Source: Nannocystis bainbridge
GTDB taxonomy: Bacteria > Myxococcota_A > Polyangia > Nannocystales > Nannocystaceae
NCBI RefSeq assembly: GCF_028368995.1
Contig: NZ_JAQNDL010000001.1
Coordinates: 3,424,001 to 3,488,000, forward strand
DNA: 64,000 bases
Direction of reading: 5' to 3'
Made by a program: the position numbers and the translations under genes. Positions 1 through 64,000 of this stretch are shown piece after piece; position 1 is the stretch's first letter; each line of letters opens with the position of its first letter. The notes beneath the pieces were generated by a model that saw only the letters and a list, made by a program, of their open reading frames with translations, was not told where the DNA came from and did no database searches.

Positions 1-1785
<1,785 letters not shown>

Positions 1786-1854
1786 ACGCCGAGCGGCGCT
1801 GGCCTCGGTGTGCTTCCCCCCTTACACTGGGGTCGGCGCCAGGGACCGTGCACG

Positions 1855-2985
1855 ATGCTCAAGCGGCTCTACATCGACAACTTCAGGACCTTTCAGAACT
1901 TCGAGTGGAGCCCTGGTTCGGTCGCGCTGCTCATCGGCCGCAATGGCACTGGCAAGTCCGCCCTCTTCGAGGTGTTGTACCTCCTGCGCGGCCTCGTGAT
2001 CGACGAGGTCAACCTGTCGCTGGCGATGCCGTCCACCACCCGCACGCGCTGGGATCTGCGCCAGGAGCAGCGCATCGAGCTCGACGTCGCGGGCCCTGAG
2101 GGGCTCTTCAAGTATCGGCTCGTCGTCGAGCACGACAGCAACGACGAGGAGAGCCGCATCGTCAAAGAGACGCTGCACCTCGCGGACAAACCCCTCTTCA
2201 CGTTCAACGAGGGGCAGGTCCAGCTCTACAAGGACGACGGACAGCCTGGCCCCACCTTCGCCGGCAACGTGCGCCGCTCCGGTCTCGGCGCGGTCGTGCC
2301 GGGCAGCTCGAACAAGCTCCTGACCTGGTTCAAGCGGTGGCTCGGCGAGCTCGTCGTCCTGCGCCCGAACCCGGCGCTCATCGAGGGCCGCGCCGAACGG
2401 GAAGATCGCTCGCTCTCGCTGAGTTGTGACAACTTCGCCAGCTGGTATCGCACGATGTGGCAGGAGCGCCCGCAAGAGGTCAACGCCGCGCTCCGCGATT
2501 TGAGCGAGCTCCTCGACGGCTTCACCGGGCTCGCGATCCGCGTCGACGAGCGCAGGATCGGCTGGCTGCGGGCGACCTTCGCCGATCCCGCCGACTCCAA
2601 CCGGCGAAAGAAAGACATTGCGCTCGACTTCGACGAGCTGTCCGACGGACAACGCGCGTTGATCGTGTTGTACGTGGTCCTCCACACCCAGATCGACGGC
2701 GATCGGACCGTCCTTCTCGACGAACCGGACAACTACACCTCGCTGGACGAAGTCCAACCATTCCTGATGGAGGCGCTCTGTCGGGTTCGGGATCGTCCGG
2801 AGGCTCAGCTTTTCATCATCTCGCACAACGCCCAATACATCGACCAACTCGCGCCGGAGGATGGCTTCATCATCTCGCGCGACGGCGGCGGTCCATCGAG
2901 GATCCGCCCGTTCCGATCCGCCGAGGCGCTCGCTCCCTCGGAGATCATCGCCCGCGGTGGCCTCTCGCAGGAGGCCGACGAATGA
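1855..2985 (+). CDS. ABC-type ATPase (AAA_15/AAA_21-like)
   Basis: MLKRLYIDNFRTF start, Walker A GRNGTGKS, signature LSDGQ, Walker B LLDEPD, H-loop ISHN. Confidence 0.9.
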   Translation: MLKRLYIDNFRTFQNFEWSPGSVALLIGRNGTGKSALFEVLYLLRGLVIDEVNLSLAMPSTTRTRWDLRQEQRIELDVAGPEGLFKYRLVVEHDSNDEESRIVKETLHLADKPLFTFNEGQVQLYKDDGQPGPTFAGNVRRSGLGAVVPGSSNKLLTWFKRWLGELVVLRPNPALIEGRAEREDRSLSLSCDNFASWYRTMWQERPQEVNAALRDLSELLDGFTGLAIRVDERRIGWLRATFADPADSNRRKKDIALDFDELSDGQRALIVLYVVLHTQIDGDRTVLLDEPDNYTSLDEVQPFLMEALCRVRDRPEAQLFIISHNAQYIDQLAPEDGFIISRDGGGPSRIRPFRSAEALAPSEIIARGGLSQEADE

Positions 2986-3521
2986 ACCGCAAGCGGACGG
3001 CGGTCATCCTCTGCGAAGACAAGCAGGCGAGCACGCTGCTCTATCAATACCTGAAGCACGAGCGCCGCTTCAAACACGTCATCGTGCTGCCGCTGCCGGC
3101 CGGCGAGGGTTGCGGCTCGCAGTACGTGCGCGAGCGGTTCCCCGGCGAGCTCCGCAAGCAGCGCGACAAGGCGGTCGCCTCCGTCCTCGTCGTCCACACC
3201 GACGCCGACAACCGCACGGTCGCCGAGCGCAAGCAAGAGCTCGCCGCCGCGCTCGCGCGCGAGGAGGTTGCGCCCAGACAGCCAGGTGAGCCGGTCGCCC
3301 TCGTGGTCCCGCGCTGGGAGACCGAAAACTGGCTCCACCACTTCCTCGATCGCCCCGCTGTCACCGAATCCGAGAGGTATCCCAAGTTCAGCGGCGAGGA
3401 GGCCAGAGCCGCGAAACCCACGGTCGCGGCGCTCGTGAGCCTGGTCGACGGCAGCAGCAACGCGCCGAAGAACCTGCCATCCATCGAAGAATCCGCGCTC
3501 GAGCTGCGCCGACTGCCCTGA
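2982..3521 (+). CDS. TOPRIM-like protein (DUF4276/RloB-like), translationally coupled to the ATPase
   Basis: ATGA overlap with the ATPase stop. VILCED, VHTDAD (DxD) and ETENWL motifs. Confidence 0.7.
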   Translation: MNRKRTAVILCEDKQASTLLYQYLKHERRFKHVIVLPLPAGEGCGSQYVRERFPGELRKQRDKAVASVLVVHTDADNRTVAERKQELAAALAREEVAPRQPGEPVALVVPRWETENWLHHFLDRPAVTESERYPKFSGEEARAAKPTVAALVSLVDGSSNAPKNLPSIEESALELRRLP

Positions 3522-3613
3522 GCGCGGAGCCTCGACACCCTGCCCCCTGCTCAGTCCCCCGCAGGATTCGACCATCGTCTTCGGGTCCATCCACACATGT
3601 CCTCGAGGCCATC

Positions 3614-3907
3614 TCACGTCTCGTGCACCCGTCGCCGGCGCTCCCACCATTCGGGCCACGGCAGCAGCACCACCGGCACCAGCGCGATCATCGGGCGGAA
3701 ATCGATGTGCAGCACCCGATCGATCCCGACGTGCATCCCCACCAGCCCCAGCGCCAGCCACGGTCGCAGGCGCGGCAGCGGCACCAGCCGCACCGTCGCC
3801 AGCTCGAGCACCAGCGCCGTCGTCGCCAGCACAGCAGCCACGCGCAGTCCGGTCGCAAACAGCGCCGACTCGCGCGCGAACAGCCCCGCCCAGAACCTGC
3901 CCAGCAC
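3614..3907 (-). pseudogene. Probable C-terminal remnant of an HTTM-like membrane protein
   Basis: Hydrophobic ~97 aa with LEL...RPW...GMHVGI...F pattern. An in-frame TAG lies just upstream (3923-3925), so no N-terminal part. Confidence 0.4.
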
Positions 3908-3985
3908 CGCGCCCAGCCTGGCCTACGCCCGATCGGCGCGGAAGCGCACCCACCTCCTCGCGGTCGCGGTGTTACCCTCCCTGCC

Positions 3986-4477
3986 ATGCCTCGCGCCGCT
4001 CTCGCGCTGGTCCTGCTCCTCCTCGCCTGCAAGCACGGCGGTGCCGGCCTGTCGTCCTCGCGCCCGCCGCCGCCCGAGGTCGCCCCTGCCTTCTTCGCCG
4101 CCGGCTCCAACATCGTGACCTTCGACGACCGGCCCATGGTCGACCAGGCCGCCGCCGAGCTGCAGAAGAACCGCGACCTGCACCTGCTGCTCATCGGCCG
4201 CACCGACTCGCGCGGCAAGGCCGACCAGAACATGGAGCTCGGCCTCCAGCGCGCCCGCGAGATGCGCGAGGCGATCCTCCTCAAGGCCGACGGCAAGCTC
4301 GACCCCGCCCGCGTCCACATCGGCTCGCGCGGCCCGGCCGACCCGACCGGCGACAACAACACCGATGAGGGCCGGGCCGCCAACCGCCGCGTCGAGTTCT
4401 TCTTGTATTACCCCGACGGCACCCCGCTGAAGTCGCGCTTCGCCGACCCGATCATCATCGAGGGCGAGGAGCCCTGA
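3986..4477 (+). CDS. OmpA-family peptidoglycan-binding lipoprotein
   Basis: Lipobox LLAC, GRTDSRG...NMELGLQRA and GRAANRRVEF motifs. Confidence 0.9.
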   Translation: MPRAALALVLLLLACKHGGAGLSSSRPPPPEVAPAFFAAGSNIVTFDDRPMVDQAAAELQKNRDLHLLLIGRTDSRGKADQNMELGLQRAREMREAILLKADGKLDPARVHIGSRGPADPTGDNNTDEGRAANRRVEFFLYYPDGTPLKSRFADPIIIEGEEP

Positions 4478-4484
4478 ATCTCCG

Positions 4485-4548
4485 CCTGTCCCCAGGGGCA
4501 TGCCCCGTAGGGCATGCTCCTTCGGACATGCTCCTTCGAGCATGTCCC
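4485..4548. repeat. 14-bp-phased GACATGTC-type palindrome cluster
   Basis: CCTG/CATG cores at 4485, 4499, 4513, 4527, 4541. Confidence 0.85.
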
Positions 4549-4564
4549 GAGATTCATCCAAACT

Positions 4565-5434
4565 TCAGAAGAAGATCTGCAGCCCGAGGCTCCAGCCGAT
4601 CGTATAGTCGCGCAGGCGCGTGAACGGCACCTGGAGCGAGCCGACCAGCGAGGCGCGGCGGTGGAAATTGTAAGCCACCGCCATCAGGCCGGTGCCGCGG
4701 GCCGTGCCGAGGTCGCGGTACAGCTCGCCCGCGCGGTTGCCCGGGCAGAACTCGCGGCCGCCCTCTGGCAGCGCGCAAAAGGCCGCCAGGCGGGTGTCGA
4801 GCAGCAGGCCCACGCCGAGGTTGACCTTGCCATTGGCGAGCCGCGCCCCGACCTGGCCGCTCGCGCCGAAGTCGACCGCCACGCCTGCGCGGCGGATGTC
4901 GACCGTCGCGATCGCCAGCACCTGCCAGTACCACGTCATGTACGTGCGCGTGAACACCACGTACGGCGCGACCGCCACGATCGGCCCCGGGTCGACGGTG
5001 AACCGCACCGTGCGCGTCGGCAGCGACGCGTTGAGCCCCGCCGTCAGCACCCGGTGGATCAGCTTGCCCGCGTGCGGCGTGAAGCGCAGCTGCACCCGCG
5101 TATCGCCGTAGCCGACGCGCGTCTCGCCCTGCGTGTCGGCGGCGCGGAACATCAGCAGCGGCGCCTGCAGGGCCATCGACAGCCACGGCCGCGGCGCGTA
5201 CTCGCCGACCACCGACAGCGAGTCCATCGTCCCCGGGTTGAGGCCGAAGCCGGTGTAGACGAACTCGTTGATCAGCAGCAGCCGGGTGTTGGCCCGCCCG
5301 CCGGCGCCGTTGAGGCTGTTGATCGTGCGCACCCCTTCGGACGCGCCGTGGCCGGGCACGTGGTGGGCGCGCGCGGCCGCGGGGGTCAGCGCCAGCGCCG
5401 CTGCCAGCATTCGCGCCGCCAGGCGAGCGCTCAC
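4565..5434 (-). CDS. Putative outer-membrane beta-barrel with His-rich N-terminus
   Basis: GTGA overlap with upstream gene. Signal peptide ending ARA, then HHVPGHG. Amphipathic strands and C-terminal Phe (LGLQIFF). Confidence 0.65.
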   Translation of the reverse strand: MSARLAARMLAAALALTPAAARAHHVPGHGASEGVRTINSLNGAGGRANTRLLLINEFVYTGFGLNPGTMDSLSVVGEYAPRPWLSMALQAPLLMFRAADTQGETRVGYGDTRVQLRFTPHAGKLIHRVLTAGLNASLPTRTVRFTVDPGPIVAVAPYVVFTRTYMTWYWQVLAIATVDIRRAGVAVDFGASGQVGARLANGKVNLGVGLLLDTRLAAFCALPEGGREFCPGNRAGELYRDLGTARGTGLMAVAYNFHRRASLVGSLQVPFTRLRDYTIGWSLGLQIFF

Positions 5435-5796
5435 CGCTCCCCCTTGATCGCGTGACACTCGACGCACCCGCGGCGGTCCTTGGCCATCCAGTCGGCCACC
5501 AGCGGCGGGCGGACGACCTGGTTCATCTCGACCATGTGGCGCTCGAGCATGGCGGGATCCATCCCGGACATCCGCTTGGCCATGTGCGACTCGAGCTCGT
5601 GGCACTTGAGGCACGACCCGCGCGTCGACTGGGAGCTCATCGCCCCGTGGTGCTCCTCGCGGCGGATGTTGGGGGCGAAGGTGGTGATGCAGCCGGCGCT
5701 CGCGCCCGCCACGGCGGCCACCACGAGGAGGGCAGCGGCGACTCCGCCGAGCCCGCTCGCGCCGGCTGTCTGCCGCTGTCTGCCGCGGGACGTCAC
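5431..5796 (-). CDS. Small diheme cytochrome c lipoprotein
   Basis: Lipobox-like SAGC, two CxxCH motifs (CLKCH, CVECH), Met/His-rich linker. Start uncertain. Confidence 0.75.
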   Translation of the reverse strand: MTSRGRQRQTAGASGLGGVAAALLVVAAVAGASAGCITTFAPNIRREEHHGAMSSQSTRGSCLKCHELESHMAKRMSGMDPAMLERHMVEMNQVVRPPLVADWMAKDRRGCVECHAIKGER

Positions 5797-5857
5797 TCTC
5801 GCCGTGTAACCGATCCAGCGCCCGCACGGCGCCATCGCGGCGGGCAAACGGGGCTCC

Positions 5858-5912
5858 TGCGACATCGGGTCGCATCGCCCGCGCCCGCCGCCGCGTGCGA
5901 CAGGCCGACGCA
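5858..5912. promoter_or_regulatory. Two TGCGAC-N5-GTCGCA-type inverted repeats in a divergent promoter region
   Basis: Perfect copy at 5858-5874 and a one-mismatch copy at 5896-5912. Confidence 0.55.
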
Positions 5913-5955
5913 TGTACAGGTCCGCCAGATCGCGCCTATGGTGTCGATCCTCGCC

Positions 5956-6336
5956 ATGACCCGCGCCGCCCGCCCGTTCTCCGCCCTGCTGTCCGTCCTG
6001 CTCCTTTCGGCCGCGGCCGGGTGCACCAGCCAGAGCAACATCGGCAACCCGTGCGACAAGGCCGAGCAGTGCGGCGACGGCCTGATCTGCGACTTCCACG
6101 ACGGCAAGGGCACCTGCCAGGAGCCGCACGGCCACGGCACCGATGGCGAGACCGCCGACACCGCCGACACCGACGACCACTCGCACGAGACCGACGATCA
6201 CTCGCACGAGACCGACGACCACTCGACGGACAGCACGAGCTCCGGCACCGGCCCGACCGAGGCCACCACCGAGCACGGCGAGACCGAGCACGACCACACC
6301 GGCACGACCGCCGACACCACGACCTCGACCGGTTGA
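5956..6336 (+). CDS. His/Asp-rich lipoprotein with a 4-Cys module
   Basis: Lipobox AAGC, Cys module, TDDHSHE repeats. Confidence 0.75.
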   Translation: MTRAARPFSALLSVLLLSAAAGCTSQSNIGNPCDKAEQCGDGLICDFHDGKGTCQEPHGHGTDGETADTADTDDHSHETDDHSHETDDHSTDSTSSGTGPTEATTEHGETEHDHTGTTADTTTSTG

Positions 6337-6531
6337 TCTTGCCCTGAAGGACATGTCCTCAAAGACATGTCCTTCAGCTCATGCTGATCCTCGCGCCCGG
6401 CGTTCCGGTGCCGCCAGAGCGGCGCGACCCGACGGTGCGCGACCCGTCCTGCCGCCGCAGTCGCATCTGCCATGCGCCGGGGCTCGCGCGAAGATCGCGG
6501 CGGTCACCGATCCACGGTATGCTGCGGATCC

Positions 6532-7347
6532 GTGCCGTCCGTCCGCGCCCTCGCTCTCGGCCTCCTCGCCGCGCTCTGCCTCGCCGCGCCTGCCCGCGCC
6601 CACGACTACTGGCTCGAGTTCTCGCCGCTGACGCCCGTGCCCGGGCACGCGCTCGCGCTCAGCCTGTGGGTCGGCGAGGACTTCACCGCCGAGGCGCAGA
6701 AGGCCATGGAGCGGCGGCGGCTGGTCTCGCTGCGGCAGGTCACCGCCCTCGGTGAGCTCGACCTGCTGGCCCAGGCGCGCGACGGCGCCACCCCGTTCCT
6801 CGATCTGCGGCTCGGCGGCGAGGGCGGCTACCTGTTCGGCCTCGAGCGCGACGCCTCGCGCATCGAGCTGAAGCCGCTCAAGTTCAACCGCTACCTCCGC
6901 CACGAGGGCTTCGCCGCCGCCTTCACCGCGCGCAAGCGGGCCGGCGAGCGCTGGCGGCCCGGGCGCGAGCGATACACCCGCTACCTCAAGAGCTTCGTGC
7001 GCGTCGGCGACCCGATCGACGGCGTCTCGACCCGCGTCCTCGGCCACCGCCTCGAGCTCGTCCCCGAGCGCGACCTCGCCGGCCTGCGCCCCGGCGATCG
7101 GCTCGGCGTGCAGCTGCGCTTCGACGGCGCCCCGCTGGCCGGCGCCCGGGTCGAGGCGTTCGCCCGCGATCCCGGCGGCCGGATCGCCGACCAGGCCGCC
7201 ACCACCGACGCCGCCGGCCGCGTCAGCTTCGAGGTGACCGCCGCCGGCCCCTGCCTGCTGCGCGCCGTCCACATGCAGCGCTGCGCCGGCTGCGAGGACG
7301 CCGACTGGGAGAGCTTCTGGAGCTCCTACGGCTTCGCCGTCCGCTGA
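6532..7347 (+). CDS. DUF4198 (NikM-like) periplasmic protein
   Basis: Signal peptide ending ARA followed by HDYWLE; RYLKS and LGHRLELVP motifs. Confidence 0.85.
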   Translation: MPSVRALALGLLAALCLAAPARAHDYWLEFSPLTPVPGHALALSLWVGEDFTAEAQKAMERRRLVSLRQVTALGELDLLAQARDGATPFLDLRLGGEGGYLFGLERDASRIELKPLKFNRYLRHEGFAAAFTARKRAGERWRPGRERYTRYLKSFVRVGDPIDGVSTRVLGHRLELVPERDLAGLRPGDRLGVQLRFDGAPLAGARVEAFARDPGGRIADQAATTDAAGRVSFEVTAAGPCLLRAVHMQRCAGCEDADWESFWSSYGFAVR

Positions 7348-7366
7348 GCGGCGCCTCACCTCGCGC

Positions 7367-7448
7367 CATGTCTACACGGACATGTCGTGGGGGACATGCC
7401 GCCGTGAACATGTCGCCGGGGACATGCCCCGAAGGACATGTCCCCATG
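7367..7448. repeat. 14-bp-phased GACATGTC-type palindrome cluster
   Basis: CATG at 7367, 7381, 7395, 7409, 7423, 7437. Confidence 0.9.
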
Positions 7449-7461
7449 GCAAGGCCCGCGC

Positions 7462-9129
7462 TCAGCCCTCGGCGCGCCAGCCGCGGAGCAGCGGCGGGTG
7501 GCCGCACGAGGCTCGCGAGCGGTAGCGCAGCTTGCCGGCGACCCCGGCGATCGCGGCCTTGTGGGCCTCGTAGTCGTCGGCCGCCAGCAGCAGCCCGACC
7601 TGGCGCTCGCCCTGCGAGCGGACCTCGCCGAGCAGCAGCGAGCCGAGGCCGCCGGCCAGGGCCGTGCGCAGCTCGGGCGCGCCGACCTCCGGGCTGTCCT
7701 CCGCGACCGTGTAGAGCTGGACATAGACCTGCGAGCAGGTCTCGTCGCCGGCCCGCGGGCTGCGGCGCGGCAGCAGGTCCTGCTGGGCCGCGTGGATCTG
7801 GCCGTCGTCGTACAGCGCCAGCGGGGCCGTCGCCGCCGGGCCGCTGCGCAGGACCGCGTGGTACGGCGAAGCTGTGCCATCGGCCAACAGCAGGTTGGCG
7901 TTGACCCACAGCGACCCGGCGTCGTCGCGGCCGATCGCCCGCGGCGACGGCGTCATCGCGCTGGCCGGCGCCGGATCGGAGGCCCACGTGCCGGCGGTCT
8001 GGTCCCAGAACCAGCTCGAGGCCAGCTGCACCGGCGCCAGCTCGACGCGCTCCCACGTGTCCCAATCGCCGCCGGCGTGGATCCGCCACAAACTGTCGGC
8101 GGGCCCGCTCTCGTCGACCACGGCGAAGATCGCCGGCTCGGGCGTCTCGACCAGCGACACCACCGAGCCGCGCACCGGCGGTGGGTCGAGCAGGTGCCAC
8201 GACGTGCCGTCGAAGCGGGCCACGTACGGCACCATCTCTTCGCCGATCTCGACCCCGTCCCCCACCAGCACCTGCCCGCCGCTCTCGACCAGCGTCGCCA
8301 CCTGCTTCGGCGCCCGCGACTCGAGCCCCGGCAGCGGCGCGAAGATCCCCGTGGTGTCGCTCGGGCCCCAGCGCATCATCCCCGACAACATCCCCGGCAG
8401 CCCGCCAGCGTCGGCCGGGCTGGCGGCCACCGACGCGAACAGCTCGCCGCTCGGCAGCCCCGCCACCCGCGACGGCCGCGGCGCCTCGCGCAGGCTCGCC
8501 ACCTCGAGCCGCGGCCGGGCCGGGCGCGCGCCGTCGTCGTCGAGCACCACCAGCGACGGTGCCCCGTCGCCGCCCGCGAGCAGCGCGATGGCGTCGCCAT
8601 CGGGCCACGTCGCATAGTCCATGTAGTAAGCCCCCGGGGCGCTCGGGTCGGGCTCGTGCGGCGCCCATGAATTCTCACGCCGGCGATACACCCGGTGCGC
8701 GGGATCGGCCCCGGTGCGAGCGACCGTCAACCACAAGTCGTCGTCGCGCCCGCCGATCGCGCGCACCTGCCAGCTCGCCTCCGGCTCGGCCGCTTGCAGG
8801 CCGTGGAGCCAGGATGTCTCTTGGGCCAGGTTGTTGTCGGACGCGGCGCGGGCCAGCAGCACGCCGCCGGTCAGCACGACCTCGCCGTCGCCGAGGCGGT
8901 GCAGCCCGATCGGGCCGCGGCGGGTGGCCACGGGCTGCAGCTCGACCTTGATCGTGCGCGGGCCGATCGGCTCGTCGTCGAGGGCGGCGTCGGGCTTGGT
9001 GCCGACGGTCGGGCTCTTGGTCGGTGCGGCCGTCTTGACCGGCGCGGGCGCGTGGGTGTCGCACGCGCTCAGGGCGAGCGCGACGAGCAGGGCGGTTCGC
9101 GCTGGGCGCGGGCTGGGGTGGGCTGGCAT
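7462..9129 (-). CDS. Hypothetical lipoprotein, possibly beta-propeller
   Basis: Lipobox LSAC, long ORF with coding-type codon bias. Confidence 0.7.
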   Translation of the reverse strand: MPAHPSPRPARTALLVALALSACDTHAPAPVKTAAPTKSPTVGTKPDAALDDEPIGPRTIKVELQPVATRRGPIGLHRLGDGEVVLTGGVLLARAASDNNLAQETSWLHGLQAAEPEASWQVRAIGGRDDDLWLTVARTGADPAHRVYRRRENSWAPHEPDPSAPGAYYMDYATWPDGDAIALLAGGDGAPSLVVLDDDGARPARPRLEVASLREAPRPSRVAGLPSGELFASVAASPADAGGLPGMLSGMMRWGPSDTTGIFAPLPGLESRAPKQVATLVESGGQVLVGDGVEIGEEMVPYVARFDGTSWHLLDPPPVRGSVVSLVETPEPAIFAVVDESGPADSLWRIHAGGDWDTWERVELAPVQLASSWFWDQTAGTWASDPAPASAMTPSPRAIGRDDAGSLWVNANLLLADGTASPYHAVLRSGPAATAPLALYDDGQIHAAQQDLLPRRSPRAGDETCSQVYVQLYTVAEDSPEVGAPELRTALAGGLGSLLLGEVRSQGERQVGLLLAADDYEAHKAAIAGVAGKLRYRSRASCGHPPLLRGWRAEG

Positions 9130-9204
9130 CTTCGCTCCCGCCCATCGTACCGAAAAATCTCGTCCGCGCGCGGCGCCGTGCGACCCGAAGCGCGCGCGGG
9201 CGCA

Positions 9205-10410
9205 CTAATCGGCGTGGAGCACCACGCGCTCCCAGTCGACGCTGCCGTTGAGGGCGAGCGTCGCCCCGCAGCGGTAGCCGCCGTTGATCGTGCCGCCGCC
9301 GGTGTGGAAGCACAGGCGCCGCTCCGGGTTGACGTTGCCGGTGTCGCAGCTGTTGCGCGTGATCGGGTCGCCCTCGACCGCGAAGCCCCACGAGTACGCG
9401 TCGCTGTAGTACCAGCCGGTCCCGTTGGCCACCGTCGGCGTGTTGCTCTGGCCGGTGTCGGCCGTCACCAGCGCGCGCGGCCCGTGGGCCAGCAGCGTGT
9501 ACGTCCCGCTGCCGCTCGGGCGGCACGCCAGCATCAGGTTGGCCTTGCCGCACTGCTGGAGGATCTGCGGCATGGACGTGCCGTTGTGGCCGAACTGGTC
9601 GACGTAGCAGACCTCCCAGCCGACCACCGACGCCGACTGCACGTTCTGCTGCGGCCCGAACGCGTTGTACTTGTTGATCACCGTCTTCTTGCAGTCGGGC
9701 TCGCAGCCGTCGCCCGGGACCTGGTTGCCGTCCTCGCACTCCTCGGTGCCGAGCCACAGGATGCCGTCGCCGCACACCGCGTTCTTGCAGCTCGCCGTGC
9801 ACGCGTCGGTGTTCTCGGCGTTGCCGTCGTCGCACTCCTCGACGCCCATCATCACGATCCCGTCGCCGCAGCCGGCCAGGGCGCACAGGCTGGTGCACGC
9901 GTCGGCGTCGTCGGCGTTGCCGTCGTCGCACGCCTCGAGGCCGACGTGGACCACCCCGTCACCGCACTCGGCCCCGGTGCACATGTTGGTGCAGTCGTCG
10001 CCGTCGATGCCGTTGCCGTCGTCGCACTCCTCGGTGCCGGCCAGCACGAAGCCGTCGCCGCAGGTCGCGAACTTGCACGAGTTGGTGCAGGCGTCGTTGT
10101 TGAGCACGTTGCCGTCGTCGCACAGCTCGCCCGGGTCGAGCTGGCCGTCGCCGCACTTGGGCCCCCCGGTGGTGTTCTGGCTGCCGCTCGCCTCGCTCGT
10201 GCTCTCGGTCTCGTCCGCGGTCGTCGAGCTGCCGGTCGTCGTCGAGGTCGAGGGCGGCTCGGTGGTCGTCACCTCGGGGCCCGTGGTCGTCGTCGTCGTC
10301 GACGGGGCCGTCGTCTCGGTCCCGACCGCGCCGGTGTCGAGCTCGCTCCCCTTCGCGCACCCACCCGCCGCCGCGCCGGCCAGCAGCGCCCCAAGCCAAA
10401 GCCTTCGCAT
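9205..10410 (-). CDS. Myxococcus Cys-rich repeat (DUF4215) lipoprotein
   Basis: Lipobox GGC, Thr-rich linker, five CGDG...CDDGN-type repeats. Confidence 0.9.
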   Translation of the reverse strand: MRRLWLGALLAGAAAGGCAKGSELDTGAVGTETTAPSTTTTTTGPEVTTTEPPSTSTTTGSSTTADETESTSEASGSQNTTGGPKCGDGQLDPGELCDDGNVLNNDACTNSCKFATCGDGFVLAGTEECDDGNGIDGDDCTNMCTGAECGDGVVHVGLEACDDGNADDADACTSLCALAGCGDGIVMMGVEECDDGNAENTDACTASCKNAVCGDGILWLGTEECEDGNQVPGDGCEPDCKKTVINKYNAFGPQQNVQSASVVGWEVCYVDQFGHNGTSMPQILQQCGKANLMLACRPSGSGTYTLLAHGPRALVTADTGQSNTPTVANGTGWYYSDAYSWGFAVEGDPITRNSCDTGNVNPERRLCFHTGGGTINGGYRCGATLALNGSVDWERVVLHAD

Positions 10411-10499
10411 GCTTCAACTAGACCATTCGAGGCCCGGCTTGACAACGTTCGCGACCGCGCGCGCGCGGTCGCGCCATCGCCTGACCCGAAGGACAGGCG

Positions 10500-12095
10500 C
10501 TACCACAACCCGGCCGCGCGCAGCTGCTGCAGCGCCCGCTGCAGCACCTCTTCGGGCGGCCCCCCGCCGTCGATCTCCGCGGCGATCGCCGCGTGCTCGG
10601 GGCGCAGCGGCTGCCACGCGGACCGCGCCTGCAGGTACACCGTCACGTCCGCGTCCGACACGTCACCTGTCCTGCGGGACAGGCGCTCGCGGACCGTCGC
10701 CTCGTCGGCGGTGCACACCAGGATCTGCGCCGGCACCCCGAGCGCCTCGGCCAGCGCGACGAACGGGGCGCGCTGCGAGTCGAGCTTGAAGTTGGCGTCG
10801 ACGACCACGCGCTCGCCCTCCGACAGGCGGGCCTCGGTCAGCTCGCGGCAGACCTCGTAGGTGCGCTCGGTCCACGCCGGCGTGTACACCGAAGCGTCGG
10901 CCGGGGCCTCGCTCGGCAGGCCCGCCAGCTGCTTGCGGACCGCGTCGGAGCGGACCCACGAGAAGCCCTCGCCGGCCAGCGCGCGCGCCAGCGTCGACTT
11001 GCCGGTCCCGGGCAGGCCCATCACCAGCAGCAGGCACGGGGCCAGCGCCGGCGCCTGCAGCTCGCGCAGGGCCAGCAGCAGGTAGCGGCGGGCTCGCGCC
11101 TCGGCCACCCGCGCCTCCGCCTCGGGCACCTCCGCCTCGCGGGCCTTGAACGCCTCGACCTTGGCCCGCACCGTCGCGCGGTAGGCCACGTACAGCGGCA
11201 GCAGCGCGCGCCCCTCGCTCGCCTCGTCCTCGGGCGCCGCCGCGAAGTAGCCCTCGGCCAGCGCGTCGGCCAGGTCGCGCCGGCCGACCTCGCGCAGGTC
11301 CATCACCAAAAACGCCAGATCGGCCACCGGGTCGGCGCAGCGGAACTGCTCGCCGAACTCGATGCAGTCGATCACCAGCAGGTCTTCGGGCGCCTCGCGC
11401 TCCGGGGACCAGTACACGTGCTCGAGCCGCAGATCGCCGTGGGTGTCGCGCGGCACGTGCCGGCGCGCGCGCCCGTCGATCGCCGCGTGCCCGCGGGCCA
11501 GCGCCTCCTCCGTGGCCCGCTCGACCCGCGTCAGCAGCTGCTCCGTCACCACCCCGAGCCCCGCCAGCTGCACGAAATTCTGGCGGCAGTTGCCGGCCAC
11601 CGCCGCGAACGTCGCCCACGCCGACACCGCCGGCCCGCGCCGCGCCCGCGCGTGGAAGCCCGCGATCGTCGCCCCGAGCCGCTGCATCAGCCCCGCGTCG
11701 GCCTCGCCGGCGGCCACGCGCGCGCCGAGCCGGGCCGCGTCGGGCAGCCGCCGCATGTGCACCACCCAGTCGACCACCTCGAGGTCGCCGCCCTCGTCGA
11801 GCTCGCGGCCGACCTTCAGCGCGTCGTCGATCTGTACGACGGGCAATGTCCCGAAGTACACGTCAGGCGCGAGCCGGCGGTTGAGCTCGACCTCGAGCTG
11901 ACAGAAGTGGCGCCGGCGCGACAGCGTCGAGTAGTCGAGGAACTCGAGGTCGACCGGCTTCTTCAGCTTGTAGACGTCGTCCTCGACCAGGAACACCACC
12001 GAGACGTGGGTCTGGACCACCTCGACGCGGACCCCCTCGGCCCGCCCGAAGGCGCGGGGATCCGAGAGGGCTTCGATCAGCGCGGCGAGCTCCAT
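10500..12095 (-). CDS. Aminoglycoside-phosphotransferase-like kinase fused to a P-loop kinase (AAA_33)
   Basis: QTHVS, YKLKKPV, HGDLRLEH and DCIEF motifs; C-terminal GLPGTGKST and SDA motifs. Confidence 0.9.
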   Translation of the reverse strand: MELAALIEALSDPRAFGRAEGVRVEVVQTHVSVVFLVEDDVYKLKKPVDLEFLDYSTLSRRRHFCQLEVELNRRLAPDVYFGTLPVVQIDDALKVGRELDEGGDLEVVDWVVHMRRLPDAARLGARVAAGEADAGLMQRLGATIAGFHARARRGPAVSAWATFAAVAGNCRQNFVQLAGLGVVTEQLLTRVERATEEALARGHAAIDGRARRHVPRDTHGDLRLEHVYWSPEREAPEDLLVIDCIEFGEQFRCADPVADLAFLVMDLREVGRRDLADALAEGYFAAAPEDEASEGRALLPLYVAYRATVRAKVEAFKAREAEVPEAEARVAEARARRYLLLALRELQAPALAPCLLLVMGLPGTGKSTLARALAGEGFSWVRSDAVRKQLAGLPSEAPADASVYTPAWTERTYEVCRELTEARLSEGERVVVDANFKLDSQRAPFVALAEALGVPAQILVCTADEATVRERLSRRTGDVSDADVTVYLQARSAWQPLRPEHAAIAAEIDGGGPPEEVLQRALQQLRAAGLW

Positions 12096-12227
12096 GGCGT
12101 CCTCGAAGGCTGCCACGGCCGGCCCCCGCCCGTCCATGTGCGAGTGTCACGATCGCACGCTCCCGCGATCGCGTATCGCCCGATGACGGCGACCTCACGC
12201 GCTCGCCGGGCGCCGCGAACGCCGACC

Positions 12228-13709
12228 TCACGGCAGCAGCCGCAGCGCCTCGAGCCGGCGGACCACCCGTTGATTGACGTCGGGCACGAAGCAGGTCGAG
12301 TGCTCGTGCGCCCCGACGTCCTCGGCGAGCGCCAGCCGCGGCGGCGCCGCGCCGGCCCAGTGTCCGCTCACGCCGGCGTCGAGCCCCTGGGCGCTGACGA
12401 TCGGCACCGTGCCGTCGCCCCCGCCGGCCACCGGCACCGCCCGGCGCCCCCGCGGCAGGTCCCAGCGGTACGCCGTCTCGGTCGCCATGCCCCCGGCGTA
12501 CAGCATGAACGTGCGCGGGTGCGCGTAGCCGGCCAGCATGCGGTGCAGCGCTTGCGCGCAGCCGACCCCGCCCCGCAGCGTCGCCCGGTAGACGTCCCAC
12601 CGCGCCAGCGCCCGGGCCGCGCGGGCCCGGTCGGCCCGCAGCCGCATCTCGTGGAACTCGGGGAAGCGCCCGTCCCACTCGTCGTCGAGCTGGATGAGCC
12701 GCGCCTCCGAGGCCCGCGTCAGCGCGTCGGGCGCGTCGCCGAGGCCCTCGCCGAGCAGCGTCTGCAGGTCGGCCGCCGGCAGCTCCGGCACCACGCTGCG
12801 CGGCCCGCCGGACAGGTACTCGGCGTAGATGTCGGCCGCCGGGGCCACCTGTCCCGAAGGACCGGTGAGCCAACCCTCGTAGACCTGGTTCGGCATCAGC
12901 TGCAGCGGCCCCTCGGTCCCGCTCATCAGCATCGTGTAGCCCCACCAGGTCCCGCCGAGGATCCCGGCGAAGATCTTGCCCTCGAGCCCGGTCGCCCGCT
13001 CGTTGCCGAGGCCCTCGACGAACCGGCGGTAGGCCACCACCGCGCCGTTGCACGGCTGGACCACGTGGACCACGCCCTTGACCAGGTTGGCGACGCCGCA
13101 GCCGGCCGGCGCGCAGGCGTAGCGGGCCACCAGCCCGCCCATGCTGTGCGTCACCAGCACCACCTTGTCGACGCCGTGCTTGTCGAGCACATAGCGGATC
13201 CGCCGCGCCAGCAGCGTCGCCCCGTTCGAGACCGTGCGCCGCCAGTCGTAGCCGAACGCGTACACCGGGTGCGCGCCGGCGGCGTAGGTCCCGCTGTTGA
13301 ACGCGACCTCGAGCGCCTTGAGGATCGCGTAGTAATAGCCCTGCGACACCCCGCCCCAGCCGCGCTGGCGGCCGTAGAAGCCCGGGTCGCCGTTCGGATC
13401 GACCGCGCGCCAGATCTTCTCGAGCTCCTTGTCCCACGCGATCGAGTCGCTGAGGACCTCGCCGATCCCGGTGTGCACGCTGAGCAATTCGGCCGCCCGC
13501 TCGGCCGAGCGCATCGACCAGCCGATCAGGTTCTTCTTGCTGTCCGGGTCCCACAGCTCGTTGTGCGCCGTCAGGCGCAGGCGCGAGCCCATCACCCCCG
13601 GCACGAACACGATCGGCAGCGGCTTGCCGGTGCGCAGCGTGTTCTCCTTGCCCTGCTCGAAGATCCGCGCCGCCTCGATCTCGCGCACCGTCAGCTGGTC
13701 GTCCGCCAT
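12228..13709 (-). CDS. Alpha/beta-hydrolase (LCAT/PGAP1-like lipase), candidate T6SS effector
   Basis: FVPGVMGS, FGYDWR, THSMGG nucleophile elbow, GDGTVP and HEH motifs. No signal peptide. Confidence 0.85.
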   Translation of the reverse strand: MADDQLTVREIEAARIFEQGKENTLRTGKPLPIVFVPGVMGSRLRLTAHNELWDPDSKKNLIGWSMRSAERAAELLSVHTGIGEVLSDSIAWDKELEKIWRAVDPNGDPGFYGRQRGWGGVSQGYYYAILKALEVAFNSGTYAAGAHPVYAFGYDWRRTVSNGATLLARRIRYVLDKHGVDKVVLVTHSMGGLVARYACAPAGCGVANLVKGVVHVVQPCNGAVVAYRRFVEGLGNERATGLEGKIFAGILGGTWWGYTMLMSGTEGPLQLMPNQVYEGWLTGPSGQVAPAADIYAEYLSGGPRSVVPELPAADLQTLLGEGLGDAPDALTRASEARLIQLDDEWDGRFPEFHEMRLRADRARAARALARWDVYRATLRGGVGCAQALHRMLAGYAHPRTFMLYAGGMATETAYRWDLPRGRRAVPVAGGGDGTVPIVSAQGLDAGVSGHWAGAAPPRLALAEDVGAHEHSTCFVPDVNQRVVRRLEALRLLP

Positions 13710-13718
13710 CCCCGCTCC

Positions 13719-14552
13719 TCAGTGTCGCGCCACGCTGGCGACCATCGCCGAAAACCCCGCCGCGCCGATCGCCTCGCGCTCGCGCTCGACCACCACCAGC
13801 CGCAGCGACAGCCCCGGCGCCGCGGCCACCCGCGCCCACGTCGATCCCAGCACCGTCCCGTACGGGTCGCAGCGGTCGAGCCGCCACGCGCCCCACACCG
13901 CCTCGGCGCTCGCCAGCAGCGTCTCGCCGGCCGCCAGCGGCACCACCACCAGCAGCTCGTCCGGCCCGGCGCCGCCCCACGCCTCGAACTCGGGCGCCCC
14001 GGGCATGTCCGAAGCGCCCTGGTCCAAGAGACAGATCACGAGCTCGCCGGCGGCCGCGAACCGGTACACCCGCGGCGGCCGCAGCCACGTCGGCAGCGCC
14101 AGCGGGGCCCCGAAGGCCCGCCGCTCGGCCCAGCCCGGCGGCAGCGAGCCGCCGCCGACGGCCGCGACCAGGGCCATGAACACGGTGTCGGCCCACTCGC
14201 GCGCGCTCTCGAAGCGCAGCGTCCACATCCGCCCCAGCGGGTCGCGCAGGGCCGCCACCCACACCCCGCCGACGATCTCCGGGTCGGTGATCGCCAGCGT
14301 GTGGGCCGGCCCGAGCCCGGTCTCGACCTGTCCTTCGGGCCAGCCCGGGTCGCCGCCGAGGGCCCGCGCCGCGCTCCTGCGGTTGGCCGCGATCAGGTCG
14401 GCCGGGCGCACGTCGGCCGGCAGCAGCTCGGTCTCGATCGTCAGCCGGTCCGCATCGCCGCCGCCGGCCTCCTCGAACACATAGCCGGTGCGGTCCTCCA
14501 GCTCGTCGGGCACGTCCACCGCGTACGGGTCGCACAGTCGCAGCACTTCCAC
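13719..14552 (-). CDS. Hypothetical protein, possible DcrB/DUF1795-like adaptor
   Basis: N-terminal VPDELEDRTGYVF resembles the DcrB-type motif; sits directly upstream of the lipase. Confidence 0.5.
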   Translation of the reverse strand: MEVLRLCDPYAVDVPDELEDRTGYVFEEAGGGDADRLTIETELLPADVRPADLIAANRRSAARALGGDPGWPEGQVETGLGPAHTLAITDPEIVGGVWVAALRDPLGRMWTLRFESAREWADTVFMALVAAVGGGSLPPGWAERRAFGAPLALPTWLRPPRVYRFAAAGELVICLLDQGASDMPGAPEFEAWGGAGPDELLVVVPLAAGETLLASAEAVWGAWRLDRCDPYGTVLGSTWARVAAAPGLSLRLVVVEREREAIGAAGFSAMVASVARH

Positions 14553-14553
14553 C

Positions 14554-15189
14554 TCACATCCCGTACAGCTCGCGCAGCTTGGCCTGCGTCGCCGCGTCGA
14601 GCTCGCCGCTCGCCGGCAGCCCCTCGCGCAGCTGCAGGCCCCACAGCGCCAGCGCCGTCGCGTCGTCGAGATCGCCGCTGACGCGCCCGTGATAGAGGCC
14701 GAGCTGCCGCAGCCGCGCCTGCGCCCCCGACACCTCCGACACCGGGTCGAGGTGCCCGAGTCGCAGCCGGTACATCAACTTGCGCTCGGGGAACTCGACC
14801 ACCGCCTCGGTCGCCTGGCTGCCGATCGGCTCGACCAGTCGTCCGTCGCCGTCGGTCACGCCCTCGCGGACGGGCTCTTCCATCCCTGTCACAAAGAACC
14901 TGTACGAAGCGCCAGCCACCGGTGCATCGCCCTCGACGAACCGCAGCCGCACCTCCGCGGCCGCCGGCGCCAGCTTGAACCTGTGCGACGCCCCGGTGGC
15001 CCGCGTCTCCCACTTCGGCGGCGGCTCCGGCACGAACAGCGCGTCGCCCGGCAGCAGCGCGCTCGGATCGCGGGCCCGCTCGCGCAGCGCCGCGTTGTTC
15101 GGGTGGTCCCACAGCTCGCGCCAGTCGACGCCGAGGCGCGCCGCGATGCTCCCCGCGCACTCTCCCTGCGCCACCCGGTGACTCGCCAT
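14554..15189 (-). CDS. LysM + prealbumin-like + peptidoglycan-binding domain protein
   Basis: HRVAQGE..SIA..LWDHPNN..LLPGD (LysM); GVTDGDG middle domain; QARLRQLG..ATALAL..LQ..GL..SG (PG_binding_1). Confidence 0.85.
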   Translation of the reverse strand: MASHRVAQGECAGSIAARLGVDWRELWDHPNNAALRERARDPSALLPGDALFVPEPPPKWETRATGASHRFKLAPAAAEVRLRFVEGDAPVAGASYRFFVTGMEEPVREGVTDGDGRLVEPIGSQATEAVVEFPERKLMYRLRLGHLDPVSEVSGAQARLRQLGLYHGRVSGDLDDATALALWGLQLREGLPASGELDAATQAKLRELYGM

Positions 15190-15491
15190 CGCCCCGCCAC
15201 GGTATCCGCCCGCCCCGCCCGCCGACAAGCCGGACCCGCCGCGCGCCCCCGCTCCGGGGCGCCTCCGCGCCCCGCGAAACCGCGCACGCAAATCATATGT
15301 CCCTTCAGACATGTCCATGAGGACATTCGATAATCACGCCCTGCGAGATCTCGCCGGACCGACTCACGCCGCTGCACAAAGGCAGAAGCGAGAGCAGCCG
15401 TCCGCTGCAGCGCGGCTTGCGAGCGTCGCCCGCAGCCCACACCGGCGGGCTGATTCGACCTCGACGATCGTGGTCCCGAACTCGCCCGCGC

Positions 15492-16031
15492 TCACTCGGC
15501 GGCCGACCACATGCTCGCGCCGCGCTTCGGGAACGTGACCTTGCACGACCCTGGCGGCAGCCCGCGCACCACCGCCTTGCCGTCGACGCCGAGCGAGCCG
15601 CGCAGCTGCCGGCCGTCGGCCAGCTCGATCACGTACGGCTCCCACGCCACTGGTGCCCCGTGATCGTCGACCAGCTCGAGCCCGATCCACTCGGTCTCGA
15701 CCAGCTTCGTATCGCCCTCCTCGGCCGCCGGCTCGCCCGCGCTGCGGCCCGCCTGACCGGACTCGCGCGCCGGCGCCTCGCGCTCGTGGACGATCTGCCC
15801 GCGCCGCAGCAGATCGATCAGCACCGTCTGCAGCGCCGCCCGCTCCAGCCGCGACGCATCGATCGCCGCCGCCGCGAACACCAGCCCGCGCAGCGCCGCA
15901 GCGGACTCGGGCGTCAGCGCCAGCGCCTCGATCGTGCGCGCTGCGACCTCGCGGCTCAGCCCCGCGCCGCGGCCGGCCGCGAACCACCATTGCTCGCCGA
16001 AGCGCCCTGCGATCGCCACCCGTCGGGCCAC
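15492..16031 (-). CDS. Hypothetical protein with C-terminal transthyretin/prealbumin-like domain
   Basis: WIGLELVDDHGAPV..EPY..G.L..DG.A...LPPG.C.VTFP pattern. Confidence 0.7.
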   Translation of the reverse strand: MARRVAIAGRFGEQWWFAAGRGAGLSREVAARTIEALALTPESAAALRGLVFAAAAIDASRLERAALQTVLIDLLRRGQIVHEREAPARESGQAGRSAGEPAAEEGDTKLVETEWIGLELVDDHGAPVAWEPYVIELADGRQLRGSLGVDGKAVVRGLPPGSCKVTFPKRGASMWSAAE

Positions 16032-16150
16032 GCCGCGAATCTACACCAGCCGCCTCGCGCCCGCCGCGATCGAGACCGCGCCGCGCTCTCGCGCGCCTCA
16101 CTTCGACTCGCCGGCCGCTCGCCCGCGTGCAACACTGCTGCCGCGCCGCG

Positions 16151-18400
16151 ATGAACGATCACGCCTCGGACGACCGCAGCGGCCTCCTCGCTGCCACGCG
16201 CTACAGCTTCACCTGCAAGGGCACCCAGGGCGTCGTCTGGCACGTCCGCCGCTTCGACCTCGTCGAATCGATGTCCGAGCCCTACCGCCTCCACCTCGAG
16301 ATCCTCACCGACGACCTGTCCGTCGATCCGGGCGACCTCCTCGGGGCCGAGTGCGACTTCTTCATCGAGCGCGACGTCGCCGCCCGGGCCGTCTACGGCG
16401 TCGTCGCCCGCATGCAGGAGCTCGGCGTCGTCACCGACCGCCTCGTCCTCGGTATCGACCTCGTGCCCGCGCTCGCCTTGCTCGGCCAGGTCGTCAACAC
16501 CCGCTTCTTTCAGGAGCAGAACGTCCCCGACATCCTGCGCCAGGTGTTGGAGCCCGGGCTCGAGCTCGAGGGTCGGCGGCTGCGCCTCGACCTCGACGCC
16601 GCCGCTTACGAGCCGCGCGAGTACTGCGTCCAGTTCCGCGAGACCGACCTCGAGTTCGCCGCGCGGCTCATGCAGGAGGAGGGCATCCTCTACTACTTCG
16701 AGCACCCGGTGAACGGCGGCCCCGAGGTCCTCGTGCTCGCCGGCGGCAGCGACCGTTGCAAGCCGCTGCCGCTCGAGGGTGGGCGCGAGCAGATCGACTA
16801 CCTCGCGCGGCAGACCGGCACCGCCCTGCGTCAGTCGATCGACAGCCTGACCCCGACCTGGTCGCTGCGGACCACCTCGATCGTCCAGCGCGACTTCGAC
16901 TGGCTGCACCCCAGCGACTCGCCGTACCAGCGCGAGCGGCGATCGAAGGACCCTCGCGGCCGCGACCGCGAGGTCTACGACCACGACGAGCTGCGGCTCC
17001 ACCGCGACGACGGCGTCAAGCGGGCCAAGCGCAAGCTCGAGCAGCAGTCGGCCCAGACCCGCGTGTACCTCGGGACAGGCGACGTCACCGAGCTCGCGCC
17101 CGGCCACACCTTCACCCTCCTGGGTCACCCGCAGCCGCAGCTCGACCGCGAGTACCTGCTCGTGCGCGTGCGCCACCGCGGCGCCGCGCCCGAGGAGGAC
17201 ATGTACGCCAGCGCCCGCGGCGAGACCCGCTACGACAACGAGTTCGAGGCCATCCCCGCCGACGTGCCGTGGCGGCCCGAGCCCACCCTCACCCGTCCGC
17301 GCGCTCATGGGCCGCAGACCGCGATCGTCGTCGGCCCTGCCGGCGAAGAGGTGCACACCGACGAGCACGGGCGCATCAAGGTCCATTTTCACTGGGACCG
17401 GATCTCCCCCTTCGACGACACTGCCTCTTGCTGGATCCGCGTCGCCCAGAAGTGGGCCGGTCCATCGTGGGGCGCCGTCTTCATCCCGCGCGTCGGCATG
17501 GAGGTCCTCGTCGAATTCCTCGACGGCGACCCCGACCGCCCCGTCGTCACCGGTTGCGTCTACAACGGCCAGAACCGGCCGCCTTACGACCTGCCGCAGG
17601 AGAAGACCAAGAGCACGATGAAGTCCGACTCCAGCCCTGGCGGCGGTGGTTCGAACGAGATCCGCTTCGAGGACGCGGCCGGGGCCGAGGAGATCTTCAT
17701 CCACGGTCAGCTCGACATGAACACCGACGTCATCCGCGACACCACGCGCAAGAGCGGTCGCGACGACTCGAGCAACGTCGGTCGCCACCAGAAGGACGCC
17801 GTCGGGGTCAACCGCACCGCCAGCGTCGGCAACAACGAGACCATGACCGTCGGCGTCGACCAGTCGCTCACTGTCGGCAACAACCAGACGATCAGCGTCG
17901 GCGTCAACCAGAGCCTCACTGTCGGCTCGATGCAGAACGAGACTGTCGGCGCCAACCAGACGATCAGCGTCGGCGCCAACCAGAGCTCGACCATCGGCGC
18001 CAATCAGTCGACCACCGTCGGCGCCAGCATGACCCTCAGCGTCGGCGGCTCGATGAGCGTGACCGGCGGCGGCAGCAGCACCACCGGCATCGGCGGCAGC
18101 AGCAGCACCACGATCGGCGGCAACGACACCACCAGCGTCGGCGGCAGCAGCACCACCAACGTCGGCGGCGCCACCACGATGACCTTCTCCACCGCCCACG
18201 ACCTCAACGTCGGCGCCGCGCGGACCACCAACATCGGCGGCGGCGACACCCTCAACGTCACCGGCGCGCTGAAGATCACCGCCGCCTCGATCACGCTCTC
18301 GGCCGGCGGCTCGACCATCGACATCGGCCCGGGCGGTGTCACGATCTCCGCCGGCGCGATCGTCTCGATCACCGGCGCCATGGTCAATGTCAACACTTAG
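16151..18400 (+). CDS. vgrG: Type VI secretion spike protein VgrG (TssI)
   Basis: REYCVQFRETD, EEGILYYF, GPQTAIVVGP, DEHGRIKV, PRVGMEV, GDPDRP and NEIRFED motifs; long gp5-type beta-helix repeats. Confidence 0.96.
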   Translation: MNDHASDDRSGLLAATRYSFTCKGTQGVVWHVRRFDLVESMSEPYRLHLEILTDDLSVDPGDLLGAECDFFIERDVAARAVYGVVARMQELGVVTDRLVLGIDLVPALALLGQVVNTRFFQEQNVPDILRQVLEPGLELEGRRLRLDLDAAAYEPREYCVQFRETDLEFAARLMQEEGILYYFEHPVNGGPEVLVLAGGSDRCKPLPLEGGREQIDYLARQTGTALRQSIDSLTPTWSLRTTSIVQRDFDWLHPSDSPYQRERRSKDPRGRDREVYDHDELRLHRDDGVKRAKRKLEQQSAQTRVYLGTGDVTELAPGHTFTLLGHPQPQLDREYLLVRVRHRGAAPEEDMYASARGETRYDNEFEAIPADVPWRPEPTLTRPRAHGPQTAIVVGPAGEEVHTDEHGRIKVHFHWDRISPFDDTASCWIRVAQKWAGPSWGAVFIPRVGMEVLVEFLDGDPDRPVVTGCVYNGQNRPPYDLPQEKTKSTMKSDSSPGGGGSNEIRFEDAAGAEEIFIHGQLDMNTDVIRDTTRKSGRDDSSNVGRHQKDAVGVNRTASVGNNETMTVGVDQSLTVGNNQTISVGVNQSLTVGSMQNETVGANQTISVGANQSSTIGANQSTTVGASMTLSVGGSMSVTGGGSSTTGIGGSSSTTIGGNDTTSVGGSSTTNVGGATTMTFSTAHDLNVGAARTTNIGGGDTLNVTGALKITAASITLSAGGSTIDIGPGGVTISAGAIVSITGAMVNVNT

Positions 18401-19673
18401 CCGACTCGCCTGCGCGCTCGCGTGGATGGCCGCCTGCGGCCCCGCGGCGCCCGGCGAGAGCAGCGGCTCCGACACCGAGGTCACCACCGCCGAGGTCACC
18501 ACCTCCGAGGTCACCACCTCCGTGGTCACCACCTCCGGCGATGCGCCGACCACCGGCGGCGGGCCGCTCGACTGCGACGCCGTGTGCGACGCGCCCTGGA
18601 CCTTCGAGGGCCACCTCTCGATCACCCCGGAGCTCGACCCGGCGCAGTTCGAGTGCATGCGCGAGGTCACCGGCAACCTCCACCTGACCGGCTTCACCGG
18701 CCCGCTCCCGACCCAGCTGCGCGCGCTCCAGCGGGTCGGCGGATTCATGGTCGTGTTCGCCAACGACGGCCTCGCCGACCTCGCGGGGCTCGAGTGCCTG
18801 CGCCGCAGCGAGGCCCTGTTCCTCGAGGAGAACCCCGCGCTGGTCGACGTCGCTGCGCTCGCCGGCATGGAGGCGACCACGTCCCTGGCCGTGCACCTGT
18901 GCGACGCCCTCGCCGACCTCTCGCCGCTGGCGAACCTCACCGGCGTCCGCCAGCTCAGCTTCCGCTCCGACCCGGTCCTCGCCACGCTGCCCGCGTTGCC
19001 GGTCGGGACCGTGCTCGACCGCCTGACGGTCGAACATTGCCCCGCGCTGAAAGACCTCGACGCCTTGGCCGGCGTCCGCGGCACGCCCCTGGTGATCCAG
19101 CTGCTGCGCTCGTCCGGGCTCGTCAGCATCGCCGGCCTCGGCGGGCTGTGGGACGCGGGCGATCTGTCGAGCGCGATGTTGATCTTGCACGACCTCCCGC
19201 AGCTCGGGTCACTCGCCGGCCTCGAGGCCCTGCCCGCCGCCGGCACGCTCGAGCTGTCCGCGTTGCCGCAGCTCGACTCGCTGGCGCCGCTCGCCGGCCT
19301 GCGCGCGGTCGAAGAGCTGCAGCTCCACGATCTCCCGGCCCTGAAGTCGTTGGCGGGCATGACCGGCCTCGAGCGCCTCGGCACCCTGCAGATCGGCCGC
19401 TGCGAGCCCGACAGCGGCCTCCCGATCGTCGATCTCGCCGGCCTCGACGCGGTGACCGAGCTGCACGCGATCCACCTCGACGACAACCCCGCGTTGCAGT
19501 CGCTCGCCGGCCTCGACGCGCTCGTCACCGGCCCTGACGAGGTCATCGCCGTCGACAATCCCGTGCTCGATCCGGCTGCGTTCGCCGCCTTCGTCGCCGC
19601 GCACGCCGTGCCCACCAGTTGCCACAGCCCACCCGGGGCGTGCAGCTGCGACTGGGCCGACGCCGTGCCGTGA
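18387..19673 (+). CDS. Leucine-rich repeat / receptor-L-domain lipoprotein
   Basis: Lipobox AAC, repeated P.L.SL.GL..L units. Start overlaps the vgrG 3' end. Confidence 0.8.
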   Translation: MSTLSRLACALAWMAACGPAAPGESSGSDTEVTTAEVTTSEVTTSVVTTSGDAPTTGGGPLDCDAVCDAPWTFEGHLSITPELDPAQFECMREVTGNLHLTGFTGPLPTQLRALQRVGGFMVVFANDGLADLAGLECLRRSEALFLEENPALVDVAALAGMEATTSLAVHLCDALADLSPLANLTGVRQLSFRSDPVLATLPALPVGTVLDRLTVEHCPALKDLDALAGVRGTPLVIQLLRSSGLVSIAGLGGLWDAGDLSSAMLILHDLPQLGSLAGLEALPAAGTLELSALPQLDSLAPLAGLRAVEELQLHDLPALKSLAGMTGLERLGTLQIGRCEPDSGLPIVDLAGLDAVTELHAIHLDDNPALQSLAGLDALVTGPDEVIAVDNPVLDPAAFAAFVAAHAVPTSCHSPPGACSCDWADAVP

Positions 19674-19870
19674 TTCGCCCTGCCACGGGCATGCCTGGTC
19701 TCCTGTCGTGACCCGGCGCGGCGGGTCCGCGACGAACGTCCCTCCTTTCCGCGCCCGTGCGGGCCGCCTCGGTGCAAATGTCCTTCGAGACAGGTTGCTC
19801 GGGGCAGCATGCGGCCGCCGGTCCGTGAGGTCGTGTTGCGCGGCGTGGCGTCGCCGCGTATCGTCGCGGC

Positions 19871-21019
19871 ATGGCTTGGGCGAAGCGATTGTCGTTGTGT
19901 CTCGGTGCTCTCTCGGCGTGCGATCCGCAGCAAGGCGGGACCTCGGCGTCGGCCGGCGAGACCACGACCTCCACCGACGCATCCACGACGAGCGGCACGG
20001 ACGCCTCGACCGCCGGCACCGAGGCGACGACCGAGGCCACGCCCACCACCGGCGAGCCGGGCGAGCCGCTCGGCTGCGCCGACGTGCGCTGGGCCTACGA
20101 CGTGGCCAAGTTCCAGGCCATCAGCGACCTGGCCGTCGACTCGCGCGGGCACGTGCGCGCCACCCTGAGCGGCGCCGAGGTGTTTCGCGTGCTCGACCTC
20201 GACACCGGCGGCGTCGAGGTCGGCGCGTTCGAGGTCTCGAGCGTCGACGCTTTCGTCCGCTGGGGCGGGCTCGACGGCGACGACAACGTGGTGCTGCAGG
20301 TGCAAGAGGACGGCCCGCAGTGGCCCCGCGACTGGGTCCGCAAGTTCTCGCTGGACGGCGCGCTGCTGTGGGAGGTCGAGTTCGCGGCGAAGAGCGACGG
20401 GTTCCCGGTCGGCCGTCCGGCGCCCGGCCCCGATGGTTCGGTGCTGGTCTCGCGCTCGGGCTCCCTTCACAAGTTCGCCGCCGACGGCTCGCCGGTGTGG
20501 GAGCAGGCCAACCTCGACGGTCTGCAGCCCTTCGCGGTCAACGCGGCCGGCGTCAGCGTCGCATGGTTGCTGGCGACCAAGATCGTGCGCGTGCTCGATC
20601 CCGCCGGCATCCCGCTGTGGCAGGCCGAATGGGGCCAGGAGGGGCTGGCCGATCGCTTCATCGTGCTCGACGGCGCCGGCGACGTCGTCGTCGGCGAGCA
20701 GCACCACGGCCTGGCGCGGTTCAGCGGCGACGGCGCGCTCGCGTGGGAGAAGACCGAGGCCGAGCTCGGGCTGCGGATCGACGGGCTGGTGATGAACGAG
20801 GCCGGGCAGCTGGCCGTGCTCGGCCTCCCGGACACCGGCCCGCAGGTGGTCGTGTCCTTCGGCCCCGACGGCGCCGAGGTCGGCCGCCGCGCTTGCACCC
20901 AGCTCTCCCACGTCGGAGAGCTGGCGATCGACGCCGCGGGCCGGGTGACGATCGCCGGCTACGACTTCATCGCCGAGAACGGCCAGTTCGACTGGTGGAT
21001 CGTCGCGTTCGACGGTTGA
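19871..21019 (+). CDS. Beta-propeller lipoprotein (PQQ-like repeats)
   Basis: Lipobox LSAC, repeated KF..DG..LW blades. Confidence 0.75.
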   Translation: MAWAKRLSLCLGALSACDPQQGGTSASAGETTTSTDASTTSGTDASTAGTEATTEATPTTGEPGEPLGCADVRWAYDVAKFQAISDLAVDSRGHVRATLSGAEVFRVLDLDTGGVEVGAFEVSSVDAFVRWGGLDGDDNVVLQVQEDGPQWPRDWVRKFSLDGALLWEVEFAAKSDGFPVGRPAPGPDGSVLVSRSGSLHKFAADGSPVWEQANLDGLQPFAVNAAGVSVAWLLATKIVRVLDPAGIPLWQAEWGQEGLADRFIVLDGAGDVVVGEQHHGLARFSGDGALAWEKTEAELGLRIDGLVMNEAGQLAVLGLPDTGPQVVVSFGPDGAEVGRRACTQLSHVGELAIDAAGRVTIAGYDFIAENGQFDWWIVAFDG

Positions 21020-21033
21020 TGTGTTCTCAAAAA

Positions 21034-21142
21034 CATGTCCATTCGGACATGTCATAAAGAACACGTCACCACGGACAGAGCCCGGAGACATGTCTCTTCG
21101 GGCATAGCCCGCTCGGCCCGTCACATGTCCCTTCGGACATGT
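21034..21142. repeat. 14-bp-phased GACATGTC-type palindrome cluster
   Basis: Cores at 21034, 21048, 21062, 21076, then 21089/21103 and 21124/21138. Confidence 0.8.
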
Positions 21143-21196
21143 GCCGGAGGCTCACGGCGGAGGACGCGCGGCTCGGCGCCGCGCGTCTCCTGGCCC

Positions 21197-22252
21197 TCAG
21201 GACAGGTTCGAAGCCGCCTGCAGCGTGCTCAGCAGTTCGCGCCAGGCGGTCAGCTCGGGGCGGCCGGGTTTGCGCTCGCCGAACAGCAGGGCGATGTTGT
21301 CGCCCGCGGCGTCGAACAGCTCGAGCGAGGTGACGACGCCGTCGTCGGTCGGCTTGTCGACGACAAAGGCGCTGGCGACCAGGTCGCGGCGGAGGTGGAG
21401 GTTGAAGCCCGGGTCGAGCACGTTGATCCACGGGCCCATCGGCACGATCTTGCGCACGGGGCCGGTGTGGATCTGGATGCACCCGGGGCTGCCGACGAAG
21501 ATCATGATCGGCAGCTCGCTGGCGGCCGCGCTGTTCAGGACCGCCTCGATGCTGTCCGTGGCGACCGGGCGGACGAAGCCCTCGGGCGCGAGGCGCATCG
21601 CCTGCAGGCGCGCCACCCCGGACTTGCGCAGCAGGCCGAAGAACTCGTGGGTGTCGCGCAGGCCCCGCCAACCGGCCTGAAACGCCGCGACGTCGACCTC
21701 GGCGTCGGGCGTCTCGGCCTTGCGGGGCGGCCGCGGGGTCAGGCGGATCGTCGGCTCCTGGTGCTCCGCGCGGAAGATGTCGACGAGCTGGCGGTACTCG
21801 GCCAGCTCGGTCTTCTCCTTGGCGTAGATCTTGTGGACCGCGTCGCCGTGGGCGTCGAAGAAATGCAGGCTCTGCTTGCCGTCCTCGTCGACCGCGAACC
21901 CGTGGGCCCACTGCGACAGGAAGATCCGCAGATCGATCGGCCCGTCGCCGTGCACGATCCCGTGCGGGCCCGAGATCTCCGGCTCGGTGTACTCGCCGGT
22001 CTTCTCGTGCACGGCGCTCTCGTTGCGGGTGAGCGCCATGACCTCGCCGAGCAGCGGCAGCCGGCGCAAGATGGCCGGCCAGTCGTCGATGAGGCGCACG
22101 GTGGTGGTGCCGCACTCGGTCGCGCGCAGCTCGGCCTCGCTGACGCCGAGGCGGGTGGCGGCGTCGCGGATCCGCAGCTTCGGCTCGCTGGCGCGGAGGT
22201 CACGCCAGGCGTGGGCGAGGTTGTTCGAGGGGGTCGGGGTGGCAGGTTGCAT
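21197..22252 (-). CDS. hemS: Hemin-degrading/trafficking protein, HemS/ChuS family
   Basis: RIRDAA..LGVSEAEL, MALTRNESAVHEK, IDLRIF, HKIY, DTHEFF, GCIQIHTG and FNLHL motifs. Confidence 0.93.
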   Translation of the reverse strand: MQPATPTPSNNLAHAWRDLRASEPKLRIRDAATRLGVSEAELRATECGTTTVRLIDDWPAILRRLPLLGEVMALTRNESAVHEKTGEYTEPEISGPHGIVHGDGPIDLRIFLSQWAHGFAVDEDGKQSLHFFDAHGDAVHKIYAKEKTELAEYRQLVDIFRAEHQEPTIRLTPRPPRKAETPDAEVDVAAFQAGWRGLRDTHEFFGLLRKSGVARLQAMRLAPEGFVRPVATDSIEAVLNSAAASELPIMIFVGSPGCIQIHTGPVRKIVPMGPWINVLDPGFNLHLRRDLVASAFVVDKPTDDGVVTSLELFDAAGDNIALLFGERKPGRPELTAWRELLSTLQAASNLS

Positions 22253-22290
22253 GGCGGGGTCCGTCGCGGCTTTCAGAGTATGGATCGGGA

Positions 22291-22905
22291 TCAGGGCAGC
22301 GCTGCCCAGCGGAAGCTGACGAACCCGGGCGTGCCGGCCTCGTCGTAGAAGCCCAGCATCTCGAGCTTGAAGTGATTGCCCTCGGGCGTGCGGACCACGT
22401 ACACGCGGTCGGCCTTGGGCGCGAGCGTGTGGTCCATGATGTTGTAGTCGAACCAGTTGTCGAAGGCGTAGCCGGGCTCGACGTTGGCCATCTCGCCGCC
22501 GGTGCCGGGGCCCTGGGCCTCGTCGGCGATCCAGCCGTCGGCCGGGACGGCGGTGACGGCGTCGAAGCTGGTGCCGTCGAGGATCGCGACCTCGACGCCG
22601 CCCTTGCCCGAGGTGCCGCCGTTCGACTTGACGTTGAAGCGCAGCGCCGCCAGGTCCCACACCTGGTCGTCGTCGGCGTCGGCCGGCTCCACGGCGCCCT
22701 TCGACTCGAAGTCGAAGTACGTCCACGCCTCCTCGCTGGTCGAGTCGATGATCGACTCGTAGCTGCCGTCGCCGAGGTCCTCGGTGACGACCGGGCCGTC
22801 GGTCGGCAGCTCGTCGCCGTCGGTGGTGTCGGAGGCCGAGCTTTCGGTGCAAGCGGGCAGGGCGGCGGCGGCGAGCGCCAACGAGAGCAGCAGGGGGCGG
22901 GTCAT
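22291..22905 (-). CDS. hmuY: HmuY-family heme-binding lipoprotein
   Basis: Lipobox LPAC; WTYFDF, WDLA..R, NGGTSG.G, WFDYN, VYVVRT..G and YDEAGTPG motifs. Confidence 0.88.
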   Translation of the reverse strand: MTRPLLLSLALAAAALPACTESSASDTTDGDELPTDGPVVTEDLGDGSYESIIDSTSEEAWTYFDFESKGAVEPADADDDQVWDLAALRFNVKSNGGTSGKGGVEVAILDGTSFDAVTAVPADGWIADEAQGPGTGGEMANVEPGYAFDNWFDYNIMDHTLAPKADRVYVVRTPEGNHFKLEMLGFYDEAGTPGFVSFRWAALP

Positions 22906-24860
22906 GGCTTACGTGTCCTTTTGGGCAGGTCGGTGCGGATGCGGGCCGAGATCCCGCCGTAGAACAGGCGGGGTACCAGCGGCAAGTAGGCGGCGTCGCC
23001 GGCGTTGAGCAGGTTGTCGACGCCGGCGAAGAAGGTCAGCTTGCCGCCGAGGATGTCCTGGGCGACGCGCACGTCGAGGTTGGCGTACGGCGACACGCGC
23101 AGCGGCTCCTCGACGCCGTCGCCGTCGTTGTCGCCGTAGTAGAACTGCTTGCCGAACACCGCCGTGCGGACCTGGGCCGAGGTGCCCCAGCGCGGGTGCT
23201 TCCAGCGCACGCGCGCGCTCGAGTGGTGCATCGGCCGGCCGGGCAGGCGCCGCTTCAGCTCGAGGTCGCGGGCGTCGGTGAACGTGTAGCTGACCTCGGC
23301 GTCGACCATGTCGGTGAACTTGACCGCCAGCGCCGCCTCGACGCCCTGGCTGCGCGCCGCGCCGACGTTGGTGTACTGGAACGCGTTGTCGGAGCCGAGC
23401 ATCAAGGTCGTCGCGTCGAGCGCGATCAGGTCCTTGAGGCGGTGGTGGAAATAATCGAAGGTCAGGGTGCGGCCGGGCGACAGCCGCCAGGCCACGCCAG
23501 CGGTGGCGCTGCGCGCCGTCTCGGCCTTGAGCTCGGGGTTGCCGGTCACGCGGTAGCCGGCGGCCGGGTTGGCGAACGCGAGGTAGAGCTCGCGGAAGCT
23601 CGGGGCGCGGAAGCCGAGGCCGGCGCTGGCCCGCAGCGTGAAGCTCTCGGCCGGGTCGATGCGGAACGCCAGGCGCGGCGAGCCGTAGCCGCCGAACTGC
23701 GAGTCGAGGTCGAGGCGCACGCCGGGCACGACGATGATCAGCGGCTTGAGGGCGATCTTCCACTCGTCCTGGGCGTAGAGGGCGAACCGCTGGCGGTCGG
23801 ACGAGGCGGTGGCGAGCCGCGGGGTCGAGAGATACTCGAGCTGGGTCTCGATGCCGGCGCTGAACAGGTGACGGCCGGCGATCATGTGGTCGTACTGGGC
23901 GCCGAACTGGCCGAGCGTGTCCTTGGTGCGCTGGGCCTGGTCGAGCGCGCTGGACTTGCGCTGGTCGAGCACGAAGTTGTCGTCGAAGTGGGCCAGGTGG
24001 GCGACCAGCCGCAGCCGCGCGGGCGCGTCCCAGGTGATCTCGGGGATGAAGCTGACGGATGTCGTTTGGGTCAGGTTGTTGCGGTCGAACACCGCGCCGG
24101 CGGCGTTGCTGTCGATGCCGTGGAGGTCGCGCCGCTGGTAGTCGGCGATGAGGCCGAGGTTGACGTCGCGGCGCACGCGGAACTCGGTCCGCTGCGAGGC
24201 GTTGAAGGAGTGGCCGCGGGCGCCGGTGGTCGAGGGCGTGCTGCGGTCGCGGTCGAAGCCGGCGGTGTAGTGCCAGCCGGCGCTCCAGCGGGTGCTCCAG
24301 CGCCCGCGCGCCCCGCCGATGGTGGCGCTCAGGTCGGAGGTGTGGAAGCTGCCGTAGCGGGCCCGCGCGTCGACCTCGAGCTTCCGCGAGGCCCGGCGGG
24401 TGATGATGTTGATGACGCCCGCGATCGCGTCGGCGCCGTACAGCGAGCTGCCGGGGCCCTTGACGATCTCGACCTGGGCGATGTCCTCGGCCGGGAAGCG
24501 CGAGAGGTCGAGCACGCCGCCGACCCTGCCGGTCGCGCGCTGACCGTCGACGAGGATCAGCACGTACTTGGAGTCGAGGCCCTGCATCTGGATGCCGACC
24601 CCGCCAGCGCCGGCGAAGCTGCGAATGATCTGCAGGCCCGGCTGCTCCTCGAGCACGCCCGCCAGCGTCTCCGCCCCCGAGGCCTCGATCGCGGCCCGGT
24701 CGACCACCCGCGTCGACACTGCGACGTCGCCGATCGCCTGCTCGGTCCGCGCCGAGGTGACCACCACCGTCTTGCTCTCCTTCGGCGGCCGCACGTCAGG
24801 CCGCTCCCGTCGCGGCGGGGCCGCGTGCACGGGGGTCGCGGTGGTCGCAGTCAGCAGCAT
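22902..24860 (-). CDS. TonB-dependent receptor, probable heme receptor
   Basis: TonB box VVVTSAR, VLILVDG, EIVKGPGSSLYG, GFRAP and GNPELKAE motifs. Start uncertain. Confidence 0.93.
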   Translation of the reverse strand: MLLTATTATPVHAAPPRRERPDVRPPKESKTVVVTSARTEQAIGDVAVSTRVVDRAAIEASGAETLAGVLEEQPGLQIIRSFAGAGGVGIQMQGLDSKYVLILVDGQRATGRVGGVLDLSRFPAEDIAQVEIVKGPGSSLYGADAIAGVINIITRRASRKLEVDARARYGSFHTSDLSATIGGARGRWSTRWSAGWHYTAGFDRDRSTPSTTGARGHSFNASQRTEFRVRRDVNLGLIADYQRRDLHGIDSNAAGAVFDRNNLTQTTSVSFIPEITWDAPARLRLVAHLAHFDDNFVLDQRKSSALDQAQRTKDTLGQFGAQYDHMIAGRHLFSAGIETQLEYLSTPRLATASSDRQRFALYAQDEWKIALKPLIIVVPGVRLDLDSQFGGYGSPRLAFRIDPAESFTLRASAGLGFRAPSFRELYLAFANPAAGYRVTGNPELKAETARSATAGVAWRLSPGRTLTFDYFHHRLKDLIALDATTLMLGSDNAFQYTNVGAARSQGVEAALAVKFTDMVDAEVSYTFTDARDLELKRRLPGRPMHHSSARVRWKHPRWGTSAQVRTAVFGKQFYYGDNDGDGVEEPLRVSPYANLDVRVAQDILGGKLTFFAGVDNLLNAGDAAYLPLVPRLFYGGISARIRTDLPKRTRKP

Positions 24861-24888
24861 GGCGAGCAGCGGCAGCGCCGATGGAAAA

Positions 24889-24903
24889 TGAAAACTGATT
24901 TCA
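24889..24903. promoter_or_regulatory. Degenerate Fur box
   Basis: TGAAAACTGATTTCA, imperfect 7-1-7 repeat just upstream of the receptor. Confidence 0.6.
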
Positions 24904-24962
24904 AATTGATCGACAGCCACGCCGTGGGCGTCAAGACCGCGCGCCGTGATGTTTCTCCTCAT

Positions 24963-24977
24963 TGATAATCATTATCA
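24963..24977. promoter_or_regulatory. Fur box
   Basis: Perfect TGATAAT-C-ATTATCA 7-1-7 inverted repeat upstream of the heme-uptake operon. Confidence 0.9.
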
Positions 24978-25014
24978 TTTGCACGAGAAAACCCGCGCGG
25001 CCGGCGAAGCGGCG

Positions 25015-25460
25015 ATGAAGGCGGGCGCGCGCCGGGAGCGACGCTTCGTGCTCGCCCTGGTGGCGATGCTGCTGCTGGTGCCGCCCATCGTACGCGAGCT
25101 TTATCCGCTCTCGCTGCCGTCGATGTTCTCGCGGGCAATCGTCCGCCTGGCGGTCTACGAGGCGAGAGATCCTCGCGGAGCGCCGGCGCCGCTCGAGCCG
25201 CTGCGCCTGCACGTGCCGGAGTGGCACGACCCGCCCGTCCGCACGCTCGGTCGTGACGGCTACGGCCGCCGCAAGCCGACCAGCGTGCAGGTGCTCGGCG
25301 AGGTCGCCAGCGCGGCCGAGGTCCAGCGCGTGGTCCGCTGGGCGCTGCGCCACGACCCGTCGCTGCCGCCGCCGTGACGGTGACGCCGACGGTGATGGGC
25401 CGCGACGCATCCGGCGCGCTGGCGGTGCTGTCGCGGGCGGAGTGGACGATCGCGCGCTGA
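25015..25460 (+). pseudogene. Hypothetical membrane-anchored protein, apparently frameshifted near 25370
   Basis: ORF stops at 25377 after CCGCCGCCG. A shifted frame continues VTVTPTVMGRDASGALAVLSRAEWTIAR to TGA at 25460. Confidence 0.45.
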
Positions 25461-25580
25461 CCCACGGCGACATGGTCGATGCGACATGTCCCGTGAGCCA
25501 TACCAATCCCGGCGATGTCTTTACGACATGTCCCATGAGACATGCGTCGCGTCGCTCGCGACGGCCCCTGGCGCGGCTCG

Positions 25581-26336
25581 TCAGCAGGTCCGGCCGCGGC
25601 TGCGCACCTGGGCCGCGAGGCCGTCGAGCAGGCGCTGCAGGCCGAACTCGATCTCGGGCGGGAGGCCGCCCTGGACCGGCTCCGCCGCGAATACGGGGCC
25701 GCCGAACACGGCCGCCAGCGTCGGGTAGCGCGACACGTCGACCAGCGACACGACCATGCGCTGGTACTCGGCCTCGGCGCGGGCCGGGTCGGTGGCGCCG
25801 CGGTACATGTCCTGCTGCGCCTGGCTCATGCCGCGCACGGCGGACACGGTGAACATCGCGGCCGACATCGCCTCGAGGCCGTCGAGGCCGCCCGCGGTCA
25901 TCGCCCGCAGCAGCCGCTCGAGCCAGGCGAGCTGGTTGGGGCCGAGCGGCGGGTGGTCGAAATGCAGGCGCAGCAGCCACGGGTGGGCCGCGAACACCCC
26001 CCAGAGGTCGGTCGCCCACGCCAGCACGCTGGCCCGCCAGTCCTCGCCGCGATCGGCAGGCGGCTGGCCGACGACCGCGTCCGCCATCGCCTCGAGCAGC
26101 AGGTCCTTGCTCGGCACGTGGTTGTAGAGCGACATCGTCGTGTAGCCCAGCTCGGCCGCGACGCGCTGCATCGACACCGCCGCGAGCCCCTCGGCGTCCG
26201 CCAGCGCGATCGCGGCCTCGACCAGGCGCTCGAGGCTGAGCTGCGCCTTCGGCCCGCGACGGCCCGGTCGCCCGCGCCCCCACAGCAGGTCGGCGCTGCG
26301 CCTCAAGTCGTGCGAGTCGTCGTCGTCGGTCGCCAT
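25581..26336 (-). CDS. TetR-family transcriptional regulator (TetR_C type)
   Basis: AAIALADAEGLAAVSMQRVAAELG..TMSLY.HV..K..L helix-turn-helix; FGLQRLLDGL. Confidence 0.95.
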   Translation of the reverse strand: MATDDDDSHDLRRSADLLWGRGRPGRRGPKAQLSLERLVEAAIALADAEGLAAVSMQRVAAELGYTTMSLYNHVPSKDLLLEAMADAVVGQPPADRGEDWRASVLAWATDLWGVFAAHPWLLRLHFDHPPLGPNQLAWLERLLRAMTAGGLDGLEAMSAAMFTVSAVRGMSQAQQDMYRGATDPARAEAEYQRMVVSLVDVSRYPTLAAVFGGPVFAAEPVQGGLPPEIEFGLQRLLDGLAAQVRSRGRTC

Positions 26337-26362
26337 CCGGCCCCGCGGAGGGTCCGCGTTTT

Positions 26363-26410
26363 AAAACTATGTACGTGATACATTAAATCATGTACGGTCT
26401 ACATAGTTTT
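26363..26410. promoter_or_regulatory. Twin palindromic operators, probably for the adjacent TetR
   Basis: ATGTA-N5-TACAT at 26369-26383 and 26390-26404, inside an outer 11-bp inverted repeat AAAACTATGTA/TACATAGTTTT. Confidence 0.8.
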
Positions 26411-26427
26411 CTCTGAACGGAGCCCTG

Positions 26428-27114
26428 ATGCCGCCCACGCCCTCCTCCTCGCCCCTCCGCCGTTCGCCTGCGATGCTCGCGCTGACGCTCACGGCGCTGG
26501 CGTTCCTCGCGTTCTCGCTGCCGCCCTACCTGTCGCTGGACCCGGCCCGCTCGCGCGTGCCGCCGCCGCCGGGGGTGCCCGGCTACTTCGCGGCCCTGGT
26601 CGTGCACGTGACCTGCGGGGCGGTGGCGATGGCGACCTGCTGCCTGCAGATCTGGCCGTGGCTGCGCCGCCGAAGCCCGGCGGTGCACCGGCTCGTCGGC
26701 CGCGTCTACGTGCTCGCCGGGGTGGTCCCGAGCGCGCTGGCCGGCATCTACGTGGCCTGCCACTCGCCGTTCGGGCCGCTCACAGGCGCCAGCAGCCTGG
26801 TGCTCGCGCCGCTGTGGCTGACGGTGACGACGATGGCGGTGCTGCGGGCCCGCCAGCGCCGCCTGGGGGCGCATCGGCGCTGGGCGATCCGCAGCTTCGC
26901 GCTGACGATGTCGATCGTGCTCAACCGCCTGCTCGTGGTGCCGGTGTTCGTGACCCTGTACCTGCTGTTCGGCGGGGACGACGAGGCGCGGCTGCAGCAG
27001 ATCGGCGCACCGATCGTGGCCTGGTCGAGCTGGATCGTCGCGCTCTCGCTGGCCGAGCGCCACCTGCGACGCGAAGCCAGGTCCTCGCGGCCCGACGCAC
27101 GCGCGCTCGACTGA
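26428..27114 (+). CDS. DUF2306-family membrane protein
   Basis: HV..G, LQ.WP.LR, HR.VGR.Y and HRRW.IRSFAL motifs. Confidence 0.88.
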   Translation: MPPTPSSSPLRRSPAMLALTLTALAFLAFSLPPYLSLDPARSRVPPPPGVPGYFAALVVHVTCGAVAMATCCLQIWPWLRRRSPAVHRLVGRVYVLAGVVPSALAGIYVACHSPFGPLTGASSLVLAPLWLTVTTMAVLRARQRRLGAHRRWAIRSFALTMSIVLNRLLVVPVFVTLYLLFGGDDEARLQQIGAPIVAWSSWIVALSLAERHLRREARSSRPDARALD

Positions 27115-27341
27115 AGGCCGCGGGCGCACGAAGTTTTATGGCCTTTGAGACAGGTCATAAACCGCAAGGCTCAGCGGTAAACCCGATCATCTTCGCTCGA
27201 AAATCCCCATTAACTAACCATCGTTTTATTTCTTTTAATATTTAAGTGGGCCATACTGACGGAATGATGAGTTTGAGCGCTTCGCGCCATCGCCTCGTCC
27301 GCGCCCCCTCGATCTGGCGAAAGGGACATGTTTTTAAAAAC

Positions 27342-28292
27342 ATGTCCCTTTGTTTCACTGCAGCGGTCGCGCTGAGCGGCTGCGTGTCGCGGCCGGGCGA
27401 CTTCGGGGACAGCGCCACCGAGGCCGGTGACCCGACCGGCGACACCAGCGGCGCGGCGACCTCCGCACCGGGCACCTCGACCGTGACGAGCACCTCGACC
27501 GTGACGGGCGCGACGAATCCGGGCACGACCACCGGACCCGACGACGAGCCGGTCCCCAGCACCACTGACTTTCCGTCGAGCACCGGCCACGACTTCATCA
27601 TGCCGCTCGACGGCGGCGGCCTCGGCAACGAGTGCGATCCGTTCGCGCAGGACTGTCCCGTGGGCCAGAAGTGCATGCCCTACTCGGGCGACGGCGACCA
27701 CGCCTGGGAGAGCCTCAAGTGCGTCGAAGTCGTGTCCGACCCCGACGGGCTCTACGAGCCCTGCGAGGTGTTCGGCTCCCCGGTCAGCGGCGAGGACTCC
27801 TGCGACGTCGGCCAAATGTGCTGGGACGTGGAGGACGGCGTCGGCACCTGCGTCGGCCTGTGCACCGGCAGTCACGACGCTCCGACCTGCGCCGATCCGT
27901 CCTCGACCTGCCACCTCAGCTCCGACGGCGTGATCGCCCTGTGCCTGAAGCCCTGCGATCCGCTGCTGCAGGACTGTCCGGGCGGTGATCTGTGCATCCC
28001 CTCGCCCTCGAACCCCGGCACGTTCGTCTGCATCCTCGACGCCGGCGGCGAGGAGGGCCAGGCGCTCGACCCCTGCGAGTACGCCAACGTCTGCGACCCC
28101 GGCCTCTACTGCCTCGACCCGGCGCTGGGCGCCGAGTGCGACCCGCAAGTGATCGGCTGCTGCCTGCCGTTCTGCGACATAACGCTGCCGAACACCTGCC
28201 CCGGCGCGGGCCAGGAGTGCCTGCCGTGGTGGGGCGACGAACCGGCCCCGCCCGTGCACGCGAACCTCGGGGTCTGCAGCCTGCCCCAATGA
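27342..28292 (+). CDS. Cys-rich lipoprotein, paralog 1
   Basis: Lipobox LSGC, Thr-rich linker, CDP..QDCP.G.KC module, GCCLPFCD. Confidence 0.85.
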   Translation: MSLCFTAAVALSGCVSRPGDFGDSATEAGDPTGDTSGAATSAPGTSTVTSTSTVTGATNPGTTTGPDDEPVPSTTDFPSSTGHDFIMPLDGGGLGNECDPFAQDCPVGQKCMPYSGDGDHAWESLKCVEVVSDPDGLYEPCEVFGSPVSGEDSCDVGQMCWDVEDGVGTCVGLCTGSHDAPTCADPSSTCHLSSDGVIALCLKPCDPLLQDCPGGDLCIPSPSNPGTFVCILDAGGEEGQALDPCEYANVCDPGLYCLDPALGAECDPQVIGCCLPFCDITLPNTCPGAGQECLPWWGDEPAPPVHANLGVCSLPQ

Positions 28293-28330
28293 CCATGCCC
28301 GTTCCGACATGTCCTATGAGACATCCAAAC

Positions 28331-29269
28331 ATGCAACTCCGCGTCCTCCCGCTGCTGCTCGTCACCGCCTGCTCCCCGCGCCCGCTCGGCGACACCGAGA
28401 CCAGCGCCGGCGGGACCACCACCACCGGCTCCGGGACGACCGCCAGCACCGCCTCGCCGCCCAGCCCGACCACGGGCACCGCCGATCCGCCGCCCGGGAC
28501 GACCGGCGGGCCCGACACGGCGGAGACCCTCACGGACGGCTCGACCGCCCCGCCGGACAGCTCCGGCAGCGAATTCATCGCACCGCCCGACGGCGGCCCG
28601 TCGACCAAGGAGTGCTATCAATGGGCGCAGGACTGTCCCGAGGGCCAGAAGTGCATGCCCTACTCGGGCGACGGCGACAACGCGTGGGAGAGCCTCAAGT
28701 GCGTCGATGTCGTGCCCGACCCCGACGGGCTCTACGAGCCCTGCGAGGTGTTCGGCTCCCCGGTCAGCGGCGAGGACACCTGCGACGTCGGCCTGATGTG
28801 CTGGGACGTGGTCGACGGCAAGGGCAAATGCATGGGCATGTGCACCGGCAGCCCCGACAAGCCGGGCTGCACCGACCCGGAGGCGTCTTGCTACCTCACC
28901 GCCGACGCCGTGGTCACCCTGTGCTTCCCGCACTGCGATCCGCTGCAGCAGGACTGCGAGGCCGACGAACTGTGCCTCCCTCTACCCTCGGGCGATGCTT
29001 TCATCTGCGTCTCCGACGCCAGCGGCGAGGGGGGCCAGACGTTCGACCCCTGCACTTACATCAGCGCCTGCGACGCCGGCCTCCTGTGCCTCAACCCGGA
29101 GCTGGCCGTCGAGTGCGACCCGCAGCAGATCGGCTGCTGCCTCCCGTTCTGCGACACCTCGCTGCCGAACACCTGCCCCGGCGCGGGCCAGGAGTGCCTG
29201 TCATGGTGGGACAACGCACCGCCCTCGCCGGAGCTCGCCAACCTCGGGGTCTGCAGCCTGCCCCAGTGA
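28331..29269 (+). CDS. Cys-rich lipoprotein, paralog 2 (tandem duplicate)
   Basis: Lipobox VTAC; Cys domain closely matches paralog 1 and ends NLGVCSLPQ. Confidence 0.85.
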   Translation: MQLRVLPLLLVTACSPRPLGDTETSAGGTTTTGSGTTASTASPPSPTTGTADPPPGTTGGPDTAETLTDGSTAPPDSSGSEFIAPPDGGPSTKECYQWAQDCPEGQKCMPYSGDGDNAWESLKCVDVVPDPDGLYEPCEVFGSPVSGEDTCDVGLMCWDVVDGKGKCMGMCTGSPDKPGCTDPEASCYLTADAVVTLCFPHCDPLQQDCEADELCLPLPSGDAFICVSDASGEGGQTFDPCTYISACDAGLLCLNPELAVECDPQQIGCCLPFCDTSLPNTCPGAGQECLSWWDNAPPSPELANLGVCSLPQ

Positions 29270-29318
29270 CCATCTCTTCTTAAAAAGAGAGACGACATGT
29301 CCCACGAGACATGTCTTC

Positions 29319-29385
29319 ATGTCACTCCGCGCCCTCCCGCTGCTCCTCGTCCAAGCCTGCTCGCAGCGCTTGGGCGGCGACTTCC
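29319..29385 (+). pseudogene. Signal-peptide-only remnant of a third paralog
   Basis: MSLRALPLLLVQACSQRLGGD matches paralog 2 MQLRVLPLLLVTACSPRPLGD, then similarity ends. Confidence 0.6.
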
Positions 29386-29499
29386 GGGTTCACCTGATCG
29401 GGGTCCACCTCGACGATCGATCCGCCCTGCGAAGGTCCGTGAGCGTCACGGGCCGAACGCATGCCCCCAAAGGACATGTCGCAGCGAGAGACCGCTGCG

Positions 29500-30276
29500 T
29501 CAGCCGCGGCGCTTCGCCGGCTTCGCAGCGGCCGTCTTCGCCCCCGCTGCCTTGTTCGCGCCGGCTTGCTTCTTCGCCCCCGCCGCCTTCTTCGCGCCCG
29601 CTTGCTTCTTCGCGCTTGCCGCCTTCTCCGCGCCGGCTTGCTTCTTCGCCCCCGCCGCCTTTGCGCCCACTGCCTTTGTGCGCGCCGCCTTCTTCGCGCT
29701 CGCTTGCTTCTTCGCCCCCGCCGCCTCTGTGCCCACCTCCTTTGTGCGCGCTGCCTTCTTCGCCCCGGCGGCCTTCTTCGCCCCGGCGGCCTTCTTCGCC
29801 CCGGCGGCCTTCTTCGCCCCCGTCACCTTCGCGTTCCCAGCACCTGCCCCTTCGGGCATGCCCTTACGACCAGGTCCCTTCGCACCTGTCCCCGCAGACA
29901 TGCCCCTCGGGCCACCCGGCTCCATCGCCCCCGAGAGCTTCTTCGGCGCCACCGCCCGATAGCTCTCCGCCAGCCACTCCGCCAGCAGCCCGATCGGCAG
30001 CGCCTCGGCGACCGAGAAGCTCGCTGTCACCCAGCCGCTCTTGCCGAGCCCGTAGCCGGTCGGCGACGCGAACGGCAGCAGCAGCGCCGCCCCGTGCGAC
30101 GCCGGCAGCTTGACCGACAGGGTCAGCGTCCCCGCCTCGCCGCCCATGAACAGGAACGCCTTGCCGCGGACCTTCACCGCCGTGTGGCCCCACGGGAACT
30201 CCTCGACCGCCTCGGGATAGGCGAGGGCCAGCGCCCGCACCTGCTCTGCTCCGGCTCCGATCGCCTGCTTCGTCAT
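29500..30276 (-). CDS. MmcQ/YjbR-family protein with histone-like AKK tail
   Basis: EEFPWG...KV.GK.F, YGLGKSGWV and ESYRAVAPK motifs; GAKKAA repeats at the C-terminus. Confidence 0.88.
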   Translation of the reverse strand: MTKQAIGAGAEQVRALALAYPEAVEEFPWGHTAVKVRGKAFLFMGGEAGTLTLSVKLPASHGAALLLPFASPTGYGLGKSGWVTASFSVAEALPIGLLAEWLAESYRAVAPKKLSGAMEPGGPRGMSAGTGAKGPGRKGMPEGAGAGNAKVTGAKKAAGAKKAAGAKKAAGAKKAARTKEVGTEAAGAKKQASAKKAARTKAVGAKAAGAKKQAGAEKAASAKKQAGAKKAAGAKKQAGANKAAGAKTAAAKPAKRRG

Positions 30277-30363
30277 GATCGCCTCGCGCGCGGTTTCACC
30301 CCTGGGGTCTCACGCGCGATGCACCCTGTCAAGCGGCCGTAATTCGCTACCATCCGCGGCGCC

Positions 30364-30990
30364 ATGCGTCCGCCGCACAAGTTTTACATCGACACTCACA
30401 AGGGCGCCACGGCCCTCGCCGTGCTGGCCCTCATCGCCGGGTACGACGCCTGGCACAACGAGACCGCGTGGATCTACCTCGCCCTCCACGGCACCTACGG
30501 CCTGCTGTGGATCTGGAAGAGCCGGCGCTTCCCCGACAAGCAATGGGAGCAGGCGGTCACGCCGGCCTACGGCCTGCTCACGTGGTTCACGCTCACCCTC
30601 TATTGGGTCGGGCCGTGGATCATCGTCCGCGACGACCTCCACGCCGCGCCGTGGCTGCTCGCGCTGTGCGTGGCGATGTGGGGCCTCGGCGTGTTCCTCC
30701 ACTTCGCCGCCGACATGCAGAAGCACATGCACCTGAAGCTCGCGCCCGGCACCCTGCTCGTCGACGGCCTGTGGTCGCGCTCGCGCAACCCCAACTACCT
30801 CGGCGAGCTGCTCATCTACAGCGGCTTCTGCCTGCTGTCGCGCCACTGGGCGCCGATGCTCGTGCTCGGCGCGATGTTCTTCGGCGTGTGGCTGCCCAAC
30901 ATGCTGAAGAAGGACGCCTCGCTGGCCCGCTACCCCGGATTCGCGGCCTGGAAGGCGCGCACCAGCCTGATCATCCCGGGCCTGCTGTGA
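30364..30990 (+). CDS. DUF1295 / steroid-5-alpha-reductase-like membrane protein
   Basis: AD.QK, GLWSRSRNPNYLGE and KDASL.RYP motifs. Confidence 0.85.
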   Translation: MRPPHKFYIDTHKGATALAVLALIAGYDAWHNETAWIYLALHGTYGLLWIWKSRRFPDKQWEQAVTPAYGLLTWFTLTLYWVGPWIIVRDDLHAAPWLLALCVAMWGLGVFLHFAADMQKHMHLKLAPGTLLVDGLWSRSRNPNYLGELLIYSGFCLLSRHWAPMLVLGAMFFGVWLPNMLKKDASLARYPGFAAWKARTSLIIPGLL

Positions 30991-31042
30991 GCGAAACACA
31001 CGAGGACCGGGCCGCACCGCCGACCCGGCCCTCGCGTGCACC

Positions 31043-32548
31043 TCACGGGTCGACCAGCAGCCCGCTCGGCACGCTGGCGGGGACCAGGTGCGAGAAGTCG
31101 GCGCCGTTGTCGTCGCTGAGCGCGTGGAGGAACTGGACCAGGTTGTCGAGCGCGAGCGGCCCGCCGATGTCCACCGTGTAGAGCAGCGGGTCGACGCCCG
31201 CGGCGATGATCGCGTGGCGGTTCTCGAGCATCTGCGAGTGCATCGCCACCTCGTCCACGCTGTCGCTGATGTCGTAGCCCAGCAGCGACAGCACCGGGAA
31301 GCGGTAGTGACGCAAGAAGTCCTTGATGTCGTTGTAATGGCTCTGCCGACCCCAAGGCCCGGTCAGCATGACGTTGCGCAGCGGCGGCGTGCGCCACGCG
31401 TACTTGTCGGCCGTCTTGCCCGACAGCCGCATGCGCCCGAAATCGTCGAGCCCGCCCGGCCCGTCGCCGCCCGGCACCGTGCCGCCCGGCCCGAATTGCG
31501 GCGCCAGCGTCTTGTGAAAGTCCTCGTCGGTGAACGCGTTGCCGGCGTGACAGGACGTGCAATTGCCCTGATCGGGGTTGAGGAAGCGGCGCGCGCCCGC
31601 CAGCTGCTGCAGGCTCAGCGCATTGTCGTCACCCGGGATGAGCCCGCCGGTCGCGGGGTCGATGCGGCCGACGAACCGGTCCCACGGCGTATCGTTGGAG
31701 AAGAACGCGCGGAACTCGTAGGCCGCGATCGCGTTGCCCGCGTAGGCGAAATGCATGTCCTCGAACGCGACGCCGGGGTAGGCCGCCTCGAACATATCGA
31801 CATATTCGGGGATCGACCCGAGCCGCCCCATCATCTTGCCCCACGCGCACAGCATCAGGTTGAACGCCGGGTTGTCCTGCGGACATTCGGTCGTGAAGTC
31901 GTTCTCGCCGGGGAAGCCGAGCATCTCCTGGTCGGTCACCTGCGGCATCATCGCCTGCCCGGCCGCCGCCCGCATGTCGGGGTCGAAGGCGTCGTCCTGC
32001 CAGTCGAACGGGATGAACGGCCCGCCCAGCGGCCGCACGTAGCCGTCGTCGCCGAGCGGCACCTTGTGATCGACCGCCAGGCCCTTCTGCAGCTTGTGCA
32101 GGTTCCACAGCGGCTGCGTCGTGCGCCCGCCGACGGCCGCGCCGAGCCGCGCCGGCCCGATCCCGACCCCGTGGACCCCGCGGTTCATCGTCAACCGATC
32201 GGTGGTGCCGAGCCGCGGATGATGGCAGGTCGAGCACGACACGTCGCGGTTGCCGCTCATGATCTTGTCGTAAAAGAGCGCCTCGCCGAGCTCGAACAGC
32301 TCGTCCGAGACCGCCGGCGGCGGCTCGAGCGGCTCGATGCCGTTCTCGTCGATGAGGTCCCGCACCTCCGCGATCAGCAGGTGCTTCAGCAGCGACGTGC
32401 TCGGCGCCACCTCGTCGGCGAGCTCCGCGGGCCCTTCCAGCGCCTCGTTACTCACCGCCTCCTGCGTCGCGCTCACGTCCTCCACGTCACACGCGAAAGC
32501 CGCGACCATCGCCATCGATACCACCACCCCGATACGCTGATTCGACAT
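31043..32548 (-). CDS. Diheme cytochrome c peroxidase/MauG-family lipoprotein, divergent
   Basis: LGEALFYDKIMSGNRDVSCSTCH, CTSCH and RTPPLRNV motifs; lipobox AFAC. Confidence 0.88.
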   Translation of the reverse strand: MSNQRIGVVVSMAMVAAFACDVEDVSATQEAVSNEALEGPAELADEVAPSTSLLKHLLIAEVRDLIDENGIEPLEPPPAVSDELFELGEALFYDKIMSGNRDVSCSTCHHPRLGTTDRLTMNRGVHGVGIGPARLGAAVGGRTTQPLWNLHKLQKGLAVDHKVPLGDDGYVRPLGGPFIPFDWQDDAFDPDMRAAAGQAMMPQVTDQEMLGFPGENDFTTECPQDNPAFNLMLCAWGKMMGRLGSIPEYVDMFEAAYPGVAFEDMHFAYAGNAIAAYEFRAFFSNDTPWDRFVGRIDPATGGLIPGDDNALSLQQLAGARRFLNPDQGNCTSCHAGNAFTDEDFHKTLAPQFGPGGTVPGGDGPGGLDDFGRMRLSGKTADKYAWRTPPLRNVMLTGPWGRQSHYNDIKDFLRHYRFPVLSLLGYDISDSVDEVAMHSQMLENRHAIIAAGVDPLLYTVDIGGPLALDNLVQFLHALSDDNGADFSHLVPASVPSGLLVDP

Positions 32549-33512
32549 GGATACTCCCACGATTCGGCTGCGTCGACCCGTCAGGCCGCGCGCCGAGGTT
32601 GTCTCACCCGTCAATGTGCCACCGTGAGGCCCGCCCCCCGCGAACCTCACGCCTCACGCTTCACGATTCACCATACACCCTCGCCGCGGCCGTGCCCGAC
32701 GCGCGCGCACCTCCGCGGCGATCCTCTCGCATCGAGGTCCGCGCGCGCCCGCTGCCGTCGCGCCGCCCCGATGTCCTCCCATTCTCCCCGCTCGCCCGCT
32801 CCGACAACCTTCATGCCGGATTTCGCAAAATCCTTCACGGATTTTTTTTCGGCCCCGAAAAATCGCAGCATCGATACTGCCTACATGGCCCCCGATGTCT
32901 CGCGGCGAGCTCCGACGATGTCGCGCCATTTCGATGACACGCAGCGGCCGCGGGCGACGCCCGCCCTCGCGCCCGCCGCACCTGCCCGCACGCGCATGTC
33001 CGGGGGCACGACACTGCCCCCAATCACCGCCCGGGCGGTCGGAGCCGCGGCGGTGTCACACCCGCCGTCGATTCGCCGCGCGAGCCCTCGCCTGCACCCA
33101 CATGAACCACGATCCGCAAATGCTGGCATGCCGTCGAGCTCTACGATTTCGGCAACAATCGCGCGCCCCGTCGGCGGGCCTCGCAACACATCATTGGCGT
33201 CACGAGACGCCGAACGGATCTCGCAAAATTTCCGCGTCCCTCGACTCACCGGCGTGAGCCGCCACCCTCGCTTTCCCCCGCGCCTCACCCCCGCATTCGG
33301 CGCACATCCGCTCGTTTCATCGCTTCCTGGGCACCGGAGCTTGTCTCGCCCCCGACGGCGGCGCCACTCGCCTCGCCGACGAATCGTCGGCGTCGCCGGA
33401 GCTTCGCATACGAACGACGTTCGAATCGCATTACGTCGCCGTCATTCGCCGCTTGCGCGGCCCGCGTGGCAAATCTGGCCTCTGGTGGCGACCTCGGCCG
33501 GATGCCTCGCGC

Positions 33513-34862
33513 TCACGGGTCGAGGTCGCGGTGCGTGAAGCGTCGCTTGCCGGGGCCGTAATCGGAGGCGACCTGGCCGTGTCCGCGCAATCGCCAGCGA
33601 TATGTGAGCAGACCGTCGGCCCCGACCGGCCCGCGAGCATGCAGTTTACCGGTCGAGATCCCGACCTCCGCGCCGAGGCCGAAGCGATAGCCGTCGGCGA
33701 ACCGCGTGCTCGCGTTCCAGAACACGTCGGCCGCGTCCACCGCCGCCAGGAACCGCTCGGCCGCCGGCGCGTCCGCGGCGACGATCGCCTCCGTGTGCTT
33801 CGATCCGTGCCGGTCGATATGGGCGAGCGCGTCCGCTTCGCCGGCGACCCCGCGGATCGCCAGAATCAGCGCCCCGTACTCGTGGCCCCAATCGGCGTCG
33901 GTCGCCTTCGCCAATTCCGGGTGCAGCGCGCGGGTCCGATCGCACCCGCGCAGCTCCACCCCGCGCTCGCCCAGCGCCGCCACACAGGCCGCCAGCGCCG
34001 CCTCCGCGCCGGGCTCCCACAATAGCGCCTCGACCGCGTTGCAGGCCGCCGGATAGCCGCACTTGGCGTCGACCGCGATCGTCGCCGCCATCGTCGGCTC
34101 GGCCGAGGCGTGCAAGAAGAGGTGGCAAACGCCCTCGGCGTGGCCCATCACCGCGATCCGGGTGCTGCGCTGGACGTGACGCACGAACTCGTGCCCGCCG
34201 CGCGCGATCACCAGATCGAGCACGTCGTCGAGCGCGAGCATCGCCGTGATGTCTTCGCGCTGCTCGAGCAACGTGATCGCCGCCGGCGCGATCCCGTGGC
34301 GCTGCAGCGCTCGCTGCATCAATTCGACCAGGGCGCGGTTGCTCTCGCGCGCCTCGCTGCCGCCCTTCAGCAGCGCCGCGTTGCCGCTCTTCAGGCACAG
34401 CCCGCCGATCTGCGGCGCCGCGTCGGGCCGGGCCTCGAACACCACACCCACGAGCCCCAGCGGGCACGGCACCCGCTCGAGCACGAGCCCCTCGTCGAGC
34501 TCGCGGCGCAGCTGCGGCCGCCCGAGCAGCTCCGGCATCGCCGCCAATTGGCCGAGCCCGTCGGCGACGCTGTCGAGCTTGGCGGCGTCGAGCCCCAGCC
34601 GCTTGAGCCGCGCCGGGTCGAGCTCGCCCGCCGCCGCCGCTGCCCGCGCGGCCGCCACGTCGCGCGCGTTGGCGGCCAGCAGGCGCTCGCGCTCCTCGGG
34701 GTCGGCCAGCGCCGCGGCCACGTCGCGGAGCAGCGCAGCCCGGTCCGGCCCGCTCAGCGCCGCGAGCTGCCGCCCGGCCGCCCGGGCCGCCAGCGCCAGC
34801 GCGCGCACCCGCCCGTCGGCCTGCTGCCCGTCCTGTCCCTCACGACCTGTCGCTTGCGTCAT
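33513..34862 (-). CDS. proA: Gamma-glutamyl phosphate reductase
   Basis: FEARP, LKGGSEA, CNAVE, HGSKHTEAI and NASTRFADG..FGLGAEVGIST.KLHARGPVG motifs. Confidence 0.97.
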   Translation of the reverse strand: MTQATGREGQDGQQADGRVRALALAARAAGRQLAALSGPDRAALLRDVAAALADPEERERLLAANARDVAAARAAAAAGELDPARLKRLGLDAAKLDSVADGLGQLAAMPELLGRPQLRRELDEGLVLERVPCPLGLVGVVFEARPDAAPQIGGLCLKSGNAALLKGGSEARESNRALVELMQRALQRHGIAPAAITLLEQREDITAMLALDDVLDLVIARGGHEFVRHVQRSTRIAVMGHAEGVCHLFLHASAEPTMAATIAVDAKCGYPAACNAVEALLWEPGAEAALAACVAALGERGVELRGCDRTRALHPELAKATDADWGHEYGALILAIRGVAGEADALAHIDRHGSKHTEAIVAADAPAAERFLAAVDAADVFWNASTRFADGYRFGLGAEVGISTGKLHARGPVGADGLLTYRWRLRGHGQVASDYGPGKRRFTHRDLDP

Positions 34863-34906
34863 GTCCTCTTCACCATGTCCTTGAGCACATGTCCTCGACG
34901 ACCTGC
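34832..34906. repeat. 14-bp-phased cluster overlapping the proA start codon
   Basis: CCTG/CATG at 34832, 34846, 34860, 34874, 34888, 34902. Confidence 0.85.
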
Positions 34907-35013
34907 CCTATCGGCCATCCTCGAACCTCGGCCAGCGCCAGGTCCTCGCGGCCGAACGCGAGGAGATACCGAGCGCGACCGGTCCTCTCCATCACTTCGG
35001 AGCCCGGCCATCC

Positions 35014-36177
35014 TCAGACCTCGGACAGCGCCAGGTTGTCGCGGCCGATCACCGCGTCGTAGCCGCAGAACCCGAGGATGCTGGCGATCTCGCTGCTGTG
35101 ACGGCCGGCCAGCCGGCGGCACTCCTCGGACGAATAGTTGACCAGCCCGCGCCCGTGCACGCGCCCGCTGCCGTCGCGGATCTCGACCAGCTCGCCGCGG
35201 GCGAACTCGCCGTCGACGCGCACGAGCCCGATCGGCAGCAGCGACGCCTTGCGCTCGTGCAGCGCCGCGATCGCCCCCTCGTTGACGACCAGCCCCCCGC
35301 GCGCCGGCGCGCCCGAGGCGATCTGGCGCCGGTGGGCCGAGCGGCGCTGGGCCGGCGGCACGTACGTCCCGCGGTCCTCGCCGGCCAGCGCCGCCACCAG
35401 CGCGCCCGGCAGGTGCCCGCTGGTGATCAGCACGCCGATGCCCGCCTTGCTGGCCAGCCGCGCCGCCTCGAGCTTGCTGGTCATGCCGCCGGTGCCGCCG
35501 GCCGAGGTCCCCGCCGTGCGCGCCAGCGCCTCCTCGCTCACGTCGGCGAGCTCGCCGATCCGCCGCGCCTCGGGGTCGGTGCGCGGGTTGGCGGTGTAGA
35601 GCCCGTCGACGTCGGTCAAGATCACCAGCAGGTCCGCGTCGATCGCCACCGCCACGCGGGCCGACAGCCCGTCGTTGTCGCCGAACTCGAGCGCCGGCCC
35701 CGAGCCGCCCTGCCCGCGGCGGAACTCCATCAGCTCGCGCACGCTGACGCTGTCGTTCTCGTTGAGGATCGGCACCACCCCGAGCTCGAGCAGCCGCATC
35801 AGCGTGGTCCGCACGCACAGCGCCCGGTCGCGGTCGGCCAGGTCCTCCTGGATCAGCAGCACCTGCGCCGCCTTGACCCCGAGCTGGCCGAACAGCTGGG
35901 TGTAGAGCGCCATCAGGTGGCCCTGCCCGACCGCCGCGCAGGCCTGGCGCAGTCCCAGCGAATCTGGCCTCTTGGCCAGGCCGAGCACGCGCTGGCCCAT
36001 GCCGACCGCGCCGCTGCTGACCACGATCACCTCGCGCCCCTGGCGGTGCAGGTCGCACGCGGCCTCGACCAGGCTCGACAGCCGCCCGAGCGCCAGCCCG
36101 GCCTCCGGATGGGTCACGACCCCGGTCCCGAGCTTGATCACGATCCGCCGTGCCGCGGCCACGTCGCGCCGATTCAT
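35014..36177 (-). CDS. proB: Glutamate 5-kinase with PUA domain
   Basis: IVIKLGT, VSSGAV, NENDSV, FGDND.LS, GTGGMTSK and SLLPIG motifs. Confidence 0.97.
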   Translation of the reverse strand: MNRRDVAAARRIVIKLGTGVVTHPEAGLALGRLSSLVEAACDLHRQGREVIVVSSGAVGMGQRVLGLAKRPDSLGLRQACAAVGQGHLMALYTQLFGQLGVKAAQVLLIQEDLADRDRALCVRTTLMRLLELGVVPILNENDSVSVRELMEFRRGQGGSGPALEFGDNDGLSARVAVAIDADLLVILTDVDGLYTANPRTDPEARRIGELADVSEEALARTAGTSAGGTGGMTSKLEAARLASKAGIGVLITSGHLPGALVAALAGEDRGTYVPPAQRRSAHRRQIASGAPARGGLVVNEGAIAALHERKASLLPIGLVRVDGEFARGELVEIRDGSGRVHGRGLVNYSSEECRRLAGRHSSEIASILGFCGYDAVIGRDNLALSEV

Positions 36178-36908
36178 CGCACCGCCCCCTCGCCCTCGCC
36201 GACAATGATCATAGCCCCGGCGCGGCCCACGAAGAGCTGTCCCGTCATCGCCCGCCGACGCTACCACAGCGCCCGCCACCCCGGCCACCGCGGTCGCCGG
36301 GGCGCGATGCAACTCACGGCAAACCCCGCCGGGTCCCGCCCTCGCGCCCGCAGCCACGAGCTCGCGCCCGCGGCCGACCCGGAGGCCGAGCGCCTCTCCG
36401 CGCGACGCCAGCGACCCCGGCGGCCTCGACCCGGCGATCCAACGATCCGGGCGGCGCGGCCTCAGCACGAGAGGGCGGCGGAGCGACCTCCCGCAGGTCG
36501 CCTCCACGAGCGCGAGAAACCTCGAGGCCATCCTTTACCTTCTACCTTCTTAGGATCGACGTCGCGCGACCGCTGCGCCGCTCCGCGCATGCCCTCGCTC
36601 GTGCGGCCGTCCGTCCGTGTCCGCGTCAAAGCTGTGATCGCCGCCCCACCGAACGGCGGCGGCCACGACCCGGCACGGACGCATCATTCATCGCCTTCGC
36701 TGCGCGCCGCGATCGCCGGCAACGGACCCTCGTCTTTCACGCCGCGGGGGTCATTGTCGGCACCGGTGTCGCCCCATCGATCTGCCTCAATTCCGGTCCC
36801 CTGCCGAGATAGTGACATCGGGGCCGGTCCGGGCAGGCGGCCCACGACCCGCGCAATCAGGGTGAATGTCCGCGGGAACCGCCGGCCTCTGGCCCTGGGG
36901 CTCGCCGT

Positions 36909-36951
36909 TCCCTGCACATACAATCCCTGCACATAAATTTCCCTGCGCATG
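36909..36951. repeat. Three direct repeats TCCCTGC(A/G)CAT, spaced 15-16 bp
   Basis: Copies start at 36909, 36924 and 36940 in the long proB/oar intergenic region. Confidence 0.7.
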
Positions 36952-37108
36952 CAATCAGCCTGGGCATTGGGGGTGACCGCTGACTTGTGACAGGCGTCAT
37001 CACCTGTCCTAAAAATTGTTAGCCACTTCACAAATCAACGACGTAAACCCTGCCGATACCCGCCGATTTACGACCCACGGACGTCCGCCTGCGGTTTCAC
37101 AGTTTGTG

Positions 37109-37138
37109 TTGACATGCAGCGGACGGGCAGGCTATGTG
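37109..37138 (+). promoter_or_regulatory. Putative sigma70-type promoter for the oar-like operon
   Basis: TTGACA, 17-18 bp spacer, then (C)TATGT. Confidence 0.5.
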
Positions 37139-37285
37139 CGTGCCTAACCACCGACTTGGGTGTACGTACAAGCGTAGCCTCTGAAGAACGCTGTCAACCG
37201 CAGTCACGGGCCCCCATCGGGCTCGAACACGGTGACGTCTGATTTACGCGGCCGATTTGCGGCGAACCACGGGCAAGAGGGCAAG

Positions 37286-40200
37286 ATGCGCAGGAGTGCT
37301 TGGATCACCATTTTAGGTGCCGTGGCTGCACAGGCGGCGGTCGTTTCGACGGCCGAGGCCGGGCCGAGCGACGCGGTATTGGTCGGAGTCGTCCGCGACG
37401 CGTCCACCGGCGAGGGCATCGAGGGCGCGCTGGTCATCGTCACCGGCGAGAAGATCCAGGGCGAGCGCACGATGACGACCAACGTCAGCGGCCTCTACCG
37501 TATTCCCAACCTTCCGCCCGGCACCTACGACGTGACCGTGTTCGCCCAGGACTACGGCGCCGGCAACAAGCGCGCCGGCCTGCAGCTGCGCGCCGGCACC
37601 ACGATTCGCGTCGACGTCCAGCTCGTGCGCTCGGGCACCCGCGAGGTCATCGAGGTCAACGTCGCCGCGCCGACGATCGACGTCGGCAACGGCGCCACCG
37701 GTCTTTCGGTCGACCGCGAGATGGCGCAGCGGGTCCCGATCGCCATCCCGACCGGCAAGGGCGCCGCCAATCGTTCGTTCGAGGCCATCGCCGAGGCCAC
37801 CCCGGGCGCTCGCAACGACACCTACGGCACCAGCATCGCCGGCACCACCTCGCCGGAGAACAAGTACTACGTCGACGGCCTGTCGGTGAACGACCCCGGC
37901 TTCGGTCTCAACGGCACCGGGCTGTCGATGGAGTTCCTCGAAGAGGTACGCATCGAGGCCGGCGGGTACATGCCGGAGCACGGGCGGTCGACCGGCGGTG
38001 TCATCAACGCCGTCACCAAGAGCGGCTCGAATCAGTTCCATGGCAACGTTTGGGCCTACTACACGCCCGGCCAGCTCGAGGGTCGACGGGAGATCGCCCG
38101 GCGCGAGGGCGACGCGATCGTCACCGAGCGCAACCTCAATTGGATCGGCGACGCCGGCTTCGACATCGGCGGGCGCATCATCAAGGACAAGCTGTGGTTC
38201 TACGGCGGCGTCAGCATCGCGCGCACCGTCTACGACCTCACCAGCTCGTGGAACCGGGTGTCCGTCGACCCTGACGGCAACGCGCTGATCGACCCCGACA
38301 CCAAGTTCACGGTCACCGAGCGCATCGCTGGCACCACCCAGCGGTTCAAGGCCCAGGGCACCACCGTCCAGGCGCTCGGCAAGCTGACCTACTCGCCCAA
38401 CAAGCGCAACACGCTCGAGATCCTGGCGATCTACGCCCCGAGCCTGTCGGGCGGCAACGGCACGTTCGGCATGAACGCGCAGACCGGTCAGCCCGAGGTC
38501 CTGAACCTCGTCGGCGACTACGGCGCGCTGGCCCGCAAGTACCGCGACAATTCCACCGACCTGCAGTTCAAGTGGAACTGGCGCGACGACGACGGCAAGT
38601 GGAACTTCGACACCATCCTCGGCTGGCACCATCAGCTCAACCAGCGCAACGCCGTCGACGGCACCCGCGTCGGCGACACCACCGGCCTGGCCGGCACGCC
38701 GAGCGTCGTCTATCGCCGGACCAATAACTTCTACGGCGCCGACGGCGGCCTGCTGGAGCCCGGCATGCCGGGCTACCGCGAGGTCCACTCGCTGACCGAC
38801 CTCACGCCGCTGCCGGGCGGCGCGCCGGGCGGCGCGTGCGACCCGATGATGTACTCGTTCACCGATCCGGTGTTGATGGACGCGCAGACGCGCTCCGTCG
38901 TGTGCCCGATCCGCCAGTGGACCACCGGCGGCCCCGGCCTCCTCTACGATCGCCGGCTCGATCGCCTGCAGGCGCGCGAGATCGTCACGCGGCTCGCTCG
39001 CGGCGCCGGTCACCACGTCATCAAGTTCGGCGTCGACTTCGAGTACACGCAGTACAACAGCAACCGCGGCTACAGCGGCAACCAGATCTACCGCGAGTCG
39101 ACGAACGGCACCAACTTCGCCGACTTCCGCATGTACTCGTTCCTCAGCGGGCCGGACGACGCCAACGTCATCCGCAACCTGAACTGGAACGTCATGTCGA
39201 CCACGATCGGCGGCTTCATTCAGGACAGCTGGTCGATCATGGACAAGGTCACGCTGAACGCGGGCCTCCGTTACGACGCCCAGCACCTGTTCAGCGGCGA
39301 CCGCACGCTGGCGATGGCCCTGCCGAACCAGTTCTCGCCGCGCATCGGCCTGATCTGGGACCCGACCTACAGCGGCAAGGCCAAGTTGTTCGTCAACTAC
39401 GCCCGCTTCTACCAGAGCGTCCCGCTCAACCTGGCCGACCGCGCCGGCACCGGCGAGCCCGGCCTGCAGTCGTTCCACAACGCTGTCGGCCCCGGGTCGT
39501 GCAGCGACCCGCTGGCCCCCGGCGCCAACGACCCCGGCGGCGCCTGTACTAACGACGCCAATCGCCTCCTGATCGGCGGCCCCGCCGACGCCGACCAGCG
39601 GTGGGCCCTCGCCAGCGCCGGCAAGACCCCGATCGACCCGCGGCTCAAGCCGCAGTCGAGCGACGAGATCGTGGCCGGCGGCGAGTACGAGATCATCCCC
39701 GACACCCGCCTCGGCGTGCAGTACACCCACCGGTGGCTGCACCGCGCCATCGAGGACATGAGCCGCGACGAGGCGGCCACCTACTTCATCGGCAACCCCG
39801 GCTACGGCATCGCCAAGGACTTCCCCAAGGCCAAGCGCGTCTACGACAGCGCGGTGCTGTTCGTCGAGAAGCGGTTCGCCAAGCACTGGATGATCACCGG
39901 CAGCTACACGCTGTCGTGGCTGCGCGGCAACCTCGCCGGCCTGTTCCGTCCGGAGACCGGCCAGCTCGACCCGAACACCACCTCCGACTTCGACCTCATC
40001 TCGCTGCTCGAGAACCGCTCCGGCTACTTGCCGGGCGACACGCGTCACTCCTTCAAGGTCTTCACCGCCGGCGAGATCGTGCTCGGCAACGGCCAGTTCC
40101 TGCGGCTCGGCGGCGCGCTGCGGGCCCGCTCGGGCGGTCCCACCAATTACCTGGCCTCGCACGTCCTCTACGGCTTCGACGAGTCGTTCATCCTCCCGCG

Positions 40201-40513
40201 CGGCAGCGGCGAGCGGCTGCCGTGGAACTTCTCGATCGATCCGACCGTCGGCTACACCAAGATCCTGCGCAAGGACCTGCGCATCACCGTCTCGATGGAC
40301 GTGTTCAACGTCGCCAACTTCCAGCAGATCCTGGCGATCGACGAGCGCTACACCTTCGACGAGGTCAACCCGATCAAGGGTGGCACCATGGCGGACCTGG
40401 CGAGCGCCACCACCACCGGCGGCACGCCGATCACGGTCAACCCGAACTTCGGCAATCCGACCTTCTACCAGCAGCCGCGGCAGTTCCGCTTCGGCATCCG
40501 CCTGTCCTTCTGA
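37286..40513 (+). CDS. oar: Oar-like TonB-dependent transporter with N-terminal carboxypeptidase-regulatory-like domain
   Basis: G.YRI.NLPPG.Y, EN.YYVDG, GRSTGGVIN.VTKSG.N.FHG, FIQDSW and FSPRIG motifs; ends RLSF. Confidence 0.88.
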   Translation: MRRSAWITILGAVAAQAAVVSTAEAGPSDAVLVGVVRDASTGEGIEGALVIVTGEKIQGERTMTTNVSGLYRIPNLPPGTYDVTVFAQDYGAGNKRAGLQLRAGTTIRVDVQLVRSGTREVIEVNVAAPTIDVGNGATGLSVDREMAQRVPIAIPTGKGAANRSFEAIAEATPGARNDTYGTSIAGTTSPENKYYVDGLSVNDPGFGLNGTGLSMEFLEEVRIEAGGYMPEHGRSTGGVINAVTKSGSNQFHGNVWAYYTPGQLEGRREIARREGDAIVTERNLNWIGDAGFDIGGRIIKDKLWFYGGVSIARTVYDLTSSWNRVSVDPDGNALIDPDTKFTVTERIAGTTQRFKAQGTTVQALGKLTYSPNKRNTLEILAIYAPSLSGGNGTFGMNAQTGQPEVLNLVGDYGALARKYRDNSTDLQFKWNWRDDDGKWNFDTILGWHHQLNQRNAVDGTRVGDTTGLAGTPSVVYRRTNNFYGADGGLLEPGMPGYREVHSLTDLTPLPGGAPGGACDPMMYSFTDPVLMDAQTRSVVCPIRQWTTGGPGLLYDRRLDRLQAREIVTRLARGAGHHVIKFGVDFEYTQYNSNRGYSGNQIYRESTNGTNFADFRMYSFLSGPDDANVIRNLNWNVMSTTIGGFIQDSWSIMDKVTLNAGLRYDAQHLFSGDRTLAMALPNQFSPRIGLIWDPTYSGKAKLFVNYARFYQSVPLNLADRAGTGEPGLQSFHNAVGPGSCSDPLAPGANDPGGACTNDANRLLIGGPADADQRWALASAGKTPIDPRLKPQSSDEIVAGGEYEIIPDTRLGVQYTHRWLHRAIEDMSRDEAATYFIGNPGYGIAKDFPKAKRVYDSAVLFVEKRFAKHWMITGSYTLSWLRGNLAGLFRPETGQLDPNTTSDFDLISLLENRSGYLPGDTRHSFKVFTAGEIVLGNGQFLRLGGALRARSGGPTNYLASHVLYGFDESFILPRGSGERLPWNFSIDPTVGYTKILRKDLRITVSMDVFNVANFQQILAIDERYTFDEVNPIKGGTMADLASATTTGGTPITVNPNFGNPTFYQQPRQFRFGIRLSF

Positions 40514-40528
40514 TCGATGAGGTTTACG

Positions 40529-41368
40529 ATGCAGCCCAGCAAGCGTCCGCCCCTCCGCGCCCTCGTCCCCGGCGCGCTCCTCCTCGTCGTCGGAGGCAGC
40601 TGCACGCAGCCGACGATGAACTGCACCACCGCCCACCTCTACTACGCGGCCCAGTACGAGCTCACCTCCGGCGACGCGAACTCGCCGTGCGCCCAGCACA
40701 AGGGCGACATCCTCGGCATGCAGACTTACTTCGCGACCGGCGGCATCAACGGCACCGCGAAGTTCAGCGACCCGTCGGCGGCGATCCGGCCCCAGTACGC
40801 CGGCCTCCTCGTCGCCGAGGCCCTCGAATACCCGGTCGACGTGCCCGGCTTCACCGGCGAGAAGGGCGTCGAGCACTGGCCCAACGCCGTCGGCGACTTC
40901 GAGAGCGGCCTCCCTGACGGCGAGGACCTCTGTCACGTCCCGCAGCTCGACTCCATGTTCACGCGCCCCGAGCTGCCGGCGATCGCCGACGACCCGATGA
41001 CGGCCGACGTCGACGAGACCGTCGAGGCCACCCCGCCGACCGCCGTCGCCTACGAGTGGAGCAACGCGCGCTGGCTCAACACCCCCGACGCTCAGGGCAC
41101 CCAGTTCGAGGCCGATCTCAAGTTCACCCAGGACGGCTGCACCGCTGAGTTCCACGTGGTCGCCGTCTCGCCGGCCGTCCACTGCGTCACCGACGAGGAC
41201 TGCACCACCACCGGCAACGGCATCAACCCCGACTTCGCGGTCGAGTGCGACAACCGCATCAACGACCCGCTGAGCCCGGACGTCGCCGACGACCCCGAGA
41301 CGCCCGCGAACGAGGCCGTCGACTACGGCCTGTGCGTCCTCGCCAGGCCGATCCCCTCCTACGAATAG
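40529..41368 (+). CDS. MlpA-like lipoprotein
   Basis: Lipobox GSC then QP.MNC, several paired Cys. Directly downstream of the oar-like gene, as in M. xanthus oar-mlpA. Confidence 0.7.
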   Translation: MQPSKRPPLRALVPGALLLVVGGSCTQPTMNCTTAHLYYAAQYELTSGDANSPCAQHKGDILGMQTYFATGGINGTAKFSDPSAAIRPQYAGLLVAEALEYPVDVPGFTGEKGVEHWPNAVGDFESGLPDGEDLCHVPQLDSMFTRPELPAIADDPMTADVDETVEATPPTAVAYEWSNARWLNTPDAQGTQFEADLKFTQDGCTAEFHVVAVSPAVHCVTDEDCTTTGNGINPDFAVECDNRINDPLSPDVADDPETPANEAVDYGLCVLARPIPSYE

Positions 41369-41414
41369 CGAACGCGGAGCGACTACCATGCGACGTCCGT
41401 CGAATCACAGCACG

Positions 41415-42188
41415 ATGCGCTGCCTCCAGATCGCCGCCACCGCGACCGCCCTCCTGTTCGCCCAGGCCCCCGCGTTCGCCCAGGGCCCGGCCAGCCCGCC
41501 TCCGCCGTCGCCGCCTGCCGCTGCGCCTGCGGCCTCGCCCGCGCCTGCGCCCGCTTCGCCCGCGCCTGCGCCCAGCCCCGCCCCCGCGCCCAGCCCCGCC
41601 CCCGCGCCCGAGCCCTTGCCCGACCCGGGCGCGTGGAACCCGACCGGCGCGCCGCCCGTCGAGGCGCCGCCGGCCGAGCCTCCGCCGCCCGTCGAGCCCG
41701 CCCCGCCGCCCGAGCCCGAAGTCGCAGCCCCGCCCGCGCCTGTCGGTCCGCCTCCGCCGCCTGCGCTGGCGCCGGCCGATTCGGCCCAGGCCAAGAAGAT
41801 GCGGGCCGCCGGCGTTGGCACGATGATCGCCGGCGGGGTCCTCTCGCTGGCCGGCTTCGCCGTGACCCTCGCCTTCACCCTGCGCGGCAACAAGCTCGAG
41901 AGGGACCTGGTCGACGCCGAGGACGCCTATCAGCTCGGCGATTGCAGCCGCGTCACCACCGGCGAATGCAAGACGCTGACCGCCAACCGCGACGAGACCC
42001 GCCAGGGCATCCTCGGCTCCGATCGCATGACCGCGGTCGGCGGCGGGATCCTCGCCGGCGGCATCATCGTCACGGCGATCGGCGGAATCCTCTATCGCGT
42101 CGGCGTCAGGCGGATCACCAACACCGACCTGTCGCGCGTGCGCGTCAGCCCGACCTTCGGCGGGCTCTCGATCTCCGGCCGCTTCTGA
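41415..42188 (+). CDS. Pro-rich exported/membrane protein
   Basis: Signal peptide AFA, Pro/Ala linker, two Gly-rich hydrophobic helices, C-terminal GLSISGRF. Confidence 0.8.
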   Translation: MRCLQIAATATALLFAQAPAFAQGPASPPPPSPPAAAPAASPAPAPASPAPAPSPAPAPSPAPAPEPLPDPGAWNPTGAPPVEAPPAEPPPPVEPAPPPEPEVAAPPAPVGPPPPPALAPADSAQAKKMRAAGVGTMIAGGVLSLAGFAVTLAFTLRGNKLERDLVDAEDAYQLGDCSRVTTGECKTLTANRDETRQGILGSDRMTAVGGGILAGGIIVTAIGGILYRVGVRRITNTDLSRVRVSPTFGGLSISGRF

Positions 42189-42255
42189 GCGTCGGCACAC
42201 GCGCGCGAGCAGGGGCGCGGTCGCGCGCGCGGGCCCGAGCGGGCATACTCGCGCC

Positions 42256-42624
42256 GTGCTCTACGCCATCCTCTGCTACAACGACGAGAAGGTCGTCACC
42301 TCGTGGACCCAGGCCGAGGACGACGCCGTCATGGCTCGCCTCGCGGTGGTGCACGACCGCCTCACCGCCGAGGGCACGCTCGGGCCGGCGGTGCGCCTGC
42401 GGCCGACCGCGGCGGCGACCACCGTGCGAAAGACCCACCCGCCGGTGATCCTCGACGGACCGTTCGCCGAGACCAAGGAGCAGCTGCTCGGCTTCTACGT
42501 CCTCGAGTGTCAGTCGCAAGACGAGGCGCTGGCCATCTCGCGCGAGCTGGCCGAGGCCAACCCCGGCGGATCATACGAGATCCGCCCGGTCTCGCTGTTC
42601 TTGCCCGGCCACCCGGTGCGCTGA
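42256..42624 (+). CDS. YciI/DGPF-domain protein
   Basis: DGPFAETKEQLLGFY and EIRP motifs. Confidence 0.92.
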   Translation: MLYAILCYNDEKVVTSWTQAEDDAVMARLAVVHDRLTAEGTLGPAVRLRPTAAATTVRKTHPPVILDGPFAETKEQLLGFYVLECQSQDEALAISRELAEANPGGSYEIRPVSLFLPGHPVR

Positions 42625-42732
42625 ATGCAGTCCGCACATTTCGCGCGGCGCGCGATTTGGATCACGCGCGCCGACAGCCCCGGCGCTAGTGACTCGGGCC
42701 CCCGCTTCCTTTAAGAAGAGGCCGGCCCGTCC

Positions 42733-43701
42733 ATGCCGCGCTACCTCGTCACCGCCGATCCGGTCGCCAGCTTCCAGCCGCGCTTCGATACGACGTTGCG
42801 CCTCATGGCCGAGCTGCTGGCCCGCGGCGTCGAGGTCGACTACTGCGACCTGTTCACGACCGACATGTCCCTCGGGACAGATGATTGGCTCGCCGCCCTG
42901 CCGGTCCGTTCGGTGCTGTGGAGCGACCCCTCACGCCCCCCGTACGTCGGCCTCGACGCCCCGCGCAGCGCCGCCGCGCTCGACTACGAGGTCCTCGTCC
43001 ACCGCAAGGACCCGCCGGTCGACGCGACCTACCGCGGCTGGGCCGAGCGGTTCGCGGCGCTCGACGGGCGGCTGCTGCAGCTCAACGAGCCGGCCGAGGT
43101 GCTGCGGCACTCCGAGCACCTGCTGCCGGCGCGCTTCCCCGAATTCTCGATCCCGACCTTCCACTGCCGCGAGTTCGGCGAATTCGCGGCGACCGTGCGC
43201 AGCCAGCCGGTCGAGGCCGTGGTCAAGCCGATCGCCGAGTGCAGCGGGATCGGCATCGCCTTCTTCCGCCCCGACGCGTCCGAACCTGTCCTTCGGGGCT
43301 GGTGGCAACAATACGGCGAGGCCGTGGTGCAGCCGTATCAGGAGGCCGTCACCACCCGCGGCGACCTGCGGATCTTGACCATCGGCCGGCGGATCCTCGG
43401 CAGCGTCACCCGGCTCCCGCGCCCGGGCTCGCGGCTCGCCAACCTCCACCAGGGCGCGTCGTACCACGCGTTCGACCCGACCCCGCGCCAGCTCGAGGCG
43501 GTGGCCGCGGTCACCGCCGAGCTGGTGCCTCGCGGCCTCTACCTGCTCGGCCTCGACTTCATCGGCGACCTGCTGTCCGAGGTCAACTTCACCAGCCCCT
43601 CGGCGATGGTCCAGATCGGCGAGGTCATGCACAAGCGCCCCGAGGTCGAGCTCGTCGACGAGATCGAGGCGCTCCGCCGCACCTTCGTCGCGCGCCCCTG
43701 A
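42733..43701 (+). CDS. gshB: Glutathione synthetase-like ATP-grasp ligase
   Basis: DTT, RKDPP, KP..C.G.GI, GD.RI, ANL..G and GLDFIG..LSEVN.TSP motifs. Confidence 0.75.
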   Translation: MPRYLVTADPVASFQPRFDTTLRLMAELLARGVEVDYCDLFTTDMSLGTDDWLAALPVRSVLWSDPSRPPYVGLDAPRSAAALDYEVLVHRKDPPVDATYRGWAERFAALDGRLLQLNEPAEVLRHSEHLLPARFPEFSIPTFHCREFGEFAATVRSQPVEAVVKPIAECSGIGIAFFRPDASEPVLRGWWQQYGEAVVQPYQEAVTTRGDLRILTIGRRILGSVTRLPRPGSRLANLHQGASYHAFDPTPRQLEAVAAVTAELVPRGLYLLGLDFIGDLLSEVNFTSPSAMVQIGEVMHKRPEVELVDEIEALRRTFVARP

Positions 43702-43862
43702 ATTCAGCAGACCCGGCGGCCACGGGTCTGCATGGTGCGACGGCCTTCGCTTGCCCCCGACCTCGCGGCGGTCCGCGCGTTGCATACAATTCGCGCTCGA
43801 CGGGTCGCTATGCATATTGCATGCGAATCCCGGGCGCGCCCTCGATCTCGCAAATCCATGGC

Positions 43863-44303
43863 TCAGCGCGCCGCGATCAACGCCTCGAGCGCCGGTACGT
43901 GCGTCTCGCTGCGGCGCAACAGGTCGCTGCGGATCATCGCCTTGACCGCGGGCGGCAGCGACGGATCGTTCAGCGCGCGCCGGTACGCCTCGACCTGGCG
44001 CGCCTCGTCGTCGCACAGCGCGTCGACCGTGACGTTCAGCGCCTCGTCAGCGCGCGCGGCTGCGTATTCCTGGCCCGCGGTCGAGGTCGGCGCGACCTCT
44101 CCGTTTCGCAGCAGCAGCCCGCGCAGCACCTGGACCGCGCGGCTGTGGTCGACGCAGATCTGCCGCAGCCGCGGGCCCGCGTCCGGGCCGTCGAGCCACG
44201 TCAGCGCCCCGCGGTAGGTCTCCACCGCCGACAGCTCGGCCCGCAGCAGACGGGTCAACGTGTTCGGCGGATCGCCGCGCTCGGGGTTCGTCGCTGTAGC
44301 CAC
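43863..44303 (-). CDS. Ferritin-like (DUF2383-like) protein
   Basis: LLRAELSAVETY..AL, H...L, E....Y..AL and H...L helices. Confidence 0.75.
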   Translation of the reverse strand: MATATNPERGDPPNTLTRLLRAELSAVETYRGALTWLDGPDAGPRLRQICVDHSRAVQVLRGLLLRNGEVAPTSTAGQEYAAARADEALNVTVDALCDDEARQVEAYRRALNDPSLPPAVKAMIRSDLLRRSETHVPALEALIAAR

Positions 44304-44408
44304 GAGGATGCATTAGCGCCCGCCGCCACTATGTCAAGACCACGCGAGAGAACACGAATCCGGCGGCCGCGAGGGCCCGTGGGGCCGGTCGCGTCCGCCA
44401 GTCTGCGA

Positions 44409-45014
44409 TCATCCGTCGACGATCACGCCGAGCGAGGCACAGCGCGCGGCGTCGACGAAGATCAGCCCGTCGTCCTCATGCGGCGCGGCGCCGGGGGTGG
44501 TCGGCTGCTCACCCCCGCCTTCATCAGGCGTGGCCCCACCGCCGGGTTCGGTCGGCTGACCGCCGGGTTCGGTCGGCTCGGTGCCGGGCTTGGCCGGCTT
44601 TTTGCCCGGCTTCTTGCCCGGCTTGAAGCGCGTCGCGCAGAACGTCGCGCCGTCGTCGATGCACGCGCTGCGACACACGGCCACATCGTCGGCGGCGCGG
44701 TCGCAGGCCGCGAGGCAGACGTCGCCGATCTGCAGCTCGCAGGCGTTCTCCTCGGCCAGCGCCCGGGCCGTCGCGCAGAAGTCGAGCTCGACCTCCGCGG
44801 ACTCCCGCGATTCACCCCCGGGCTCGCCCGCGCCGGGCTCTTCGCCGGGCTGCTCTCCGGGCTTCTCGCCGGGCTTCTCTCCGGGCTTCTTGCCCGGCTT
44901 CTTGCCGGGCTTGAACGCGGACTCCTCGACCTGCGTGGTCAGCGGTTTCGCGGCAGCGACGATCGGCAGTGCGAGCGCGGCCGCAGGGAACAACACGAGC
45001 AAATGACGCATCAT
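44409..45014 (-). CDS. Secreted 8-Cys family protein, paralog A (KPG/EPG-rich loops)
   Basis: Signal peptide, C-x7-C-x3-C-x9-C-x3-C-x7-C core, IFVD...C tail, SD AAGGA. Confidence 0.8.
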   Translation of the reverse strand: MMRHLLVLFPAAALALPIVAAAKPLTTQVEESAFKPGKKPGKKPGEKPGEKPGEQPGEEPGAGEPGGESRESAEVELDFCATARALAEENACELQIGDVCLAACDRAADDVAVCRSACIDDGATFCATRFKPGKKPGKKPAKPGTEPTEPGGQPTEPGGGATPDEGGGEQPTTPGAAPHEDDGLIFVDAARCASLGVIVDG

Positions 45015-45639
45015 GGGAGGGTTCCTTTCACGTGAGGCGCAGCGACAGGCCAATCCTGTACGCGCGCTCGAGTGAAGATCTTGGGAGGACGGCAGGAGTA
45101 TGCAATCGCACCGAGCGACGTTAGTCGCCGTGGTGCAGCGCTGCAGCCGAGCGCGCCGGCGGTCGTCCACGTGCGCGGGTGAACACCGAAGCACGACGGA
45201 CGGGCGAGCGCCGCTGCCTGCCGCGAACGGGCGACAGGCGGGCCTCGCGGCCACTCCCACGATTTCCTGCCGATGCTGCTCCGGCGATCGAGCAGATCGC
45301 GAGCGAGCGAGCATGCCACGCGTGGCGATCGCGGAGTCACCCGCGCAGCCCGACCTGGCCCTGCGATTCAGCGGTCCTCGCCGTCGCCCGCGCCGTCCCC
45401 GGCGCAGCCCGACCCGCGGGTCTCCTGCGATTCGCCGGCTCGCCGTCGTCGCGCTCGTCGCTTGCATGCCAGGCGCCGCGCGTCATAGCTCGAAGTGTCG
45501 GACGCACGCCGGACGCGTCGGCCATGTCTCGACTGGCCGAAGCGACCGCGTACGCCCGGTCGTTCTCGTCGTGTTCCTTCGCAATGGCCGCGCCGATCTC
45601 TCGGCGGCGCGTGCCTCGCCCGACGGGGCGCTGAACGAG

Positions 45640-45703
45640 CGTCTCCGCCGCCTGCTGCCTGACGCACCCTCCCAGACGGCCAGGCAGACAGGCGGCGGAG
45701 ACG
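45640..45703 (-). ncRNA. Conserved hairpin RNA element, copy 1
   Basis: 22-bp stem with one bulge; loop GCCGUCUGGGAGGGUGCGU on the minus strand. Strand inferred from G-U pairs. Confidence 0.6.
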
Positions 45704-45867
45704 ACCTTTTTCGTGCGCGGCAGGCCGTGCACACGCCTCTGTGCGAGAGGCCGGCCTACCGCGGGCGGGCGCTCATCGCCCCGCCTCGCTCATCCTCCGG
45801 CGCGAGGGCCCGCGCGTCGCCCGGTGCGGCGGCACCGTTCGCCACGGCATCCCTCGTCCCGGTCTGC

Positions 45868-46338
45868 TCACAGCTCCGAGAGCGCGAGCTCGAGACAGGT
45901 CGAAGTGTCGATGAAGATCGCCTGTTCGTCGAAATCGGGCCGCTGGTGGTCGAAGTCGTCGTCGTCGTCGTTCCAGCCGCCCCAGCGGGTCTTCAGGTCG
46001 CTGGGCGCGCAGAACATCGCGCCCTCGCCGTCGCACTGCGAACGGCAGGTCTGACCGGCGTCGCCGGCGTGGTCGTCGCAGGCCGCGAGGCAGCTCGGGC
46101 CGGACAGCGAGTCGCAATCGTAGGCCCGGTTGTCCTGGCCGGTCTGCACGAAGATCTGGGTCTGCGTGCACACGGCAAGCAGCAGGTCCTCGCCGATATC
46201 GCAGTTGTTACCACCGCCCCAGCACCACCCCACCGGCTCGGCGGGGATGGAGAGCGGGCGAGCCATCGACGGCGTGGCCGCGATGAACGGCAGGGCGAAC
46301 GCCAGAGCGGGGCACAGCAACAGAATCTTGCGCAACAT
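45868..46338 (-). CDS. Secreted 8-Cys family protein, paralog B (Asp-rich loop)
   Basis: Signal peptide, conserved Cys core, IFIDTSTC tail. Confidence 0.85.
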   Translation of the reverse strand: MLRKILLLCPALAFALPFIAATPSMARPLSIPAEPVGWCWGGGNNCDIGEDLLLAVCTQTQIFVQTGQDNRAYDCDSLSGPSCLAACDDHAGDAGQTCRSQCDGEGAMFCAPSDLKTRWGGWNDDDDDFDHQRPDFDEQAIFIDTSTCLELALSEL

Positions 46339-47620
46339 GGAGATTTCCTTTCGTTTCTCTCGGATCGCCGCGGGTTCTTCCCCGCGACGGTTGGAATATT
46401 CAGTGACCCCCCAACAGGCGCAACGGTGAATTGTGGTGAATCGCATCGCCGAGCCCGGCGCCAACTGTCCCAATGGGGGCCGCAGGGCGGCTCAGACCGG
46501 CAAATTCGCCCAAATTCGTGGTTCTGCGCGGAGCTACGGCGCCAGCGGCGATCCTGATGATTCACCGACCGATCGTCACCGCAATTCGCCGTCGCCCGCC
46601 GCGCTCTGCATTGCTCATAGCATCCTCGCGGGCCTGACGAGGCCGGCGCGTCTCGGCGCAATCCTACAAGTGCATATCATCATTGATGAAGCGACGCGGC
46701 CGCGGCGACCTACAGGAGGGCGCCGCGCACCGATCGGCGGACGAAGGCTCGCGGCAGCGACCAATGTTATACATGGCATGCTATCGCATGACAAGTCGCA
46801 GCGAATGCCACGTGTCCCTGCGGCCGCCCGAGCCCGCGACCGGGCCGCCCGCCTCACTGCGTCGATGATGCTTTTTAAAAGGGGGGACATGCCCGATGAG
46901 ACACCATGACGATTCGCGCCGCGAGCCGGCCCCGCCGTCCCGCAGCGACGCAGAGTCGGCCGCGCTCCCCCGCTCCTCGGCGCTGCCCGCCCGCCCGTCC
47001 GGCCGCAGCTCCGGCCGGGCGCGACGAACGGAGCCACGACGGGGATGCAGCTCCGCCACGCCGGTGCTCTGCTGGAGAGCCGCGCCCGAGCTTGCCGATC
47101 CCGCAGAGGCTGCGACCAGGCGCCGCTCCGACGACCTCCGAGCGCGGCACCGTCGCCGCGGACCTGCGCTTCACCGCGGCGCGTCGTCCGACCCGCCGAT
47201 GGCGCCACGAGGATCCGAGCCGGGACGCCGGGGCAGATCGCCGCCACGTCGAAGCTCGCGCCCCCGGACGCGATGCGGGTGCCGCGAACGCAAAGCATCG
47301 CTCGCGGCGCCCCCCGGAGCCGGTTGCGCTCCGCGTCGCAGCGACCCGAGCGATGCCCTCTTTCGCGGTGCTCCGCCCTCGTCCCCCCGGGAGCTTGCAC
47401 CCCGGTGGTGAAGACGTATAGCAAGGAGGTGTCGGATACACGCCTCCTCGCGGAGACCCACGGCTCCTCGGCCCGCACACCGGCGAGCCCTGTCGTCACC
47501 GCCCGAGCGACCGACACCCTCTACGAGCATTCAATTTTTTCTGACTGACCAATAGCAGCAGCATTTGGGCAGCGTCGAACTCTCGGCGACGCGTGCCTCG
47601 CCCGGCGGGGCGACCGCGAG

Positions 47621-47685
47621 CGTCTCCGCCGCCTGCTCCCTGACGCACCCTCCCAGACGGCCAGGCGAGACAGGCGGCGGAGACG
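47621..47685 (-). ncRNA. Conserved hairpin RNA element, copy 2
   Basis: Loop identical to copy 1; compensatory CTG/CAG to CTC/GAG change in the stem. Confidence 0.6.
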
Positions 47686-47860
47686 ACCCTTCTTCAATTT
47701 CGGCGGGCCGATGCACAGGCCTCTGCGCGCTGCAGAGGCGGCCCGCCGCGGCCGGGGCTGTCAGCCCCGCGCCCCTTCGTCGCGCCTTGGCGCCCCGATC
47801 GTCTGCAACCCCCGGCGCGGCGACGCCGAGCGCGGCAGCTTCGATGGGGCCCGCGCGCGT

Positions 47861-48325
47861 TCACCGTTGGTCGAGGTTGAGCTCGAGGCAGGTCTCGGTG
47901 TTGATGAAGATCATGTCGTCCTGATCCTGGTGGTGGTTGTCGTCGTCGTCGTCGTCGTCGTCCCAGCCGCCCCAGCGCGCCTTGAGGTCGCCGGGCGCGC
48001 AGAACAGCGCGCCGTCGCCGTCGCAGTGGCTGCGGCAGGTCTCGCCGGCGTCACCGGCCGCGGCGCAGCTGGCGAGGCAGGTCGGACCGGTCAGCGTGTC
48101 GCACTCGTAAGCGCGGTTGTCCTGGCCGGTCTGGACGAAGATCTGGGTCTGCACGCACACCGCGAGCACCAGGTCGTCGTCGAAATCTCCGCAGTCGTTG
48201 CCGCCCCAGCACCACTCCGCCGGCTGGGCGGGGATCGAAAGCGGGCGCGCCATCGAGGTCCCGGCCGCGACGAGCGGCAAGGCGAACGCGAGAACGGGGC
48301 AGAGCATCAAGATCTTGCGAAACAT
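47861..48325 (-). CDS. Secreted 8-Cys family protein, paralog C (poly-Asp loop)
   Basis: Signal peptide, conserved Cys core, IFINTETC tail, SD AGGAGG. Confidence 0.85.
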   Translation of the reverse strand: MFRKILMLCPVLAFALPLVAAGTSMARPLSIPAQPAEWCWGGNDCGDFDDDLVLAVCVQTQIFVQTGQDNRAYECDTLTGPTCLASCAAAGDAGETCRSHCDGDGALFCAPGDLKARWGGWDDDDDDDDNHHQDQDDMIFINTETCLELNLDQR

Positions 48326-49002
48326 GGGAGTCCTCCTCCTGTCGGTCTCAGCGCGCTTCACGAGCACATTCCCGTGGCGCGTCGATGGGGAATATTCGGT
48401 GTCCCCGCGCGCCGGGCAATGCGGAGCTGTGGTGAGTCGCATCGTCAGCCGCGATCGGGTTCGCCTGTTTCTTCTGACAGAGGGCAGCAGAGGCCCCAAC
48501 GCGGGACGATCTGGCAAATTTACCCGCCCATCGGCGCCCGCGGCGAAATCTCGACGGAATCATCGCGGGATGCGACGCCGCCCGCCGCGCGAGCGACGAA
48601 TCATCGGACTTCGCGCCCTGCGGCGATTTCGACGCCTCACGCAATTGTCCGTCATCGTTGACGATGCGACGCGGCCGCGGCGGCGCGCCCGGAGGCTGCC
48701 GCGCACGGCGATCGCGGGGCGACCCCGGCGGCGACGCTGGGTTCCGGCCGTCTCGCGTCGCAGGTGGCATTCACGACGACATTCGTGGCATTCTCGGGCC
48801 GCGGTCGTCGCCTTTGAAGCTTTCACCCGCGCCCGGGCCGCCCGCCGCTGCGCCCGGCTGGCCTGATGCTCCCGGCGCCACGCGCCGAATCATCGCCCGG
48901 CTCGCCGCCCCGTTCAATCATCGGTGCGAGCCATCAGCGACCGTGCTGTATGATCGGCGGGAAGGCCCCAATCTTCGAAATCGATTCGCACCGCGAAAAT
49001 GG

Positions 49003-49057
49003 CTCCGCCGCCCGTTCTGACGCACCCCTCCCAGGACGGCCAGAACGGACGGCGGAG
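49003..49057 (-). ncRNA. Conserved hairpin RNA element, copy 3
   Basis: Inner stem has different sequence (CCGTTCTG/CAGAACGG) but still pairs; loop nearly identical to copies 1 and 2. Confidence 0.6.
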
Positions 49058-49174
49058 TAGCCGGCGGATTGCGAGGCGCCCGCGTCGAGGCGGGCTCGTC
49101 GCGTGCCCGATCGGTCCGTCATGGCCCGACGCGGCGGCGTCAGGCGGGCAGGAGCCGATCAGGCCCGCAGGTGC

Positions 49175-49690
49175 TCACCCCTGCAGGTCGAGCTGCAGAC
49201 AGGTCGAGGTGTCGATGAAGATGAGCTCTTCGTCGATGTCGCCGATGCCGGGACGGTCGTCCCACGGGCCGATGCCGGGGCGGTTGCCGCCCCACGGGCC
49301 GAAGCCGCCCCAGCCGCCCAGGCCGCCCCAGCGGGCCGTGAGCTCGCTCGGCGCGCAGAACAGGGCACCGCCGTCGTCACACTGGCTGCGGCACGTGTCG
49401 CCCTCGATCTCGTCGGCGCATTGCGCGAGACAGAACGGGCCGGTCAGGGTGTCGCAATCGTAGGCGCGGTTGTTGGAGCCGGTGCCGACGAAGATCTGGG
49501 TCTGCGTGCATACCTGCAGCAGCAGGGCGCTGTCGAGGCCCTGGTTCCACGCGCCCTGGTCCGGGCGGCTGGGACCGAACTGACCCCCGCCCTGGGCCGG
49601 CTCCGAGGGGGCGACCAGCGGGCGCGCCATGGCCGGAGTGACCGCGAGGGACGACAGGACCGAACAAACCATCAGGATATTGCGAATCAT
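49175..49690 (-). CDS. Secreted 8-Cys family protein, paralog D (Gly/Trp-rich loop)
   Basis: Signal peptide ending AMA, conserved Cys core, IFIDTSTC tail. Confidence 0.85.
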   Translation of the reverse strand: MIRNILMVCSVLSSLAVTPAMARPLVAPSEPAQGGGQFGPSRPDQGAWNQGLDSALLLQVCTQTQIFVGTGSNNRAYDCDTLTGPFCLAQCADEIEGDTCRSQCDDGGALFCAPSELTARWGGLGGWGGFGPWGGNRPGIGPWDDRPGIGDIDEELIFIDTSTCLQLDLQG

Positions 49691-50852
49691 TGGGGAGTTC
49701 CTTTCTTCTCTGCTCTCGGGCGCGACGTGGGAGGATTCCCCCGTCGTGCTGTGTAGGAATATTCAGCCGCCCCAGAACGTGGGCAATGTCGAGTTGTGGC
49801 CCGGCGCATACCCGACGTCCCGCCAAACTGCCGGCGACGCGGGATTGCGGCGGCGCAGACCCGCGAATTCGCGGCCGCGTCGAGCCCCGGCCGGAACGCG
49901 GCGGGAGCGGCGTCGGCGGCCGTTTGGCGGTGTTCGTGGGCAAATATCGCCGCCGCCCGCCGCGCTCCTACATTGCTCATACCGTGTCACCCCGATCCGG
50001 CAATATCGAGGCCGCCGACCCGCTCGCACAAACAGGTATCTTCATTGACTGTGCGGCGCGGTCGCGGCGGCCTGCGGAGGGCTCCGCGCACCCACGAGTG
50101 GATTCCGCCCGCCAATAGGGCCTTCTAAAGGGTGGATATGCCATTCAACCATACAAGTCGCGTCTATCATGACACCGTTGATTTACACCACTGTGGCCGG
50201 GCCGCGCGCGAGCCATCATCACACATGTCCCAAGGGACATTTCATTTTTAAAGAGAAGGGGTGCGCTCGGCGGCGCGGCCACGGCGGTACGAGGCTGTCG
50301 GCGCGACGCTCGACGCGCTCGCGGCGGCTCCGCCCACTCGTTTCACTGGCTCATGCGCGCCCGCTCTGCGCATCGGTGCAGGGCCTCGCAGCGGCTCGGA
50401 CGGACAGGCGCTCGCGTCGTTCGCCCGCGTCATCTGCCCGCGGGGTGGCTCGCCGCTCCGGCCCCGCTGGGGCCCTCGCCGACGCGCACGCTGGCTCTGG
50501 CCGCGCCTCGGCCTCGGCGCACCCGGCAACCATCCTCCGGGCACATCGCCGCCCGGCGCCGCGAGGCCGACGACCGCCTCGCGCCCACCCGCACATGCCC
50601 CTTCGTGCATGTCCGAAAGAACATGCGCACCTAGCGCGGCAGGACTCGCTCGCTCGCCGGGCTCGCCGTCCGCGAACAAGGCCGCCTGGTCGTCCGTGGC
50701 CCGGCGCCCCCGACCGTTCCTCGCTCCTCGGCCGCTTCACGGGCTCTGGCTCGCCAGGCAAATCCCTTCGATGAAACTTGGGGGCCTTCGCCCACTGGCG
50801 CGCGTCCGCCACCCCGCCCATAGTTCCGCCCGCTCCAACAAGGACGATACCG

Positions 50853-51329
50853 ATGTACGCCAGCCCGAGCCACCTGCCCCAAGAAGCACGTCAGAAGATC
50901 GCCGCTGCCCTCCAGGCGGTGCTTGACGATGGCCTCGACCTGCACAGCCAGATCAAGGTCGCCCACTGGAACATCAAGGGCATGCACTTCGCGTCGCTGC
51001 ACCCGCTGTTCGAGACCTTCGCGGTCAGCCTCGCCAACCACAACGACATCGTCGCCGAGCGCGCGGTCACCCTCGGCGCGCAGATCTTCGGCACCGCCCG
51101 CCACGTCGCCAAGAGCTCGCGCCTGCCCGAGTACCCGCAGGACACCACCCGCGACCTCGACCACGTGCGCCTGCTCGCCGAGCGCATCGAGACTTATTTG
51201 TCCGGCCTACAGGGCGCGCGCAAGATCGGCGACCAGCAGCAAGACGTCGACACCGTCGACATGCTGACGGCGATCATCAGCGAGTTCGAGAAGCACGGGT
51301 GGTTCCTCCGCGCCCACCTCGACCGCTGA
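50853..51329 (+). CDS. dps: DNA starvation/stationary-phase protection protein Dps
   Basis: K.AHWNIKG..F..LH.LFE, D.VAER and EK..WFL motifs. Confidence 0.96.
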   Translation: MYASPSHLPQEARQKIAAALQAVLDDGLDLHSQIKVAHWNIKGMHFASLHPLFETFAVSLANHNDIVAERAVTLGAQIFGTARHVAKSSRLPEYPQDTTRDLDHVRLLAERIETYLSGLQGARKIGDQQQDVDTVDMLTAIISEFEKHGWFLRAHLDR

Positions 51330-51411
51330 GCATTGCGTGACCGTCGCCGGCGCTCCCTCGCCGGCGACCAGCGACGCCGGTCCTGCGGCGTCGCTCGCCT
51401 CGGCGGCCCTG

Positions 51412-52062
51412 CTACTCGGTGCCGCCGATCTCGATGTTGTACTTCACCGTCATCGGCGGCCCGTTGTAGGTCGGGAACTGGTGATTGGCGATCGCCTTGC
51501 GCACGCACGGGACGATGCCGAACACCTGCAGGTCGGCGCCCGCGGTGACCGACACGGCGTCGGCACGACCTGTCTTTCCGACCAGGCTGATGATGAGGTC
51601 GAGGCGACCGCCCTTGAGGCTGCCGCCGCTGTAACAGGCGGCCACCGCCAGACACTCGTTGATCGCGTACTCGACCTCGCGCATGTTGGCGTTGAGCACC
51701 GGCTCGTTGAGCTGCTCGTCGCCGGCGCTCCAGTCGAGCGTGCGGGTGCGGTTGGGGTCGAACTGCGGGATCGACTTGTCGTCGACGGGGACGAATTTCT
51801 TCGGCAGATGGTTGCGATCGAGGGTGCACTCGCCCCACGAGGTGATCGGCGGCCGCATCGGCACCTCCTCCTCGATGACGGCCTGCGAGGTGCAGATGTC
51901 CTGCGAATAATCGACGACGCACGCCTTGCCGTCGCAGCGGGTCCCGCGGCCGCACATCCCGCCGCATTCGCCCGCGGGCGCCTGCGAATCGCCGTTCTTC
52001 TTGCAAGCCACCGGCGCCAGCGAGAGGCCGGCGAGACCGGCCACGATCAGGGTCGTACGCAT
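51412..52062 (-). CDS. Hypothetical lipoprotein with AgmX/PglI-C-like C-terminal domain
   Basis: Lipobox VAC, Cys module, C...G......G.....CV.......FP...YP-like pattern. Confidence 0.65.
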   Translation of the reverse strand: MRTTLIVAGLAGLSLAPVACKKNGDSQAPAGECGGMCGRGTRCDGKACVVDYSQDICTSQAVIEEEVPMRPPITSWGECTLDRNHLPKKFVPVDDKSIPQFDPNRTRTLDWSAGDEQLNEPVLNANMREVEYAINECLAVAACYSGGSLKGGRLDLIISLVGKTGRADAVSVTAGADLQVFGIVPCVRKAIANHQFPTYNGPPMTVKYNIEIGGTE

Positions 52063-52744
52063 CGCCGGGGAGCGTATCACCGTCGGCCTCGCCCGCGGTG
52101 TCGCCCGCTCCACCCGACTATTTTCGCGCCGTGGGCCGGTCTGCTCGTTGGGACAGGTCCACCGCCGCCCACACGCGGACCGCCGCATCAACCTTTAAAA
52201 ACCCGTCGGAGAGATGCGAGCTGCCCGCGCGACCGGAAGAACCCGGGGCGGGGAACCTGCGGAGATCGGCGCACGCAGGCTGGCCGGAGCTCGGAGAGAC
52301 CGGCCGACCCTTCGATCCGCGACGCGAGCCCGAGGCGAGCCCTCCCGGAGTCGCCCCATAGGCAGGCGCTCGGAGCGGTGAGCGACTGTGTTCTGAGCCT
52401 TCGCGGCCGGCGTGCTACGGCGTCCCCGGGCCGAGTCCTCGCAGAGGCGGTCGCGACGAAGTTCTCGAGCGAGTGGGGCCACGGCGCCCGGCCGTCGCAG
52501 CAAACGCGGCGCGAAAGAGGCAGCGCATCCCCGCGACCATTCGGGCCCGGTTCTCGGCGAGCGACCGCCGAGACGACCTCCTGTCAGCTTTCGCTGGCTC
52601 GCTCCGCGCCTCGCCGCGAGGAGGCGATCGTCACCGAGCGGCGCCGGCGAAAATCAGCGCGCGCGCTCGGAGTCGGAGACCGGCGGTTGTCGTACACCGC
52701 CGCATAGGCCCGACGATCGCGAGTCGCCTCGCCTCGCCTCTGGC

Positions 52745-53989
52745 TCAGGCCGCGCTCTGGCGCGCCACGCGGGTGCGCAGGCTGGTCGGCAGCGAGGCGA
52801 TCGCCTGCACCAACTCCTGCAGCTGCGGGTCGCTGTGGCCCAGCGGGACATCGACCAGCAGCAGGCCGATCGAGGCCACCGTCGCCAGGCTCTGGCCGGT
52901 GATGTTGACCTGCGAATCGCCGAGCACGCGGTTGATCTTCGAGAGCACGCCGGGGACGTTGCGGTGGACGTTGACGATCCGGCTGCCCGAGCGCACCGGG
53001 CCGGCGTCGAGCAGCGGCATGGTGACGCCGCCGAGGGTGGCGCCGTTGTCGAGGAAATGCGACAGCGAGACCGCGACCTCGCGGCCGATGCTGGCCTGCG
53101 CCTCCTCGGTCGAGCCGCCGATGTGGGGCGTCAAGATCACGCTGTCGAGGCCGCGCAGCGGGCTGTCGAACACGTCGCCGGCGCGCGACGGCTCGCTGGG
53201 GAACACGTCGATCGCCGCGCCGCCGAGGTGGCCGGCGACCAGGGCGTCGCGCAGCGCGTCGATGTCGACCACGCCGCCGCGCGAGGCGTTGATGAGCGCC
53301 GCGCCGCGCCGCATCGCCGCGATCTCGTCCGTGCCGATCATGCCGCGCGTGTGCTCGGTGTCGGGCACGTGCAGGCTGACGAAATCGCTGAGCGACAGCA
53401 GCTCCATCAGGTTGACGCACGGCTGGGCGTTGCCGAGCGGCAACTTCGAGAGGATGTCGTGGTAGCGGACCTTCATGCCCAGCGACTCGGCGAGCACGCT
53501 GAGCTGGCTGCCGATGTGGCCGTAACCGACGATCCCGAGCGTCTTGCCGCGGACCTCGTGGCTGCCGTCGGCGCTCTTGTGCCACAGCCCGCGGTGACAG
53601 GCCGCGCTGCGGGCGAAGGTCTGGCGCGCCAGCATGATCACCTCGCCGAGCACCAGCTCGGCGACCGAGCGGGTGTTGCTGAACGGCGCGTTGAACACCG
53701 CGACCCCGCCGGCCTGCGCAGCCGCCAGATCGATCTGGTCGGTGCCGATACAAAAAGCGCCGACCGCCTCGAGCCGCGGCACCGCCGCGAACACCTGCGC
53801 AGGCACCCGCGTCTTGCTGCGAATGCCCAGGATCAGCGGGCCGTCCTGCGGCATCGCCTGCAACGCCTCGATCAACTGCGCCTCGCCGAGCGCCCCGGGC
53901 ACCGGATGGACGACGACGCCGCGCCGGGCGAACTCCTCGTGCGCGGTGGTGTGGATGTTCTCGAGCAGCAGGGCGTGCGGGCTGTTCAC
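52745..53989 (-). CDS. serA: D-3-phosphoglycerate dehydrogenase with ACT domain
   Basis: LLLENIH, GIRSKT, FCIGT.Q, NAPFSNTRSVAE, GYGHIG, TPHIGGST.EAQ and H.N.PG motifs. Confidence 0.97.
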   Translation of the reverse strand: MNSPHALLLENIHTTAHEEFARRGVVVHPVPGALGEAQLIEALQAMPQDGPLILGIRSKTRVPAQVFAAVPRLEAVGAFCIGTDQIDLAAAQAGGVAVFNAPFSNTRSVAELVLGEVIMLARQTFARSAACHRGLWHKSADGSHEVRGKTLGIVGYGHIGSQLSVLAESLGMKVRYHDILSKLPLGNAQPCVNLMELLSLSDFVSLHVPDTEHTRGMIGTDEIAAMRRGAALINASRGGVVDIDALRDALVAGHLGGAAIDVFPSEPSRAGDVFDSPLRGLDSVILTPHIGGSTEEAQASIGREVAVSLSHFLDNGATLGGVTMPLLDAGPVRSGSRIVNVHRNVPGVLSKINRVLGDSQVNITGQSLATVASIGLLLVDVPLGHSDPQLQELVQAIASLPTSLRTRVARQSAA

Positions 53990-54119
53990 GGCGCGCACGA
54001 TGCCCGAGCCCCGCGGAGGTCGCAACTCGCCGCCCACGGGCCGCTGGAGGCCCGAAAACGGCCGCGCGAGCCGATCGGCGAGCGGCGACGCGAGGGCCGA
54101 CGCGGCGCCGCGAGCGAAG

Positions 54120-54435
54120 CGCATCGAGGATGCGTGCGATCCCCGGCAGCTCGCGCGGGTGATGCAGGGCCGCGGCGCGTCGAGCATGCGTGCTCTCCCC
54201 GGCACCTCCGGCGGCTCGTGCGGATGATGTTCGGCCGCGGCGCGTCGAGCATGCGTGCTCTCCCCGGCACATCCGGCGGCTCGTGCGGGTGATGCAGGGC
54301 CGCGGCGCGTCGAGCATGCGTGCGATCCCCGGCACCTCCGGCGGCTCGTGCGGATGATGTTCGGCCGCGGCGCGTCGAGCATGCGTGCTCTCCCCGGCAC
54401 CTCCGGCGGCTCGTGCGGGTGATGCACGGCCGCGA
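54120..54435. repeat. 65-bp tandem repeat, about 4.5 copies, alternating A/B variants
   Basis: GAGCATGCGTG at 54182, 54247, 54312, 54377. Confidence 0.9.
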
Positions 54436-54711
54436 GTCATCGAGGCGGTCTGAAAAGATGAAAGCGTCACGCCCCTCGCGGTGCTCCTCCGGTGCCGTCG
54501 GGCGATCGGCGGTGAGGCTCGGCGCGTGGTTCGAGGCGATCCGCGTCGCTCTGCGCCGATGCGACGATCCTCGTGCGCTCGCGGAGCCGTCGGCCCTTTG
54601 CAGCGCTCGCGTCACGCTGCGGGACGCGATCTCCACCGGCGCAAACTCGCGGACCGGCGCCGCGGGGCGGCCTGGCGTCGCGCGCACGTCTTTGCTAGGC
54701 CTGTCGGCCTG

Positions 54712-56187
54712 TTGTTCGACAAAGGCAAGCTTCACCGGCTGCAGCGCGCGCTCAAGCCTCATCTCGCCCACGGCTGGGAGCGGGCGGTGTTCGCCGCGCC
54801 GCAGGGCGAAGGCGGGGCGGAGCGGGCGGAGCGAGTGCTGGCCGGGCCGGGCATCGGCGTCGCGCCGAGCGCCGCGCAGGTCGACGCGCTGCTCGCCGCG
54901 GCTGGCGAGGCGGCGGGCGCCGGCTTGTGGAAGCAGACCCTCGTGCTCGACGCGCGCCGGCGGGTGCAGGTCGACGCGCGCCACGGCCGGGCCACCACCC
55001 GCACGCTCGACGAGGACACCGCGCTGAAGGTCATGGGCGGCAAGGAGCGCGCGCTGCGGCCCGACACCAGCGCGGCGCTGCTGCGGGAGATCGGGATCAT
55101 GAACGCCGACGGCAGCATCTCGGCGACGCATGCCCGCAAGTACAAGCAGATCTGCCACCTGGCGACGCTGTGCGAGCCGGTGATCGATCGCCTGGCGACG
55201 ACGCGAGCGATCGGGCCGCAGACGCCCCTGCGCGCGCTCGACCTCGCGTGCGGCAACGCGTACCTGAGCTTCGTGCTCGCCGAGGTGCTGCGCCTGCGCG
55301 GCGTGCCGCTGCGCCTGCACGGGGTCGATGTGCGCGCCGATCTGGTCGACCGCAGCCGGGCCCGCGCCCAGGCGCTCGGGCTCGCGAATGGCGATCCCTC
55401 GCCGGCCGACGGCGCGGCGCCGCCTTCGCCCGTTGAGGCTCGGCCTTCGCCCGGTGATGCTCGGCCGTCGCCCGGTGATGCTGGGCCGTCGCCCGATGAT
55501 GCTCGGCCTTCGCCCGATGATGCTCGGCCGTCGCCCGGTGATGCTGGGCCTTCGTCGGTTGAGGCTCGGCCGTCGCCCGGTGATGCTCGGCCGTCGCCCG
55601 GTGATGCTCGGCCGTCGCCCGGTGATGCTCGGCCTTCGCCGGTTGATGCTCGGCTCGTCGGTCTGTCGTTCGCGCGGGCCGACATCGCCGGCGCGGCGCG
55701 CACGGCTCCGGCGCAGCTCGGCGGGGTGCCGGATCTGGTGCTCGCCTTGCATGCCTGCGACACCGCCACCGACGAGGCGATCGCGCTGGCGATCCAGCTC
55801 GGCGCGCCGGCGCTGCTCAGCGTGCCGTGCTGTCAGGCCGAGCTCGCGGCGCAGCTGGCCCGCGCGGCCGCCTCGGCGCAGCCGCTGGCGGCGATGGTCG
55901 ACCACGGCCTGCTGCGGCGGGCCTACGCGGATGTCTTGACCGATAGCCTGCGCGTCGCCGCGCTCGAGGCGTGCGGCTACGAGGTGACGGTGCTCGAGTT
56001 CGTCGGCGGCGAGCACACGCCGAAGAACCTGCTGATCAAGGCCCACCGCCGGCACCCCCGCGCCCCGGTCGAGCCGCGGCGGTGGCGGCTGGAGCCGCTG
56101 CAGGCCCGATGCGAGGCGCTCGGCGTGCAGCCCGACCTGCTGCGGCGGCTCTCGGCGCTGCAGGCGAGCTCTTCGCCTGACGCTTGA
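54712..56187 (+). CDS. SAM-dependent methyltransferase (Methyltransf_32-like) with repeat insertion
   Basis: KYKQI, LDLACGNAYLSF, LHACDTATD, VPCC and EHTPKN motifs. Start uncertain. Confidence 0.88.
   Translation: MFDKGKLHRLQRALKPHLAHGWERAVFAAPQGEGGAERAERVLAGPGIGVAPSAAQVDALLAAAGEAAGAGLWKQTLVLDARRRVQVDARHGRATTRTLDEDTALKVMGGKERALRPDTSAALLREIGIMNADGSISATHARKYKQICHLATLCEPVIDRLATTRAIGPQTPLRALDLACGNAYLSFVLAEVLRLRGVPLRLHGVDVRADLVDRSRARAQALGLANGDPSPADGAAPPSPVEARPSPGDARPSPGDAGPSPDDARPSPDDARPSPGDAGPSSVEARPSPGDARPSPGDARPSPGDARPSPVDARLVGLSFARADIAGAARTAPAQLGGVPDLVLALHACDTATDEAIALAIQLGAPALLSVPCCQAELAAQLARAAASAQPLAAMVDHGLLRRAYADVLTDSLRVAALEACGYEVTVLEFVGGEHTPKNLLIKAHRRHPRAPVEPRRWRLEPLQARCEALGVQPDLLRRLSALQASSSPDA
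55420..55652 (+). repeat. In-frame 21-bp tandem repeat encoding ARPSPGD, about 11 copies
   Basis: GCTCGGCC(G/T)TCGCCCGGTGAT units. Confidence 0.92.
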
Positions 56188-56703
56188 ATTTTCGACCAGC
56201 GGTCGAAAACTGGAGCGGCAGCTCGGCCCGGAGTGCTGGCGCAGACGGCGGTCTCGCGCCCATTTTGCCGCCAATCGACGCCATGGCGACTCCTGAGAGC
56301 CTTTCGCCGGGCGCATGCCTTCAAAACGGCTTGCTGAACCGCGAAAAGGTCATTCTGGACGTCGAGCCGTCGCCAAATGGCTCTCTGATGAGCGGAACAG
56401 CCTTTCCGCGGAACTCGTCCGAGCCTGAGCCCAACTGCGCGCTATCGCCCGGAATGACGAGCGATCCGCCAGGCAGAATGGCCATGCAACGATCGAGATC
56501 GCGCCTGTGAAACTGCGGATAAAGCGCTTTCAGCGTAGATCACAGAATTCAGATTATTTTCGACCTTCGGTCTGAAAATCGTTTTTTAGTCGATTTGCCG
56601 ATCTCCCAATTAACAAAATGGGTTTTACCCGCGCCATCCCAGAAGTTGCCTGTCAAAGGGCGTTTTCGAGCACACGGGCTGGCACGAGCCAGGCGGCACC
56701 GGG

Positions 56704-56967
56704 ATGCGAAGGACAGCGGGTGCGGGATTTCCGCTTGCCACAGCACCCGTACCTGTCGACCGAAACCACCACCTGAGCCCGTACTCGCCGGCCGGCACCG
56801 AGGCCGGAGCCCCGCCGCCGCTTATTGACCCCCGCGACCACGGCTTCGAGGACTGGACGCTCAACTCCACCGAGGGGCCCACGCGGACGACCCGCCTGTC
56901 GTCCTCCGCGAGCCCTCCTCGCCTCCCCTCCCCAGTTCCCTGGAAGGACCGGCTCAAGGACGGCTGA
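56704..56967 (+). CDS. Possible small hypothetical protein
   Basis: Third codon positions are GC-rich in the 3' half; an AT-rich promoter-like region lies upstream. Confidence 0.3.
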   Translation: MRRTAGAGFPLATAPVPVDRNHHLSPYSPAGTEAGAPPPLIDPRDHGFEDWTLNSTEGPTRTTRLSSSASPPRLPSPVPWKDRLKDG

Positions 56968-57098
56968 CGCACCACGCCTCGGGGCGACCCCAGCGCGACC
57001 GACGATCGGACCACCCCGTCGCCGCCTGCTCGCGGAATCGGAACTCTCACTGGGTCCCACCGACCGGAGGCCCCCTCTGCCCTTTCGGACAGCCGGCC

Positions 57099-58064
57099 TC
57101 AGCTCGGCCGCTGGGCCAGCAGCACTTCGGACAGCGGCCGGCGCGGCGTCGGCGGCGTGTCGGCGCCGCCGCCGAGGCGGACCAGCGCTTGCGCGCGGCC
57201 GGTCGCTCCGACCAGGCTCGCCAGCTGCTTGCGGCCGGCGGCGTCGGCCAGCGGCAGGTGCAGGAAGCTGCCCCAGGCGTGGTCGACCCGGGCGCGCAGC
57301 AGCACGCGCATCAGCGCCTGGCCGGCGCGCAGCCACTCGGCCGGCTCGTCGCCCTCGGTGGTCACGAGCACGAACGCCGGCGACCCGTCGGCGATCGCCT
57401 GCCCGCGGGCCTCGCCGCCGTCGGGGCCCTCGAAGCTGACCCCGGGCTCCCCGGCCGCGGCGCGAGCGGCCGTCCGGGCGCTCGGCTCGCCGGCGATGGC
57501 CGCCTCGACGGCCGCCGCGATGGCTTGCCTTCGGGCCATGTCCTCCACCACATGGTACTCGGCACCTGTCCCATCGACCATGTGCTTGAGCCGCCGCGCC
57601 AGCGCCCGCGACAGCGGCCCCTGGGCCATCACCCCGCGGTAGGTGCGGCGCTTGGGCGCGGCCTGATACAGCCACTGCTCCTCGGGCAGCGGGCTCGCGC
57701 GGCCGCCCACCGCCACGCGCGCCAGCAGGTCGGGGTGGCCGCCGGGCAGCAGCGCCGTCTGCTCGTCGAGGCCGAGCGCGCGCAGGGTCACCCGCAGGCC
57801 CGCCAGCGCCGCGCCGCAGGCCAGCGCCGCCGCTTGACCCTCGGGGTCGGCCTCGCCCCCGGCGCGCGCCGGATCGGCGTACAGCTCGATCACCTCGCCG
57901 CCGACGAACCACCGCCACGGCTGGGCGTTGCCGGGCGACGGGGCCGTCAGCGCGGTGTGCAGCGCCAGCTCGATGCGCGCGCGCGGGCCCGCTTCGGGCG
58001 CCAGGGCCGAGCCGGCCAGCGTCCACGGGTCGGCGTCGCGCGCCAGGTCCGGCGCCTGGATCAC
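57099..58064 (-). CDS. Acg-like nitroreductase-fold protein
   Basis: APS..NAQPW, DP.G...LACGAAL, RRT.R and WLRAGQAL.RVLL motifs; GTGA overlap with upstream gene. Confidence 0.85.
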   Translation of the reverse strand: MIQAPDLARDADPWTLAGSALAPEAGPRARIELALHTALTAPSPGNAQPWRWFVGGEVIELYADPARAGGEADPEGQAAALACGAALAGLRVTLRALGLDEQTALLPGGHPDLLARVAVGGRASPLPEEQWLYQAAPKRRTYRGVMAQGPLSRALARRLKHMVDGTGAEYHVVEDMARRQAIAAAVEAAIAGEPSARTAARAAAGEPGVSFEGPDGGEARGQAIADGSPAFVLVTTEGDEPAEWLRAGQALMRVLLRARVDHAWGSFLHLPLADAAGRKQLASLVGATGRAQALVRLGGGADTPPTPRRPLSEVLLAQRPS

Positions 58065-59794
58065 CCGCCCTCCGCTTCGGTGCGCAGCCGGGCGATCTCG
58101 GCGGTGAAGATCCGGCGCACGATCGCCGCGGCGCACGCTGAAGTGGCCTCGACCCCGAAGTACGACAAGCTCTTCGAAAGCAAGCTCTGGCGCCGCGAGT
58201 ACGGCGTATCCGACGCGTAGTGCAGCACCCCGACGTCGAAGCCCACCGAGTTGGTGAGGTGCACGATCTCGTCGTTCGGATGGCGCTGCGGGTTGCACAG
58301 CTCGTACACCGCCGACAGGTACGGCCCGGCCTCCATCTCGAGCACCGTGTAGCCCTCGCGGTAGAACACGCTCATGTACTCGCGGTTCTGCAAGAAGGCG
58401 CCGCGCACCGTGAGCGCCTTTTGATTGTCGAGCACCGTGCCGACGCGGATGTAGGGCTGGACGTCGGCGGCGACGAAGGCGTTGCGGAACAGGTAGGTGT
58501 TGCGCGAGTGCTCGTCCTGGACCACCGACGAGATCATCACGTCGCCGACGCGGCCGTTGAGGGTGGCCGCCTTGCCCATGACGTAGACCCCGCGGATCTC
58601 GTTGGAGCCCTGGCCGGCGCGCGACAGGTGGTGATAGGCCGCCATGCCGAGCGGGTAATCGATGTTGATGATCACCGCGTCGCTGCGGGCCAGCAGGTGG
58701 AGGTCGTCGACGCGCAGGCGCGGGTCGAGGCGCTCGGGGCGGATCTGCGCGAGGTCGAAGATCTGGGCGTTGACGTCGATCTTGCCGGGCACGTCGATCG
58801 AGGTGATGCCGCCGTCGGCCTCGAACTGCTGGACCTCGGCCAGCCGCGCCGAGTCCTCGTGGAGGAACGCGCGCAGCAGGTAGTAGCTGAGGTTGTTGAC
58901 CTCGGCCTCGTCGCCGCTGTCGAGCGCGCGGGCGAAGTGCCGCGCCAGGTCCTCCGGGTTGCGGCGGCGGGCGAAGTCGAGGATCGCCTCGCGGTGCTGG
59001 CGGGCGTAGCCGCCGACCAGGTTGAGCAGCGAGTGCGTGTTGGACGAGACGAAGTAGATCGGCGGGCGCCGCGGCTTGCGCTCGCGGACCAGGCTCGGCT
59101 CGATGCCCGACCACCAGCGCTGGACCGAGCGCTGGTACTGCGAATACGAGCCCGTCAGCACCCGCATCGAAAGGTCGCACGGCACCTGGGCGATCGCCTG
59201 CAGCGCGGCGAACCAGCCGGTGTCGAGCGCGGCGATCAGCGTGCGCACGCCGTCGGCGTCGAGGCCGAGCAGGCGCGCGAGCTCGGCGTGGTCGACCTCG
59301 GCCGCCGTGAGCGCATCGTCCTCGCGCAGGCGCCGGCCCAGCTCCGCGTTGGCGAGCAGGCTGTGCATCTGGTTCCACACGATCTGGTAGGTCGTGACGA
59401 TCGGGACCAGGTCGTCGATGTCGCTGGTGCTCGAGATGAACGCGCACAGCGTCTTGTTGCCGTCGAAGCGCAGCGGCCGGCGGCGCCCGCGGGTCTGGAC
59501 CCGCTGCCACGCGCTGACTTCGAAGCCGTTGGCCTCGAAGGTCTCGTGCGACTGGCCGAGCACGAGCTTCTGCACCTGCGGCATGCAGGCCGGCAGGCGC
59601 GCCGCGCTGTAGGCGAACGCGGCGACGTCGGGCACGCCCGTGCGCGCGCCCGGGTGCAGGCTCGAGTCGCTGAACGCGTGCGCCTCTTCGAACGCGCGCA
59701 CCCACACCTCGCCGGAGCTGCGCAGCAGCGAGTAGTAAGTGCGGATGTAGAGGTCGATCTCGTCGCTGGTGGTGCGGGGCCGCTGGCGGTCCAT
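58061..59794 (-). CDS. Conserved hypothetical protein with C-terminal nucleoside-phosphorylase-like fold
   Basis: MGKAA.L.G.VGDVMI, LEMEAG and YASD.P motifs. Confidence 0.75.
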   Translation of the reverse strand: MDRQRPRTTSDEIDLYIRTYYSLLRSSGEVWVRAFEEAHAFSDSSLHPGARTGVPDVAAFAYSAARLPACMPQVQKLVLGQSHETFEANGFEVSAWQRVQTRGRRRPLRFDGNKTLCAFISSTSDIDDLVPIVTTYQIVWNQMHSLLANAELGRRLREDDALTAAEVDHAELARLLGLDADGVRTLIAALDTGWFAALQAIAQVPCDLSMRVLTGSYSQYQRSVQRWWSGIEPSLVRERKPRRPPIYFVSSNTHSLLNLVGGYARQHREAILDFARRRNPEDLARHFARALDSGDEAEVNNLSYYLLRAFLHEDSARLAEVQQFEADGGITSIDVPGKIDVNAQIFDLAQIRPERLDPRLRVDDLHLLARSDAVIINIDYPLGMAAYHHLSRAGQGSNEIRGVYVMGKAATLNGRVGDVMISSVVQDEHSRNTYLFRNAFVAADVQPYIRVGTVLDNQKALTVRGAFLQNREYMSVFYREGYTVLEMEAGPYLSAVYELCNPQRHPNDEIVHLTNSVGFDVGVLHYASDTPYSRRQSLLSKSLSYFGVEATSACAAAIVRRIFTAEIARLRTEAEGG

Positions 59795-59807
59795 GGCTCG
59801 AACGTCC

Positions 59808-61010
59808 TTATCCGTGGCCGAGCGCGACGTCGACGGCGTCGAGCACGAACGGTACCTCGTCGGTGTGGTTGGGCCAGTGCGGGGCGAACCGCAGCAGGCC
59901 GTCGGGGGTGGAGCAGGCGACGCCGCGGTCGGCGAGCTCGCGCTGGAGCCCGAGCACGTCGCCGGGGTTGGGCGGCAGCACGCTGAGGATGCACGAGCGG
60001 GCCGCCGGGTCGCGCGAGCGCAGGCTGACGAACCCGCGGGCGATGAGGCCCGCCTCGAGCAGGTCGAGGTAGGCCTGCACGTGGGTCCACACCGCCTCCG
60101 GCCCGAGCTGGGCCAGCAGGCCGATCGCGGCCTCGAGCGCGGCGCAGCCGACGGTGTTGCCGGCGCCGCCCTCGATGAAGTCGGCGGTGCGGCGGATCGG
60201 TCGGTCGTAACGCAGGTGACCTGCCCCTTCCATCAGGAACCGAAGGCCATCCTCGTGGCTCAACCAGCCGGCGACGCGCGGCCGCAGTTCGCCCAGCCGC
60301 TCGGGGCGGACGTAGAGGAAGCCGAGGCCCTCGCAGCCCATCAGCCACTTGTGGCCGCCGACGCTGAGGTAGTCGATGCGGGCCTCGCGGACGTCGAGCG
60401 GGACGGCCCCGACGGCCTGGATGCCGTCGACGAACAGCTCGGCGCCGGCGGCGTGGCACAGGTCGGCCATGGCCGCGAGCGGCATGCGCAGGCCGCTCTG
60501 GAACTGCACCGCCGACACGGCGACCAGGCGGACCCCGCCGGCCGCGAGGGCCGCCTGCAGGGCCGCCAGGCCCTCGGCCGGCGAGCGCACGAAGTCGGCC
60601 AGCGGCAGCATCTCGACCGACAGGCCGAACAGCTCGGACGCCTGCTGCCACGGGGTGACGTTGGCCGGGAACTCGCCCTGGAACAGCAGCACCCGCTCAC
60701 CTGGCTTCCAGGACATGCACAAAGCGACATCCGTGACGCCGCGGGTGGTGTTGGTGATGAGGGCGATGTCGGTCGTCTCGGCGCCGATGAACCCGGCGAT
60801 CGCGGCGCGCAGGCGGGCCCGCTGCTGAATCCACGTGGGGATCACGCCGGCGCCGCGGCGGGCGTAGTCGTTGGCGACCGCGGCCGTCGCGGCCTGGACC
60901 GGCGCCGACCAGGGCGACACCGCGGCATGGTTGAGGTACGCCCGCGGCTGGAGGTCGGGGAACAGGCTGCGGTCGCCGAGGCGCGCAATGGGCAGAGTCG
61001 GAGTCGTCAA
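59808..61010 (-). CDS. Class V PLP-dependent enzyme (cysteine desulfurase/C-S lyase-like)
   Basis: YLNHAA, NTT.G, EFPAN, VDGIQ and GGHKWL motifs. Start uncertain. Confidence 0.9.
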   Translation of the reverse strand: MTTPTLPIARLGDRSLFPDLQPRAYLNHAAVSPWSAPVQAATAAVANDYARRGAGVIPTWIQQRARLRAAIAGFIGAETTDIALITNTTRGVTDVALCMSWKPGERVLLFQGEFPANVTPWQQASELFGLSVEMLPLADFVRSPAEGLAALQAALAAGGVRLVAVSAVQFQSGLRMPLAAMADLCHAAGAELFVDGIQAVGAVPLDVREARIDYLSVGGHKWLMGCEGLGFLYVRPERLGELRPRVAGWLSHEDGLRFLMEGAGHLRYDRPIRRTADFIEGGAGNTVGCAALEAAIGLLAQLGPEAVWTHVQAYLDLLEAGLIARGFVSLRSRDPAARSCILSVLPPNPGDVLGLQRELADRGVACSTPDGLLRFAPHWPNHTDEVPFVLDAVDVALGHG

Positions 61011-61229
61011 GGGCCGGCTGACGGTAGCAGACGCCCGCAGCCGTGGCGACCCCGGGAAAACGCCCGGGCGCGGAGGCCAGGGGCCGCGAGCGACAGGTCG
61101 CCGGCTCGCCGCTGCCGGCACGGGCGGTCACGAGCGGCCAGGCGTCTCGGACCTGCCCGGAGAGACAGATCGGCGGCTCGCCGCGCCCGGGGCCGTCGCC
61201 CCCGGGCCTGCCGCCCCTCGCGTGCGCGC

Positions 61230-62048
61230 TCAATCGTCGTCGTCGTCGTCGTGATGGTGCCCGTGCTTATGCTTGTGGTGCTTGTGCTTGTGGTGCTTGG
61301 GCTTGTGGTGCTTGCAGTGGCCGGGCGGCCAGCAGCCGCCGTGGTGGACGTCGATGACGACCGTCGGCGCCTCCCACACGACCACGCCGACGTAGACCGG
61401 GCGCGGCGCGTACAGCCAGCCGTAGAAGCCGCCGCCGCCGGTGACGACGACGACGTCGTTCTTGACCACGATCGGCGCGGTGTAGTCGTACACGATCGTC
61501 TGGTAGCCGATCACCACCGGCGCGTAGGTGGCCTTGACGATCAGCACGTTGGTGGTCTTGTCGGCCGTGAAGTTGACGTAGCCGACGATGACGAAGTTGT
61601 CCTTGTCCTTCTTGGACGAGGGCAGCGCGTGCAGCTCGAACACGATCGTGTCGCCCTGCTTGACCTCGACGATCTGGATCTTGTCGAGCTTGCCGTCGCC
61701 GTCGATGTCGATGCTGTGCAGCTTCTCTTTCGGGCTGTTGAGCTTCTTCTCGAGCGCGTCGGCGTCCTTGACCTTGCCCTTCTTGATCAAGTACGTGACC
61801 GTCTCGAGATCGAGCGCCTCGGGCTTGAGCGTGGCCGCGACGTCGGCCTGGGCCACGACCTTGGCGTCACCGTCGCCGGCCGGCGCGGCCTGGACGGCGA
61901 CCACCGCCTCGCCGCCGGCCGGGGTTGCGACCGCGACGGCGGCCTCGGCCTCGGCCTCGGCCTCGGCCGCTCGCTGGTTGGCGATGATGGCGGCGTCACA
62001 GCCGGCGAGCGCGACGAGGAGCGAGAGGGACAGGAGCGATTTGTGCAC
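61230..62048 (-). CDS. Lipoprotein with EF-hand-like loop and His/Lys-rich tail
   Basis: Lipobox LAGC, DIDGDGKLD, C-terminal HHKPKHHKHKHHKHKHGHHHDDDDDD. Confidence 0.8.
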   Translation of the reverse strand: MHKSLLSLSLLVALAGCDAAIIANQRAAEAEAEAEAAVAVATPAGGEAVVAVQAAPAGDGDAKVVAQADVAATLKPEALDLETVTYLIKKGKVKDADALEKKLNSPKEKLHSIDIDGDGKLDKIQIVEVKQGDTIVFELHALPSSKKDKDNFVIVGYVNFTADKTTNVLIVKATYAPVVIGYQTIVYDYTAPIVVKNDVVVVTGGGGFYGWLYAPRPVYVGVVVWEAPTVVIDVHHGGCWPPGHCKHHKPKHHKHKHHKHKHGHHHDDDDDD

Positions 62049-62227
62049 GGTCGACCTCGGAGAGGGCTGCATTCGCGCCTTGGACCGACCCGCGGCGCGA
62101 AGTTCCAGGACTATCGGATCGAGGGGACTCCTGGGTCAACCCCGCGCGGAATCCCCGCCGGAACCGCGTGACCTCACGGTGCGACGAGGTCGGACAGACG
62201 GCGACAGACCCGGCCGCGCGGACGAGG

Positions 62228-62554
62228 TTACCTTTGAATCATGTCCTCGGAGACAGGTACTTTAGGACATGACCCAAAGCGCTCGTCGAATTCGGCCCGC
62301 AGGCGCGCGGCCGCAGCCGACGGATCGGGGCACGGGCCGACGCTGGTGCGGCACAGCCACGGCGCCGCGGGGTGCCTCTCGTTCAGCTCGGCGGCGAGGC
62401 CGGCGACGTCGGCGGCGCCCGCGTAGACGACCATCGCGCTCTTGCCTCGCGGGTAGCGGACGAGGCCCTCGCGCAGGCGGACCTGCAGCACACCCGCGGC
62501 GGGCGGCAGGCGAGCCGCGGCCTCGGACAGCGGGACCCAGGGGCCGAACTTCAT
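62228..62554 (-). CDS. Small hypothetical protein, degenerate GIY-YIG-like
   Basis: LP..AGV.Q.R ... VVYAG and F..RFG..P pattern. Confidence 0.6.
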   Translation of the reverse strand: MKFGPWVPLSEAAARLPPAAGVLQVRLREGLVRYPRGKSAMVVYAGAADVAGLAAELNERHPAAPWLCRTSVGPCPDPSAAAARLRAEFDERFGSCPKVPVSEDMIQR

Positions 62555-62672
62555 CGCGCCCCAGGATAGCGGAGTGCCGCACCTCGCGAAGCGCCGCAGA
62601 GTGACTGAACCGCGGGCGCTGGGGTCAGGCGGGGGCTTGCCGACAGTCGCGCCCCGGCCTTACGGTGGCGAC

Positions 62673-64000
62673 ATGTCCTGGCGCGCTCCTGGTCTGTTCT
62701 CGGTCTCGCTCCTCCTCGCGGCCTGCGGCGACGCTGGCGGCGCCACGCAGGGCGGCAGCGGCAGCGACGGCGACACCAGCGGCGACGCCGGCAGCACGAC
62801 CGCGGGCGCCGGCTCGGGCGGCGCGACCGAAGCCACGAGCACCGGCAGCAGCGGCACCGCACCCGCGCCGACCACCACTGGCGACACCAGCAGCGGCGAC
62901 CCCGGCACCACCGGCATGACCACCGGCGATCCCGGCTTCGGCCCCGGCCCGTGGGACCACGGCTTCTACATCCCCGAGGAGCCGCAGAAAGACGGCGACC
63001 CCGCGCTCGGCTACGAGGCCCTGCTCACCAGGGGCTACGTGTCCTGCGGCATCCCGTGGGGCCTCTGGCCGCTGGTCAAGCCGATCATCGGAACCTGGGC
63101 CGAGCGACCGCCGCTGCCCGGGCGCACCGGCAAGAACGCCGAGGTCCCCTACCACTGGAACGTCCACGCCAAGAACGGCGCCGACATCGTCAGCCAGAAC
63201 TGCCTGCAGTGCCACGCCGGCTCGTTCAACGGCCAGCTGATCGTCGGCCTCGGCACCGCCGACTTCGACTTCACCGACGACATCAGCCAGCTGCTGAAGA
63301 ACGTGTGGATCCCCGACATCCCGCTCCCCGGCCTCGAGGAGTTCACCCGCTTCCTCAACCGCACCAAGGCGCTCGGGCCCGCGACCCTCATGCACACCGT
63401 CGGCACCAACCCGGCCGAGATCATCGCCGTGACTCTGGTCGCGCACCGCGATCGCCACACCCTCGAGTGGTACGACGAGCTGCAGTACGAGCTGCCGAAC
63501 ATGGTCGTCGCCTCCGACCCGCCGCCGTGGTGGCGGGCCAAGAAGAAGCACGCGCTGTTCTACAACGGCATGGCGCGCGGCGATCACCGCGGCACGATGA
63601 TGCTGGCCTCGGCGCTGTGCACTGATTCGGTCGCCGAGGCCGAGCAGATCGACAGCTACTTCCACCACATCCAGGCCTTCATCCGCTCGGTGCAGGCGCC
63701 GAAGTACCCGCTGGCGATCGACGCCGCGCTGGCGAGCCAGGGCGAGGGCCTGTTCCTCGCCAACTGCGCCGGCTGCCACGGCACCTACGCCGCCGACGAC
63801 GCGCAGGACACCTACCCCAACCTGCTCTTCCCGCTCGACGTCGTCGGCACCGACCCGGTGGTCGCCGAGGCCGGCACCGAGTACGCGCCCTACCTGGTCG
63901 ATTGGTACAACGAGAGCTGGTTCGGCAAGATCACCCGCATGGAGCCCGGCCAGCCGTTCCCCGGCTACATGGCGCCGCCGCTCGACGGCGTGTGGGCGAC
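62673..64000 (+). CDS. Diheme cytochrome c lipoprotein (RoxA/MauG-like), runs off the 3' end
   Basis: MSWRAPGLFSVSLLLAAC lipobox; CLQCH (63201), CAGCH (63765), VVGTDP and GYMAPPLDGVWA in one frame. Not in the ORF track because it has no stop in the window. Confidence 0.88.
   Translation, partial: MSWRAPGLFSVSLLLAACGDAGGATQGGSGSDGDTSGDAGSTTAGAGSGGATEATSTGSSGTAPAPTTTGDTSSGDPGTTGMTTGDPGFGPGPWDHGFYIPEEPQKDGDPALGYEALLTRGYVSCGIPWGLWPLVKPIIGTWAERPPLPGRTGKNAEVPYHWNVHAKNGADIVSQNCLQCHAGSFNGQLIVGLGTADFDFTDDISQLLKNVWIPDIPLPGLEEFTRFLNRTKALGPATLMHTVGTNPAEIIAVTLVAHRDRHTLEWYDELQYELPNMVVASDPPPWWRAKKKHALFYNGMARGDHRGTMMLASALCTDSVAEAEQIDSYFHHIQAFIRSVQAPKYPLAIDAALASQGEGLFLANCAGCHGTYAADDAQDTYPNLLFPLDVVGTDPVVAEAGTEYAPYLVDWYNESWFGKITRMEPGQPFPGYMAPPLDGVWA

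Follow-up and report, generated by a model that had tools for sequence, protein, structure and literature searches.

The three long hairpins behind the paralogous genes B, C and D of Nannocystis bainbridge appear to be the centre of a larger structured RNA module that is transcribed with the 3' UTRs of these mRNAs, on the minus strand of the window (the whole stretch of 64,000 nucleotides that was analysed, to which positions refer). The module is a new regulatory-looking motif. Its role would be a cis-acting one, governing the stability and 3' end of the mRNA that carries it by blocking 3'-to-5' exonucleases and/or marking where the mature 3' end is made, with its invariant apex docking a sequence-specific partner that tunes stability or the 3' end. 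This reading is favored tentatively, at a probability of about 45%. An earlier note on this DNA had proposed that the hairpin covaries as RNA, is read from the gene strand within the 3' UTR and goes with the paralogs' gene family, and the comparative data presented here support that description.

Gene array and hairpin structure

Genes B, C and D are tandem paralogs encoding orphan secreted Cys-rich proteins (Table 1). Searches of Pfam, NCBIfam, the ESM Atlas and PDB sequences gave no protein family above curated cut-offs, and the best match, an NCBIfam model of a Cys-rich lipoprotein, reached 16.6 bits against a cut-off of 40. The tandem duplication takes in the whole unit, comprising gene, promoter box, upstream box and hairpin, and the array is syntenic in five species. 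Five family members in the genome, A and four others, lack the module.

Table 1. Positions of the paralogs, their start-region spacers and the elements of the 3'-UTR module
Feature	Position	Strand	Description
Paralog A	44409..45014	-	201 aa; without 3' element
Spacer ACCCUCCC before A AUG	45015..45022	-	best complement to apex
SLa' copy 1	45586..45615	-	stem of ~11 bp, loop CCGAGAGAU; most copies have CCGAGAGUU
SLb' copy 1	45617..45630	-	5-bp stem-loop CGCCC/GGGCG
Long hairpin SLc' copy 1	45640..45703	-	paralog B 3' UTR; fold, CM match 95.1 bits
Purine-rich linker GAAAAAGG (gene strand)	45704..45712	-	directly 5' of SLc' copy 1; T-run on plus strand
SL0 copy 1	45718..45761	-	between B stop and SLc'; variable sequence, covarying (16 pairs, 5 with double-sided changes)
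Paralog B	45868..46338	-	156 aa; signal peptide, many cysteines, no Pfam family
Spacer AUCUCC before B AUG	46339..46344	-	sequence
SLb' + SLa' copy 2	47568..47613	-	alignment and fold
Long hairpin SLc' copy 2	47621..47685	-	paralog C 3' UTR; fold, CM match 97.2 bits
SL0 copy 2	47701..47748	-	covarying hairpin
Paralog C	47861..48325	-	154 aa
Spacer ACUCCC before C AUG	48326..48331	-	sequence
Long hairpin SLc' copy 3	about 49004..49056	-	paralog D 3' UTR; fold, alignment, CM match 60.3 bits
Paralog D	49175..49690	-	171 aa
Spacer ACUCCCCA before D AUG	49691..49698	-	sequence

The earlier note had placed a hairpin about 120 to 175 nt beyond the stop of each of genes B, C and D. All three are present, at 165 nt (B, stop 45868), 176 nt (C, 47861) and 118 nt (D, 49175), and fold far beyond chance, with gene-strand z-scores of -7.45, -5.52 and -4.86 (0 of 200 dinucleotide shuffles as good). 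Copy 1 of the long hairpin has 29 paired positions, a single bulged C and a GGGA tetraloop, and across copies the helix comprises 29 to 31 pairs, broken by a single bulge and by one or two interruptions of 1 nt. Copy 3 consists of the hairpin alone, without SLb' and SLa', and differs in its lower stem.

The apex is built, from bottom to top, of a lower helix, a single bulged C, a G.U-rich upper stem (5 to 6 bp) and the GGGA tetraloop. Its sequence reads as the earlier note gave it and is invariant, but the note's description of it as a loop largely did not hold, as most of it is base-paired through G.U on the gene strand, leaving only the tetraloop. The extra C and G described for copy 3 are likewise real, and form a matched C-G pair that extends the upper stem while the GGGA loop is kept. 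The predicted cost of opening the apex is 3.3 kcal/mol for copies 1 and 2, and 6.8 kcal/mol for copy 3.

Conservation in copies 1 and 2 extends past the hairpin, over an element of about 125 nt (45586-45711 and 47568-47693) that includes two extra stem-loops. From about 100 nt past the stop, the order of the module on the mRNA, 5' to 3', is SL0, the purine-rich linker, SLc' and, in copies 1 and 2 only, SLb' and SLa'. SLb' is near-invariant in 11 of 12 full elements, and pair 122/138 of SLa' is CG in seven rows and UA in five. The base of SLa' copy 1 is also the end of the conserved island, with identity dropping to 0.34 at 45552-45591.

Covariation, strand and conservation

Among 19 copies from six genomes and one metagenome contig, 97.9% of cells pair in the hairpin, compared with 43 to 55% when the partners are slid, and 6 of 25 pairs carry double changes, a level reached by none of 500 shuffles. 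The full element has 46 pairs, of which six have double changes, and 97.3% of its cells are paired. The stem change from CUG/CAG to CUC/GAG that the earlier note had described was found at columns 40/72, and the replacement of the inner stem in copy 3 was confirmed too. Further substitutions concern single genomes: the copy behind an isolated paralog in G001 has two apex G.U pairs changed to G-C and A-U, and in G003 a C-G pair has become U.G.

The note had also favored the gene strand on the basis of G.U pairs, and the alignments agree, with 62 G.U cells against 4 A.C cells (A3) and 76 against 4 (A2). Because of these counts, and because some substitutions preserve pairs on the gene strand only, the structured module is assigned by sequence comparison to the gene (minus) strand.

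Identity of the element is about 0.9 to 0.96 across five species (0.92 to 0.96 for copy 1 and 0.96 for copy 2), compared with 0.3 to 0.6 for intergenic flanks and 0.7 to 0.9 for coding sequences. Judged by these identities, purifying selection on the module exceeds that on the coding sequence. Species-specific changes in G010 are common to copies 1 and 2, which suggests gene conversion between them, and the likeness of paralogous copies is therefore inflated, whereas that between species is not. In G007, gene C is broken and its promoter lost, while element 2 is still 0.96 to 1.00 identical to that of G005; however, these genomes are too close for the comparison to inform on whether the element outlives its gene, since their coding sequences (0.89 to 0.95) and flanks (0.86 to 0.98) are similarly alike.

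Distribution

BLAST, motif scans and covariance-model (CM) searches found exactly three copies of the motif in the 11-Mb genome, all inside the array. In 61 family genomes, all 15 strong CM matches sit 116 to 320 nt downstream of a family gene and on its strand, and none was found away from family genes. The exact apex pattern occurred only in Nannocystis records of the species-representative genome collection scanned, and a metagenome scan with it returned one contig (L134), which carries a family gene, SLc' about 185 nt past the stop and a different distal helix. Within the collections searched, the module occurs only in Nannocystis genomes that hold the gene family, and its link to the family is exclusive.

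No Rfam 15 family reached its gathering threshold (8 kb, both strands, permissive filters); the best matches were eukaryotic miRNA models at 21 to 22.6 bits against thresholds of 60 to 90, which is chance level. The covariance-model check advocated in the earlier note returned a structure that covaries, lacks an Rfam match and always accompanies the gene family instead of being scattered genome-wide. The motif was absent among the matches listed for literature on myxobacterial, Sorangium and Nannocystis RNA elements. Two partial motif matches elsewhere in the genome were rejected: C1:3401390 is unrelated sequence, and at C1:3660328 lies a common type of terminator, followed by a U-run, with 13 nt of its loop alike by accident.

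A proposed cis-acting role in stability or 3'-end formation

Transcripts were sought in four soil metatranscriptomes, which contained 5 to 13% of words and consist of assembled contigs only, without strand, ends or levels; parts that they leave uncovered (most of A and the long spacers) carry no weight. Unstranded contigs with no ends shown are present for B, C and D; they link hairpin 2 to the C 3' UTR (47660-47845) and span element 1 (45565-45717 and 45508-45710). Contig breaks at 45706-45715 are probably assembly breaks, because they coincide with the boundary of the repeat common to copies 1 and 2. Two contigs extend 21 and 78 nt beyond SLa', so that either the module is not a tight terminator or plus-strand RNA or DNA contributes.

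As in a Rho-independent terminator, a GC-rich stem-loop lies downstream of the stop, but no U-tract follows any helix on the gene strand, and the consensus scan called none of these hairpins. The gene-strand sequence after SLc' is CUCGUUCAG, and that after SLa' is mixed, with one to four U in 8 nt in most copies and seven in one. Of 685 hairpins in the genome with 12 or more perfect base pairs, only 88 carry a run of T or A, and hairpins without a tail are therefore the local norm. Stem-loops mark transcript 3' ends from factor-independent and Rho-dependent termination alike, according to one report (PMC13613805). A small ORF within the element was considered and dismissed, as indels of 1 nt separate the copies and the SD-like runs are not followed by a start codon; coding periodicity was also absent from the spacers.

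A partner must be assumed, since a plain exonuclease barrier needs structure and not an invariant apex of 26 to 28 nt. This partner would most likely be a protein, e.g., CsrA at the loop GGA or RNase III on the long helix, and genes for both are present in the genome. With 29 to 31 pairs, SLc' has the approximately two helical turns of double-stranded RNA typical of RNase III substrates and is a predicted substrate.

Alternative explanations

The earlier note had proposed that the hairpin loop pairs with the start regions of the array genes. In this rather unlikely explanation, a 3'-UTR-derived regulatory RNA or a 3'-5' fold-back would use the SD-like apex UGGGAGGGU to pair with the CUCC(C) spacer and block initiation, with the paralogs regulating one another. 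CUCC tracts do precede all four AUGs, and that of A is part of a perfect 9-nt complement (ACCCUCCCA versus UGGGAGGGU). The spacer CUCCCC is a family-wide consensus behind the family SD GAAAGGAA, whereas CTCC lies within 12 nt of only 110 of 5,039 starts (2.2%, a figure biased low because the start set was selected for a purine-rich SD). The note's caveat that C-rich spacers are common in GC-rich genomes was not borne out by this crude start set. In addition, the apex of copies 1 and 2 could open at little cost, and the far end of the 3' UTR holds a conserved island, as is usual for sRNAs that derive from 3' UTRs.

Target ranking used 5,039 start regions, crudely called by ORF and GC3 with starts chosen by SD, which limits the ranks that follow. 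The whole-apex query of 33 nt was uninformative, as a GC-rich query binds a GC-rich background (mean of -22.9 kcal/mol), and the ranking was therefore redone with queries of 11 to 22 nt. With the 11-nt query, A ranked 6th, tied with an A-like paralog at C3:341424, and 4 of 5 A orthologs had pairing energies of -14.3 to -18.0 kcal/mol, compared with a genome mean of -7.2 (standard deviation, 2.8). The proposed pairing is only partly borne out. Among the mRNAs that bear the element, C ranked 518th, D 759th and B 2,774th, at -4.4 to -11.2 kcal/mol, and B to D dropped into the lower half with longer queries. Genes outside the family also ranked as high as A. The CUCC tract is retained in all five orthologs of A and of D and in 7 of 8 isolated paralogs, but in only 2 of 5 orthologs of B and 1 of 5 of C, although the apex never varies; this invariance makes a test of apex/spacer covariation impossible. 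Pairing of 5' and 3' UTRs within one mRNA was rejected for B to D, given their energies near the genome mean and the loss of the tract in most B and C orthologs. Hfq and ProQ genes were not found in the genome, which is 90% complete.

Another proposal is that the GGA of the apical GGGA loop and that of the family SD, which contains AAGGAA, bind CsrA, so that the mRNAs are controlled or CsrA is titrated by abundant 3' UTRs. The csrA gene product scores 82.9 bits, above the Pfam cut-off, and the GGA in a hairpin loop atop a weak upper stem is a candidate site as judged from sequence and predicted fold. High-affinity CsrA binding, however, uses two sites a few tens of nucleotides apart, whereas each element offers a single GGA loop some 700 nt from the SD; the flanks beyond this common trinucleotide are also unlike the SELEX consensus. 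CsrA control as the whole explanation is considered quite unlikely. If the element were a small RNA of the plus strand, or a terminator acting on that strand or on both, its order would be SLa, SLb, long hairpin and T-run. T-rich tails do follow copy 1 in all five species (CCTTTTTCG and similar) and, more weakly, copy 2, and folding of the plus strand is good as well for copies 1 and 2 (z-scores against dinucleotide shuffles, -7.25 and -5.20; copy 3, -3.05). Copy 3, however, has no T-run, and on the plus strand the five to six conserved G.U positions become A.C mismatches, which would turn the invariant apex into an unexplained 19-nt loop. Upstream on that strand there is no gene, coding periodicity or promoter-like site, and conservation falls to 0.34; a hidden plus-strand gene in need of a terminator was dismissed, as no spacer has GC3 periodicity. 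We regard a plus-strand function, including the anti-SD sRNA offered as an alternative in the earlier note, as very unlikely.

Finally, the hairpin could be a palindrome at the DNA level, such as a site of protein binding or recombination or one of the repeated extragenic palindromes, or else a tandem-duplication relic that has no function and whose copies gene conversion keeps alike. Tandem duplication of the whole unit and the private change common to the G010 copies fit such an origin. Nevertheless, the array is syntenic in five species and the element, at 0.92 to 0.96 identity next to adjoining intergenic sequence at 0.3 to 0.6, does not evolve neutrally, and the G.U asymmetry indicates a single-stranded nucleic acid of the gene strand. 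Three copies in 11 Mb, none of them dispersed, with CM matches only behind family genes, also set it apart from REP or MITE-like repeats. A palindrome or relic is highly improbable.

Comparison with known systems

The preferred reading, a cis-acting stability or 3'-end module, has partial parallels. Like bacterial 3'-end stem-loops, an example of which is the "positive retroregulator" hairpin behind the cry genes of Bacillus thuringiensis, the module includes a GC-rich hairpin past the stop, on the strand of genes with their own promoters. Unlike these, its hairpin is about 30 bp long with two or three companion helices, sequence as well as structure is invariant across paralogs and species, and it lies 116 to 320 nt from the stop and is restricted to one gene family. 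As at the lambda sib site, where RNase III mediates retroregulation, RNase III could enter at a long hairpin downstream of the gene and thereby decide what becomes of the mRNA; there is, however, no antitermination context, and cleavage is only predicted. CsrA/RsmA hairpins share the GGA in the loop and the second GGA in the SD, but in the module the site is single and apical, on a helix that is very long and stable and lies at a distance from the SD. Iron-responsive elements, which are bound by aconitases, share the architecture of a small loop on a 5-bp upper stem, with one bulged C and a lower helix beneath, and the location in a 3' UTR; as the bulge of the module is on the 3' side and its loop is GGGA, not CAGUGN, the resemblance is one of shape only.

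In icaR of Staphylococcus aureus, the 5' and 3' UTRs pair (PMC3868564). Both systems combine a 3'-UTR motif complementary to an mRNA ribosome-binding region with a long helix that may be an RNase III substrate. The polarity is reversed in Nannocystis, where the 3' UTR has the SD-like GGGAGGG and the 5' UTR the C-rich tract, and only another paralog (A) offers strong complementarity, which is not retained for B and C.

Significance

The module has clean comparative support in its covariation, in the strand indicated by G.U asymmetry and in conservation above that of the coding sequence. To our knowledge, few conserved cis-elements with a defined structure have so far been described in the 3' UTRs of bacteria, and hardly any in myxobacteria. 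One unlikely scenario is that the module, cut from or acting in the abundant mRNAs of B to D, pairs its SD-mimicking apex GGGAGGG with the anti-SD-like CCCUCCC/CUCCCC spacer by the AUG of A, D and dispersed members, so that expression of one paralog sets translation of the others. If true, this would be an icaR-like 3'-UTR mechanism with reversed polarity, acting in trans within a gene family in a genome where Hfq and ProQ were not found, and any pairing of the apex with start regions of the paralogs would exemplify cross-talk inside a gene family via 3' UTRs. The module is exclusive to a single orphan family, that of the secreted Cys-rich proteins, and the mRNAs of this family reach an abundance at which soil metatranscriptomes register them. 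The module lends itself readily to work on mRNA stability, 3'-end formation and protein-RNA recognition in Nannocystis, and its covariance model could be offered to Rfam.

Structure and Strand of the 3' UTR Module

The 3' untranslated regions (UTRs) of one orphan Nannocystis gene family carry a new conserved, structured RNA module on the gene strand. In the array of four tandem paralogs, A to D, its long hairpin (SLc') follows B (165 nt past the stop; copy 1), C (176 nt; copy 2) and D (118 nt; copy 3). All three hairpins, already described in an earlier note and confirmed here, fold far better than shuffled sequences on both strands, with gene-strand z-scores of -7.45, -5.52 and -4.86 for copies 1 to 3 and 0 of 200 shuffles as good. 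Copies 1 and 2 extend beyond the hairpin of that note and include further stem-loops on either side (SL0, SLb' and SLa'), the base of SLa' being the limit of the conserved island. SL0 is variable in sequence and keeps its pairing (16 pairs, five with double changes). Behind D, SLc' alone of the module's stem-loops is present.

Coordinates of the paralogs, the module and the upstream boxes
Feature	Position	Strand	Remarks
Paralog A	44409-45014	minus	
Paralog B	45868-46338	minus	
Paralog C	47861-48325	minus	
Paralog D	49175-49690	minus	
SL0 hairpin	45718-45761 (copy 1); 47701-47748 (copy 2)		between stop and purine run
Purine run GAAAAAGG		gene strand	5' of SLc'
SLc', copy 1	45703 to 45640	gene strand	long hairpin; short linker, then SLb'
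SLb', copy 1	45630-45617	gene strand	5-bp stem-loop
SLa', copy 1	45615-45586	gene strand	11-bp stem-loop; loop CCGAGAGUU in most copies
Promoter-like box, ATTGC..(about 17 nt)..CTGAATATTCC	46393-46403; 48389-48399; 49756-49766	minus-strand sense	conserved; one each for B, C and D
Palindromic box (TCATCATTGATGA type), then GC-rich hairpin	46677-46707; 48652-48682; 50039-50069		~340 nt upstream of B, C and D starts; ~0.8 conserved across species

Among 12 full elements (46 pairs), 97.3% of cells were paired, compared with 39 to 53% in slid controls, and six pairs showed double changes; for 19 model-aligned hairpins (25 pairs), the values were 97.9%, 43 to 55% and six. In both sets 0 of 500 shuffles did as well, counts that overstate significance because the sequences are related and partly homogenized; comparison with the slid controls is fairer. 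One other Nannocystis genome (G010) has a private change common to its copies 1 and 2.

Assignment to the gene strand, argued in the earlier note from G.U pairs, was borne out. Non-Watson-Crick cells on that strand are nearly all G.U (62 versus 4 A.C in full elements and 76 versus 4 in hairpins), these cells sitting at five or six fixed pair positions and so representing five or six observations, not 60. Substitutions in two other genomes (G001 and G003) and in copy 3 agree: an isolated G001 copy has G-C and A-U in place of two apex G.U pairs; G003 has U.G for C-G and U for the bulged C; and copy 3, relative to copies 1 and 2, has an extra C and an extra G that pair with each other, giving an upper stem of 6 rather than 5 bp with the loop kept. 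One stem position reads U.G, C-G or U-A across copies. The G.U positions and pair-keeping substitutions indicate that the tip of SLc' (the apex), previously termed a loop, is not an open loop on the gene strand. It is a G.U-rich paired upper stem with one bulged C and a GGGA cap, which by its sequence takes the form of a GNRA tetraloop.

The 7-mer CCGAGAG is found on the minus strand in the SLa' loops (45598, 47580) and in the 5' UTRs of B and D (46357, 49713), at conserved single-stranded positions. Its four gene-strand occurrences in 8 kb compare with 0.9 expected from the genome-wide frequency, a post hoc observation, and recurrence in the 3' module and 5' UTRs may hint at a common factor.

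Conservation and Distribution

When the whole array was aligned from five species, identity was 0.89 to 0.96 at 45592-45711 and 47592-47711, 0.3 to 0.6 in the surrounding intergenic DNA and 0.7 to 0.9 in coding sequences. The lower stem of hairpin 3 is less conserved (0.59 to 0.82). The sole other intergenic islands are the promoter/5'-UTR regions and the palindromic box upstream of each start. In one species (G007; locus L091, 8608-9051 and upstream), frameshifts and a TGA disrupt gene C, and a ~900-nt deletion took its promoter; the module behind it remains almost intact, carrying a single added base and a single C.A mismatch.

A BLAST search of the 11-Mb genome (71% G+C) with hairpin 1 as query recovered only copies 1 and 2, besides short stretches matching by chance. 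Motif scans found exactly three occurrences of the apex motif in the genome, all within the array, which rules out a dispersed repeat. Two partial look-alikes elsewhere were dismissed, one as unrelated sequence and one as an ordinary U-tailed terminator. The loop of this terminator, a canonical one at C1:3660328 (12-bp GC stem, then U6), has 13 nt in common with the plus-strand apex, a likeness judged to be a chance match; U-tailed terminators do, therefore, exist in this genome. A search of Rfam, suggested in the earlier note, returned nothing above chance for the element.

The protein family was detected in five of the 10 other genomes belonging to the genus, the five without it being smaller, less complete assemblies, and in none of 50 genomes from other genera. 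Four of the five genomes that have it (G001, G005, G007 and G010) carry the four-gene array and its three hairpins in synteny, and the duplications therefore predate these species. A covariance model built from 16 copies and run over 61 genomes of the family gave 15 strong gene-strand matches (E values of 1e-10 to 1e-21) in this genome, G001, G003, G005 and G010. All 15 lie 116 to 320 nt downstream of a same-strand family gene, one of them (G001 C1:8290250) following an isolated paralog remote from the array, and scatter independent of the gene family was not seen. The other 10 matches listed are opposite strands of the same loci (31 to 36 bits) and one marginal match in another genus (E = 0.01). 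In a species-representative genome collection, the exact apex pattern occurs in Nannocystis records only (N. exedens, N. punicea, N. pusilla and Nannocystis sp.). On one metagenome contig, the hairpin follows the stop of a family gene at a distance of ~185 nt. Family members lacking the element in this genome are A, alone in the array, and four dispersed genes.

Paralog Array and Transcription

The products of A to D are small and Cys rich, with a signal-peptide-like N-terminal start, and had nothing above the curated cutoff in Pfam or NCBIfam and no match among PDB sequences or the ESM Atlas. Coding periodicity (GC3) in the array is limited to the four genes and is absent from the spacers between them (0.85 to 1.5 kb each). 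Tandem 12-nt repeats in gene A (44584-44639, 44836-44915) encode Lys-Pro-Gly-type repeats flanking a Cys-rich core. A dispersed, longer family member (C3:341424, plus strand; 394 aa by crude call) has the start region AACCCUCCC-AUG, as in gene A. The array is flanked by plus-strand genes for a glutathione synthetase (42733-43701; PF02955/PF02951) and a ferritin-like/Dps protein (50853-51329; PF00210), which places this secreted, Cys-rich family in a redox and iron context.

Each of four soil metatranscriptome runs, drawn from three studies, contains 5 to 13% of the array's sequence words; all four consist of contigs, which indicate presence only. These contigs cover B, C and D. Contig starts at 46373-46384 (B) and 49731-49741 (D), just downstream of the conserved CTGAATATTCC box, fit separate promoters. 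The promoter-like boxes of B, C and D lie ~55 to 65 nt upstream of AUG; a hairpin in the 5' UTR and a purine-rich Shine-Dalgarno sequence (SD; GAAAGGAA) come next, and contigs start 9 to 25 nt downstream of the box. Contigs also link the C 3' UTR to hairpin 2 (47660-47845) and span element 1 (45565-45717; 45508-45710, running on beyond). Breaks at 45706-45715 are read as assembly breaks rather than RNA ends because they fall at the edge of sequence common to copies 1 and 2. The palindromic box looks like a candidate transcription factor operator. Blocks of unusually high AT content (TTTTTAAAAGGGG type) within the long spacers that precede B and D (46859-46895, 50225-50265) were flagged on the plus strand by the terminator scan.

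Possible Roles of the Module

The earlier note proposed that the apex pairs with CUCC spacers at the paralogs' starts. Its description of the four spacers, and of a perfect 9-nt complement for A, was confirmed. Among 5,039 start regions called crudely (long ORFs, strong GC3, SD-chosen start) and ranked by duplex energy with the 11-nt apex, A ranked 6 (-18.0 kcal/mol), C 518 (-11.0), D 759 (-10.2) and B 2774 (-6.7), against a background of -7.2 (standard deviation, 2.8). Longer queries put B to D in the lower half, and several unrelated genes and one A-like paralog rank alongside A. The CUCC spacer is a real family trait, since CTCC is found near the start in only 2.2% of the crude set, although the SD requirement biases that background. 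With the apex invariant, CUCC is kept in 5/5 A, 5/5 D, 2/5 B and 1/5 C orthologs and in 7/8 isolated paralogs. The apex can be opened at a cost of 3.3 kcal/mol (copies 1 and 2) or 6.8 kcal/mol (copy 3), low enough for pairing to be energetically possible. Action in trans on A, D and dispersed family members is possible, a fold-back within B or C finds no support, and pairing as the module's role appears unlikely.

CsrA binding, for which GGA in the apical loop and in the family SD is a candidate site, is a still less probable role; genes for CsrA (82.9 bits) and RNase III are present, and neither Hfq nor ProQ turned up in this 90%-complete assembly. A plus-strand RNA or terminator would fit the T-run that follows copy 1 in five species and, more weakly, copy 2, but the plus strand upstream of the element has no gene, promoter-like site or conservation, and this reading leaves the apex bases as an unexplained invariant 19-nt loop; it is very improbable. 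A role at the level of DNA, or a relic, is the most improbable of all, and the conservation pattern excludes a neutral leftover of duplication.

In length, the SLc' helix would suit RNase III. The genome has 685 hairpins with ≥12 perfect bp, compared with ~250 by chance on a rough estimate, and only 88 of the 685 have a T- or A-run, so tail-less hairpins are common. According to one report, stem-loops mark 3' ends arising from both kinds of termination (PMC13613805). The closest known systems are 3'-end stabilizer hairpins and the icaR 5'-3' UTR interaction (PMC3868564); the module lies outside every described RNA family compared here. Its function is inferred, the leading reading, with a probability of roughly 0.45, being a cis-acting module: it would influence mRNA stability or 3'-end formation in this gene family, with the invariant apex recognized by a sequence-specific partner.
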